A stretch of 58,579 bases of DNA, counting the filler, from Basidioascus undulatus (taxonomy: Eukaryota), in NCBI GenBank assembly GCA_000826855.1. It is 4 parts of 4 records of this genome, joined end to end, with 100 filler letters (N's around TTAATTAATTAA, not from the genome) between each part and the next. Parts side by side here need not be neighbours in the genome. Positions count along the whole stretch, not along the records: positions 14,682 to 29,255 come from JTLS01000715.1; 3 more parts are not named here. The stretch is one strand, 5' to 3'. A model generated the notes under the pieces. The model was not told where the DNA came from. It worked only from the letters and a program-made list of their open reading frames with translations, and did not search any database. The stretch's first letter is position 1. Every line of letters starts with the position of its first letter. The translations under genes and the position numbers were made by a program. Below, piece after piece: positions 1 through 58,579 of this stretch.

Positions 1-993
1 GGGGGGGAAGGTGGCAGTCACTCAGAAACGTACTGGTTGATCCAGATCTTGCGGGCTTCGCCTGGAAGGAAAGAAAAGATATGCTGGAGCTTCGCCTGCG
101 TGAGCTCGGACCGCGGCACGCCCTGAATCATCCAACTGTCAGCATACAGAGAAAAATTCGTTAGACAAGCAAGAACGCACCGTGATGAGGACAGTATTTG
201 CCTGCGCCGAGAGCGAGTGGTCCTTGTCGATGAGGAATCGCTGGCGGGCGTGGACGAAGTAGGTCATCTCGACTTTGATGTTGTATAGAATCCAGACTGG
301 GACAAAAGACGCTGCATCATCAACAACAGATCACAACCCTTTGCTTTGGACCCATATCCCAGCTGCCCAGCTTCATCTCCCAGATGCGCCCCCCCCCACC
401 CCCCGCCCATCACATGAACAGCCCGGGATCGCGCAACTCACAGGTGAAGATCCATGCGCAAAGCAAGTGTGCGGCGTAGCGAGGGTATGCAGCGTTGGTA
501 TCAACGTTGCCGTACGTGAAGATGTTGAGGCCCTTCTGGCCTGCGGTCGGCTGGACTGCGTCGACGGGCATGAGGACGACCCAGGAGAGGAACCAGATCG
601 GCGCGAGGATCTTGACGCAGAGGCGGAGGAAACGGAGGAACATGAACGAATCGAGCCCGTTCTTGCGCACTACGTGTGCTAACGGCGTTCGCAAGATCGC
701 TAGAGGCCATGTAAAGTAATCTCGAGGAAGGGGCGCCTGGCGAAGTCTGCAAAACGAACATCCCTGTGAGGCCCCAAGACGAAGCGAGCAGAAATCGGAG
801 CCTGGACAAGCGTGTATACGCACTTTGGAGGAGGGAGGAAGGTCCGGGGCTCGTAGATCTTGCGGAATTGGGGCCGCAGGATGACGAAGGCGAAGACTTG
901 AGCGCCGAAGACGGCTGCGTTGATCACGATCGCGGTCGTGAACGACTCGGTCGTCGCCGACTGCGCGCTCTCTGCTGAAGCTTTGTTGGACAT
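1..993 (-). CDS. CSC1/OSCA/TMEM63-family (RSN1-like) cation channel, 5' exons; runs off the contig end
   Basis: MSNKASAES...FTTAIVINAAVFGAQVFAFVILRPQFRKIYEPRTFLPP; later exon KNGLDSFMFLRFLRLCVKILAPIWFLSWVVLMPV...YAAHLLCAWIFT; further exon RTVLIT; GT-AG introns. Confidence 0.9.
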
Positions 994-1083
994 CTGGCCG
1001 ACGTCGATCCTCTAGGCCTCTGAGAGCGAGCTGGTGCTGGGCGAGCAGAGAGTCGACTAGCCTGCTCGTGGAGCGTCTGTGGT

Positions 1084-1134
1084 CGAAGGGGCGAAGGGGC
1101 GAAGGGGCGAATGGGGGGGCGAAGGGGTGAAGGG
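1084..1134 (+). repeat. Short tandem repeat (CGAAGGGG)x3 plus degenerate copies upstream of the CSC1-like ATG
   Basis: cgaaggggcgaaggggcgaaggggcgaat...cgaaggggtgaaggg read directly. Confidence 0.75.
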
Positions 1135-2193
1135 CGAGCGGGAAGTCTCCGCACGCACGTGCTCTCGCTGAGCTTGTTGGGAGTGTTGACGGAAGCGAGG
1201 GTGATCGTCGTTCGTAAAGAAGGAGGGCACGAATTATCAGAAAAAACGAGTGTAGTTTGGTGGTATGGAGTTGAAGACGTTGTGGCTGATGGCAAGACAG
1301 GTCTGAGAGAGAAACTGGAGCGAAGTTACGCGCGGGGCGCGACGTTTCATTCATTTCTTGGTTTTCAGGGTCGACGCGGCAAGCATCGACGTCGTTATCC
1401 GCGGGAATCAACGTCGTTGTCGTTGTCAGTTGTTACAGTAGTACTGTAGCTGGTTGTTTCGGGAGCACCAAGGAGCACGCTTCAATTGAGGAGATCATGG
1501 TGGTTTAGCAAGCATCGGCAGGAAGACGTTGAACACCGCAGAGGATACTTTCGGTCGAGCCGGCCACGACACCATACGGAATTCAGACGGTCAAGATGGG
1601 TAGCTTCAAGCTATGACTAAAAGTAACAATCCACGCCACTTCAAGGACCTTCGGCCCTCGCAGACAGCTCCACCAGTTCATGAAGACTACACACCCCACT
1701 CTCCGGTTTTCAACCATCCGAAGGAGTCCTTCGACCAGCCCAACAGCGCATCCTACCTAAACTGCGACAGCACGAGCTCGGCTTGTGTTCGCGGCTGTCC
1801 GGGTTCGAGCAGTGGCAGTGCAGGCGACCCGAAAGATCAGAGGGAGCGCACAGCCGTTCCGCGATCGTGGACGGCTTCCAAGGCTTGCCAACGATGGAAG
1901 GAAGGGAAAAACAAACGAGAGCTGCTGCTACGAAAGAAAGAGAGGGTACCAGCGCTCTGAAAGCCGCGGCTTACCCGGACGACGCGGGCATTTCGATCGA
2001 TTTGCCGGACTTATAGGTAAGATCACCCGAGAAAGACGACTGGCGCGAGTAAGATCTAGCGATGGCGAGTACGAAGACTAAGTCCCTTAGTGTCCATTTG
2101 CCCATGCGACGAGCGAGAGCAAATCATGAATTGTCGGCGCAGTGTTCGAGTGCAAGAAAGCAAGCAGGCCCTGTCAAGCTAGTGTCTATCTAC

Positions 2194-3449
2194 TTAGTCT
2201 GTTTGCCACACGCCAAGTCAGTGTCTCCCCAACTCCGCCTTTCCAACCCGTTCCGAACGTACAGTGCATGATATGGCTCGGGCACTCGTAGCCACTCGGG
2301 TTGTTCTCCAGATAACTTGATATCCCGCCTTTTCAGCTTCAGGTTCGAGCTAAGAAGACGGCGGAAGCTAGACGCACCGCTGGTGGTAGTCCTCTGCCTT
2401 CCACCACTTGAACTTGCCTGGCTCCTCGATGCGCGTGACGATCTTCTCCCCGCGCGGCGTGAACCGCTTCTCCTGCAACTCAACGGTGATACGCTCGGCG
2501 GTCGACTTTTGCTCGGGCGTGGAGGGGAACAGGGCGGAGCGGTACTGGGTGCCGACGTCGCTGTGAGGCAAGTGGCAGGAAAGGTCAGCTTGCTGCTTTC
2601 GATTTAAGGCAACAGGGAAAAGGTCCACTACTCACGGCCCCTGCCGGTCCACAGTGGTTGGGTCATGCGTCCTGCACCTCTCCCGCGTCCGTCAGCCGCT
2701 TCACCCAACCAGCAGAGCACGCTGATTCGCTGGGCTTGGACGCACCGGTAGAAAAAGTCGACCAACTCTTCGTAGCTGACCCCGCGAGCATCCCACTCGA
2801 GCTTGAGCGCCTCTGCGTGTCCCGTGCACCCCGTGCAAACAGCACGGTACGACGGGTCCTTGCCCACCGTCTTGTCGTCGCCGCCGATGAATCCGACTTC
2901 GGCAGAGCGAACGTGGGGTCCGTAGTATTGCCTGGCCGTCGGATACGATTATCAACACAAAAAAAACATATCCAGACTTCAGTACGCCTTGAAGGTTTAC
3001 CGGAACAGCCTGGGACGCCGCATACGTGGTGTTCAGCACGAAACAAACTCCAGATCTGAAAAGACGGCTCTGTGCTCGTACGCCTCGGTCCCCCAGAAGC
3101 AGCTAAGGTAATCAGGTCGTTGCAGAAGCCCAGTTTTAAGTTTTAAGGCCAGTGCGGAAGCGAGAGGAAGGGGACCAGGTGGAGGAAGAGGGGAGGGGGA
3201 GGAGCCCGGAAGGGACAGGCGGTCAGCACGTTCGGAGCGAACTATTGAAGCAATGGCGTACCCGTTCGCAAATACACTCGATTCAACCTTCTCCCCTCCG
3301 GCCTGAGAAGCCTCGCGGTGCTTCTTGGCCTCGACAGCGCTGGGGGCGAAGGGCTCGGGCGGGGAGCGAAGAGCGTGAGATCCACCCATCTTGGAGACGC
3401 CGGAGAAGGTGAAGAATGCGCGATAGAGGGGTCGAAGGCGTGGGAGCAT
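2194..3449 (-). CDS. msrA: Peptide methionine sulfoxide reductase MsrA (multi-exon)
   Basis: Spliced FANG|CFWGTE catalytic motif; PSYRAVCTGCTGHAEAL, DVGTQYRSALF, WKAEDYHQ, YLENNPSGYECPSHIMHY*; probable 9-nt micro-exon at 3001-3009. Confidence 0.92.
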
Positions 3450-4474
3450 GCACGGGGTCAGTACGGCTGCAAGGAAGAGGAAGATGAGGTGGGCAGCGAT
3501 GGTGGTGGTGGCGAAAGGAATACGCATGAAGGAGGAAGCAGGCCTCGCAAGATCGCAGATCGCCCGTGACGCCATCGATGTGCTACTCGTGCGACGTCTC
3601 AACATCCCCCATTTTGGACATTAAAATTTCCATGTCATAATGATGGAGAAAAGGAGAGGAAACACTTCTGTAATTCGGTGAGGACGGTTTCAAGAGGCGA
3701 AAGAGCGAAACTGCGGGAGGTTGTTTGCAGACTCTCTGCTGCGTTGCGAAGTCGCTAGCCGGGAGGGACAGCAGCCCCGCCGCCACACGGCCACCATACC
3801 CGGGCCTTGCGACTGGCTTTCTTCACTCCTCTGATCTCACACTCTACTACGGCACTCAGTGGGTAACATTCAGAGCAGGCATAAGGCCGATGCTCCCTGA
3901 AATCGTCGGAATCGGCAGTGCAAGATGGACAAGGCCGTTTGGGGGGGCACGCGAGAGAAGTCTCATCCGCGTCTTCTACCCACCGTCACCGTCACCCGAG
4001 GTTCGAGGCAGGAGATAATGGCGACGCGCATTACTTGCCATGTTACACTCAATTTCACGGAAGACCTCATCCCGATCTTCTGCCACTCGCATTCGCACGC
4101 TGAGTCCATCGCTCGTCGCGTCCTCCGCGATCCCGCTCCTCTTTCGCCGCACTCGCGCAACTCGCGCTTCAATCACGATTCGTCAATATCACCACGTCTT
4201 GCTCAAGCACATTATCGATCAAGCCTGGCCCGGCGGCCACGTACTCACACTTGGCTGTCTGTTCCCTCAGGCAGGGTGAACGATGTGTTGTGGGGTTGGA
4301 GTGCGAGGGACAGCCATCTACCGGCCGGTTGCGCATAATCGATCGCGGTTCCACTCATTTCCCCCCGCCTGCTCGACGAAAATATCCAGCGGCTTTGCCT
4401 CCCTAGTCACATCGAATGCCCGACAGTCTCCACTATCGAGTTAATCGCCGCACCCTCTCACTTTCTTACGCAAG

Positions 4475-5230
4475 ATTCGCTATGTACTCGCCCTTGAATC
4501 ACCGGTGACGACGTCACTGTTCCTCGGATGGTCACCCGCCCAACCGAAACAACGAGCTCACTATCGTCGGGCAAGCACTCACGGCCGAGGCGCGCGCACG
4601 GCCCGCCCGCCGCCCATCCGCGCTCGCTCGCTCCTGCTCCACCGCCATTCTCGCATATCGCACCATCATTTCCAGTACTGCTGCTTATTCATCTTTCATC
4701 GAAGGTCTCTTTCATGCTATGTCATTCTCCCATCAGACACGGGCCGCCGCAGCCAGAGGCGGTGCCGTTCATATCCAAACTGACCACCGCCGCGCTCTGC
4801 ATCCGCGCACGCCCCGACCCCAGTCTGGCATGCTCACTGAATCTTCCTCGACTCCGCGTCCTCGCGCTTCGTTCCTCGATGCGGATGTGCGCTGTCTCAC
4901 TCTTCCGGTCTGCGCCCTTAAGTGGCGGAGGGGGAGGGAATAAATGGGTGATCTTCTCGCGGAAGGGAGGTTGTTCCCCATCCCGCTCCTGCTTCTCTGC
5001 CGTCGCGCATTCACTCCCACTCATCTTACCTTCCCCACACCCACACCCACACACTTCCTCAACATGGCCGCTACCACCCCCGCCGGCCTCGTCGCTGTCA
5101 CGCCGCGAGCTCGTCCTCGCTGTCAAGGAGTCCGCCCGGACCGCCGCCTTGGTCAAGGACCAGCGTGCGCTGCTCGCGCTCGAGCGTGCCGAGCGCCGGG
5201 TCTTTCGCAAGCAAAGCTGCTACCCCCGCG
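4475..5230 (+). repeat. Dispersed repeat copy A (homologous to 12825-13490 on the opposite strand) containing a frameshifted small ORF
   Basis: Collinear nucleotide blocks shared with copy B, e.g. CAACCGA.ACA.CGAGCTCACT, TCGAAGGTCTCT, GCGGATGTGCGCTGTCT, GGTCAAGGACCAGCGTGCGCTGCTCGCGCTCGA. Confidence 0.9.
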
Positions 5231-5708
5231 TCCTCGTCTCGCCCAACGCTGCCCGTTCGGTGCCTCTGCCTTACTTACTCATACGGTGGATTCTCGTGCA
5301 CGGCTCTGACACGCCCCCCATCCCACTCAGCTTTCGCCTTCCGCCTCCTCATCGTTCACCACCACCGCCACCCTTTTCTCTCGCCCGTCCACCTCTGTGA
5401 AATACCAAGTGCGAGTCCTCAGTCAACGTGAAGGCGTGTGTCTCTGCATCCAGGCCGCACTCATGCGCGCATAATCTGCCCTTCCGTCGCAAAATGCACA
5501 TTGTAACGTTGTCACTGAGCAGTGATGGAGGGGACCTGGCGAGCTTTGGCGATCTCGCAATGCCTTCAGGCGAGCAAGCGCATAGTGCACTCGATGGTCA
5601 CATGCATGGCAGGGTGTCAGCAGGCCCTACGCTCTCCTCGCCCTCACCTCGCCTTGTCATAGTCCCTATTCTTCTCGTAGGAAAATTGCATCTGCTCCGG
5701 CATGCTCA

Positions 5709-8700
5709 TCAGTCAGTCATCTCCTAGGGCAGATCAGGGAAGCAGCTTCTAGAGAGGCTCACCCACGGCACGTCGCCGCTCGCGTACTTGGCGGGCGGGC
5801 GCTGGAAGGGCGCGAGCGTCGTCGCCTCCGCCTCGGCCCATTCCGTGCCGGCCGGCAGGGGCATGACGATCCCGAGCTCGAAGTTCGCCATCTGAGGAAG
5901 CGCCATCCGAATGGTGAGAGGGAGGGCAGACTTCACAAGCGTTGGAAAGAACGCAGAGACGCACACTGAGCTTCACGCCTCCTCCTGCCTGTCGTCCCAG
6001 TCTTCCCCTGCGCACACCACAAGGAAAAGGTCCTGCCAGCTGCTCTCCGGACTGGGATGGGCCGAACGTACCATGCCGCCGGCGTAAAGTTGTGGCTCCC
6101 TGTGCCCCCGAATGCCCCAAAGCAATCAGCGCCCCCGCCACACACACGCACGCAATGTCTGCCGAACGTACCGAGATAAAGCCACCCGCCCGGCTTGCTC
6201 CTCCTCATGCGCCCACTTCCGAGCGTCCTCCCTCCCCCTTTCGCTCCCTCCCCCGCCGCATCCTCATCATCGCTCTCCGTCTCGCTCCCGTCGCCCTCGT
6301 CCTCGCTGGCCGTCCACGCGACCTTCTCCGACGTCGACCGCTCCGCGGCGCCCTTCTTCCCGTCCTCGCGGCCCTTGCCGTTCGTTACCGCCACCGGAGA
6401 GGAGGAGGAGGGCGGCGAGGCGGAGGGGCGAAGGATGCCGATGATCATTTTTGTGTGCATGAAGAGACCCGCGCGCTTGGACGGGTTCTTGCGGAACGCG
6501 TGCCGTGGGAACTCGGGGCCTGTCCACTTCTTCATGCTGCTCCCGTCGCCGGACTCGTGAGCTTCGGGAGCCGGCAGAAAGGGCTGAAACGACGCACTCG
6601 CAGAACATCGTACCCCCGCCCTGCGCAGGCCATCCGGTCAGTACTCTACTCTCGAAGCATTGAAAGCCCAACAACACGCACGTCCGGCCCGGCCCTGCAG
6701 CCCAGTGTCTCGCACCCAATCAGCCCGTATATCCACAGCAAACGGCCGCTGCAAACGCACAGGTTTGACTGGGCCATGCCCAACGTGGGGAAGAGGATGG
6801 CGATGGGCGGCCACTCGTCGCCCGGGGGCGTCTCTGTCGCCGCCGCAGCGGCTTTTCCTTTGCCCTTGCCCTTGCCGGCAGCGGGCATCTTCACGATCTT
6901 CTTCTTGGGCGCAGGCTTCCAGTCGGCCGTGGGCAGGACGCCCGAGGCGGAGTCGTAGAACTGTTTCTCGGGTATCAGCTGCTCCGATAGTGCGGTTCAA
7001 CCGAGGTACCAAAAAGCGCACCTCTTTCCCCCACGCAATCGTGTACGCGCCGACCGACGAGCCCTACAGCGCGCCGCATCAGCCAGGGGGTCCCACGACG
7101 AACCGAGCAGAGGAACAAGCGAGCGCACCTGGCACTCTAGCTCGACCCTGCTGCCCTTCCTCACCTCGCACCCGAGCTCGCGCAGCGCCGCGCCGAGCCG
7201 CGGATGCCCCCACTGCCTGACCTCATCCACCCCGACGACGGACTCGCTCACGCTCGCGACGAGTTTGACGCGCGCTTTGCTGAAGTCGTACTTGGAGAGG
7301 TCGGCGAGGGAGCGGATCGGTAAGGGGTTGTTGGGGAAGAGGCGCGGGAGGGCGGAGAGCGTCCTGCGGTGCGAGAGGGCGTTAGTGGGGCTGGGCAAGG
7401 GATTGAAGGGGGATTCGGAGATGGAGACGGACTTGGGGATGTGCAGCTTGGTGAGGAGGGCAGCCCACGAGGACTGGAAGGAGGTCGTGCTCGGAGGAGG
7501 GCCGGAGGACGGGGGGTGCAGGGGAAAATCTTGGATCCAGACGGTCTGGGAGCAAGCGTTGGTCGTGAGATTGGCGCCTGAGAAGAATTGGAAAGAATGC
7601 AAACCGCACATTTTCAACTTGGTCCCAGTCGTAGTGGATGAGATTGGCGGTGCAGACGATGACGCGGAGGTAGCCGTCCGAGGTGAAGACCTGCGTGGGC
7701 AGAGTTCAGCGTGGTTTGAACGGAGCGGAAGGGTAGTGTCCGACTCACGAGGGCGAACTGCGGTGGAATGTGAGATATGTCAGATTGTTCTTGGGTGAAC
7801 GAATAACGGCGGTAGAGGGCGAACCTTGATGTGGTAGCAGCCGGCTGGGATACGGACTCGCCGTTAAGCACTGGCGCTGCGACAAAGCAGAAGAGCCTAA
7901 ACCATCACTCACAGGCGTACACGTTCACGTTGATCCAGTTCCTACAGCCGCGCCCTCGTCAGCACGGTCTACAGCTGCCTCCATAATCGTACGCACAGTA
8001 AGCCTGCGACGGCGTGCGGGCCCGTAATGGTGCTCTGCAACGGGCGGTCAGTGTCGACGCGACAGAACTCGGGTGCTTCACGGGAATACCGCACCTCCTT
8101 GTGTCTCTGCTGGCAGCAGACGACGATGGTGCTCTTGTCAAAGTGGGAGTCGAGCCACTCGACGTCCTTTACGAAGCTGCTGAGGATGACGAGCTGGATC
8201 TTGTCCCTCTGCGGCCGGCTCTCCTCATGATCAGCACGGCGTCTCGCACTCGATCGAGCTCAGCAGAAACGCACCGGCCCGAGAGCATCGGCAAATTTGA
8301 TACCCTTTTCATCACGGGCGAGGGTGTTGTAGGTCGAGTGCACCGCGCCGTGCAGGTACTTGACCGTACCCGGCCTCGGCGGTGCCCCAAGGCCGTGCAC
8401 CCTCCCTCCCAACCCCGACCCGGATCCCGAGGACGGGACGACGGTCCTCATCTTCTTGCGAGCTTCATCCGCCCCATCGTCTTCCTGAGTGAACCCCCTC
8501 TTCGCAGCCCTCTCTATCCTTTCGGCCTCCATCTTCCTGCGCTCCTCGAGCCAGGGCGGCCTGGACGAGGAGGACTCGCCGGCGATCGCGTGAGCGGCGT
8601 GATGAGCGATGGACGACTCTGCGCGGGACAGCTCAATGGCCTTTTGCATCTGGGCTTGGAAGTCGGCGTCTTCGTCGTCGGAGTTGGTGACGTCGATGGT

Positions 8701-8820
8701 GTCGTTTGAGGAGGGGCGGGCGGGGGCGGGGACAGGCGAGGGGCGCCTGGTGGATTCGGCGAGGGAGAGGGCGAGGGCGCGGGCGAGGTCGGGGTCGTCT
8801 GTGTCGGAGGATGGGGCCAT
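5709..8820 (-). CDS. TDP1: Tyrosyl-DNA phosphodiesterase 1 family (PLD superfamily) with two N-terminal ubiquitin-interacting motifs
   Basis: Two HxK motifs (GCYHIK at ~7825-7845; FMHTKMIIG), LRVIVCTANL, VWIQDFP, YDFSKARVKLVASVS, GWLYLG|SHNFTPAAW, NFELGIV; UIM-like DPDLARALALSLAES and DADFQAQMQKAIELSRAES; last exon boundary approximate. Confidence 0.9.
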
Positions 8821-9192
8821 GGTGGGCTGTGCGAACGGGAACTTGTATCCAAGAGCGTAAAGGTATTCTGCAGCCGCGATGGAAGGTCGGTCGGGCTGGA
8901 TTGCGAGGCTGGAAATGAGCGAACGAAGGCAAGGCCAGAAGAGCACGCGTCGTCGACGCGAACAAGTCCCAGCATTCAAGAGTTTCTGCCCACATTTGCA
9001 TCGCGCCGGGAACGCAAAGCTTTTTGATTTTTTTGATATTATTACTGTTCTATTTCACTCTCAGAAATCGCAGATAACAGGCGCAGGTAGATATCGCTTA
9101 GTCATAAAGTCACAACTGCGCCCCGACGCGCCCCCGCCGCGTCGGGGCTCGAGTTGTGACTGCCACCTGCACTCTCACCATCACCACCGACC

Positions 9193-11873
9193 ATGTCTCG
9201 CCCTCCAACCCGCCCCCCAGCCCGAACAGGGCCCCGCGCTCCTCCCGCCGCGCCGCCAGGCCCGGGGTCGCAGGCATCCATCACCGGCCGCTCCCTCCGC
9301 CGCCCGACGACCTTCTACGGCACCGACGATGCCCCGCCCGTACAGCGCCGCCCGTCTGCCGCACTCGGCAAGCCTTCTACCTCCGCAGGGGACAAGAAGC
9401 GCAAGAGCCGCGTTGGCGAGAAAATCAAGAAGCGCTTCTCCATGCGCTACCAGGACCCCATGCCCAACGCCGAGCCCGTGCCCGCCGTGCCGTCCCTCCC
9501 CGTGGGCGGGATCATGCCGCATGGGGGGCTGCTTATGCCCACTAGTGACGAGGAGAACGCGCCGGGAGGCATGGCGGGTGTGGGGCTCGGAAGGGCGAGG
9601 GCGGAGGACGAGGGCATCCGGGATGAGGCGAGGCTGGTGGATATTGCTTGGCTTGGGCAGGAGGACTTTGACCCATCCGAATGTGCGCATGCTTCACTCC
9701 TACCTGTGCCATCCGGGGAATCACCCAACTGAACTGGGAGGCCGTCATATACAGACCTCAAAGCCAAGATCTCCTCCGCATCGACCCCTGCTCAGATTGC
9801 CGCTTTCCGCTCTGCACTGCAGGCGTCTAAGTCTGCCACGACTGGCGACCTCGAGAAAAGCGTGTTCAAGAAGTGCGTATTGCACCCCCACCCGACTTCG
9901 GGCGCCCGATGTTGATGGCATTCCTCCTGCAGCTACCCCGACTTCGTCCTCATTTCCAAAGAGATCGGCACGCTCGAGAACGACATGCTCGAGCTGCGCG
10001 AGCTCCTGCAAGAATGGCGTGGCTTGCCCGAGGCGTTTGGCCTGGACGACAGCAGCGGTGGTGAGTATCTGCCCGAACCTCTACTTCTCGTTCAGTCTAT
10101 GTCTGACATCCGCCCCGCAGCGCTCGACCGCCGCCGCGCGAATCGCTCATCCGTGGCAGACCTCGCGCTGCTCTACCGCACGCAGCTCGCGACGCTGCAC
10201 AGCACGGTCGAGGGCTCGCTCAAGCACGCGCCGCACCTCCCCGGGCGGCACATCATCACGACCGCGTCGTCGTTCGTAGAGCTCAACGCCGCGACGTACA
10301 AGGTCGCCCAGGCCGTCGAGGTCATCCTCCTCGACGACCTCCTGCTCATGGCCAGCAAGCGTCGGCGCCAGGCCGGCGGGAAGGAGCGCCTCATCGCCGA
10401 ACGTTCGTGGCCTCTGACGGAGATCATCGTGATCGACATCAAGGACAGCGGCGGTGCGCAATTCGGCAATGCTGCTCGGGGTGCTCGCTTGCTCATGATG
10501 TGGGGGGAGCAACTCAGACTTGACGAATGCCATCAAGATCAAGCACCAGAAGCAGACGTTCGTCTATCGGACTGATAAGCCCGAACAGAAGAAGGAGCTT
10601 CTGGCCGCGTTCAAGAAGGTCGCCGAGGACCTGCAGTCCAAGAAGCGCGCGCAGGGTGTCGCCGAGGCGGAGGCGCGCAAGTCGATGGCGGTGAGTACTT
10701 ATCAAACTCTGCGACACCCTCATGCAGCGAGCGTCCCGCCGAACGCCCCCCCCCTGCAGCCTGGCTCTTTCCCTTCCTCCCTCTCGTCCTTCGCCGACGC
10801 ACCTCCGCTCCCGTCCGCCAACCTTCGCAACGACAAGGCGGGAAAGAACAGCCGCTGGATCGGCGACTTCGCGGACGACCTCGCTGTGGCCGTCGCCCTG
10901 CGCGAGTTCGATGATGCGGTAGCAAAGATCGAGCGCGGTGCGTTTCCCATCCAGCAGTGCCCCATGCCCCTTCCCAGCTCTCATTCTGACGCCCCCACAA
11001 AACACCACAGGCAAGACCCTCCTCTCCTCCCTGACGGAAGACCCCGCCGCCGCCTCCTCCCTCCGCGCGCACATCGCGCACCACACGTCGACGCTCGTGC
11101 GCTCGCTCACGCACGAGATCTCGAACCCGCAAGTGAAGAAGAGCACGCTCGTGCGCGTCGCGGCGCTGCTCCTGCGGCTCGGGCAGGCGGACGCCGCGCG
11201 CGACATCTTCCTCGGCGCGCGCGCCGAGCTCATCCGCCGCCGCGCGCGCCAGATCAAGTTCGAGGGCGACATTGCGCTGTATGTCGCGGAGTTTGCCCTC
11301 GTCACCTTTACGATCATTAGAAACTCGAGCGACTGGTACTTGGCGGCTTTTAAGGACAACAATATGATTTCGGGTAGGTTCCTATCCATTCTCCTGACAA
11401 GTGCAAGAACTTACCAACAGGAGTTTATTTGCGGCTCGCTCAGGCTTCGTGCAGTGGGCGAAGGAACAGATCAAGGCGTTCGCGTCTATGTTCCGCCGCC
11501 AAGTCTACGGGTCCGACATCGACCAGCGCGTAGTAGACGAGTCCCTCGAAGCCACGCGCGGCCAAGCCAAGAAGGTGCGTTGCGCTTAAGCAACCTCCAC
11601 CATCCCGCCAACTCACCCCGCAATCTCGTATTATTCCAGCTCCTCGCCGATGTCGGCCTCGACTTCTCCTTCCTCTTCGACACCGAGCTGTCCACGCCCT
11701 CCCCCGCGCCCGACTCCGCGGTGGCACGAGGCTGTACGCCCCCCGTCCGCTCCCCCGTCCTCTCGTCGCCGCCGCTCGCTCTCGACGCGGCGGCGCCCGT
11801 GACGGAGGGCTCGACACCCCCGCTCCGCCCCGGGCGGTCGAACAGGAGAGCACCTGTGTCGAGCACAGAGTGA
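9193..11873 (+). CDS. EXO84: Exocyst complex component Exo84 (multi-exon)
   Basis: KIKKRFSMRY, EDFDPSE|Y, SVFK|NYPDFVLISKEIGTLENDMLELRELLQEW, PH-like EVILLDDLLLMA, LLRLGQADAARDIFLGAR, IKFEGDIALYV, FVQWAKEQI, VGLDFSFL. Confidence 0.92.
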
Positions 11874-12824
11874 TTGATGTTGATACTTGGCGCATGAGCA
11901 TTTGTTTGTTTGATTTGATCTGCGCGCTGTGACGCGGTGTTGGTTTCGAGTGTCTGAAGAGGGGGCAATTGCGGCGAAAAATCAGATCCCGCAGCAGCTT
12001 TATAATTCGACGTGAATTGATCTTGCGCTCAGCCCAGTCTCAGAACAGTGGTTGTTTGCTCCGCCGATGAGAATGCACGAGACCGCATGCACGTTTTTAC
12101 GGACAGCGCGATGGTGGTCAGGTCCGATAATCATACCGGAACAGACCGTGTCGGCTTAGTTAGTTTTTCAACAATCTCTACTCCGGCTTTGTTTTTGGCT
12201 CGGCAATGGGAATGTCCAGCGCAACATTTTTCGGCAAGGCAGAAAGATAGAGAGCACGAAATTGGCACAATCAGACAGCTGCCATGATTGCGGAGAACCG
12301 AGATTATGGAGATGCCGGGGAAGGAGTTGAATGTATGAAAAAGGCATTAAGAGCGAAGAGAACAATGCTGTTTGTTGAAGGGAGACAGGGACACTCTTGA
12401 TTTCCACGTTGAGAGGGTCACCCGCATGCAGCGTTTGTCAGGTTTCCCCCATTGCTCGACCCCTCGTTGTCCGTGATCACCCACTGGTGGGAGTGGAGCC
12501 GCGACGAGACACGCCCGATGAAGGTCGGGTGGTACGACTCGGAGCTGCGGGAGAGCGCGTCGTCCTCCTCCTTGGGGGAGAGGAAGGCCGCGGGGGCGGA
12601 GAAGAAGGTGATGCTGGTGGGGGTGGCGGGCGCGGAGGAGAGGGTGGAAGGGCGCGAGGAGAGGGTGTTGGTGGTGGCGAAAGAGGAGAAGGAGGTGGAG
12701 GGGGAGAGCGCTGAGTCGGGATAGCGGGCATGTACAGTGTCATGCTCGACAATCGAGGGTGCATGTAAACAAGGGCAAACACACTGAGCGCTCAGCCTTG
12801 ACTGACTTGGAGGCAACAGCGCGC

Positions 12825-13490
12825 GCGTGAGGCAGCTCTGCTTGCAAAGGACGCGGCGCTTGGCACGATCGAGCGCGAGCAGCGCACGCTGGTCCTTGAC
12901 CCACGCAACGGTCCGGGCGGCCGCCTCAACGGCGCGGACGAGCTCGGGCGTGATGAGGATGAGGGCGGGACGAGCTATGTTGAAGAGGTGTGTGGGTGTG
13001 GATGAGGTAAGATGAGTGGGTGAATGCGCGAGGGGTGGGATGGGGGACAACCCGGCTCCCGCCAGAAGAGCGCGAATTTATTCACTCATCCTCCGCAACT
13101 TAGTGGCGCAGAGGGGAAGAGTAAGACAGCGCACATCCGCGGCGAGGAACGAAGCGAGAGGAGCCGGGGTCGGGGCGCGCGCGGATGCAGAAGGCGGTGG
13201 TGGTCAGTCTGTATCTGAAAGGCACGGCCCCCGCCTCTCAGGCGCTCTATCGGCACCCTCCTCCTCGGAAGAATGTCATGACATGACAGAGACCTTCGAC
13301 AGGCAAACATTGGTAGCAGTAGTCAAAAAATGATGGTGCCATCAGCGAGAACGGGGGCGGAGCGACGGCGAGCAAGGGCGGGCGGCGGGCCGTGCGCTGG
13401 CCCGACCACAGTGAGCTCGCTGTCTCGGTTGATACCCATGATAAGAACAGTGGCGTCGTTGCAGGTGAATCGAGAGTGTGTAGCGAGCCG
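12825..13490 (-). repeat. Dispersed repeat copy B (inverted relative to copy A); ORF start is ATA instead of ATG
   Basis: Reverse complement aligns with 4475-5230; open frame (I)ARPALILITPELVRAVEAAARTVAWVKDQRALLALDRAKRRVLCKQSC. Confidence 0.9.
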
Positions 13491-13769
13491 GTGGGAGCGG
13501 GGATGGCCCGGAGCGAGTGATGGTGGCTGAGCGAATCGGTGCGCGAATGGCGCGGCCGGGCCGCCTGTGAAGTGCTCCGTCGACCCCTTCAGAAGGGGAG
13601 CGGGTGGGTGGCGAGAGATAATTGATAGAAATTGTGGTGGATTTGAGAGGGGGTGCCGAAGCGTCAGTCGAAGAAGCCGAACGAGCGTGCAGGGGCGAGA
13701 CGTCTGTCCAGTGAATGTAGTAAGTTGCTTCTATTCCGGTGCCCCATCCCGAGGCGCCTCTCCGCGGCT

Positions 13770-14581
13770 CTAAACGTCCCCCACCCACCAGCTATAAGCC
13801 AAGAACGCCGCGCCATACGGGCCCGCAGCCCTTCCGACGCCCCTGACCCACGCGGCCCTCCACCGGCTCCTCCTCACCCTCTGCCTGCCCTCCTTGGGGC
13901 GCTCCGCCCGCCACCCGACGCGCACGAGCGCGTCCTGTAGCCCTGCGCGCGGGCGCGGGAGCGTCTGCTCAGGCGGCAGGAGGAAGTGGCGCCAGCCGCC
14001 TTTTCGGCGGATTGCGCGAAGGAGAAGGGAGGGGGTGGAAAGTGGGGAGCGGGGATTGAGGGAACGTTCGGCGGAGAGTGCCGTGCGAAGGAGCAGGAAG
14101 GGGCGCGTGGTGAGCTGGTAGCTGTGGGGAAGGGGGTTCAGAGGGAGAGAATGGGGGAGGGTAGGGGAGGACGGAGGACGGACGAGAGCCCGGCGGTTCC
14201 TCCACCCAGGACGAGGATCGTCGCCTGGAGGATCCGCACAGACTTCGGCTTCTGATGCGGCTGTTGTGGGCTGCCATCGGCCGAAGAGTGATGATGCGGC
14301 GTGGGAGCGAGCGTCCTGCCCGCCCACGCCGAGAATTTCCGCGTGACATCGAACACCGCAAAGAAGCTCGCGAACCCGACCGCGTCCTGGACCATCGTCC
14401 AACCCAGGCTCTTCCACCCGCCGCGCGTCGCGCGCGCAACCTCCTTCCATCCTTTCTCTAAAGCGTCGCGGTCCAGGCGAGCTTTGCGGCGCGCGAGGGT
14501 GGAGCCGCGGTTGAGGGCGGGGTCGGAGAGGGAGGAGCGGGGAGATTGATCCATGGACATGGTGAATATGCGAGGATCGTT
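13770..14581 (-). CDS. 3' part of a putative mitochondrial-carrier-like membrane protein, truncated by the contig end
   Basis: GWKSLGWTMVQDAVGFASFFAVFDVTRK, ILQATILVLGGGTAGL and C-terminal GPYGAAFLAYSWW resemble carrier-type helices; no complete PX(D/E)XX(K/R) signature visible. Confidence 0.5.
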
Positions 14582-14681
14582 NNNNNNNNNNNNNNNNNNN
14601 NNNNNNNNNNNNNNNNNNNNNNNNNTTAATTAATTAANNNNNNNNNNNNNNNNNNNNNNNNNNNNNNNNNNNNNNNNNNNN
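14582..14681. other. Artificial 100-nt contig spacer
   Basis: N44-TTAATTAATTAA-N44; the core gives stops in all six frames. Confidence 0.98.
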
Positions 14682-15420
14682 GACCTGCAATGACCCATGT
14701 CACGGCTTCGACCCAGACCCTGTGAGCGTCCCCGAGCATGGGCTGGCGCTCCCGCACCTTGCCTGCCCATAGCCATGCGATGGGGCCTGCATACTCGAGG
14801 AGCGGGCGGATGAAAGTTCTGTACACTGTCAGCCGTGTCTGGGGCGACCAGCGCCCACCTTTGGTCCGGCAAAATCGCAGGAGCCCGTCCATCTTGGCTG
14901 TTGAGGTCCGCATCCAACCTGCCCAGTCTGCGCCTCCCACTCGGCGTGGCACCCCGAGATACTTGTAAGTGGAAACATGGGGGAGGGCCTGCCCATAGAG
15001 TGTGAGCGGTGCAGGGTCACCGGAGACCACACCACACTTGGACCACATTGAAGCGCATGCCGTGCTGCTCTGCCCATGCTTCAGCACGCGCCAGCAGGCG
15101 GGCTGCCTCGGCATGGGTTCGTGTGAGGATGGACCCGTCATCTGCAAAGAAGTAGGAGGCTGGCATGGTGCAACCATCTCGATTGAATGCAAGGTTTGCC
15201 TCAGTGTTCAGCGCTCGGACCAAGGGGTCGATAAAGATGTTGAACAGCATGGGTGATGCTGGGCCCCCCTGGGTAAAGCCGCAGGTGCGGCGGAAGGAGG
15301 GTAGGCGTTGGCCATTCACCACCAGGCTTGCACAAGCCCCGTGCCTTGTCAGGGCCCAGATGATGGAGCGCCACTCGAGAGGAGCTCCTCGAGCACTTAG
15401 GACTCGGTCTATCGCCCCCA
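14682..15420 (-). mobile_element. Non-LTR retrotransposon (LINE) reverse transcriptase fragment, apparently 5'-truncated, frameshifted
   Basis: VVNG, GFTQGGPASPMLFNIFID, FADD, GMRFNV-(+1 shift near 15040)-KCGV, YKYLGV, YRTFIRPLLEY; the upstream D..KAFD motif is absent. Confidence 0.9.
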
Positions 15421-15914
15421 GAGTCGGTCTTCTGCTTATCAGGACCCCTCTTCTCATAGCACTGCAGCATTCGACTGTATTCACCTCAAGTTGCAAGTGA
15501 GCAAAAAGAAGTGAACCAGCATCGCGGCGGCACCTCCGACGCGGCTGTTCCGGTTTGCCTCCGCTGACAAGGGCAGGCAGACAGCCATCACGTCATGGTT
15601 CCCGAGAGTGTGCCTGACCCGAGGCCTCGGTGACTGGAACACGCTCGTGTGTGTCACTCCCGCCGACGATCGCCCCGCACCCCGGGTCTTCTCCCGTTCT
15701 TTGCGCCCAAGTTCCTGGTCAAGCCCCTCCTTTTGTCTGTTCGTTCTTCTTCACTGGCCGCCATCGACCTTCTTTCCTTTCCTTTCCTTTTTTCTCATCC
15801 TCATCCGCGACATTCGTTCCTGCCATACACCTTTAACTCATTCAATCGCTCGCTCGCTCGTCCTCCCCTCGTCTCTCCTCGCTCGAACCTGAACCTAATC
15901 CGAACTCCGATCGA

Positions 15915-17275
15915 ATGTCGACTCTCCACTCTCCCGCTCGAGCTCAAAGACATCGACGTCCTCGCGCCTGAGCGATGTCTGCCTACGCGAGATCCTCAAC
16001 GGCGAGTCGTGCTCTCCTCTGGGATGCAAGGAGTTTGAGGGCTTCCTCCGGTACCAGGTGCGTCCTTTAGTTCATCCTCAGCCAGGGGGGGGGTTCTGAC
16101 GCGCTTTGGACGTGATGGATAGGAGCACTCTCTCAAGAACCTTCAGTTCATCGTCTGGTTCGTCTCCTACCGCGCCCGCTTCTCCGCCCTCCCGCCCTCC
16201 ACCCAAGCCCTCTCCTTCACCCCGCCGCCCCAAGCGCACGCGTCCTCCTCCTCCCGCTACGCCGCGGCCCTGACGTCCCCATCGCTTGTCCCCTCCTCCT
16301 TCTCCACCGCCACCACCACCGCCACCGCCTCCCCGCCTCCCAGCCCCTTCGCGCCGAGCTCGCCGCGTCCTCGCGACCTTCTTTGGCCCCACCGGCTCGC
16401 GCGAGCTCAACCTCCCCTCCGCAACGCGCTCGTCGTCCTCTCCCTCATCTCCACCACCACGCACCCCGATGCGCTCCTTCCGGCCTTCGCGCACGTGTAC
16501 GACCTCGTCGAGGCCAGCTCGCTGCTCCACTTCATCGCTCTCCTTGAGCAGCAATGTCAACCGCCCCAAGCAGCTGTTCTGGTAAGCCGTCGGCGCGACG
16601 GATCTGCTGGTCGACGTGTTTGTTGCACTCGTTTACATATTCTTGATCAAGACGGGGGAGGGGTTTGAGGATTGAGGCACGGAGGGCATGGAGGCTGTTT
16701 GCGCTTGTGCCGGCGTGAATTGGGGCGATGCAGACGTGCTTCTTTCATCAGCCTTTCCCCCACCCCTTCCTCGGACGACGTATCCCTCCCTCCGCGCCCT
16801 GGGAACTCGCCTCCTCCACCTTCTCGCTCGACCTCGCGCCCTCCCCGCTCCCCCTCCTTACCGCACCGTCCACGCCCCCGCCCTTCCGAAGGCCCTCAGC
16901 CCTCATCGCGACCTTCGCCGCCTCCGACTCCTTTCCCACCTTCCCATCATCCTCTTTCCCACACCCCATCCCGGAATCCCACTCCTCCTTCCCCTCCCCC
17001 ACAACATCTTTCTCCGACCCCTTCTCCTAACCCGCTCCCTCCGCCCGCCGGCGGCGCTCCACCCTCCGCACGCTCCTCTCGCGCCCGGCACGCCGAGGCA
17101 GAGCGGGGAGTACGAGCCGCGCTCCCGGGTGCCCGTGTTCGGGCCGGAGAGGGTCAGTTTGGACAAGCGTATGGTGCAGTACCACCAGCGGATCGTTAAT
17201 CAGATATTGCTCGTTGGCAGGGCGTGGACGGCCGTTTTTGGGGTGATCGTGCTGGGTGTGCCGGGGTGGCAGTGA
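15915..17275 (+). pseudogene. Fungal RGS-domain membrane protein, probably pseudogenised
   Basis: LREILNGESCSPLGCKEFEGFLRYQ|EHSLKNLQFIVWF, VLATFFGPTGSRELNLP, THPDALLPAFAHVYDLV, NVNRPKQLFW*, C-terminal PVFGPERV...IVLGVPG; the blocks lie in different frames and there is an in-frame TAA at 16583-16585. Confidence 0.7.
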
Positions 17276-17701
17276 GGCGGTGAGGTTTTGGGGCTGTGAT
17301 GCTGGAAGGATGAGCGGACGTGTTGTTTTTTTGTTTATTTTATTTTGTTTATTCGCGGTACCACAGAGGCTTCGGACTGAGCGCCTGAGCACCATACACA
17401 GCAGGGCTGACTTGGGGCCTGCATGGAAGTGCGCAGAAGTTTGGTTGTCCAGGGAAAGCTGCGGCCCGCCCGTAGCGAATTTCCACCGAGCTTGGTCGAG
17501 ACAGCGCAGTACCCGGACTTCAGAACGACGTCCTTTGCACCATTGGTCGCCCAAAGTCATGCAACTCAACACATACAGAAGATTACACCATTTTACAAAC
17601 AACAACTTCAAAGTGTTCACAGTCTCGGCAGCCCCGCGGGCTCCTACCAGATTGCCCAAGCAGCCAACTCCCTCCCAAAACATGGACAGACTATCCAGAC
17701 A

Positions 17702-19175
17702 TCAAGCGAACTGAATTCCACCATCGTAGATGATGCACTGGCCGGTACAGTAGTCGTTTTCGGGCGACGCGAGGCTGAACGTGAAGGGGGGTAAGCGGTC
17801 CTGTCGAGCAACAGGTGGGCTAGACGGTCAGGCTACGCACAAGGAGACGACCTTGCCGATGTCCTCGGGTACGGAGATGCGCTTGAGGGTTATCCTGAAG
17901 TCATTGATCAGTGTTTAGTTTTCGCGGTCCCAAAATTTTGCAAGTCGGCGAGATGGTTGTACAAGTCCGTCACGTATTTCTTCTTTGCCTCGCCTTTCTT
18001 CAGGCCCTCGATCTCTCCGAGTTTTTCATCGATGAGGTCCCACCTAGCGTGGTATCATACGGGAGCGTATCAGTGCTTGGCCAACGCTCGAAAAACGGAG
18101 CTGAACGCACATGGGCGTGTCCACGATGCCCGGGGCCTGCTCCGCTGAGTAGGAACTCAGCTTCTTTCTTCCTGCCTTGCATGGCTGTGGGGGAGACGTA
18201 CATATGCGTTAACCTGAATACCGTACCGGCCCCACTCCATTGCAGCGCTCTGGGTGAGCTGCGGCAAGTCAAAAGCAGCCGCTATTCAGCTGCAGTTTCC
18301 GCAAGAGATTATCACGCGTGCGCGTACCCCGCGCACTGCCCACTTGCTAGCGGAGTATGGAGTGAGAAGTGCTGTAAGGCGAAAGCCGTTAGTGGTGCAG
18401 CCTTTTTCGCAAGACGAAAGCAACCCTCACGGAACGGCCGGTACGCGACAATGCTGGCTGCACCGATGATCTTTCCTCCTTCACCCTGCTTGATCATCTG
18501 TTTGGCTGCGCTGATGTACTGGGTTTGGAGGGTAACGTCAATTATCCATCTCGGGAGTACATTGACGGAATAGGATGAAAGAGTGCGTTACCTGATGAAA
18601 AACTCCGAGAACGTTGACGTCCAGAACTCGCCGGATCTCGTCGGTGTCGCACTCTACTAGAGGCTTTATCGCAGCAATACCACTGTAACAAGAATGCAGG
18701 GTAAGCTCGAAGGCATTTGACATGATTAATCACGACCTCCGAGCGTACGCGTTGGCAACGAAGACCTGCAAAGGACCAAGTTCTTTCACGGCTGGATTGC
18801 AGAAGTCAGCATGTGCTTGTTCGTGGAAGAGCAGGTGCCTTTACTCTTGGATACAAGGCCGTCCACCTGCTTCTGGTCCGTAACGTCCGCTATGACGCCG
18901 ACTGCGTTACGACCTGTCCCCTTGATCTCCTTGACTAGATTGTGGATGCCCTCCTCGTTCTGCTTGACATCGTTGATCGCTACGTCGTGTCTATGGGAAT
19001 GGATCGAAATATCAGCCTGCTCGAAATACCTCCCAAGAACTGAATGAGCTAACCCGTCTGCTGCTAGGCGTAATGCAATGGCTCTTCCAATCCCTCTGCT
19101 AGACCCTGTCACGATCGCTGGCCCGCGCTTTGCAATGCGTGCACCGGACAGCGCTTTGCTCATGGACGATGCCAT
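17702..19175 (-). CDS. Short-chain dehydrogenase/reductase, acetoin (diacetyl) reductase / 2,3-butanediol dehydrogenase-like
   Basis: TGSSRGIG, DVAIND, VFVANA|GIA, GGKIIGAASI, YSASKWAVRG (YxxxK), APGIVDT, MWDLIDEKLG, TGQCIIYDGGIQFA*. Confidence 0.9.
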
Positions 19176-19748
19176 ACTGATTCGCAGTTCGGGATGAGTT
19201 GTGGGAAAGGGGCCAGATAGAATGCTGAATGGGAAAGGCAAATACGACAAGGAGCTTCTGCTCAGCAACCAACCCGAAAGGACGCCATTGCAAGGCGACG
19301 TGCCGAGATGCTCACCGACATCACATGAACTTCCGGAATGACATGTGAGCATTCCAAGTCCCGATCGCTCACGGAGAGGTGCCATCTTTTCCGTGAAGAG
19401 TCCTACAGCAGACCCAGCGGCATAAGCCGATGCAAGCAACGTACCGGTGCGGTCCGCGAGTCTCGCCTCTCACAAGACAACAGCAAGGTGGAGTACGGTA
19501 CAGTGTGACAGGCCATGAGTTGCACTCTGTGCAAAACCAGCCAGAATAATGTGGGACACAAGACCAAACAAGACTGGAGATTGTAGATGGTACAGGTCAT
19601 GTGGTTCATCATAGCAATCCAGGCAGCTCAAGCCGGCCCGATCATTCCGGCCATTGCGACACGGTCGCCTGCGCATCAGCACACAATGTAGTAATTTCAA
19701 CTTGAATGTTGATAAGGTACGACTGTGATTCGAAAACAAGACGCGACC

Positions 19749-22346
19749 CTACTCGTCCCTCGCCAACTGTGCGTATGTACCCCGCGAAGATGGCGAAGCG
19801 ACGAGTGGAGCACGCGATGGGCGGCGCGTGCGAACATCATCCGAGTCGAACAGCGCAGGAATTTCCTCCAGAGGAACACCGGCCGTCTCGGGCACACGCA
19901 GGAAAACGAAAGCAATGCCCGCGGCAGCCAGTGCCGCATAGAGCCAGAACGCGCCGCTTGCGCTGATGCCTGCAACGCACACAGCCATCCAGTCAGTGGA
20001 ATCGTGGAGGGAGAAGAGCGGAGCGACTTCACGGACCTTTGACGAGGGATAGAAAGGTCGCTGATACAAGCAGATTGCCCAACCAGCACGCCGCTGAGGC
20101 GATGCCGCCGCCGAGTCCGCGGACCTCGGTAGAGAAGAGCTCCGCCTGCATGAGCCAGGGGAGAGGTCCCATGCCGAAAGCGTATGTCGAACAGAACGCA
20201 ATCTGCAACGGGCGCAGGCGAGTTGTCAGCCTACGGCGGCAAGGCTAAGAAGCCAGAGCGTGTCGTGGAGGCACCATCGAGAAGAGGCAGAAATACGACG
20301 CCCAAGCGTTTGCGGGCGGGGTGGCATCGCTCTAGAACGACGAGAGCAGGCATGTTACGGGATTTCTCGAGGACTGAAGCGCCAGTAATTACCTCAGAAA
20401 TATGGTCGGACAGCAGCTTGAACGACAAAGCCAGTGCAACTAGGCCGACTACCATCCCGGCGAGCGAGAAGAGTAGCATGGGTCTGCGGCCGAGGCGGTC
20501 GATTAGACGGAGAGCAATACACTGCGGAACGATGGCGCTCAGATCACCGGGCGTGAAAGATGGATATGGGTTGTACCGTGCAGATGAAGTTGGCAAAGGC
20601 GACGCACAGCGCCGCACGAGTCGGGTTGGACGAGAACCCGGCTAGCTCGAGGATAGTTGCTGAATAGTACTGAAGGTGACGATAAAGGAGCGTTTGAGCG
20701 TTCTAGGGACGCGGGACTTCCCTGCCCTTCGCTATATGACGCACCATGAGCGTGTTGAATCCGGTGACCTTGAGTGGCAGCGTCGTGAGTATATGGACCA
20801 CCTCAGCCGCGTGAGAGCGTGAGGATCCATACTCACCTGCTGAAGCAGCTGCAGCCCAACCGCGACAATCAGCGCCCGGCGGTTGTGCCGGACAAACCAG
20901 ATCTTGCCGAGGAGCTCGCGCAAATCCTCCTTCTTTCCCTCGCCTGCGCCCTCGGCTCGCAATGAATCCTCGACGGCCTCAACTTTATCCACCAAGTCTG
21001 TGCGCGTTGCGTAGGGGTAGATCAGGGACAGGACATCCTGCGCGTCCTGTCGGCGGGAAGAGAGGATGAGGTAGCGCGGGGATTCGGGAAGGGTGAGGAG
21101 GCCGAATAACTGTAGAGAGATGAAGGCTGTTAGAGGGTGGTTGAATTACGGTAGAAAAACGGCCGCTGACTTGGATGATTGGTGCTAGGGAGGTGATTGG
21201 AATGAGTGCGAGATCGGACGGAGAACTGGAGATGGAGGGCAAGAATGCGTACGAATAGCGCCGAAAGCGGCCATCCAGCGCCAGCCGTTCTGAACGGGAG
21301 ATCTGTCAGTGACAGCGAGCGGATACGATGCGGAGCCCGTGTCACCTTGACATCGAACAGCAGCGAGTCTACGATATAAGCGAGGACTTGCCCTAACAGG
21401 TCCGGCGGCGTCACAATCACCGCTCCAATTTACTATGAAAGGGCAAGAAGGGACGTACCACCAGTCACAAGGGCGATATCCGCCACTACGATCTTGCCTC
21501 GGTGCTGCTCAGGCGCGACTTCACCTAAATAAGCTGGGACGACCATCGATGCCTGCTTAGGTGCGTCAGTGCATTGGTCCCCTTCAGCAAAGCAATGACA
21601 GTGATGATGTTCGTGAAAACTCCGATATCCAGCAGAGTACCCCAGGCCCTCTACCGGTCTGCAAGCACCGCCGGCTCTTCGTCTGAAAGCCGAGCAGAGG
21701 CACGTCAACGCACCAACCCAACGCCAACGCCAGCCAGCAATCTCCCGCCTGTCAAACTTCCGAAGCTTTGCGCGAGAGCCTGCCAGACCGCCGATACGGC
21801 GAACAGCACCGCTGACCAGCACAGGACTGGCTTTCGCCCGTACCCATCCGCTAGCCGACCCGCAGCGAGGGAAGAGAATAAAGCGCCAAAGGTGGTCGCT
21901 GACACTACAACCTCTTTGTTATACGGCAGGATTCGTGAGTACCGGGAGATTTGGAATGGTAGTAAGGTTCGATCGATCTACCTTGCTGCGTGGCCGTCAG
22001 TTCGACACCGCCGAGAGAGTCGCCGATGGCCACCAGAACTCCGGAGATGACACCCGCTGAACACCTCCGTCCATGAGCATTTCAAATGAAAGACTCGAAG
22101 CGATTAAAGACTTGCTGTCAAATCCAAACAAGACTGCGGTCAACCGAACGTCAGCTCGTGGACGACGTTAGACAAGGCAACCTCGTTACCTCCTCCGATG
22201 CCCGCGACGAATGTGAGCCGTAAAAGATAGGTGGTCGAGCTTTTCTCGGAATCACCTAGCTGGGACTCAGCCGCAGGCTCGGTACGTTCGATGGGAGCGC
22301 CGGACTCCAGCGAAATGGGCGCGGCCGACTCCGCGGCAGGCATCAC
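19749..22346 (-). CDS. MFS sugar-porter family transporter, myo-inositol/polyol transporter-like
   Basis: GVISGVLV, LADGYGRKPV, GRLLAGVGVG, VPAYLGEVAP..RG, GWRWM, LPESPRYL, LQLLQQ, LIDRLGRRPMLL, VPETAGVPLEEI. Confidence 0.88.
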
Positions 22347-22844
22347 GAGGGCAGTACGAGAGAAAGAGACGATGAACGTAGGGTATCAGTTAATAAAGTA
22401 GTGCGTTATGAAATATTGAAGGATTGTGGGTCAGGTTGTACGCGAGATGCGGCGAGATTCAACGAGATGATGGTTCAGAGGAGAGATGCGGGCGCGAGGC
22501 GGACGTGTCGAGGATGCGAAGTCCGATCGGGCCAAAGCCATCCTGCAGGAGTTTCAAGACCTGTTCACGACGCACGCAGTGGCGCACATGCTGCTGCTTT
22601 CATTGGGCTGATATACTACCTACTCTCTTGCACAAGGTCTGCTCAGCGCACGATCGTTTCGAGACCGAAAGACGAGAAGTCACAGAAAACTGCCCATCCA
22701 CCACGTTGTCCAGCACGCAGCAAGCCCCTGACAATGATGATCAAGTAACATATGCATTCTTCTCGAGGCGTTTCACGACGCCGTGCTTTCCCTATTTGTT
22801 CCCATCATTGCGGATTCCCGCTTCAAACTGCTATGCGCAGGCGT

Positions 22845-24865
22845 TTAAGCCTGCGCAGCGACCGACTGGGCGAGGACACCGCCCTCCTTGGCAACGCAAG
22901 CCTGCAGGCGGCACATCTCGCGCCTGGAGAGTTGAAGGTGACGATTAGACTCGACTCGTCAGTGGGAAAGGTGAAGAGAGGCACGCACTGTTTGGCGGTG
23001 CCGTCGGTGTTGTCAACCTCGAGGTCCCACGAGAGGAACTCATTGGTCATGTTCGGCTTGAAGTCCGGCTGGACGATGCCGAGGCGGATGGAGTAGTTCG
23101 TGACCTTAGAGGTCATGCGTGTTGATCAGTAACAACACCCCCATGCGAAACGCAAGAGGTAGAGGAGATGAGCACACCTTCGTCCAGTCGCGCTTGACAT
23201 TGGCGAGGTCGCGCGAGAGGTAGTTGAACGAGCGGTCGAACTGGAGTGCGTTGAGCTTGGTGTTCATCGCGGGCTGCAGGGGTTGTGACAACGATCGTGA
23301 GCATTGGTGGATGCGAAGAGGATTGGTGGGAGATGGTGGAGAGGGCGCACCTTGAACGCGCAGTACTTCTCCCAGCCGGCCTTGGGGTCCTTGAAGAGCT
23401 CGTCGGCGCCACGCTTGACAGCACGCATGAACGCGCCGGTCTCCTTGGGGTGAGCCTTGATCCAGTCCTCGTTGCCTGTTCAACGCGAGGGACATCAGCA
23501 CAGCGTAGGCAAGAGTAGGAAGATAGAAGCGTGCGCACCGATGTAGAGGATAGAGCAGAAGCAGCAGCACCCAAGCTCAGCGAGCTCGTCGATGCGGAGC
23601 ATCTTGACGTCGGACGCGGGGCGGCCGTTGGCCTTGCACCACTCCTCGAGCTGTGGTTCCAGGCGTCGTTCAGTTTCTTCCGTCTCCATGCAACGGAGTC
23701 CCCAACTACCGTGCTTGTCGACAATGAAGCAATCCCAGGCAGGCATTACCCTGCGCAGGTTATGGCGGTCTGATCTCAGCACGACCCGCTCGGAGGCGGG
23801 TCGGCACCCGCTTGACGTTCATAGCGACAAGCTCCCTTTAGGAGACGCGAGCGTACCTGACTTGGCAGCCCGAGAATGGAAGAAAGAAAAAATAGCGAAA
23901 GAGACGCGGTGGTCCCGGTTGGGTAGCGGGTTCACGACCTCGCGGATCATCTCACCTCGACCTGCTGGACTGCGGGAGGGGGCAAGGAAGGGTGTGAGTA
24001 CGTCCAACCAAGGAGGGAGGCGACAGGGAAAGAAGGGTAGGGATTTTACTGTTCTCGAGACCGATGCCGGCGTCGATCGTGCCCTCGATAATGGCCTTAG
24101 AGATGTTCATGCCGCAACGGACAGCGGTGTAGTCCGCAGGGGTCATGCCTGCCCCGGCGGTCCGCCCTTTGAGTCGCCCGCACGTCACCCAAAGCTCGAC
24201 CGTCAACATACCGTAATGCTTGGTGAGTTCGTCGATTTGAACCTTGCCAAACTCGCCGACGTACCCGATCCTCTTGCCCTTGAGGGACTGGAAGTCGGAG
24301 GTGACGCCCGAGCCCTATTGACGTTTCACTCTCCGTCAACACCCACAAGTCTCGCACGACCTGGCCTGAAAAACTACGCACCTCGAGGTAGAGTACGCCG
24401 GTGAAGGGCTCGTCCATGAGCGTGCCGATGGACTTGATCGGGTAGCCGCGGGCCTTGCCAGCGATGGTGTGGACCATGGCCTTGGTGCCGAGGTCGGCCT
24501 TGCCAGCGCCCTGAGAGCAGCAGAGTACACGGTCAGCGAGCTGCGCGATTAGATAAAAGAGTGAGGCCACACGCACGATGAGCTCCGTCACGTCCGAGGG
24601 GTCGTTGGGTTCGAGGATGGCGACCTTGATGCCCTCGTCCTTGAAGTAGCCTGTCGGACCATGAGGATCAGGCCCGATGCGGGGAGACGTCCATGGTGTT
24701 GTCTGATGTACCATTGGCCTGAGCAAGGAAAAGCGGGGCGTGGTACGCCGTCGCGTGCCTATCAACAAGAATCCGGTCGGGTCAGTCAATCCAGGCTCGA
24801 GAAGGTGGTCGAAAAGAGAAGACACACCAGTTGAGGAGGACAGAGATCTTGTCAGTGGTCGCCAT
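22845..24865 (-). CDS. THI5: HMP-P synthase of thiamine biosynthesis (THI5/NMT1 family), multi-exon
   Basis: [119 protein letters not shown]. Confidence 0.97.
23726..23814 (-). ncRNA. TPP riboswitch aptamer within a 305-nt coding-region intron (23651-23955) of THI5/NMT1
   Basis: Sense strand AAGC GGGTGC CGACCCGC-CTCCGA-GCGGGTCG TGCTGAGA TCAGACCGC CATAACCTG CG CAGG GTAATG CCTG CCTGGGATT GCTT: P1 AAGC/GCTT, perfect 8-bp P3, CTGAGA junction, TAAT L5 loop; host gene is a thiamine synthesis gene. Confidence 0.92.
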
Positions 24866-27863
24866 GTTGTCTGTTCGGTCGTCGTTGCAGGTGGAGATGT
24901 GATGGATGGGAACGCGGTGGTGATGGGGGGAAGGAAAGCAGCACTTGCCAGCGCGGCGGGTGAAAAGACGCTGGGGAGACAGCTGAAGAAGTGACGCATC
25001 ACGCATTGGCCGATGCCGTCCGATAACCGATCGACCTGCCCATGGGGAAAAGCTTCTGTCGCCATATGGGTTGCTTCCGCAAACTTCTCCTTGCATGTAC
25101 ATAATCACACTGTCACAGTAGTATTGATCGATATTCAAAGCAATCTGCAAAGCCAAGTGTGCGCCAAGATAGCAGACAGGGCGGAATTGAAGGAGGTCGA
25201 CGCGAGTTGACTCGCCGTCGCACAGAAACAGCAGAGGAAATATTGATATCCTCAGGTCGACGAAAGTGAAGGAGAACAACACTGCTGAGATCTTGTGCAA
25301 GTTCGACTCCGACCGTCCAATTTGGCCTCCTCGAGCCCGCGATCAAAGCAGGCAGTTGCGGTGTAGAACAGCCAAGGCCGCGACTCACAACCATCTCTCA
25401 GTACCTACTAATGTCGACCACGCGTGTCTCCCGTCCTGCATCGCTCCAAATCGTGAACGACAACAATCCAAGTCTGTACTCAGCGATATCGAGACCACCA
25501 AGCAATCTCCTCCAAGCGGTACCGCCAGGGTGTGAACGATCAAGGAGATGTAGGCAGGTATGCTCCCTGAGTCCATCGCGGTCCACCATTACGAGTCCGT
25601 TTCGTTGAATGAAAGGAATTCCAAAGATCTAATGGACCCTTAAGAAGTCCAGAAAAAGATGCGTCGGACAGTCGGGATAATGCGGGAGGCGTGTCGAACG
25701 AGAGAGACCGGCAGACTCTCGGGGGGCATCCAACTTATCGAGGGCCGCGCTTCGGCAGAGCCACTAGCACTGCTCGACGGATGTGAGGTGCAGAGAACTA
25801 TGGAATACAGGGTAAAGTAGATCGAAGATCCTCGCGCACACGAGGAGGCCCGCGGCGCGGCCGGCTCAGCCTAGATTGCCCCTCCCCGACATCCACGATC
25901 CCTCGCTGTTCGAAATCGAAGGCGAAAGAAGCGATGTTGATAGAATCTGATTTTGAAGATATAGGAGAACACCCCATTGAAACAGGATTGCAGTTGTCAC
26001 TAACCCCGTTAGCAATCCTTTGGATTACATGGGAAGTTCATGCACGAGAGGCGCTCGAACAAGAAGACAGGCATCCAGTCCTTGCCAGTAGCTGGCTGAT
26101 GTGCTTCAACTTGGATCCGCATCCGGAAAATGAAGATTTCATAGTCAGTTTCAACACTATCTAATTCAGCTCGAGAATGGTCAGAAGACGTACCGCTATA
26201 CCACGGCGCGACAGTGATCGGTTCAAATCGTGTTTCACTGCGCTGGATGGCGTTCTTGAGCCCGTACTTCGGAGGGCAGCGAACTCCTTGATAGCGATGC
26301 TCGGCTAGTGGTGTTCAGGTCTCGAGCAAGGTCAACTATTTAATAGGTGCAACCAGCGCTGTATTTCACTCCCTTTCCTTTACCTCTCCCTCCCCCAACC
26401 GGGGATTGTACTTGGCCCAAGCTTCTGCAAACAGGCTGCTCCCCTCCCCCTGACCTCTCATTGGAAACATACTGGTCTGTCCGACCGTCGCGGGCTACTT
26501 CGTCTGGACTCTGAGCCGCACAACGTTCATACCTCCCCACCGAAACTCCGTGCGCATTCACGGCCGGCGGAGTGTGGCCGCAAACGTCACTGATCAAGCT
26601 GTGGCTGCAGCATCTGACTCCCTGCTCAGCACGTCTATGTTTTTGGTAGGAAACATGGACATGAAACAGTTGCCCGGATCCGCGTCTAAGTATATCTCCT
26701 CAACCCGCTCGTGGAGCCAGCGATTTGCAGACGCCGGCCGTTGAATTGCTGATGAGCGTTGCAGCGGTGACCGTCTTTTTGGTGGCACATTCTGTGGTGA
26801 GCCCTTCCACTCTGCTCGTTGCTCACGCTTCCCCTTTAAGCTGGTTCGGAGGAAGTTGTACAGACATAGAGCAACTGGGCGGGGACGAGGACGAGAGAGT
26901 TGCTGCTGCCACAAACGGCTGAGCGCCCTCTGGCAGTGGGAGGAAGACGGAGCTGAACCTCAGAAACTGGAACCCTCAAACCTAAACGATGAGATTAACG
27001 AGTCTAGCAGGTCGCTTCTCCGAACCAAGCAGGCAGCCTCAGGTGCACTCGGGGTCGCGTTTGACGGCGACTGCACTGGAGTAGCTGATGCAGGCCTTCC
27101 CGGCTTTCCATCAAAGGGCCTTGAGTCCTGTCGGACTACAGAAACTCCATTGCGTAACATAACCTGTTATCAGGGGCACTATCGTCGCAGTGTTTCTCTC
27201 ACTGGGCACACAGGCTTTTGGGAAAAGCGTAGAACCTCCGTGCGAAACGGGCAGCCTGAGCCTGAGCCGTCACTCAGAAAACGAGGACTTTCCCCAGTAC
27301 CCTCTTTTGCGGAAGTGACTTTTGAGAACGCATTATATAGAGCTCCTTTGGAGGAGCTGATGAGGGCGAGCTGTACTTGTTGGAGGACCCGGGTCTCGAC
27401 GGGACAGGGTAAGCAGGGACTGTGCCAGCGCAGCGCTCCTAGCCTCACAGGCTGTACCTTTCATCCCTCGTGCCCATGGATACAGCCGTTTCCTTCCCCG
27501 CACCTTCGAAATCCAAATCCAAAAAGCGTTACCGAAGATTGGAAAAGGAACCGAACAAAAGAATGCTCGAAAAAACAACACGGGGTTGGCACAGAGCTTT
27601 GCCCTGGACGTCTGAAACGCCCGCCTCGCGCTGCGAGCTGTCAAAACTAACCTGCTCGCGCAGTTGAGCCAACCCCTCGTCTTGGTCGACTTGCAAGTGC
27701 CCGCCCATCCATCGCCAGAATAGCTTGATTCTTGTCCAGCCTCCCACACACCCGACGCCCGACGCCGACGTGTGCACCGCACCGTGCTCCCCATCCACCC
27801 AGACTGCCGGCGCCTTCCTTGCCCTGCCCTGCCCACGACCCCTCTTCGCCCGCCAGCAGCAGC

Positions 27864-29255
27864 ATGTCCAACTCGTCGCGCCGGCCGTCGATACGGCACC
27901 CGCACGAGTACAGTGGCACGACGCCGTCTTCGCCGCCCTCCGCGTCGTCCAGCATCGCGTCCAGGCGGATATCCCGGCCCTTCCAGCCGGGCGAGTACCC
28001 GCGCGGCGGGGGCGCGGCACTCGCGACCGCAGAAGAGTACCAGCCCCGGCGGAGCGCGCCGGCGCCTCCGAATGCGAGCGCGAACACGAGTCCGACGCTG
28101 GGCGGGGGAAGCCAGCTGGGCGGCTTGGGGGCCAGCCAGTCGGCCTTCTCTCCGCACTCCCAGTCCGCCGCGTCCTCCCGCCGCACATCCCGCATCAACG
28201 GCCTCCCCCCGCCCAGCGCACCGCCCCTGGCGCGCTCAAACACGCAACCGACGCCCGGCCAGAGCCCGATGAACCACCTCGGCGAGCTCGACTTCAGCTC
28301 GGGCCCGTCCCTCCTCTCCTCCTCCTTCACCGCCGCCTCCCAGTCCCCTTCCTCCGCCCTCCCGCCCGCCTCCCATCAGCTAGGCGTCCCCTCCCCACCC
28401 TCCATGTCGCCAACCATGTCCCACCAGAGCTCCGCACAGAGCGTCGGCGGAGAGGCGTACCTCTCCGAGCCACCCACCTTCGTCGACCACCCCGCTGCCC
28501 CAAAGTCGCTCGGCAGGTCCGCGGGCGCGGCGGCGGCTGCGGCAGCCGTGGGCGCGGGCGGGCTGGATCCCAATGGGAAGCAGAAGAAGGGCGTGTTCTC
28601 CGGGTTCGCGTCGTCTCTTAGCGGTGAGTCGCCAGCGAGCCGTCCTGCGAGGGGGTCCGAGCGAGCATGTGCTGCCTCGCCGTGTCATGCTGATCCGCTT
28701 CCTTACCGACCTACACAGACCTCCTCACGCCCCAGAAGAAGCCTGAAATCTCGACGCCTTACGACCCCGTCCACCTCACCCATGTCGGCTTCAACTCTGA
28801 TACCGGCGAGTTCACCGTGAGTCCAGCGAACTTTTGTCTTCGGGGTTATCCCTTTCCAAGCGTCCGGGCCTGGGAGTTTGGGTTCCCTCCTGGAGTTGCG
28901 AGAACTTGCACGGGCTTTCCTTTCTTGCCCCGAACCACTCGCTAACCCCCTGCCCTCTCCCCCCCTCCAGGGCCTCCCCAAAGAATGGCAGCAACTCCTG
29001 CAAGACAGCGGGATCTCGAAGCAGGACCAAGAAGCGAACCCGCAGGCTGTGATGGACATCGTCGCCTTCTACCAGGATGTCCAGAAGCAGGGCGGCACGG
29101 ACGAGCAGGTTTGGAAGAAGATGGGCGCCAACGGCGCTGCCCCTGCACCCACCGCGGCGCCAGTACCGACGGGGCCGGCGCAGGGGAAGTGGGGGAGCCC
29201 GGTGCGTTGGTTTACTTGAGGAGGGGTTGGGAGGGGCTGAAGGCTAACTGTGGGT
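27864..29255 (+). CDS. STE20: PAK/STE20-like kinase, N-terminal low-complexity region and CRIB domain; kinase domain beyond the contig end
   Basis: KKPEISTPYDPVHLTHVGFNSDTGEFT|GLPKEWQQLLQDSGISKQDQEANPQAVMDIVAFYQD; no PH domain ahead of the CRIB, which favours Ste20 over Cla4. Confidence 0.85.
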
Positions 29256-29355
29256 NNNNNNNNNNNNNNNNNNNNNNNNNNNNNNNNNNNNNNNNNNNNT
29301 TAATTAATTAANNNNNNNNNNNNNNNNNNNNNNNNNNNNNNNNNNNNNNNNNNNN
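29256..29355. other. Artificial 100-nt contig spacer
   Basis: N44-TTAATTAATTAA-N44. Confidence 0.98.
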
Positions 29356-30170
29356 CTCACCACCACCACCTCCTCCCCGCCCACGCACCTGACGATCCAC
29401 CACCTCCCCTCCCCGCTCTCCGCCCCGCCCGCCCTCCTCGCCCTCCTCTTCAAGATCTTCAGCGACGTGCTCGAGGAGGGGCGGACGTACCCCCAACTCG
29501 CGAGCGGGATGGACCGCGCGGGGTTCGAAGGGTACTTTGGGACGGCGGACCTGTTTGTCGGGGTGCTTGGGGGCGAGGGGGGGAGGGCGCTCGAGAGCGT
29601 GGGGGAGGCGGAGTGGGAAGAGGTCTTGGGAGGCTACTACTACGTGCGTTAGAATTTCCTGCCCTTCCATCCCGCTTGCTTATGCTTGATATCCCCACAG
29701 GTCAAGCCAAACTACCCTGGCCGTTCATCCCATGTCCGTCTTCACAATTTTCCACACGCGCAACCCTCTATTTACACCCCCCCTTCCCACTCTTTCAGAT
29801 TTGTAACGCCGGATTTGTCGTCCCGCCGTCCCGGCGCGGTCTCAAGCTCGGCAACAACCTCGGCCAATCGTACCTGCACTTCGCTCCCCAACTAGGGTAC
29901 AAGGCCTGTGCGTCCCGTACTCCATCCCACTCCACCCCCCTCCTTCCCCTTTTTTCTCTTCCTCCAACTGAACATCACGCTGAATCACCTCCCTAACGAT
30001 TAGCCGTCTTCAACCTCGTGTACACCACGAACCGCGCTTCGCTCGCGATCTGGGAGCGCCTCGGCTTTACCCGCTTGGGGCTCATCCGCCGCGCAGGGAA
30101 GCTGAAGACGGTCGATGGGACGGGTGAGGAATACGCGGACGCTGCGATCATCTACAAGAGCTTTGAGTAG
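29356..30170 (+). CDS. GNAT N-acetyltransferase, Mpr1 (L-azetidine-2-carboxylate acetyltransferase)-like; 5' end missing
   Basis: EEGRTYPQ, GGYYY|VKPNYPGRSSH|ICNAGFVV, YLHFAPQLGYKA|AVFNLVYTTNRASLAIWERLGF, DAAIIYKSFE*. Confidence 0.88.
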
Positions 30171-31149
30171 GAGCCGGGGGATGGGCCGGGATAATAGGAG
30201 GAAGTAGAGCCAGGGCTGGAAGCCTTAGAGAGGATGCGTGTGGGCTAGAACTGGCGCGTCCGGGTGGATGTTGATGATTGGGGGAGGTTTACAGACACTT
30301 CTATTTCTTCCTTTCGGGGTTACTGCATGCATTCTTTCCTTGGGTTCACATAAGGAGCGCAGGAGCACTGATAGAACCAACGAGTACTCCCGCCTTCACG
30401 TTGTGAGTGTCATCGTTCAATGTGGCTGAACGTTGACTCGTCCGGGAGATAAGTACGAAACCGAACTGGAGAAACATTGTGAATTATGCCCCACCAAATA
30501 ATTGCCCACATTACATGTCAACGTGGATGATTTCAAACCAAGAAGGTGCTCCAACGTTTCTAATGAACTACGCCCCTGCCGCGACCGTGACCTTCTCAAA
30601 CACGACCTTCTACACCTCTTTCCACAGCACGAGCGCAGTAGGGTCCCAGAAAGGTAGGAGCTCTATGATTTACAACCCCTTTTGGGCTCATTGTCAGCCA
30701 CAACAAGATGGGAGATGAGGCAGTGAAAGAACGCACGAGTCCCGGCCACGAGCACCACGCCGTTCTCCCAGTCGACCAGCCAGAACGTCTGCAAATTTGG
30801 GAGAACTATGAGTTTCAGTGGAACTTGGGAAGAGTTCCAGCTTCAGAACTATGCTCACGCCTGCCAGGCCGACCCAGGAATGGAACGCGCGGAGCGCTGT
30901 CCTGCGAGGCCTTCGGGGTAGAACAAGCCGCCTGCAAAGCAACTGTTAGAAGCGGCTGTTGAGATTGTTCGACGGAAAGACTCACCGAGCGACCACTGCT
31001 TTTTAACTTCTGCGCAAGAGTCGCGACATCAGCAGATGCTAGTCATTCCATTCAGAGGGTGGCTGGCATTCGACGCACCGGGCAGGCTCCACGGCAGCGC
31101 GAGGTCAGTGCGATGCTGCGTATCGGAATGAAGCCGAATAAGTCCTTCT

Positions 31150-32497
31150 CTATAGCATATCCCAGTCCCGAACACCACTTACCACACCATGCGCTCCCTC
31201 GAGGAACCCCAGAAGTTCAGGCAAAAGCCCAGGCTGGATGAGCTTCTCGACCAACTCCGGCGCGAGGAGGCGAGTGCCGTTCGGGTGCGTGCCGTTCCCA
31301 AGCAGGGCGAGGAGGCCCTGCGCATCTCGAAAACCGATGTCAGTTATATTCCATGATCGCACCGAAAATAATGCACCCGACCAGACCAGTTCCGCCCGAG
31401 TCGATCCTGGGCACGCCCGCCGCTGCTGGGAGCGCGACGAAGGTGCCCTCCAGTGTGCGGGCGGACGAGCGCGCTTGTCGTCGAGGGCGGGGGATAGAAT
31501 GTCAGGGTTTTGAGGCCCAGGGGGGAGTAGATGTTCTTCTGGAAGTATTCGCCCAGCCTTGTTGTGAAACAAGACAGTATCAGCCACTTACAGCTGCAGG
31601 AGTATGAGAGCGGCCTCACTTGAGTCCGGTCACGGCTTCGATAGCCAGTGCGGCGTCTGTCATGGAGAGAATGGGTAAGCTATCTCCCCTGGATCATTTG
31701 TCTCAATACTCACAGTCGAAGCCTTGGACATACTCCCATCCCGTACCAGGCTCGAACGCCAGCGGAGCGTTCATGCGTGATTGCATCCAGTGGGAGTGGT
31801 CAGTCAGCCCAAGCACGTAGCTAAGAAACCATGGGATACGCACCGCCTCACTTCCAAGGGTAGTGGTGTCCTTTTTAGGGGGAACCACGGGAAAACGCTG
31901 GTGGTGGGCGTTGAAGACATCGTACGTCGAGCCGTTGATATGCAGAAGGGCTTCGCGTAGAGTCGCCACCCTGCCCGCCGCGACGAGGATCGGTTCGCCG
32001 TCCGAGTCAAAGCTATTCAAACTTTGGAATGCATAGACTTATCAACCTCTGCTACCTCGAGCCTCCAAGGCCTGAAACGTTCACATCTCCTTTGGAAAGT
32101 TGTCGATGTAAGTCGACAGCGGAGCGTCCAGGTCGAGCTTCCCTTTCTCGACACGTTGAAGCACCACGTGGGCGTGACGATCTTCCCAAATGACATGCTG
32201 AAAAAAATCGTCTTGCTTAGTTTGTGGCCACCAACCAGAAGTACGGTTGACCACCTACAGGATCAGGCTGGTATCGTTCTGCAGGGCGGTGCCGGTGCCG
32301 AGGACCCTCGCACCGGCGGACTTGTGGTACAGCTCGCCGCTCAGTGCGGCGGCGTGGACGAAAGCACTGTCGCACGATGGGTTTGGTAAGCCTCTAAAAC
32401 AAGTAATTGCACTGGATATGGGGTCGACGTACCATGGCAGCAGCGGCTGTGCGTCTCCCACGTACTTTTCCAAGATTGCGTCGAGTTTCGTCGCCAA
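31150..32497 (-). pseudogene. Beta-lactamase/transesterase-family (LovD/EstB-like) serine hydrolase, probably pseudogenised
   Basis: SFGK (SxxK) followed by a frame change into LQRVEKGKLDLDAPL; TLREALLH, PLAFEPGTGWEY, IEAVTG, LGEYFQKNIYSPLGL; C-terminal part degenerate, 3' end approximate. Confidence 0.7.
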
Positions 32498-32866
32498 GGA
32501 TATGATGGACTTTGCAAGTTAAGACGGCGACTTATCCTTTGGCCGCGAGAAAGGACAGATCGATAGAACGCGACGCTGCGGTCACGGCGGTCAGTCAGCG
32601 CGTTGTCCGCCTCCGTGAAGTTCGGTGGACCACTATGGCGTCTTCCGTCCACACCAAGATCTTCCCGGAAGCTTTTGAATCTGAAATTCCGTGCTTTTCT
32701 GATAGTTTTATCAGCTCATGGACACTTACCAGGACAATGAGTGCGCAGCTGGAGACACTTGCTGGTACCCTAGCAGACATTTGCGTATATATGAAAGCGA
32801 GTTGGTGAATAACGGAAAATCCACTGTTATACTTCGGATAATTTTTTTAACAATGGGAACGCCCCA

Positions 32867-34341
32867 ATGCCTTGTTTGCTATGTGTCCCCTTCGATGTCT
32901 GGCGCGAAACTGCCACCTACTTACCTCGTGCAGACCTCAAAGCATGGCTCGGAGTCGCGCCGCTCACGACGGCCCGCAGCAAGCACGATGTTGCGGCGGC
33001 GGTCCTCTCCACGGGCCTGATTCTCAAAGCCACTGGCGCAGACGTCAACGCCTTCAAAGCAAAGGTTCGCCGTGCTGCCGGCTAAACCCCGGGGCCTTAT
33101 AAGAGATCTACTTCTCCTGGCATGTCAACGGCTGCCATACTCTTCGGGAAGAAAGGAATACTAAGGATGTTCCGGCGCATCGAGGACGGTGAGTGAGCTG
33201 GCCTATCGAGAGATTGGTGCCACTGATCCTCACTCACTTTGCGGCAGTCTTGATCTTCCTCCTTCCGCGCGTTAACGGCCTAGAGGAATTTCACTGGCGG
33301 TTTACCGGTCCGGCCCGTACTGACGACCTCAAGCTCGTCCACGTTGCTGTCCTCGACGAAGTCATCCAAGAGCTACTCAAGCATTCACAAACTCTCACTT
33401 GACTGGTGATAACGTTAGTTTCTTGGGGCTTTCGGATGAATTTATAGTTTACCCTGAGCCTTTTCTATCCTCGTGTCACAGCGTTTTCGACCTCGCGCCG
33501 GTAACCCTTCACCTCGAGCAGTTGAGGTCCTTGCGCAACCTCACGCTTAGCCAAGTATTCCTCGAAGATGCTCTTCTTCTCCCGTCGCAGCCAGACGTAC
33601 TCGTTATTGATCGCGCATTAATCCCCTTTAAGGGGGCCCAGGACCCGCTTCTCACCTCGCTCGATCTTTCGGCCGCGTCGACAGTCGAGATCTCTCACTT
33701 CACTCTCAGGCCCGTCGATTTCCTGCATAGTCTACCACCGACGCTCTCGACCACTTCGGCATCTTGGTCTCTTTAATACCTATGGTTGTCTTCTTTCAGC
33801 CACATTGCCGAACTTCCCTCGCTCCTCGCCGCCCCCGACGGCAGTGTCCATGTTCCCCTGCCTCACCTCTCTTGCACTCGACTTCCACCCCGCGCAATTG
33901 TCACCTGTCCAGCCGGACCTCCCAACTAACATTGTGCGATCCCCGGCAAAGTTCATCTCACGATATGCTCCTCTTAAGCGTCTCGCATTCGGTGTCGACG
34001 GGTCGACCTTGAAGCCCACCGACGCAAACATGCAATGCGTAGTGCGGACCCAAGGAAGTGGGACGCTGCCTTCTCCTTGCCGGACTTTCCGCAGGCTCTA
34101 TCCACGCTTTCGAACCTTCGAGTCTTGTCGCTTTCGACCGTCGTTCTCCACACGCGCTCCGCATTCCTCGCTCAAGGCACCGCCTATGCCGAAGCTCTCA
34201 AGGACGACGATGTCCGCAAGTCGCAAGGTGAGATGCTGCCGCAAGCGCATGCCTGCCTCAGCGGCGTCAGTAGTGCACAACTTGAACGGAAGCGAGAGTA
34301 GATCAATAGAACAATTCAAGAATGAGGAAGCAGGCAAGTGA
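32867..34341 (+). pseudogene. Possible F-box-like / leucine-rich hypothetical gene with frame disruptions
   Basis: N-terminal VPFDVWRETATYLPRADLKAWLGV resembles an F-box; downstream LEEFHW, LRSLRNLTL, LTSLAL, LKRLAF, LSNLRVLSL resemble LRR units; early TAA at 33083-33085. Confidence 0.4.
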
Positions 34342-34682
34342 GCCGGTCGCGCCGGTATCGTCTAAGCGAAGAAGCACGACACTGCCCCACGTTGTTTCTT
34401 TCGTTACTTGCTCACTTCCTCTTACATCGCTCATCCGATGACGTGAAACAGCCTTTGAATCAACAGCTGCGGATTCTTGACGGAGAATACATAATAGCGC
34501 GTTGAGATGGTGGCAGAGGCAGAGGCCGCAGAACGTGCAGAGCAGATCGAGATGGAGAGTGAGATTGGGAAATATGAAAAGATGAACCGAGAGAAGAAAA
34601 GTACAAGCACAAGCCGCATCGCATCGGGGGCACAACACACGCAGCATCAATGGATCGCCACGATGTCTAATCAACATCCAAT

Positions 34683-37421
<2,739 letters not shown>

Positions 37422-40045
37422 TTTGAGAAGTAGGGGGCGGGCGGAAAGAAGGGGAAGACTGTGGGGGTGCGCAGGACCAGCGTGAGCTCGCTATTGATCT
37501 GCAGCGGGCAGGTTGCTAGTGGCGGGCAGCGTACGAGCGAAGGAGGAGGTGGGGGGCACAACCAAGAGGGGCAAACCGCACTTTTCACGAGGGAAGTTTT
37601 CGTCCTGCCTTTCTGGTTAGTTTCGCCTGCGGCCGAGCCCCAGCTGAAACTTCAACTTTCCACCTTCATCTCTTACACCTTTGTCGGTTTCACATCTGTT
37701 TTCAGAGGTGCGGTGGCGACGGAAATTCTTGCCACTTGGTCAAAGCGATCCATCCTTCTCCTCAAGCTCACGTTCCTGTCCTGCTTGTTTGAACCGGTTC
37801 GGCCGCTGAAAAGCGAGTGTATGCTGCTTGGGCACTCTCAGCCTTTGTTCCCACTGACAGCTCCGTTTGCCGGTGCAAGCCCACACCTGTATCGCTCAGC
37901 TCACACAGTATTCACAGCGGACCTGTTTCGCATCAATCGCGTGTTTACGACTGTTATTCCTATACATGGAATGGGGTTATCTATGATTACAGCACTCGTT
38001 CCAAACAAGACGGAATTATCAGCGTGTCATTCGTAGCACGCGCCTGGCAGCCGCGTCGGGGCAGCCGGCACATTCCAGGCATGTGCGGCAGCGCTCGACT
38101 CGCCACTTGCCAGTACTTGGTTCTTTGCCGTTTACATCAGGAAAAGTAGCTACACGATCCACACAGGACTACTCCCCTCGATGTCTTGAAAGCTTTGAGA
38201 TGCCGCAAAGGCCGCCAGTGGCTGCCCTTCTGGGCCTCCTTATTTCCGTTTCCCGGAGCTTGTAAGCCTGAAAATATGGCGAAAGTCACAACTATCGTGT
38301 ACCCGAAATACTATATACCTCTTTGAACTCGCGTCTGGCAACACGATGTCGCGTTGCTCGAGCGTCGACGTGTCAATCAGGCCAGGAAACAGGGCGGGTG
38401 ACGGCCGTTGTCCTTGTACTCGGGGTAATGGCGGCACTGCAGCTACGGTAGCCGCAAGAGCCCTCCTGAGCACGACCTCATTTCCGCGCGCCGAAGGGTC
38501 TGCTTCGGGATCGAGTCGCAGGGAGGCGCCGAGCTGGTAGGCATTTGCTAGTAGCGATGAAGTGCCAGGCGAGAAAAGGTGACGGGGGATGGCCTGGAAG
38601 ATGAAGAAGATCGGATAGAGAAAGTTTCCACCCACTTCACGGGTTTTTAGTGGGTACTATGATACTCACGCATCGACTCTTTGCTGTGAGCAAGGGCCAT
38701 CGCTCCTCCATCATCTCCGCCACGAGTAACCCCAAGCAGCCTCTAGCCCGTAAACGCCAGCGCGCCGTTGTAAATCCGGCTCAGCGGCGGAACCTCAAAC
38801 GCAGCGGGCGCCCCGTGCCTGCCGAGAGTCTGCGCTCGCGTACGCAGCGCTGGGGATAGCTCTGGGATGGGCGGGGGTACGTCGGTGGAAATATGGGACG
38901 GAGCATGGTGGGAGCGGTGGATTTGTTGAGCTCGTAGTCGAAGAGTGATGAGAGTTGGCAGGGAGAAGACCTGCTGAGGAAGCTGTCAATTTGGAAAGGA
39001 GGGGCGGGGGCCGGGCCGCAGCGGATCCGTCTGCTGGGGCCTTTTCATATCGGACGCAGCAAAAGGCCTTCATGCTTCTGAAATAGAAACAACAAGGACA
39101 CGCCTTAATGATAACTTTCAGGAAAACGACCAAGATTTACTCTCTGTTCTGGAGGGCACCTTCCGAGTCTGCCACCTACCCATATTGCAACGTCGGGCAG
39201 CTAGTAGTGCTTGTCCTCCATCCATTCATCTGTCTTTAATACCCTGGAAAGTTCAGGCCCATCAACATAAGTCTTCACAGACTTTAAGAATCAACAGAGA
39301 AACTGTCTTGCTCAGAGTCAAAGAAAGCCAGCTCCCGGCCGGACGCCCCCAGAATGCCACTTTTCAGATACAACGCACCGAGTGCGAGTGCTTCCTTGTA
39401 ACACCTTCAATTCAAGACATCCAAGACCATCACAAATGGTTATGTTCAATATACATAGGTAACCTCATGACCCAGCCTCAACCGCACAAAAAGCAAATGT
39501 ACAGACCGTGCCAAAATACCCCAGTTCTGGTTGGGTCCTCCGTTGAGCGTTCATGGTCCGCTGAGAGCAACGGGGTTTGCTCGTTTGACTATAGTTCTCT
39601 GCAACCATATCCTAGGAAGTACGCGCAAACTTAATTGCAATAGCATTTCATCAGTCCATGCTGGCCAATAACGCTCAGAATAGCGTCCGTTGATGAAGGG
39701 CCAGTTGAACGACAGCCACGCATACCGCAATGAATGTGACTCGAGTCCGCCCACTGCTTCCCTCCAAAGATAGGTACACATCCATACTTTTTCTCAATGG
39801 AACCACCCTCGCATCACATTACCTCTCAGCAAGTGCAGATTTTTACATTTCGTGGTGTCGCGAGGAAAGTTGAAACAGACTGACTGTCTTCCTAAATGAC
39901 GTCACGCTGCTGACTTGAAAACGAGACCGCCGCGTGTCCAACGCGTCCGCCCGCGCACCTCCGCCGACGCTTGCCCACGAACACGACAACCGCGCCTTTG
40001 GTCCGATACATACACGCACTCGTCAACAAAAGATCTTTCACAGCC

Positions 40046-41972
40046 ATGGCCGCCGTCACTGCCGACGTGGAAATCCTGCCCGCGGCGCTCCTCGCCGTGT
40101 ACCCGTACAGCTGGAGCCCGGCTCGCGATGTCGAAACGCCGTTGGACGAGTTTCTGAAGAAGTACCCGGTGTGTGCGCGGCATTGGCTTGGTGTCATAGC
40201 CGTCTTGAAGTCTTTGGAGGCGTCTAAGAAGCTGACTGAGTGGGTCGGGATCCAGCCGAGCATGGTTGTGGACGACGGGACGAAGCCGGTACGCGTGCTC
40301 TGGAAACTGGTCGTCTTGCTGCAAGCGCGAGGCCCACATGCTGAAGACTCCCTATGTCTTTTCCTCAGTGGATCTGGGTCAGCAAGGCCCTCCGCACGAC
40401 AGAGCCGCACACGAATGATGAAGCCCGCGACACGGCCACGGCCGCAGCTGCGTCCATCAGTCCGTCCGCTTCCTCCTCCCCTTCTTTCCTCTCAGCTAGC
40501 TGCAAGTACCATTCTGGACGGTTGATTGCAATCGGTTTGAACCCATAGTTGACGAGCTTACGGCGAAGGTCAAGTCGATCGACGAAAACGCTTCGATACC
40601 CGTCCGCAAGAAGAAGGGTGTGCAGAACAAGAAGGAGCTGAGGGAGGAGGTATGTCGCCAAGTGTGCGAGTCGGGTTCGTAGGATAAGGGTACTAAGGGC
40701 GCGGACGGGGCGGAAAGGCTCAGGAGGAGGCGAAGAAGGGCATCCTGGAGCTTGCGAAGGAGGCGAAATGGACGATGGGGAAATGGTTCGTGTTCTGCAG
40801 CGTATCCCTGCACGGAGCATCGGGGTTTCTGATACTGTACATTGTGGGCTCAGGCTATTCTTCCCAGGGCCAGAGCAAGTCGACGGGTGAGTCCCATTCC
40901 TCATTCTCGCAAGGGCAATGCCTGCCTCTATCTGTTGTTGTCCTTCGCGCCCATACACTAGCCCCCTCTCCCACCTCTGCACGCAGTCTCTGGTCCCGCA
41001 TCGCCCGCTCGCTCGTCTCCGGCCCGCTCTCGCACACACCCGCGATGCAGGCCAAAGTAGCGACCGAGGGGCCCGAAGCGTCCTCGACGCGCGTCATCTG
41101 CCTCTACCTTCCCGACATCATAGACGAAGAGCCGGCGAGGGAGGTGCTCAAGTGCTTGGTGGGCGAGATGGGGATCGTCCCGTGCGTTGGCCCTTGCTCT
41201 GTCGGATACCTTGAAGACTAAGGCTTACTGACCGCACTGGGCCTTCATGATCAGGACTTCGGCCAAGCCAAAGTGCGTCTTTGGTTTCGCAATCGCTGCC
41301 CCCAGATGCGTGGGGGACTTCGGTGATGCTGATTTGAAGGGCGTGGTGACATAGCATCTACACATGCGCAGGCCTGACCTCGAAGCAGTGCGTGTTCCGT
41401 CCCATGTCTTTCTTTCTTGTCCTTCGCCTGACGAATCCCGACACCTCCTACCACCAGTCCCTCCGGTCTCCGCTCGTCCGTCTACACCCCCCAAGAGCTG
41501 ATACCCAAGCCAGAAATCGAGGTGAGTCCGATGCTTCGGAGCCCAAATCCTCCATGACAGTACTGCATGTTCGCCACCGCAACCCCCGCTGACATGAGTC
41601 CGCACCTCTTTCGCGTCGCAGGAGATGAAGAAGAAGTACTTCGCGGACCTTGAGGTTCGTTCATCCCATCCCCGCTTTCCCTTCTCCCCACATCGTTGAA
41701 TCCCCTCCGACCCTCAGGCCAACGGCAACGACGGCCCAGGAGCAGGCGTGAAGCGCAAGGTGACGGGCAAGCCGAAGCCGAAAGCCGCGGTCGACTCGGA
41801 CGACGAGGACAACCCGTTCGTGCGTATGCATTCCTTCCTCTCCGTTCTCTCCCGCATTTCGCGCCGTGGTGGGCTGATGCTTGTCGTCTATCGTCCTGCG
41901 CGCTGGGTCCAGGATGCGCCGAGCTCGGACGAGGAGGAGAAGAAGGACGAGAAGAAGAAGAGCCGGAAGTGA
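40046..41972 (+). CDS. DUF1917 / UPF0696 (BLES03-like, eIF4E-fold) protein, multi-exon
   Basis: LDEFLKKYP, PSMV, WIWV, ILELAKEAKWTMGKW, WSRIARSLVSG, AKVAT, RVICLYLPD; acidic/basic tail DSDDEDNPF|DAPSSDEEEKKDEKKKSRK*. Confidence 0.75.
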
Positions 41973-43048
41973 GATGGGAAGGGCAGGCGTGGAGGTGGGA
42001 GGGGACTGGGAAGCTTTTGCTGTTACTTGAGATGGGAGACTGAGACGCCGCTGGTGCCCATACTTGGGCGTCCATGGGTTGTGAGACGACTTTTGTATGA
42101 ATAACGAGTTTGATGATGCGCTTGATATGATCATTCGAGTCTTCCCAGCTACGGTGCTGGTGGCACTCTGTTCGCTCGGCGGCTCATCGCCATGGTTGGG
42201 ATGGCCGTCCTCCATCCCAAGGATCCTGCAGAAGCTTCGCAGGCGCGAGCTCCCCTGTGTAGAGAGCGTCTGCATATTATCACAGATTGCCTCACTTCCC
42301 TTCGAGGCCCCGGTTCCCCCCGCAATCCAGGAGTCAGCCAAGTGGCTCCGGCAACCTTAGGCAGCTGGCACGCAAAGAGGATCCCATGCGTTTTGACTGC
42401 ACTATTGTGCTTAGAACTGGGTGGTACTCTTTAGGGATTTGCTGGAGGTAGGGGAGCTCGCGGACTGATGGGTGTTGGGGAGTAAGCGCTGGGTGAGGGA
42501 TGTCGGACGGGTAGGCGGGAATACAGAATGGAGAGAAGGAAGGGTCGGATAGCGTCGGACTGGGAGTTGTACTGAAAAGTAATCCGAGGTTCCTGTAGTG
42601 TTTATAGCTTTAATTTCCTAGCCAAAGATTGGCATGTGGTCTGTCCTTCGCACTCGACAAGTCTCAGGGAGGTTGCGTGGCTTCCGTGATTACCTCAAGG
42701 ATGCTGTTCTGCGAAGTTGACCCAGCCATGAAGTGGTTTTGGGTCACAATTCTTCTGAGGAGTTGCCAGCTATCAGCCTCCAAAGGACTGGGAGGCCTCC
42801 ATCTATCACTGACTATCTTGGGCGGCACAGCAGTGATTTCAGAGCCGGCTCGCTCGCTAGCAGCGATAGGCGTGAATGAGACAAGCAACCAAGTGTCGGG
42901 GTTCTTCTAGAAGGTCAAGTATATAGAAGGGAGGAAACACTACGTTTGGCGGTCGAAGATCGGGAGGTCTTAATACGGTGTACAGTGTATGCAGAGTTTC
43001 ATCTGTGGCAGTGCAGTGGCGGCCACCTCAGTTCAACAGTACTCTCAA

Positions 43049-43079
43049 TATTGATCAACCTCGTATTGATCAACCTCGT
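43049..43079 (+). repeat. Perfect 15-bp tandem duplication TATTGATCAACCTCG
   Basis: tattgatcaacctcg tattgatcaacctcg t read directly. Confidence 0.9.
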
Positions 43080-43168
43080 GACCAATCACCCCATGATGTT
43101 ATGGGTTGGACAAAAATAAGCCAGGAATTCTACAGCTAGAGGACATAAGAGGAGAAAATAAAAAAACA

Positions 43169-43241
43169 TGACCACTGCAGGGCTCGATCCTGCGACATTT
43201 TGCGTGTTAAGCAAACACTCTACCAACTGAGTTAAGCGGCC
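43169..43241 (-). tRNA. tRNA-Val(AAC), intronless
   Basis: GGCCGCT TA ACTC AGTTGGTA GAGT G TTTGC TT-AAC-AC GCAAA ATGTC GCAGG ATCGAGC CCTGC AGTGGTC A folds into a full cloverleaf; T7 Pol III terminator 2 nt downstream. Confidence 0.93.
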
Positions 43242-43922
43242 GATGTTCAATGCCCTTTTTGTATAACAATATAAAACCCTTAAATTCAGCGAAGAGCTGT
43301 TGATACATCAATCCTTCTGGTGGCGGTGCAAACATAACCGTGCGTAAGAATGTGTTTGCCGCTAAGTTCAGGGAGGTTCTTGTGTTAGCTTTGCATGTGC
43401 AGGCTGGAGCAGCGCCGCGACGACTCCGATACTCAGGATGACGGCGAACCTGGCGACGACGACTGGGCTGGGGGAGGGAGCGATGAGGAGATGTTAACGT
43501 TGGCATAGAGGAAGACTTTGAGGCTGTGTACGTCCTCGTCCCTGAATCTTGGTTCCGAAGAGTTGGCCCAGAAAACACACATAACTCACGCCGCCGCCTT
43601 TGCACAGTGACGAGGACACCATCGCCGAGTAAGAGCTAAATTACCTGATTGAACTTTTCAAGCGCTCTGCCATCCTTATTGGTCTCAGGATGCACTGGCA
43701 GAGCAGCTCGCTCATATGCGTAGTCGACATCGCGCGTCGCCGAATCTGCATCGTCCCTTTCGGGAACTGCCTCAGCCGTACTGGCAAAGCACCAACGTTC
43801 CGCGACCTCAACGCGTTCGTCGTCCGTAACGCCGATGACCTCGCCAAGATCCTCTCGAAGGGCACCCGCGTCCGCACCCGCGTCGAGCCGTTCCTCCGCA
43901 ACGAGGGCGTAACGCTGAAGGA

Positions 43923-44022
43923 NNNNNNNNNNNNNNNNNNNNNNNNNNNNNNNNNNNNNNNNNNNNTTAATTAATTAANNNNNNNNNNNNNNNNNNNNNN
44001 NNNNNNNNNNNNNNNNNNNNNN
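43923..44022. other. Artificial 100-nt contig spacer
   Basis: N44-TTAATTAATTAA-N44. Confidence 0.98.
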
Positions 44023-44872
44023 CGCTCGTGGTGCAGGTGGGTTCTCGGGTTCTCGGGGCAGAGGAGACTAGGGGGGTGGGGTGGGAGGAGGTGGTGGTGG
44101 CGAGGAGGGCGGATTGGAGGAACAGGCTGAGCGGGCGCGGGCGGGTTGGTGGGAAGGAGGGGGGCGGGAGCGAGCAGGCTTGTGCGGAGGACGTGGCGGA
44201 TTATCTGGTGGCGAGAGCTGGCTAATAAGGACATCATGGTTGTTTGGATGTTGGTGAAGTATTGAGTTTGAACGAACGTTGGGATAGTACTGGAAAGCGA
44301 TAGCAATTGCTGCTATTGCAATGTAGAATTCAATAGTAAATTGATATGCTTTACCAATACCAAATTACTATTGAACATTACTAGCGAAAGGTGTAAGACA
44401 CGGCTCCTGCAGGCGGCCATAAAACGGCCATCAGACACCAAAAGACGTCCCAAATGTCGTCTGAGCCGATCTGATGGTTTTGCCTGAAGATGGCCAAAAG
44501 ATGCCTTTCAGTCTCCAGCTGCTCATGTGAAGTCGCCAGAAAGTGTGCCGCCTAAAGTTGGCTGTTGACGCTGTGATTCCCTTGCGAAAATCAATCTACT
44601 GACCTGGAACTACAATGCCTATCTCCGAATGTATGATTCAAAGAGGACTCTATTCTCAGACAATTGTCATGACTGCCTACCTCGACCCCTCCTGCCGCGC
44701 GTGTCAATGCCATGCACCCGCAGGACAAACGTCAAGGCCGACCGTGCATCCAAAATGTCCATGATCTAAATCCAGGAAGAGGTCCAATAGCAACCCGACC
44801 CGGTCTATCTATCTGAAGAGGCAGGTCAGCGCAGTTAGAAGGCGCAAAAGACGAAGATCCTCTCACCTTCGC

Positions 44873-45743
44873 TCAGCGCCCAACGCCAACTTCGGATATA
44901 ACTTGCTTGAGGTTCTCCAGGTTGTGGGCGAAGCGCCCAAGGAAGAGTCCTTCGACGCCCCCCGCAATCTCAGCGAACGTCCCAGGCCCCGCACTCCCTC
45001 CATACAAGATCCGCGTCGTCCCCCCACGGCTCTGCGTCAACGCCCGCAGCCGCTTCGTGACAGCGACGACGTGGCGCGCGGACGCCGGCTGGGACTGTCC
45101 GATAGCCCAGACGGGCTCGTACGCGAGGACGATGTCCGCCTTGTCCGGAAGGGCAGCCAGCGGAACCTCGATCTGCGAGCGGCATTCCGCTACGGCGAGG
45201 TCGACTGCGCGCTCCTCGTCGTTGTCGACTGGTCGCGAGCGCTCGCCGATGCAGATCAGAGGGGTGATACCGTGCCTAGTCGCTGCAGCCGCCTTCTTGC
45301 CCACGATTTCGTCCGTCTCGCCGAAGAAGCGGCGTCGCTCGGCGTGGCCGAGCTCGACGAGCGAGCACCCGAACTCGCGCAGCACCGAGGGGGATACTTC
45401 CCCCGTGTACGCTCCGGCGTCCTCCCAGAAAGCATCCTGGGCCCCGTAAAGAATCCCGCTGCCCCGCAGAATGGCCTGGGCGGCTGGTATGGTGAGAAAG
45501 TCGGGGATAATGAAGAAGTCGAGATCGGCAGCGTAAACGAGGGGAGCGAGTGCAACAACAGCGGTAAGATACGAGTGGGTATCGGATTTTGAAAAGTACA
45601 TCTATCGCGGTACATTGCTTAGCATGTAGTGCGAATAATCCAACTTGAACTGAACCGACCTTCAGGGAAACACCCACGAGGCGACGAGGGCGGACCGGCT
45701 GCGTGCCCAGGTTGGCGCCGTTCGCAACGGTAGGAGACACCAT
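44873..45743 (-). CDS. Triosephosphate isomerase-like protein, non-glycolytic subfamily (putative L-erythrulose-1-phosphate isomerase)
   Basis: LVGVSLK|MYF, GAQD, GAYTGEVS, ELGHAERR, CIGE, AYEPVWAIG, LYGGSAGPG, GLFLGRFAH; differs from canonical GNWK/GHSERR/GFLVGGAS. Confidence 0.9.
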
Positions 45744-46333
45744 CGGGGTATGTGTAGGAATAATTTGAGTGAAAGTATGAAAAGAAATGCCAGATGAGAA
45801 AAGTGTAAGACGCTGATACAGGCAAACGTTAGGCGATGGAGGAGGCCACCCAAGGCGAAGCTGCGTTGCTGGGCCGTCACATTTCGGCCCGATCTTGACA
45901 GGTCGAGCCCGAGGCCGAGTCTACATTGCGAGTCGCTCGTTCCCATGATACGATCTCATGATGCGATTTTCAACACCATCAGACCGAGAATGGAGACGTA
46001 ACCAGTACCATGATGGTCACAAGAGCAGTCACTGTGGAAAGGCGAGTCGCAGTTGTGGGGAAAATATCTTGTGGTGGTCCCGCCGCGACAAGCACGCATG
46101 GCAGTACTTTCAACACTTGTAACGACATATCGAGCGGTGTTCACGTTCTCAAAAAGATGATAATGGATCGTCAGGCAGGAGAGTATTCTTCACATTTGGC
46201 CTCGAGAAAATCCATGTCGTCAAGTGTCGTCAAACCATGCATGTTGTCGCGCCTCCCCTCCCGTGCCCTGCCCACGACTGCATGAGAAATTCGACTCACA
46301 TCAAGACATGTTAGAGATGGACGAACCTTGGCC

Positions 46334-46877
46334 TCAAACTGCAATCCCCTCGTACTTGGAGATTGCCGCGACCTTCGGGGCCGACGAAGAGTTCGGGTCG
46401 AAGGTGTAACCGAGGAATTCCTTCGCCAGCCTCCGCGCCAGCTCAATACCCACCACCCGCTGACCCATACACAGCACCTGCGCGTCGTTGCTGAGGACGG
46501 CTCGCTCCACGGAGAAGGAGTCGTGTGCGGTGACAGCGCGAATGCCTTGCACCTTGTTGGCGGAGATGGCTACGCCGAGTCCGGTGCCACAGCTGGAATT
46601 GTGCCAGATACAGGGGAGTGAGTTCAAATTGGGTCTCGAATAGATTGTAGAAGTAAAGGAATGCCTACATCAGAATGGCTCGGTCGGCTGCCCCGTCCGC
46701 GATCTTGCGAGCCGCATTGACCGCAATGTGGGGGTAGTGGGTGCTCTCGTCGCCGGAGACGCTGACATCGACGACCGAGTGAACACGAGTGTCGGCCTGG
46801 AGGTCGGCCTTGATCTTGTCCTTGTACTGGATTCCGGCGTCGTCCGAGCCGACAACGAGACGAAGCTTTGGTGCCAT
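46334..46877 (-). CDS. RpiB/LacA/LacB-family isomerase (putative D-erythrulose-4-phosphate isomerase); intron 46593-46668
   Basis: [60 protein letters not shown]. Confidence 0.92.
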
Positions 46878-47321
46878 GGCTGAAGAGCGCGCGGTAGTGT
46901 GTGGTGGAGCAAGCTTTTTGGGAGGAATGACGACCAAGTGGCCAATTATGAGAACTAACGACCTCCAAAATGGGAGCGGTATACGTGCAACTTACAGCTG
47001 CACGACGGAGCGAGCATGCGGGCCGGTCCTCCCTCCAGATTGTCCCGAACGTATGGCACATCGCACCGGCCATGATCAGCTGATAGGCCCTATGAACAGA
47101 TGTGAGGGAAAGCCTCTGGAAGTCATTCCCGTACACCGGCCCGAAATATTGTAGCCGTGAGTCAGTAGACCGTTTTGTCGTTGGTGGCGAAGGCTCGCAG
47201 CCTGCCACTCAAGACGAGAGCGTCCTCCAGCCTCCTCCTCCCCCACCCCGTCTCACGCGGAATTAACCATCACTACACACACAAACACCGCTTACTCAGT
47301 TAGATTCCTGACCCTTTCACA
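46878..47321. promoter_or_regulatory. 444-bp bidirectional promoter between the RpiB-like and DAK genes
   Basis: Head-to-head ATGs at 46877(-) and 47322(+); CGG-S-CCG motifs at 47019-47025 and 47137-47143. Confidence 0.6.
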
Positions 47322-49731
47322 ATGAGCGAGAAAGTGAGCATGGTTCCACTTACTTATGGATACAGGTCACTGTGAGTCTGAGCGGTGTTGGCAGCATTTC
47401 TTCCAAGACCACCGTACACTCGTCACCCGCTCTCTGCGGGGCGCGGTGGCACAGAACCCATCGCTCAAGATCATCCCCTCCCTCAAGATCGTTTACGACC
47501 CTCACCACTCTCCCGACAAGGTCGCGGTCATCTCCGGGGGAGGCGCGGGGCACGAGCCTGCGTCGTCCGGCTTCGTCGGCAAGGTAGAGATACATAACTT
47601 CTTACTGATTATCCCAAGTCAAACCTGGACGGTACTTGAATTCATTCCCAGGGTATGCTAGCGGCCGCCGTGTCGGGCGACATCTTCGCCAGCCCGAGCG
47701 CCCGGCAAGTGTTCGCTGCCATCAACGCTGTCCCGAGCACTGGGACCATCCTCGTCGTTACGAACTACACGGGCGACTGTCTCCACTTCGGTCTCGCGGT
47801 GCAGCAGGCGAAAGCGAACGGCAACGACAAGGTCGCGCTCGTCATGGTTCACGACGACGTTTCCGTGCCTCGGAGCGCTGGGAAGCTAGTCGGCCGCAGG
47901 GCTTTGGCGGGGTCAATGCTTGGTAAGGACCTTTTCGTATGATTCTCGCATGTGTATTAATACCGCGTTGGAACCCGAAGTCGCCAAGATCTGCGGCAGC
48001 GCAGCCGAATCGGGCTGCTCGTTCGAGGAGGTCGAGAAAGTCGGCAACGCAGTCTCTGACAACATGGCCTCCATGTAAGCATCATCCGTGCATTCACACG
48101 CTTTGAGCGAAATTGGGACTGAAGTTGTCCCTCGCACAGAGCGGCCATCCTCGACCACTGCCACGTTCCTGGCCGCGACGAGTTCAACAAGCTCGACGCG
48201 GACGTTTGCGAAGTCGGTCTCGGTCTACACAACGAGCCGGTAAGCGGATTCTCGTTCCCGCCTTCAAGCCGCCCTCTACCTAATACTGCCCACTGCCCAT
48301 TGCGCCCAGGGCTTCTTCGTGCTACAACGGGTTCCGCCTGCCGAGGAGCTCATCACCAAGATGCTCAACCTCATCCTCGACCAAGACGACCCTGAGCGCG
48401 CTTTCGTTCCCTTCACCCCGTCGGACGAGACGGTTCTTTTCGTTGGGAACATGGGCGGGATGTCGGTGCTTGAGATGGGTGCTGTCGTAGATGAAGCTCT
48501 GGAGCAGCTCGGTGAGCATTGCCTCTCGTACTGATAGAAAGAGGAAAATATTCACGAACTTACATTGGGAATAGAGCGGGTCGGCATAGTTCCCGTTCGG
48601 GTCTTCTGCGGCTCGTTCATGACGTCCCTCAATGCGCCTGGCATCTCGCTGACGCTCATGAACCTCTCCGGGGCGTCCAAGCTCTGCTCGAAGTCGGTGG
48701 ACGACATGCTCTCCTTCGTGGATCTTCCGCACTCCACCGTCGCCTGGCCGGGTGGCGCGATCTACAAGGGCCGCGACGCGATCCTCAAGCGAAAGGAGCA
48801 GGTCGTAGACACGCCGCAGACGCCTGTGTCAGCCCCGCTTTCCGAGAAGGAGAAGGTCAAGGGTAAGCACAGCAGTTGCAGTTTTTTCCAACGCCTCGTC
48901 TCGTATGCTGATTGAAATTTCGACTGACAGTTGCGCCGCGGCTGCTCGAGTCGATCATTCGGAACGCCTGCGAGAAAGTGCTCGAAGCCGAGGCACAGCT
49001 GACGAAATGGGACACTGTGAGGGGTTTGATTCTAAGTTTGCTTTACTCAATCTCAAAATCCTGTCCACAGATTGTCGGTGATGGCGACTGTGGCGAAACG
49101 TGCGCCAGCGGAGCGAAAGGTGAGTACTCCCTGTCATGTCCTGCTTGTTTCTCGCTTGTTTCTCGCTTTTTCACGCTTGCTCGGGACTCGCATCGCATTG
49201 ACCCTCTCGACGCTATGACTTTTAGCCATCCTCTTCAAGCTCAATGGAGGTCTAGCGAAAGACGGGGAGGTGGTGCACATCCTGCGCTCCATATCGGAGC
49301 TCATCGACGATTCCATGGGCGGGACGCTCGGCGCCATTTTCTCGATCTTCCTGGCAGCCTTTACCAGTGCGACTCGCACAGCTGCCTCCACTCCAGACGT
49401 CCGCGCTCCGACGGACGACGCCGGGTTCTGGGGGCGCGTCGCCGCTCGCGCAATCGACGTCCTGCAGGAGAGCACACCCGCGCGTGTCGGTCACCGCACG
49501 GTCATGGACGCCCTCGTCCCGTTCGTTGAGACCCTCGAGCGAACAGCGGACCTTGAAAAGGCGGTCGAGGCCGGGAGGAAGGGCGGAGAGGCGACGGCGA
49601 AGCTGACTGCGAAGCTCGGAAGGGCGACGTACGTTGGCGAAGACGCGAAGAAGGGCCAGCTCCCGCCCGACCCCGGGGCGATGGCTGTCGTCGCCATTGT
49701 GGAGGGAATTTGGGGCGGGATTACTGGCTAA
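47322..49731 (+). CDS. Dihydroxyacetone kinase family (Dak1+Dak2 domains), putative erythrulose kinase
   Basis: MSEK|HFF, VAVISGGGAGHEP, GMLAAAVSGDIFASPS, NYTGDCLHFG, VGRRALAG, GLGLHNEPG, FMTSLNAPGISLTL, VGDGDCG, MGGTLGA, RTVMDAL, GRATYVG, PDPGA. Confidence 0.95.
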
Positions 49732-50212
49732 GAGGATGGGTGAGGGAGGGCGTTGGTGCATAAACATCGAGAAAGGAACTGAGTTAATCCTGACAACGCG
49801 TTTGCCTGCTTGCTACGAAACGCTGCAAGGTGTTGTGGAATCGTTCAAGCAGTGGTGATCGTGCTCCAATGGGAAAAAGGGAAGTTTAGTCTTATTCCAG
49901 TCTCAGCGCTGAAAGGACATGGGTTTGCGGCATAGTGCGGTCGACAACTGGCAACAGCCACTGGCAGTCTGGCGAAATTTGCGGCTCGGTGCGGAATACG
50001 TTACTAGACGGTAACGCTATACCCCCGTATCTCCTGTTTTACATATTTACGTTCCTGACTTTCAAAAAAAAATGATCGAGGAGCCACCGAATATGGTCTT
50101 TAGCCGACTGGCGCAACGACAACATGGATTAGTGCATTTCGAACTTGCAACGTCGTGGTTTGGCAGACCCTCTATGAAACGGTTATCCAGTACAAGTGTA
50201 TATCGTAACTAT

Positions 50213-53200
50213 CTAGTGTGCAAAAATGAAATCCAGCCGCTTGCTGCCCTCGTCCGTAGTGGTAGTAAGGTACGTTGACTTCTCTTCGGGCGTCATGGCG
50301 TTCCATTTGCGCGTCTTGTACTGGTTGCGAAGGATGTAATAGGCCTTCGTTGCCGGGTAGATGACAGTCTGTATGCCATTTCTAGTTGATCTTTAACTTA
50401 ATAAGGAGCAAGGAAGCTTCACGGACGAGGTTCAGGCAAATGATGGCGATAAGAGTCTTGTTCCCCTCCTTATACGCCGGTGCGTCCCTGGACCACATTA
50501 TGAGCGCTCGGAGCCGGTGTCAATGATGCACGAGTAAAATTCCTCACGATTTTACATAAATATTGGCGCCGATAATTCCCGAAGCCTGGACGAACATGTC
50601 TTTGAAAGGAACAGAATGTCAGTGGAGGACCGCAGCAGCCTGCGTCGTCGTGTACGCACTGTAGACACTCGCGGAGACTGTACGAGTGCGGACGCTACCA
50701 GAATTACGGCTTGCCCAACTAACTTGAATCGCGTGCACATATCTGTAAAATAGCGACATTAGACGCCATTCATATGACTGCATATGCAGCGAAGACACAC
50801 GGGAAGCCGAGGAGGACCGTCGCAATGGCCTAGGCGCCGGTGACGCAGTTCATCATGGTTCAGCAGATTGAAAAACAAGGCACTCATGATACCATGACAT
50901 ACGAAATACTGCCAACCGCCAATCGGCTGAGGCATAACGTACAACGCAATCTGGAACGGAAGTTGTGGTCCATCAGCTTTGAGCGAGCAAAGGAGCGCAT
51001 GGGAGACCTTACAAAGCACGGGAGGAACCAAATATTCTCAGCCATGGACACGAACGTGCGCTCATTTACCAACTCGCTGATAAGCGTGATAACAAGCAGC
51101 TTTTAATGTTGCGTGAGTATCCCGGGGTGAAACAGGCTGGGACGGAACAGTCACATTCTTACCAGAATCACAGAGATGAAATAATGCGGAATGGCTAGCA
51201 AATTCGCCTCGATCGTGGAAAATCCTAGGTGCTTGAATGATAATTGGAGGTACTGCATCACATTATTGAGAAAGGTAGTCGGTAAGGCGCGCAGACAGAG
51301 GCTTCGAATGGATATGGCGTACGTTCGAGATTGGATACCCGGGGATTCCGAACAAAAGGCCGATGATATATCTGATCAACATAAAGTCAACTTGATATGC
51401 TCTTTGTAAGGAATCCGGTCCACTTACAAAGGCCACAGGTCGAAATCGCAAAGTGATTTCCAGAGCATCTTGGGCGTAAGCATCTCGCGATTGTGCATGT
51501 CTCCCTTCGTAGGGTCGTCGCGGAGCTGCACCACCCATAACACTCAGCGCTGTCCAAACTCGTCCAGTATTGGCATGTACGCACAATACGGTTGGTGATG
51601 ATTGCCTCTTCGCGAATACTGTACCAACCATCAGGACGGAACCAGGTTCGGGTGTCTGAAAAATGCGGCGTCAGTATAGGTTGTGCATGCAAGGCTTGGG
51701 GACAACGTACGTGTTGGGCTGCTGGGCATCATGAAGAACGACGCGATGCCAATCAACAGCGTGAAAATACCCTCCAAGATGAACATCCTTTGGGTGGAGT
51801 TTGTCAGAATGCGCAAGTGCTAAAAGCGTTTCAGACTAATGATCGCACCATTGCCATCCGGCATAGCCACCGACGCCGCGCATTCTGGAAACACGAGAAT
51901 TAGCGACAAGCTCTCATGAAACCTCTAGGCATTTTGTATGTACTTTAGAAGACCAGCTGCGAGGAATGTCTACCCATCGAATGTCTTCAGTCCCTGCCAT
52001 GCACGAACAGAGATCTCGACAAAACGCGTACGCAGATACAGTCGGCAGTCTTGTAAGAAAGGTTAGGAGGAAGTGTCAATCATCTTAAAATTCTGCCACT
52101 CACGTAGTTCATGGACCAGAAGAAGGCCAGCCGAATTGGCAGTTCACTATTACGGAAGGATCAGTCCTATTGTTCAAGCCCGCCGGAATGCAAGATGAGC
52201 GCACGTCTTCGTGTACCAGTCTGGAAAGTGAAGATTAAACTATATATCTCTAATGTTCAAGAGGTTGACTCACAGCTGAGGTAAAGAACAGTGTCTAATG
52301 CAAACAGTCGCCAAATGGTCAGATCCGCAGCCCTGAACTTGCCAATCAAGTTGCCGCTTACCGGGGATGAACCCTCCTTGGCTAAGCGAATGGGAGTACT
52401 CAGGTAATCGTGCCTCAAGTATCCAACGGAGATACCCACAAGAAAGCAATCAAGAAGCGACATGCGAGGAAGCTCGCACGGCCCTTCAGCCAGAATTGCG
52501 CTCCAGAGATGCTGAGGGCTGGATGAGCTTTACGCACTCTACTCTGCAGGACTCAATAACCACTTGGACTTACATTGAGAAGATGACAATTTGGGATGGT
52601 ATCCATCTTTTGAGAGAAGTGGCATTGAGCTATCGTCCAACTCGTTTCTCCAGCACACTTCGCTCACCTGTCGGGTCCCACCCCTAATCTCATGCATGTG
52701 ACATCAGTCAAAATTCAGAGGGCCGAGGAGTTATACACACTCACGCTTCGAAACTAGCTGGCTTGGAAGCTCTGCAATCTAGAGATGTAAGGGGGAATCG
52801 TTGAGCCCTAGGAGCTTTGAGAGAAAGTAAAAGGTTGTCGAGACACGAACTAGGAACCCCAGCTTGGACAAAGTGTTACCGAGATTGTAGTCGTCCGTGG
52901 TCATTCCCAAGTCATCGAGAATACCGTCTGCGGTCGCGTTGGTCATGTTGCCACGATCGATGTCGAGCTAAACCCCAACCAGGATTACCTTCCGGTCAGC
53001 TGCGATTTATGGTATGTGGGAAGAATATGGCTTACGGCGAGGAACTACAATCCAGCTCTCAGGACGTGTCAGCTTTGGACAACCTAATTTATGCTTGGGA
53101 TACTGACCATGAGGCAGCACCAGGACAGGGTCAGCAGGTCTTGCCTGCGAACAATCTTCTTCTCCTCTCGCCAGGTCCATCGTAGACTGTGCGGAAGATG

Positions 53201-53676
53201 GTTATTCAGAGCGGTGATCAGGTCGGGAGGCTTCTCCCTCAGCTTACCTGGTGTTGAAACGGTGGATGTTCTACGAAGGTGTGCAAATTGAGCATCGAGA
53301 GAAGACGAAAGGCCAGGAGTCTGCACAGCTCACTTCGTAGTCTGCTTTGGGAGTGTACTGCTTGGCATCTGGGCCGTCGAAAACGGACGGCTGTGTAGCA
53401 GTCTAAATAGACCAGTTCCAAAGTGGCTGTGTGAAGCGAGCAATTATTTTAAGCGAGACTCACAGCGTCCAGGTCCACCTTGGTATGGCCCTGGCCGTAG
53501 CGCCCGAAAGTAAGCAGCTGGAGGACCACACTGGCCTGGTAGTCCACAGGCACGCCGAGCGGAGCGACCGGTTCGGTTTTATCGACTAGCTGATCATCCA
53601 GCTTGAAAGACGACTTGCTGACGTTGGACGACTCGGGCGGAGAGTGCGATACGGCATCCTGAGGCGAGGCGACCAT
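50213..53676 (-). CDS. MFS transporter, anion:cation symporter (allantoate/phthalate permease-like) family; many short exons
   Basis: [84 protein letters not shown]-terminal [11 protein letters not shown]. Confidence 0.85.
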
Positions 53677-54743
53677 CTTGTCGAAGCGGGGGGTCACCCA
53701 GGAAGGTAGCGGCAGCTTGCGAGTGATTAGGAGGAGAGGAAGAGCAGAGACAAGAAGAACTCATATATTTGAGGCAACGATGTCGGCATGTATTTCGTCT
53801 TTCAGCACTGCAAGCACGCCAACGGTGCGTAACTGATATGCAGCTCGAAACACCGTGACCGCAGGTTGCTCGTCATGGCTCGTGCCCCGCAAACGCAAAC
53901 TTCTTTGCATAAAGAGGGCTTCCCCAAGGCAGCTGTCATCCTAGAGTATTAGAAACACTAAGTATCTGTGCTCGGAAGGACAAGCGAAGTTGTTCCGAAA
54001 AAAGCTCATCACGCCAAACGATACAAAAGCACACAATGGCCGTAAGGAACGCTCAATGCCCCGCCCCTAACTGCCTGCAGCACTCGGGTCCTGCGCATGA
54101 TCGTGAACGCCCGTGTGCATGAAGTATGAAAGTGAATTCTCGAAGGAATGTGTCTGCATGCACGCCAATCTGATCAGGACAATCAGCAACTTGTGCAAGA
54201 GAAGGTGTATTTCCAAGGGGGGAGTGCCAGCGCTGGACCGGCTGAACCGCTGGACTTGCTTCTGAAAACGCAATGTTATGCAAGGAAGCTAGGATAAAAC
54301 CATGATCAGTGATAGGTACTGGAGTCTGGAAGTTCGCGGTCCATGTGGTAGTACTGGCTCATTGAGAAGGCGCCATAGCTGCCACGGCCCGCTGAAGAGC
54401 TCATCTCGCCTCCAAGCGGTGAGCCGGGTGCGGACATCCATTCATGTGCTTCCATGTATTACATACTTCATCAAAGGGCAAAGAGGGCGGGAAATGTACG
54501 TCGGACATTCAAGCACGGAATAAGCTATGTTCCGAAGTGGGAGCGTGAGGGCGAAGGCCAGATGTCAGCTGTGACTTCAAACCAAAACTGTTTTTGGCTG
54601 AACTTCCGCTGAGGATTGCTGTTAAACATCGAGCTATCTGTTCACGGTGCGAGGCAGTTGGTTGCCTATCGACGTGTGCAAACGAACAACGGCGCCACGC
54701 CCCACTCGTTCATAAACAAATATAAATGCATGTACTCCGAGCC

Positions 54744-57700
54744 CTAAAACTTGGCCAAGATGGCGCGCTGGATCTCGACGAGCTTCTCGCGGACGCGCGC
54801 ATCGCCGCCACCCCCGCTGCTCAGCGCATTCAGATACGCGGTGATCGCATCGTCGATGCGAGCCGCTGGGAAGCGCAGCGTTGCGGCCGCACCAGCGCCG
54901 CTCGAAGTAGCCTCGCGCAACCAAGCCTCGAGCAGGGCGGCGATGTCCGCGATGAGGAACGCGCTCGCCTGCGGCGTTTGCCATGGCGGGATCTGTGTTT
55001 CCGAACATCAGACGGTGCTTTTGGAGGGCGGAGAACAAAAATGACTTGCCTGAGCTTCGAACATCTCATCCATGACAGCGAAGATGGCGTCGTACGGGAC
55101 ACCCGCCTCGCGGAGCGCGAACGGCACCCAGCCGACGGCGCGCACCTGGTGCTCGTAGCTGTACTTTTCAAGCATATTCACGACAATATCTGTGAAGTAG
55201 TGTCAGCGATGTTCATCAAGCAGGCGTGACATAAAGCGCACCGAGCGGGAAGGCAACGTCGGAAGGGTAGAAGCGGCGGCCGAGTGCGATGACCGTGGCC
55301 GCGACGCCCTCGTGCGGTTCGCCGCCCTCAGCCGACTCATGGGCTGCAGCAGAACAAATCCTGAATCAGCCGCAGTAACAATGCGAATCATATGGTGATA
55401 ACGCGCTGACCTCGGGCGATGAGCAGGTCCCAGGTGGTCGCTACAAGCTCCGGTTCGTGGAAGTCGGACGTGTGGAAAATGAGGAGGATGATGTCGAGCA
55501 GCTGCAAGGGCTCAGCAAAGTCGCGGAAAAGCTGTCGAACCACCAAGTAAGTCAGCGTTGATACTTCCTAGACAAAAGCAGACTACCGATGTACCTCGGA
55601 AATATTGAACAGCCGCTGATCCAAGAGCGCAAGCAGCTCCGCCTTGCGGTCCTCCTCGAGCTCCGTGTGCTCGACGATGGCGCGGTAGACCTCGACCTGG
55701 ACCTGGGCGACCTCGAGCTTCTCCTCGACGTCCGTCATGAATTCGACGTCGACGTTTTGGCGCGAGGGCTGGTGGGACTTGACGTTGCTGACAGCGAGGG
55801 AGAGGTACTCGACGCGGCGGGAAAGGGTGAGGGGGAATCTGGGACGAGAATCAAGCGCCGTCAGCAGTCCCGCCGCATGCGAGCTAAATGACAGACGAAA
55901 GCGATGCCGAAAACGCATAGGGACTCACTCGGTGGATTCGGCAAGGCCCGTCAGAACGCGAGCAGCGTCGTGGTACTTCGCACGACGGACCCAGTACTGC
56001 CAGAGAAGCTCGCACTTCTCCAGCGTCAATGGATCCCTGAGAAGATGGGACTCGAGGTATGGCGATTGGATCTGGAAGACCCGCCTATAATCAGACTAGC
56101 CTGACGCAAGAGAGATCGGGACCCAGGCGCACCTCAAGAAGCTGATCCTTCAGGCCCTTGCTGATCAACCAGTCGTACAAGCATGAGTGGAAGACCGGGT
56201 CGGTCGCCTCGAACGCGCGCTGGAACGTGCTGCTCCGGTAAACCTCGGCCTCCTCGACTGTCCAATTCCTCTCAGCCATCAGTATACGAGCACCCCTTGC
56301 GGACCGTAACAATGGACGACGCACCCGAATCTCCGCTGCCGTTCGTGCGTGCCGCCACGGCGCGGTTGAGCTGCTCGTTGGCGTCCTCGAGCGTCTCGAA
56401 GATGCACTCGTAGCAGCTCACGCGGCGGTCGTACGCCGCTTTGCGCGGGTCGTTCTCGGGCATGCCATCCGCCCAATACCGGAGGCCGTCTTCGTTCGCG
56501 TCCCACTCCCGCGCGCAGGTGAGCGGCAGGTCGATGGCGCCTGCGTCGCAAACTTGTCAGCGGCCATGGAACAAGGCGAGCCTGCGGTCGACGCCCTTAC
56601 CTGTAGGGAAGCGCAAAGAGCGGTACTCGGCAGTAACCTCCTTGAGCTTGTCGAGCGACAGATGCCGAGCGGCCTTGTTGAACAACCTGCAAATTAATGA
56701 TAACCTCGTCAATCAGCCGACCGACCCTTCCTTGACCTATTCGCTCTACGCACCGCAGCGATTCGCGTAAGCTGTCCCTCCGCTCTGCCGGATCCCTCGT
56801 CTCGCGCGCCTTGCGAATGTTTTCGATAGCCTGTAAAGGGTACCCGTCAGGAACTTTATTCATCCGTGAACGCCGGAGTGTGATCCCCACCTTGTACAGC
56901 AGCACGTCGTCGGCACTGCAAAACGAGCCACACCGCTGCTGAAGGACCTCGCTGATGGCGTCGACCTATCCGCAAGAACTGTCAGTTTACTAATCCTCAC
57001 GCACCGGCGCTAAGCGCCAGGGAAGAACAAGGCCCACTCACGCTGATCTGCCTCGCAATCTGCTGGTTGATCACCTCGTTTACGATCGACCTCGCGACCT
57101 CGCGACCTTCGGGCGTCGTGAGCAGGTCCTGGTACGTCAACCCGAGGAGCTGCTTCTGGAGAGCAGGGTCGCAGCTGGACGGCCCGGGAAGTTGGAGTCA
57201 GTTTCGGCAGCCGGGCGACGGAGCGAGGGTAAAAGGGAGAAGAAGTGATGAGGGAAGGACGTACTGTGCAATGGTCTCCGGCAGCTGGTAGTCGATGAGG
57301 AGAAGGATGAACGAGATGCCCTCGATGCACTGCGTCATGAGGAGATCCATCGCCGCGAGGGAAGCTTGCTCGGCCTGGAATCATCATCCAACGGTGACTT
57401 AGGACGATTCCTATTTCCTCTTCGGCATGCACATAAGTCACTCACCTTCCAAGCAGCCTGGTCGGTCCGATCCCGCGGGTCGGCGCTCACGTTCGTCGCG
57501 AACAGTTGCTGGTTGCTGTCATGGAGCGCCGGTACCAGCCGCACGTCAGCAAAGGTCGCGTTTCGCCGAACAAAGCACACACGCACCTCTTGAGGAAGGC
57601 CTGCAGCCCGGCCAGGTCACGCTGCACGGCCTCGAGGACCTTTTCCGAGACATAGGGCGCCTGGCAGTTGGGGTTTTGAGGGGTAGGGCTGTGCGTTGCG

Positions 57701-58579
57701 TGCGCATGTGCTCAGCGACCGCTTTGATGTCGCTTCCTCGAAGACTAAAACGAAAGACGCACCTGAGCTTCGTGACCTTCTGCTTCCAGATCGGCCTGAC
57801 CAAGCGCGAGAGGTAGAGGGCGAGACCATCGTGCCGCCCGCTGAACAGGACCTGCCTGTCGGACGTCGAGCCTTCACATAGGGCCAACTATCAGCATCAA
57901 GACCCAACAACTACAAGCGAAAATCCGAAGAACGCACCGCCCGCGCTCGGGTAACCGCGCTCAATGCTGACCGGCCGCCCGCCATACTCGTAGAACAGCC
58001 GGCGCGCCTGCAGCGCAACGTCGGCAGTGATGCTCCCCGCTGTTGCGGCACCCGCGCCGTCGGGTGAGAAGTGGTTGCCCGGCGCGGCGGACGCGGCGGA
58101 CGTGGACGGGTAGAGGTCCGGGCCGAGCGAGATGGCGAGGGGCGAGCCGGACGCGAGCGCGAGCGCCATGGCGCACGACTGTTCCCGGCCGAAGCTGTTC
58201 GTGTGGGAGTACGATATTTGTAGCGGACAGAGAGGGAAGAGGGAATAAGCGAAAAGGAGGGACTTACTTGTCGAAGAACGCAATCACGTCCTGCTCCCGT
58301 CCCCCGCTCATCTCCAGCACGCCCCGCAGCAGGTCGACCGGGCGCTGCTTCGCGTACACGCTCAGGCCCATGTGGGTCAGGACCAAGAACCTGCGGGGCG
58401 GGAACGCGGCCTGGTGCGCGAGCTCGTTTACGAGCGGGCCGTCGCCCTTGTCGCCCTTCCTGAACGCCGCGAGGCTCGCGCCATTGTCCGCCGCGAGCGG
58501 GTGCGGCTCCTCCGCGATCGCCCAGCTCCGGCCCTCAACGACGGACGTCGCGGCGTCCTCGATGAGCGTCGGGCGCTGG
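54744..58579 (-). CDS. NUP170: Nucleoporin Nup170/Nup155 family, 3' portion
   Basis: FGREQSCAMALALA, FSGRHDGLALYLSRLVRPIW, CGSFCSADDVLLYK|AIE, VFHSCLYDWL, VEYLSLAV, EEKLEVAQVQ, LFRDFAEPL. Confidence 0.92.

Follow-up and report, generated by a model that had tools for sequence, protein, structure and literature searches.

A TPP-type aptamer within an intron in the middle of the THI5/NMT1 coding region of Basidioascus undulatus is supported by the sequence of the window, as we call the whole stretch of 58,579 nucleotides that was analysed. The element is real and belongs to a kind that is already known. Our preferred reading, to which we assign a probability of about 0.5, is that the aptamer governs the productive removal of this intron, the seventh of the gene; the regulated step would be the efficiency of splicing from the first donor to the acceptor, and the whole would work as a thiamine-repressed off-switch.

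The THI5/NMT1 Gene

The gene lies on the minus strand. In the model every intron is bounded by GT and AG, and the frame is open after splicing.

22845..24865, minus strand: THI5/NMT1 (HMP-P synthase) coding region, 12 exons, 343 aa, from homology and the open spliced frame
24865-24828, 24758-24712, 24650-24577, 24510-24382, 24314-24212, 24148-24050, minus strand: exons 1-6
23969-23956, 23650-23539, 23475-23351, 23273-23178, 23104-22989, 22923-22845, minus strand: exons 7-12
23956..23969, minus strand: microexon 7, 14 nt (TCCAGCAGGTCGAG), encoding (I)QQVE, directly 5' of the riboswitch intron, placed by colinearity with relatives

Family identity was based on the comparison of exon 4 with the PDB and on the precomputed PF09084 assignments of the relatives. 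Exon 4 matched the THI13/THI5 structures 4esx/4h65 with an E-value of 3.6e-16, and full-length relatives carrying PF09084 shared 78-79% identity with the spliced model over 317-340 aa; this Pfam family was present in 19/19 of the relatives that the model matched. By homology to the solved Thi5/Thi13 in exon 4 and to PF09084 proteins along its length, the gene is identified as THI5/NMT1 HMP-P synthase, in agreement with the earlier note on this DNA; its spliced product shares 78% identity with the full-length relative P0006 over 340 aligned residues. Microexon 7 is required because ...GLENIQQVELEEW... is otherwise not colinear with all aligned relatives, and in P0004 the introns on either side of the same 14-nt microexon are read through. 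An ORF of 270 aa on the plus strand (23592-24404) runs antisense to the THI5 exons; we regarded it as arising mechanically from coding DNA rich in GC.

Intron 7, Its Splice Sites, and the Premature Stop

23651..23955, minus strand: intron 7, 305 nt, aptamer-bearing; the seventh of 11 in the spliced gene model, splitting codons 168/169
23947..23955, minus strand: donor 1 (GAG/GTGAGA) followed by an in-frame TGA at 23949-23947; GTG AGA TGA reads V R stop
23851..23856, minus strand: candidate donor 2 (CAG/GTACGC), the best matrix score of 8 GT sites; its use would keep 99 nt of intron 7
23651..23674, minus strand: branch-like ACUGAAC (23674-23668) and acceptor CACAG (AG at 23652-23651), from reading of the sequence

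The earlier note had described a 305-nt intron between ...IQQVE and LEEW..., several times longer than the others of the gene, and this was confirmed at 23955-23651; the other ten introns measure 61-80 nt, so that intron 7 is 4-5 times their length. Donor 1 (23955), donor 2 (23856), and the single acceptor (23651) were likewise found where it had placed them. The branch point is probably ACUGAAC, by its likeness to the CTGAC/CTGAT of the gene's other introns, and the acceptor region lies ~65 nt 3' of the aptamer. When the 8 GT sites were scored with a matrix made from the gene's other ten donors, donor 2 reached 7.2 bits, donor 1 5.0 bits, and the six remaining GTs from -6.4 to 2.1 bits; donor 2 was the only other GT 5' of the aptamer that resembled the gene's own donors. 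The 99 nt retained through donor 2 open, as had been claimed, with GTG AGA TGA and hence with an immediate in-frame stop. The premature-stop output also holds more generally: transcripts that do not use donor 1 reach the TGA two codons into intron 7, and retention of the intron and splicing from donor 2 give the identical truncated product, ...IQQVEVR-stop. When public runs containing the gene were searched for, none of those listed was of RNA.

The TPP Aptamer

23716..23821, minus strand: TPP aptamer of the eukaryote type without P3a (RF00059, 34.4 bits)
23738..23739, minus strand: J5-4, with CC in place of the CG of the family consensus and no G78-equivalent (alignment A1)

The aptamer that had been proposed from the sequence was checked with the RF00059 covariance model, which gave a significant match at 23716-23821 along the full model (positions 1-105 of 105), although its 34.4 bits are below the gathering score of 54.3 and it is absent from the gathering-threshold scan. 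The E-value was 4.5e-5 when 501 nt were searched, 4.1e-4 for 4.5 kb, and 0.0053 for the whole window and 4227 families. It was possible to recognise P1, P2 (GCGG/CCGC), P3, J3-2 (CUGAGA at 23779-23774), P4, and P5 (CAGG/CCUG). The low score is due in part to the missing P3a and to an insert in P3, both typical of fungi. In the loci of relatives 10/13 RF00059 matches are likewise under the gathering score (37.7-52.7 bits), and intact 5'-leader aptamers of relatives also score 37.7-52.7 bits. The RF00059 scan found no other TPP match elsewhere in the whole window, and none in the 5' leader of the gene.

In alignment A1, which comprises 14 fungal aptamers including that of the window, 91.8% of the cells pair, a level of stem pairing that was reached by 0/500 shuffles, and 7/12 pairs change on both sides. 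The window aptamer pairs at all of the 12 stem positions tested, two of the pairs being G-U in P4, and the CTGAGA of J3-2, the pyrimidine-sensor core, is invariant across the alignment. The exception is J5-4, where the window reads ...CCUG-CC-UGGGA versus ...GCG... in 13/13 other rows (12/12 other distinct cores). In thiM, C77/G78 form the pyrophosphate sensor, and G78 establishes a direct hydrogen bond with the pyrophosphate (PMC7824784). Judging from the Rfam consensus line, the changed position of J5-4 probably maps to thiM G78, and binding of TPP may be weakened or lost through the absence of its equivalent.

Related Sequences

At the codon where the window has intron 7, an environmental relative (L001) carries an intron of 357 nt, which begins GTAAGATGA and gives the same V-R-stop, and this intron holds a TPP match of 29.1 bits (E 7e-4); the intron, the aptamer, and the stop are conserved between the two. 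Over exons 1-7 the proteins are 90% identical, with 84/167 third codon positions identical, and 13 of the first 17 nt of the intron are the same. The L001 contig is mRNA-sized and every other intron of the gene is absent from it. By its sequence it would be either a transcript that retains intron 7 or a genome that keeps only this intron; it may be genomic DNA instead of transcript: a poly(A) is missing, and a TATAAAA stands ~70 nt 5' of the ATG.

The THI5 protein of Wallemia ichthyophaga has a 6-aa insert exactly at QQVE/LEEW, and in the table of Mukherjee et al. (2018, Sci Rep, PMC5882874) the NMT1 aptamer of this species (NW_008806295.1) is located 682-834 nt into a 1596-nt, 6-exon gene. 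Taking both into account, the Wallemia intron is probably at the same position as intron 7, and the position of the riboswitch intron seems to be common to distant basidiomycetes. Among the NMT1 rows of the table that were covered (60, out of 75 occurrences of the term, and the Wallemia row), Wallemia is the only truly mid-gene case. All the ascomycete "Type III" NMT1 aptamers in these 60 rows lie 100-543 nt from the gene start, with gene spans longer than those of Type I (PMC5882874), and would thus be in leader introns.

The motif G[IL]E..Q.VE was found in 96/134 relatives, and 94 of these 96 run on into exon-8 sequence; of the remaining two, P0003 breaks off after the motif and P0008 carries an insert at that point. 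The break in P0004 comes sooner, at intron 6. The related loci numbered 64, to which the contigs of P0004, P0001, and P0002 do not belong. The short intron of L038 was considered as a riboswitch-free homologue of intron 7 and rejected, as it is 4 nt from the intron-6 site and not at the intron-7 site. In the long intron of L047 there was no RF00059 match, though a GGGTGCC...GCTGAGA...ACCG core is visible by eye.

Proposed Mechanism and Alternatives

23825..23832, minus strand: outer 8-bp helix, 5' strand (GCUUGUCG); a run as long occurs in 0.24% of shuffles
23713..23720, minus strand: outer 8-bp helix, 3' strand (CGACAAGC), partner of 23832-23825
23848..23872, minus strand: predicted local hairpin (CGGGCUGCC / GGUA-GCUCG) holding the GU of donor 2, in the MFE of all three constraint states

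The full 343-aa enzyme would be made only where donor 1 (23955) is joined to the acceptor (23651). With intron 7 unspliced, or with donor 2 (23856) in use, translation would meet the TGA two codons after exon 7 and yield a fragment of 170 aa, without the C-terminal half and the CCCFC motif within it; the message would be a likely target of NMD, because four exon junctions lie 3' of the stop. We suggest that the TPP-bound, tightly closed aptamer would most likely favour intron retention or non-productive splicing, as an off-switch similar to those of Candida DUR31 or N. crassa NCU01977 rather than through a TPP-dependent unmasking of donor 2. The aptamer dominates the predicted ensemble (-128.7 of -130.1 kcal/mol), and the extra 8-bp helix that the earlier note had seen around it proved to be beyond chance, with a perfect run of at least 8 in 0.24% of 5000 shuffled flank pairs; this outer helix extends P1.

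On the side of a switch in intron 7 we counted the intact CUGAGA and P2/P4/P5, the covariation of the stems, the outer helix, the sole TPP match in the window, the long intron, the common product of both non-productive routes, L001, Wallemia, and the precedents of DUR31 and NCU01977; on the other side were counted the sub-gathering score, the missing G78-equivalent, the lack of a switching helix above chance, the flat predicted accessibility, the possible genomic nature of L001, and the small number of sequences with this intron.

According to the earlier note, the NMT1 mechanism has been moved into the coding region: without TPP the 3' strand of P5/P4 would hide donor 2, and with TPP donor 2 would be used, the 99 nt and their TGA being kept, with truncation or decay as the outcome. 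Such masking is established for the leader introns of NMT1 and THI4 (PMC3597705), and donor 2 is good by the gene's own standard, above donor 1. The complementarity itself is present (CAGGUA:UGCCUG and a few more pairs, -12 to -17 kcal/mol), it is included in the best upstream partner of the aptamer strand, and the context of donor 2 forms the best duplex with this strand among the 8 GU sites (-13.2 versus -12.3 and -11.2 kcal/mol for the next), with a margin of just ~1-2 kcal/mol. The pairing is nevertheless not above chance, as the upstream 139 nt, dinucleotide-shuffled 500 times, paired equally well or better with the same aptamer strand in 20-36% of cases. In ensemble folding donor 2 stayed in its local hairpin, with a mean unpaired probability of 0.34-0.35 whether the aptamer was free, enforced, or had its P4/P5 arm held open, and donor 1, the branch site, and the acceptor were likewise predicted to be about equally accessible in each state of the aptamer. 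Moreover, the element of L001 that is complementary to its aptamer contains no GU and hence nothing donor-like. The masking of donor 2 by a ligand-free P4/P5 is therefore not supported, although neither is it refuted, and we consider this account of the switch unlikely. Only two sequences with this intron, those of the window and of L001, were available for comparing the expression platform.

It could also be that the element descends from a riboswitch and has lost TPP binding through the change in J5-4, intron 7 being then a long, constitutively spliced intron. The G78-equivalent, donor of the hydrogen bond to pyrophosphate, is absent here and kept in the 13 other fungal aptamers, the score is 20 bits under gathering, and no switching helix in the window has statistical support. 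Neutral decay would however be expected to reach the stems too, and all the stems, the pyrimidine-sensor core, and the 8-bp closing helix are intact; the score is lowered in part by the absent P3a and the P3 insert, in a range where intact leader aptamers of relatives are also found below gathering; and the gene has no other aptamer. We regard the loss of response as rather improbable.

With little confidence we consider a further view, namely, an old, selected mid-coding arrangement of THI5 in basidiomycetes, common to Wallemia and the lineage of L001, of which the window copy would have a remodelled pyrophosphate pocket, with altered affinity or another thiamine-related ligand, and would control retention beside the 14-nt microexon. 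L043-L047 would offer a parallel; within this view they could conceivably represent a second, independent placement in a coding intron, after residue ~87.

In a long-distance switch of the NCU01977 type, an element just 3' of donor 1 would pair, without TPP, with the 3' half of the aptamer and bring donor 1 near the acceptor; TPP would break this pairing and productive splicing would drop. L001 is suggestive in this respect: nt 22-48 of its intron are complementary to the P5-3'/P4-3'/P1-3' strand of its aptamer (-27.5 kcal/mol; 0.2-0.6% of shuffles as good), and its MFE adopts this upstream pairing in place of the aptamer. The element is <60 nt from donor 1 and the aptamer ends ~65 nt from the acceptor, which fits the rule given in PMC3597705. 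Against it, only a single other sequence supplies the evidence, the intron of the window has 305 nt and not 550-900 nt, and no such element was found in it, 34% of shuffles giving an equally good alpha-like pairing close to donor 1. Neither this pairing nor the masking of donor 2 (20-36% of shuffles) provides the window with a switching helix above chance. For the window we judge this mechanism very unlikely.

Thiamine-synthesis genes are classic hosts of TPP riboswitches. A chance resemblance, with an element not derived from a riboswitch at all, has only the sub-threshold Rfam score in its favour and is extremely improbable in view of the E-value of 0.0053 over the whole window and 4227 families, a thiamine-synthesis gene as host, the homologous aptamer in the same intron of the diverged L001, and the strong covariation of the stems.

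Comparison with Known Systems

The novelty implied by the earlier note was overstated. Mukherjee et al. (2018, PMC5882874) define as "Type III" fungal TPP splicing a layout in which the aptamer-bearing intron is internal and 200-400 nt long, two donors enclose an in-frame stop, and the acceptor follows shortly after the aptamer; the Wallemia NMT1 is among their entries. The window has this layout: an internal 305-nt coding intron, donors at 23955 and 23856 with the TGA between, and the acceptor at 23651, the use of donor 2 being predicted. "Type III" is a computational class, which in the words of that source "has not been experimentally observed". Switches in coding introns that lead to a premature stop are experimentally known in N. 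crassa NCU01977 and C. parapsilosis DUR31 (PMC3597705, PMC5997356). Within the searchable literature we found no paper on a mid-coding THI5/NMT1 riboswitch beyond the table of Mukherjee et al.

With N. crassa NMT1 the window shares the gene family, the aptamer class, two 5' splice sites (the second a candidate here) with the aptamer 3' of the second, and, in the proposed reading, a thiamine-repressed logic (Cheah et al. 2007, via PMC3597705). In N. crassa, however, the intron is 5' of the main ORF, the output is in uORFs, and the masking of the proximal donor by P4-P5 was demonstrated (PMC3597705), whereas in the window the intron is inside the coding region (codons 168/169), the output would be a premature stop, the masking helix is not above chance, and the leader has no aptamer. 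In N. crassa NCU01977 the 3' side of the aptamer finds its partner in an element close to donor 1 (Li and Breaker 2013, PMC3597705), and L001 shows an element of this sort; but the gene encodes a transporter, its intron measures 550-900 nt, and it has several alternative donors (PMC3597705), and the window has no significant alpha-like element.

Candida parapsilosis DUR31 also carries its switch in a coding intron, whose two donors have a stop between them, and there thiamine raises the unspliced form, a likely NMD target (Donovan et al. 2018, PMC5997356). By analogy, DUR31 would be the closest functional counterpart of what L001 suggests, although it is a transporter gene of an ascomycete yeast and its intron is 5'-proximal, so that the stop comes after 58 aa (PMC5997356). 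The THIC of Chlamydomonas reinhardtii is a gene of the pyrimidine branch of thiamine synthesis with an aptamer in a coding intron and a stop that truncates the enzyme (Croft et al. 2007, via PMC3597705); it differs in that it belongs to an alga, is THIC and not THI5, and operates on the choice of the 3' splice site via P1 (PMC3597705).

NMT1 riboswitches are reported as rare or absent in Basidiomycota: they account for 1/23 labelled Basidiomycota rows of the Mukherjee table (PMC5882874), and a 2024 ACS Omega set gives them as "absent". If functional, the element of intron 7 would clearly exemplify TPP control of the pyrimidine branch in a basidiomycete and would be, with its 305 nt, a compact test case for the "Type III" mode, so far only predicted; current understanding is not overturned by it. 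L001 provides a natural comparison, since its expression platform looks different from that of the window. Through its missing G78-equivalent, the window aptamer is also a natural test of the extent to which a eukaryotic TPP switch depends on the pyrophosphate pocket. Neither this missing G nor the 14-nt microexon was mentioned in the earlier note.

Gene Model of THI5/NMT1

The window DNA has 58% GC and dense introns, and in the spliced model all 11 introns of THI5/NMT1 were GT..AG. Exon 4 by itself matched the solved Thi5/Thi13 HMP-P synthases (E 3.6e-16), and the spliced protein showed 78-79% identity across 317-340 residues to full-length relatives bearing PF09084, the closest named ones being Naganishia first, then Phenoliferia, Mucoromycota, Sporobolomyces, and Wallemia. 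Taken with the GC content and the dense introns, these relatives point to a basidiomycete, probably a yeast of tremellomycete-like kind. Considering that ...GLENIQQVE/LEEW... aligned gap-free with the relatives, microexon 7 and both of its flanking introns are real. Intron 7 is 305 nt long (23955-23651) and the remaining ten are 61-80 nt, which confirms the length difference described in the earlier note.

22845-24865, minus strand: THI5/NMT1 gene, 12 exons, spliced frame open for 343 codons
23956-23969, minus strand: microexon 7, 14 nt, with an 80-nt intron on one side and the 305-nt riboswitch intron on the other

In the protein relative P0004 the introns on either side of the microexon are read through and introns 1-5 are missing; this read-through hints at slow or coupled splicing around the microexon. 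A 270-aa antisense ORF (23592-24404, plus strand) lies opposite exons 5-8 and intron 7, and probably arises mechanically from the GC-rich composition of the coding DNA.

TPP Aptamer in Intron 7

At the gathering threshold, the default Rfam scan yielded a tRNA gene only and no TPP aptamer for the window.

43169-43241, minus strand: tRNA gene, RF00005, 60.1 bits, the sole window match at gathering threshold

Under permissive thresholds, RF00059 (the Rfam TPP riboswitch model) aligned end to end at 23716-23821 on the minus strand, with E-values of 4.5e-5 (501 nt), 4.1e-4 (4.5 kb), and 0.0053 (whole window against all 4227 families). The aptamer proposed for this intron thus stands as a full-length, significant match, but its 34.4 bits are below the gathering score of 54.3. 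Permissive RF00059 scans gave no second TPP match in the window and none in the THI5 5′ leader. The comparison set comprised 64 THI5 loci, and the loci of 20 relatives gave 13 RF00059 matches; since 10 of these matches were also below gathering, such a score is normal for the fungal aptamers of the set.

When 14 fungal THI5-associated aptamers, the window's included, were aligned, CTGAGA was invariant. The P2, P4, and P5 stems were paired in 91.8% of the cells and 7 of 12 pairs were changed on both sides, which was reached by 0 of 500 shuffles; the window's row was paired at all 12 tested positions, two of them being G-U in P4. An additional perfect 8-bp helix closes the aptamer (23832-23825 with 23720-23713), as had been noticed before, and it exceeds chance: among 5000 shuffled pairs of flanks, 0.24% contained a run as long. 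The intron-7 element is a genuine TPP-type aptamer within a THI5 coding intron.

Splice Sites and Products

23955, minus strand: donor 1, GAG/GTGAGA; the intron opens GTG AGA TGA
23856, minus strand: candidate donor 2, CAG/GTACGC, which would keep 99 nt of the intron

Because of these opening codons, intron retention and donor-2 use yielded the identical product in the spliced models, ...IQQVEVR-stop, of 170 aa; the immediate in-frame stop expected from donor 2 in the earlier note was therefore borne out, with 99 nt kept. On a matrix derived from the other ten donors of the gene, donor 2 reached 7.2 bits, donor 1 5.0, and the six remaining GTs upstream of the aptamer -6.4 to 2.1, so that donor 2 is a credible site. 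Joining donor 1 to the acceptor (23651) is the one productive splice, and all alternatives truncate the enzyme after residue 168. We take the CCCFC motif of Thi5 to be in the C-terminal half and lacking from the truncated product, and the truncated message is presumably a target of NMD in basidiomycetes.

A Relative With the Same Intron

The protein search with exon 4 returned P0003, a 169-aa ORF 90% identical to exons 1-7 and ending in ...IQQVEVR. It is encoded on L001, a 1529-nt contig in which exons 1-7 and exons 8-12 form two unbroken blocks, with a 357-nt spacer between them that opens GTAAGATGA and closes TTGCAG. Within this spacer lies a TPP match of 29.1 bits (local E 7e-4), whose P3 is long. 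Compared by eye, P2 (GCGG/CCGC in the window, GCGA/UCGC in L001) and P5 (CAGG/CCUG in the window, CAUG/CAUG in L001) show compensatory changes between the two sequences. The intron start, also compared by eye, is identical at 13 of 17 nt (GURAGAUGA..CGCGA; window 23939-23955, minus strand, L001 615-631), far past the donor consensus; the rest of the pre-aptamer region was unalignable. Given that third-codon-position identity is just 84/167, the intron, the aptamer, and the V-R-stop have outlasted considerable divergence. The P0004 intron opens V-R-L..., and the immediate TGA is therefore not universal.

L001 runs from 113 nt ahead of the ATG to 26 nt past the stop; being mRNA-sized and bounded like about twenty full-CDS, intron-free contigs of the same search, it is more likely a transcript retaining intron 7 alone. 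We do not favour genomic DNA of an intron-poor relative, for which speak the lack of poly(A) in L001 and a TATAAAA about 70 nt ahead of the ATG. On both readings L001 argues that intron 7 is special.

Proposed Switch and Its Alternatives

We regard a thiamine-repressed splicing switch as the most likely function of the window element; the regulated step would be retention of intron 7 or reduced productive donor-1 splicing (probability about 0.5). Coding-intron TPP switches that yield premature stops are experimental for NCU01977 (in the part of Li and Breaker 2013, PMC3597705, drawn on here) and for DUR31, where thiamine chiefly increases the unspliced form (Donovan 2018, PMC5997356, the part likewise drawn on). 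Mukherjee 2018 (PMC5882874) gives the name "Type III" to cases in which the aptamer occupies an internal intron of 200-400 nt and an in-frame stop separates two donors; the class is described there as predicted, and as not yet seen in experiments. The window locus has all of these structural features, with donor 2 as the candidate site, and belongs to an already catalogued kind of arrangement. In the table of that work (60 NMT1 rows plus a Wallemia row), ascomycete Type III aptamers lie 100-543 nt from the gene start, which points to leader introns; for this reason Wallemia appears to be the only mid-gene NMT1 precedent among those rows. The 2024 ACS Omega survey, in the part drawn on here, gives the NMT1 riboswitch as absent from its Basidiomycota.

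There is a real chance, if a small one, that the window's copy no longer binds its ligand normally. Its pyrophosphate-sensor side, overlooked in the earlier note, reads ...CCUG-CC-UGGGA, whereas 12/12 other distinct cores and 13/13 other rows of the aptamer alignment have ...GCG... at that point. Judging by the Rfam consensus line, the absent G would be the equivalent of G78 in thiM, the reference aptamer; G78 with C77 makes direct hydrogen bonds to pyrophosphate, according to the relevant part of a review (PMC7824784). The missing G78 equivalent lowers our confidence in normal TPP binding here.

Thiamine-dependent unmasking of donor 2, as first proposed, seems equally improbable. The CAGGUA:UGCCUG pairing at donor 2 does exist, within the best partner of the aptamer P5/P4 3′ strand in the 139 nt upstream (-15.5 to -17.4 kcal/mol), but equally strong pairing arose in 20-36% of 500 dinucleotide shuffles and is thus at chance level. 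The donor-2 context pairs best among 8 GU contexts, yet leads by just about 1-2 kcal/mol. Partition-function folding, a thermodynamic model only, was applied to the microexon, intron 7, and 20 nt of exon 8. The mean unpaired probability of donor 2 was 0.34 unconstrained and 0.35 both when the aptamer was enforced and when the P4/P5 5′ strands were kept single; the values for the acceptor, donor 1, and the branch-like site likewise hardly differed among these states.

23848-23872, minus strand: predicted local 9-bp hairpin holding donor 2, kept in all modelled states

If real, this hairpin would limit donor-2 use whatever the ligand state. The thermodynamic models fail to support the masking step, though they leave it unrefuted. 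An alpha element like that of NCU01977, sought near donor 1 in the window, was not detectable (34% of shuffles were as good). In L001, intron nt 22-48 are predicted to pair with the aptamer 3′ half (-27.5 kcal/mol; 0.2-0.6% of shuffles), a pairing that replaces the aptamer in the MFE structure. This element contains no GU. The modelled platform would be closer to the long-distance switch described by Li and Breaker than to donor masking.

Other THI5 Loci

Twelve of the 13 RF00059 matches were upstream of the CDS, in the classic leader position, and a motif scan of the 64 loci added more upstream aptamer cores. In four environmental contigs (L043-L045 and L047) the THI5 homologue is interrupted after residue ~87 (TLMDE/PFTG) by an intron of 320-500 nt. 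Common to all four is GGTAACGTC, in which a donor-like GT overlaps an in-frame TAA.

L043, 2975-3296: intron with an RF00059 match (30.9 bits, E 2.3e-4), unusual P4
L047, about 900-1316: long intron, no match in the RF00059 scan

This shared intron, with the TPP match in L043, is a second, apparently independent coding-intron riboswitch placement in THI5.

The Wallemia ichthyophaga protein P0008 (1061 aa), whose annotation fuses PF05978, PF00153, PF07690, and PF09084, contains YTVHKK, an insert of 6 aa, precisely between QQVE and LEEW. Such an insert is to be expected if an intron border was placed slightly off, and the annotation is probably in error around a riboswitch intron. The Mukherjee 2018 table (PMC5882874), in the part drawn on, places the riboswitch 682-834 nt into the 1596-nt NMT1 gene of this species; from this and the insert, the Wallemia riboswitch intron would be at the same position as intron 7.

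The one downstream match (L011 1596-1712, 59.5 bits, above gathering) is on a contig of 2067 nt, ~240 nt past the THI5 coding match, and could be a 3′-region riboswitch or a neighbouring gene's leader.

Follow-up and report, generated by a model that had tools for sequence, protein, structure and literature searches.

The locus described here raises the question of whether a TPP aptamer that has lost the base gripping the pyrophosphate can still serve as a splicing switch, and what might account for the bases that now stand in its pocket. To our knowledge, TPP riboswitches are the sole riboswitch class in eukaryotes. Their pyrophosphate pocket is treated as invariant and used as a search criterion, with two fungal surveys relying on the GCG motif. 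An aptamer without GCG, in a gene that still needs correct splicing, offers either a rare view of riboswitch loss or a natural experiment in relaxed selectivity with the switch kept. We analysed a stretch of 58,579 nucleotides from Basidioascus undulatus (assembly GCA_000826855.1; four parts joined end to end with filler), hereafter the window; the locus lies in the part taken from JTLS01000715.1 (positions 14,682 to 29,255).

A TPP-class aptamer in intron 7 of an NMT1/THI5-like gene

Both cmscan and the gene model support the proposal, made in an earlier note on this DNA, that a TPP aptamer sits in an intron of a gene for HMP-P synthase (NMT1/THI5) (Table 1). Pfam PF09084 matches two exon pieces of the gene (51.9 and 35.9 bits, where the cut-off is 20.5; E values 1.2e-13 and 9.2e-9), while the same Pfam search gave no match in two other short exon pieces. 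Intron 7 is far longer than the other ten introns of the gene model, which measure 61-80 nt.

The intron matched RF00059 with 34.4 bits (cmscan, 501-nt search, E value 4.5e-5), and a cmscan of the whole window returned it at an E value of 0.0053 as the sole TPP match. The gathering score of RF00059 (54.3) is not reached, and the aptamer is missed at that threshold, which makes it another example of a case overlooked by motif- or score-based scans (34 bits vs a cut-off of 54). Nine of the 13 comparison aptamers near NMT1 homologues also fall short of it, with 28.3-43.4 bits; the model is known to be weak on eukaryotic aptamers, since these have no P3a and a variable P3. The alignment covers model positions 1-105, and the MFE folds agree with it on a three-way junction of P1, a P2-P3 arm and a P4-P5 arm. 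GGGUGC (P2/J2-3) and CUGAGA, the pyrimidine-sensing side, equal the consensus in the cmscan alignment, as does the UAAU motif of L5, which docks on P3, so both are intact as the earlier note had claimed; CUGAGA is invariant in 14 of 14 aptamers. Judged by sequence and predicted fold, this is a genuine TPP-class riboswitch inside an NMT1/THI5 coding-region intron, with ligand binding predicted.

Table 1. Positions in the window of the gene, its riboswitch intron, the splice sites and the aptamer elements.
Feature	Positions	Strand	Description or basis
NMT1/THI5-like HMP-P synthase gene	22845..24865	-	12 exons, open frame of 343 aa
Riboswitch intron (intron 7 of 11)	23651..23955	-	305 nt if spliced from the distal 5' splice site
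Candidate anti-aptamer (alpha-like) element	23932..23974	-	Complementary to 23765-23728
Micro-exon of 14 nt, UCCAGCAGGUCGAG	23956..23969	-	With the base before it, codes for IQQVE
Distal (productive) 5' splice site GUGAGA	23950..23955	-	Gene model and comparison with L002
In-frame UGA stop	23947..23949	-	Third codon past the distal splice site; kept in the proximal-site isoform
Proximal (unproductive) 5' splice site GUACGC	23851..23856	-	99 nt downstream of the distal site; X3 contig
TPP-class aptamer (P1-P5, no P3a)	23716..23821	-	cmscan RF00059, fold
CUGAGA (J3/2, pyrimidine-sensing T-loop), intact	23774..23779	-	cmscan alignment
P4-P5 arm (pyrophosphate-sensor helix)	23734..23760	-	P4 CCUG/UGGG, C.C mismatch, 5-bp P5 GCAGG/CCUGC, loop GUAAUG
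J4/5, positions 61-62 = C G (consensus A U)	23754..23755	-	cmscan alignment
L5 loop GUAAUG with UAAU tertiary-contact motif, intact	23744..23749	-	cmscan and 14-aptamer table
J5/4, positions 77-78 = C C (consensus C G); GCG motif lost	23738..23739	-	cmscan alignment and aptamer table

The P4-P5 arm departs from the consensus at the pyrophosphate pocket

The arm reads as previously described once the minus strand is taken: the reverse complement of 23731-23762 is AACCUGCGCAGGGUAAUGCCUGCCUGGGAUUG, and minus-strand positions 23761-23734 read ACCUG-CG-CAGG-GUAAUG-CCUG-CC-UGGGA. We number the alignment by thiM positions, which we take to be those given by the usual thiM numbering together with the 18-nt G-G spacing (PMC5882874). 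G60 and C77 of the pocket are present, A61 is changed to C and U62 to G; the further changes depend on register, with G78 changed to C or deleted, and either A80 changed to G, leaving a U.G wobble, or G83 lost. One base is absent 3' of J5/4 in the cmscan alignment. The MFE fold lengthens P5 to 5 bp (GCAGG/CCUGC) with a 1x1 C.C loop left, which bears out the suggestion that these bases can extend P5. Together, these four changes, at positions described in the literature as highly conserved or of functional importance, would remove the G60-G78 contact and leave no more than a C.C mismatch of the internal loop between J4/5 and J5/4. The arm has an MFE of -12.7 kcal/mol in the window against -5.7 to -9.9 kcal/mol in the 13 other aptamers. 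DNA contigs of two runs, belonging to two studies, carry the very same bases (0 differences over 1801 nt), an agreement that gives weak independent support, as the window may itself derive from one or other of these runs.

According to PMC3764141, U59, A80, G60, C77 and G78 are highly conserved, and of the trio G60, C77 and G78 the last alone touches the pyrophosphate directly. For fungi, PMC5882874 describes all TPP aptamers as having the GCG motif and a G-G pair with a spacing of 18 nt (three example sequences printed there have GCG in 3/3), and the pyrophosphate motif is called universal in fungal aptamers there and in PMC11683625; the window aptamer, by contrast, has GCC. The E. coli thiM mutants M2 and M3 (bioRxiv 10.1101/2025.01.21.634073) resemble it in that they are substituted at 61 and 78 and, by that account, retain the fold and pyrimidine-side binding. 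They are, however, laboratory mutants (A61U/G78U) with TPP affinity down 900- to 3000-fold, whereas the window RNA is known from its sequence. In that work, the affinity of thiM for TPP goes from 0.74 nM to 2200 nM with A61U and stands at 687 nM with A61U+C63U+G78U, figures that belong to a bacterial aptamer and to other substitutions (A61U, G78U) than the A61C and G78C of the window. Loss of the pyrophosphate-gripping base probably makes vitamin B1 sensing weaker or less selective here than in related aptamers.

Comparison with other aptamers and with the orthologous intron

The comparison set consists of 13 other eukaryote-type TPP aptamers near NMT1 homologues, from 34 metagenome loci that were found with an 88-aa contiguous query read through an in-frame intron. 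RNAalifold set P4 one base off the thiM register, and the pair counts given here use the thiM register; one inserted base displaces the rows of L002, L023 and L024, so that some of their P4 cells count as unpaired, and the row of L018:410 was taken from its cmscan alignment.

C77-G78 is present in 13/13 comparison aptamers, which disposes of the objection, raised with the original observation, that the substitutions might be common in fungal aptamers; the junction is non-consensus, as the earlier note had it, relative both to the motif called universal in the literature and to every member of the set. A61 is found in 12 of the 13, the exception being L002 with C61. A standard pair at 60-78 or 62-77 occurs in one of the 14 aptamers, that of the window, which alone can pair 60 with 78 and 62 with 77, and its internal loop is therefore reduced to a single C.C mismatch. 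Across this alignment the pocket deviation is rare and outside the usual variation.

L002 is the sole positional orthologue among the 34 loci. It has the same splice layout, with the block GAG/GURAGAUGA conserved across the splice junction (slash) and an in-frame UGA likewise placed, and the stretch from GUGCUGAGAU to UAAUGC.UGC is kept between it and the window; the remainder of the intron is not conserved. P5 is paired in 14/14 aptamers with compensatory changes at two pairs (14-sequence alignment), one of which sets CAGG/CCUG in the window against CAUG/CAUG in L002. A further locus, L008, of GC content similar to the window, has no intron at that position and gave no aptamer match. At the pocket, L002 keeps GCG, shares just the A61-to-C change and has an extra base in J5/4. 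The conservation in orthologous introns that would have favoured a variant aptamer was thus not found, and because the substitutions are not conserved, we see no evidence of a selected variant class.

The bolder idea of the earlier note is a changed ligand. In the form considered here, the aptamer would have moved to sensing a pyrimidine compound without a pyrophosphate-Mg bridge (thiamine, HMP or HMP-P), with product-type feedback on the HMP-P synthase as the outcome. An intact pyrimidine pocket beside a lost pyrophosphate pocket would suit such a ligand, the host gene makes HMP-P (PF09084) and bacteria have a riboswitch class for HMP-PP, a precursor of thiamin (PMC6478431). However, the variant is not conserved; NMT1 is the ordinary host of canonical TPP aptamers, and the nature of the gene does not serve as the pointer to HMP derivatives for which it had been taken; and a ligand that does not bridge the two arms would have little effect on P4-P5, and it is P4-P5 that competes with the candidate anti-aptamer described below. 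A changed ligand range is possible but unsupported, and in this form we hold it to be very unlikely. The literature matches listed held the bacterial HMP-PP class and general reviews, with no natural TPP specificity variant from a eukaryote among them.

In a second reading, TPP would be sensed normally, with selectivity kept, through a re-registered pocket, for example by a G60-G80 pair with C78 and U79 bulged or by a metal contact of G62. L002 tolerates C61 and an extra J5/4 base, so the pocket of this clade would seem somewhat plastic; G60 and C77 are retained in the window, guanines stand at 62 and 80-82, and A61G in thiM is reported to have improved switching despite lower TPP affinity (bioRxiv 10.1101/2025.01.21.634073). 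We nevertheless consider it unlikely: the G-G spacing would be 20 nt rather than the conserved 18 nt (PMC5882874), the conserved U59-A80 pair (PMC3764141) would be lost, the thermodynamic model strongly favours the closed helix and the 13 comparison aptamers hold no natural precedent.

Splicing of intron 7

Removal of intron 7 via the distal 5' splice site yields the open frame ...IQQVE/LEEWCK... (slash, splice junction), and we infer use of this site from the reading frame and from L002. A transcript-like contig from run X3 joins 23857 to 23650, i.e. the proximal site was used, and confirms the 3' splice site at 23651. Because the proximal site was used, the spliced contig carries the in-frame UGA, and its translation ends at that stop as ...IQQVEVR. 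The upstream joint of the micro-exon (24050 to 23969) is present in the same contig, with a frame that agrees with the gene model. X3 is one transcript contig from one run, which establishes that the stop-carrying isoform exists rather than its dominance or thiamine dependence. The productive junction (23956 to 23650) was not seen in the contigs of the three runs found, and contig sets of this kind, which drop variants, would not show its absence. The X3 contig also retains intron 2.

An internal intron of 200-400 nt with two alternative donors and an in-frame stop between them is the arrangement termed Type III (Mukherjee et al. 2018, PMC5882874). Intron 7 has it, with donors at 23955 and 23856 and the UGA between them, and shares with the fungal examples the length of 305 nt, a 3' splice site just past the aptamer and an NMT1 host. 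PMC5882874 states that the Type III mode had yet to be observed in experiments, whereas here a spliced contig uses the second donor; the stop-carrying contig is transcript-level support for this coding-intron mechanism, earlier proposed from sequence alone.

Complementarity between the arm and the distal splice-site region

The arm bases have a second potential partner, a pairing that the earlier note had missed. The candidate anti-aptamer element takes in the micro-exon together with its two flanking splice sites, the upstream 3' site and the distal 5' site, and the 20 nt that follow. The duplex of P4-P5 with 23974-23932 has a predicted energy of -36.9 kcal/mol, which was attained by 3/500 dinucleotide shuffles of the local 51 nt and, in a weaker test, by 12/500 shuffles of the whole 154-nt upstream part; GC-rich shuffles themselves give strong duplexes (mean -24 to -29 kcal/mol). 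Every non-consensus arm base pairs in this predicted duplex, with C61, G62, C77, C78, U79 and G80 all in Watson-Crick pairs, and in-silico reversion of three bases to consensus takes the duplex from -36.9 to -31.1 kcal/mol and the arm from -12.7 to -8.1 kcal/mol. A 351-nt fold gives almost the same energy for the aptamer state (-125.9) as for the unconstrained state, in which the anti-aptamer is partly paired (-127.3). The second pairing may thus offer an alternative reason for the identity of the deviant bases and, if the anti-aptamer reading is true, the locus is an example of how the sequence of a ligand pocket can come under constraint from a coding micro-exon. As modelled, part of the duplex covers the distal 5' splice site itself and could block, not promote, that site.

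P4-P5 could also pair with the proximal 5' splice site (10/12 pairs by eye), but this is not above chance (89/500 shuffles), and we rejected it as the main anti-aptamer. The published NMT1 mechanism is one of pairing with the proximal site, whereas complementarity in the window is significant at the distal region (3/500) and not at the proximal one. As summarised in PMC3597705 (after Cheah et al. 2007), the NMT1 and THI4 switches of Neurospora crassa belong to the same host family, have competing 5' splice sites and pair P4-P5 nucleotides elsewhere without TPP; they are OFF switches, the direction that we infer for the present locus as well. They differ in that the intron lies in the 5' leader, with uORFs in the unproductive form, and that it is the proximal site which P4-P5 masks, whereas the intron of the window is in the coding region.

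The alpha-alpha' arrangement of N. crassa NCU01977 (Li and Breaker 2013, PMC3597705) offers another likeness, in that part of the aptamer has a complementary element beside the distal 5' splice site and, without ligand, pairing would favour the distal, productive site. In NCU01977, alpha' is the 3' side of P1 at a separation of ~530 nt, while the partner in the window is mainly P4-P5 with the start of the 3' side of P1, at ~170-200 nt; the element also runs across a coding micro-exon and the splice site itself.

Possible readings: a weakened switch, or one in decay

Our preferred reading, held tentatively at a probability of roughly 45 %, is that the aptamer still works as a fungal splicing switch of the known Type III kind, but in weakened form and with less dependence on pyrophosphate. 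Two 5' splice sites would compete, the distal one giving the open frame and the proximal one keeping 99 nt with the in-frame UGA. The RNA would still fold and sense thiamine compounds via the intact pyrimidine pocket and L5-P3 docking, with binding much weaker and less dependent on pyrophosphate than in canonical aptamers. We propose that the changes are tolerated, and may even be favoured, because these bases pair in addition with the anti-aptamer over the micro-exon and distal 5' splice site, besides stabilising the arm hairpin.

The main rival is recent decay, in which ligand response is gone, productive and stop-carrying mRNA arise in a constitutive ratio that is set by a hyper-stable P4-P5 hairpin or by fixed pairing with the anti-aptamer, and the conserved parts have not yet eroded. 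The loss of G78 is private to the lineage of the window, and three to four highly conserved or functionally important pocket positions are altered at once. The arm hairpin may form without ligand, as it is the most stable of the 14, and the transcript contig has the stop-carrying form together with a retained intron 2. Diatom aptamers with intact motifs proved non-regulatory according to PMC9544697, so prediction alone is unreliable. Since the deviation is confined to one lineage and the single orthologue keeps GCG, drift or recent damage would explain the data equally well. Against decay, all other aptamer elements are intact, P5 has changed in a compensatory manner relative to L002 and the near-isoenergetic alternative folds resemble a poised switch; the NMT1 frame is also intact, and productive splicing of intron 7 is therefore still needed. 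On balance, we think decay somewhat unlikely.

A more far-reaching version of the weakened switch, which we regard as improbable, would have the aptamer give up pyrophosphate recognition. P4-P5 would then be a pre-formed hairpin, the switch would report pyrimidine-bearing thiamine compounds (thiamine, TMP, possibly HMP or HMP-P) rather than TPP specifically and the lost pocket bases would have been re-used in the pairing that selects the splice site. If true, this would be the first natural TPP-class specificity variant in eukaryotes and a case of expression-platform constraints reshaping a ligand pocket.

As for taxonomic context, a 472-aa ORF gave just a match to a bacterial peptidase cluster in a protein atlas (0.76), which is uninformative, and the literature matches listed contained nothing relevant on TPP riboswitches in Pucciniomycotina or Ustilaginomycotina. 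Among the first 23 Basidiomycota rows listed in the table of PMC5882874, an NMT1 aptamer is recorded in one, that of Wallemia.

Host gene and splicing of the riboswitch intron

We read the aptamer, with a probability of about 45 %, as belonging to a real TPP-class Type III switch whose pyrophosphate pocket has been damaged or remodelled in one lineage, with weaker sensing and with its odd bases tolerated. Its host gene was modelled from a spliced contig of sequencing run X3 together with the reading frame. PF09084 (Pfam) matches two exon pieces, with two shorter pieces giving no match; ten introns measure 61–80 nt and the seventh, which bears the aptamer, 305 nt. Because the X3 contig over NMT1 is spliced at seven introns (7/7 joints GT..AG, minus strand), this run, labelled 'DNA?', is clearly transcript-derived.

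Features of the NMT1/THI5 region and of the remaining window
Feature	Position	Strand	Details
NMT1/THI5-type HMP-P synthase gene	24865 to 22845	-	12 exons, open frame 343 aa
14-nt micro-exon	23969-23956	-	Required by frame; flanked by 80-nt intron and riboswitch intron
Distal 5' splice site GUGAGA	23955	-	Frame-required; with micro-exon gives ...IQQVE/LEEWCK...
Second donor GUACGC	23856	-	X3 contig joins 23857 to 23650
TPP aptamer RF00059	23821-23716	-	Covariance-model scan, 34.4 bits vs gathering score 54.3
tRNA gene	43169-43241	-	60.1 bits; sole Rfam match in window above a gathering score

The X3 isoform retains 99 nt starting GUG AGA UGA and translates as ...IQQVEVR*, which shows that a stop-carrying isoform exists; the contig is silent on its dominance or thiamine dependence. 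This layout is the 'Type III' arrangement that Mukherjee et al. proposed from sequence (an internal intron of 200–400 nt whose two donors enclose an in-frame stop) and that the available text of their paper describes as not yet experimentally observed (PMC5882874). While location, host gene and splicing logic were already known, support from a transcript for a Type III switch using its second donor is new. In the excerpts available from two fungal surveys, NMT1-linked aptamers are absent or nearly so in Basidiomycota (PMC5882874; PMC11683625). The X3 contig is also collinear through intron 2 (24651-24711, minus strand, 61 nt), where the frame is broken, and therefore carries a retained intron and the stop-carrying donor choice together; it may represent pre-mRNA or a mixed-isoform assembly.

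A protein-guided scan of metagenome contigs returned 34 loci with NMT1 relatives, among which L002 (a 1529-nt contig, 70 % amino-acid identity in the query exon) is the only positional orthologue. It has the same junction as the window, ...IQQVE/GURAGAUGA, and a 358-nt intron with the aptamer about 210 nt in. It does not have an intron upstream of the micro-exon sequence, and the micro-exon is therefore particular to the window's lineage. Conservation between the two riboswitch introns is limited to two blocks, one at the distal splice site and one in the aptamer core. In the first, distal donor and stop form one unit, GAG/GURAGAUGA, followed a few bases on by CGCGA (window 23947-23958, minus strand; L002 609-622).

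An altered pyrophosphate arm

The aptamer is the only TPP match across the whole window (E 0.0053; 4.5e-5 in a 501-nt search), and a default scan overlooks it because its score falls below the gathering score. The arm letters quoted in the earlier note were reproduced exactly, the reverse complement of 23731-23762 (minus strand) being AACCUGCGCAGGGUAAUGCCUGCCUGGGAUUG. The window sequence over 23100-24900 is identical in DNA contigs from two runs in two studies, either of which is possibly the window's source.

In the covariance-model alignment, the consensus is matched at P2/J2-3 (GGGUGC), J3/2 (CUGAGA) and L5 (UAAU), P3 is a clean 8-bp hairpin, and the departures lie in the pyrophosphate arm: J4/5 reads CG vs consensus AU, J5/4 reads CC vs consensus CG, and one base 3' of this CC is missing. 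A genuine ligand change toward HMP-type compounds, which the earlier note envisaged as fitting a gene for HMP-P synthesis, we regard as very improbable. Positions are given in E. coli thiM numbers, placed on the window RNA by what we take to be the standard numbering and by the 18-nt spacing. The 3' strand falls one base short of the consensus and can be aligned in three ways: cmscan drops the base at position 80, G83 is lost in the MFE fold, which sets ten bases against ten, and G78 is deleted when the strand is anchored on GGGA. Under all three registers there is no G facing G60. We consider it improbable that a pocket shifted into another register keeps the selectivity for TPP normal. The internal loop shrinks to a single C.C mismatch in the predicted fold, and the arm, at a predicted -12.7 kcal/mol, is the most stable of 14 (others -5.7 to -9.9).

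Scanning the 34 loci at relaxed thresholds yielded 13 eukaryotic-type TPP aptamers for comparison. C77-G78 is kept in all 13 and A61 in 12; P5 has five pairs in the window and four at most in the others. Aligning the 3' halves of all 14 aptamers shows P5 paired in each, with compensatory changes at two pairs, and a standard pair at 60-78 or 62-77 occurs in the window alone (1/14). The literature, as far as the accessible texts go, agrees on the importance of the altered positions. All fungal TPP aptamers are said to carry the GCG motif together with a G-G pair spaced by 18 nt (PMC5882874; PMC11683625); U59, A80, G60, C77 and G78 are described as highly conserved, with G78 alone among G60, C77 and G78 contacting pyrophosphate directly (PMC3764141). 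In E. coli thiM, A61U alone weakens TPP affinity from 0.74 to 2200 nM, and A61U+C63U+G78U weakens it to 687 nM (bioRxiv 10.1101/2025.01.21.634073). A eukaryotic aptamer that naturally lacks the GCG/G78 pocket is new.

The substitutions are not conserved as a set in the orthologous intron, a comparison that the earlier note had proposed as a check: the L002 arm (CCUG-CU-CAUG-AUAAUG-CAUG-CGC-CAGG-GA) retains GCG, and C61 alone is common to both. The conserved core runs from GUGCUGAGAU to UAAUGC.UGC and stops exactly at J5/4. As L002 has C61 yet keeps GCG, A61-to-C is probably the older change, with U62-to-G, G78 loss and A80-to-G apparently private to the window's lineage, judging from two sequences and 12 outgroups. 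Such private changes would also fit recent decay into a ligand-blind element, a less likely alternative. According to the available part of PMC9544697, predicted diatom aptamers are non-regulatory even though their motifs are intact, which calls for caution in reading function from sequence.

A possible second pairing of the same bases

The P4-P5 arm and the start of 3' P1 (23765-23728) are complementary to 23974-23932, a stretch that takes in the upstream 3' splice site, micro-exon and distal 5' splice site along with the following 20 nt. The strength of this duplex (-36.9 kcal/mol) is reached in 3/500 cases when the local region is dinucleotide-shuffled and in 12/500 when the whole upstream intron part is; complementarity of the proximal donor region to the arm is not above chance (89/500). 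L002 has complementary elements of its own (0/500 for positions 600-822; 18/500 for 600-670). In the window's duplex, each of C61, G62, C77, C78, U79 and G80 forms a Watson-Crick pair, and four of their partners (23961-23964) fall in the coding micro-exon. Scripted reversion of the three odd bases to consensus costs the duplex 5.8 and the arm 4.6 kcal/mol. Folding of 351 nt gives an aptamer state (-125.9) nearly isoenergetic with an unconstrained state (-127.3) in which anti-aptamer pairing is partial.

The pairing resembles alpha-alpha' of Neurospora crassa NCU01977, in which base pairs formed close to the distal splice site promote its use without TPP, and the use of P4-P5 as switching strand in N. 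crassa NMT1 and THI4, as described in the available text of PMC3597705. Anti-aptamer pairing over the micro-exon and distal donor is a model, and the candidate element overlapping a coding micro-exon would be new; overlap with the distal splice site itself might instead hinder that site. Under the reading of a pocket damaged or remodelled in one lineage, the intact pyrimidine side would keep sensing thiamine compounds, in a weaker and less pyrophosphate-dependent manner, and the odd bases would be tolerated for their part in the alternative pairing and in stabilising the arm.

Other riboswitch matches among the metagenome loci

Two GC-rich, evidently bacterial contigs, L030 (1687-2056) and L033 (568-982), each carry two Xanthine (NMT1 RNA, RF03054) matches on opposite strands (44–56 bits) adjoining a weak NMT1-like match. 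L018 has two TPP aptamers, 410-520 (minus) and 1896-2002 (plus), upstream of one NMT1 homologue, which suggests divergently transcribed thiamine genes with one switch apiece. In L017, a canonical TPP aptamer (1596-1712, 59.5 bits) stands on the downstream side of the NMT1 match, about 900 nt away, instead of upstream, and is probably part of a neighbouring gene.
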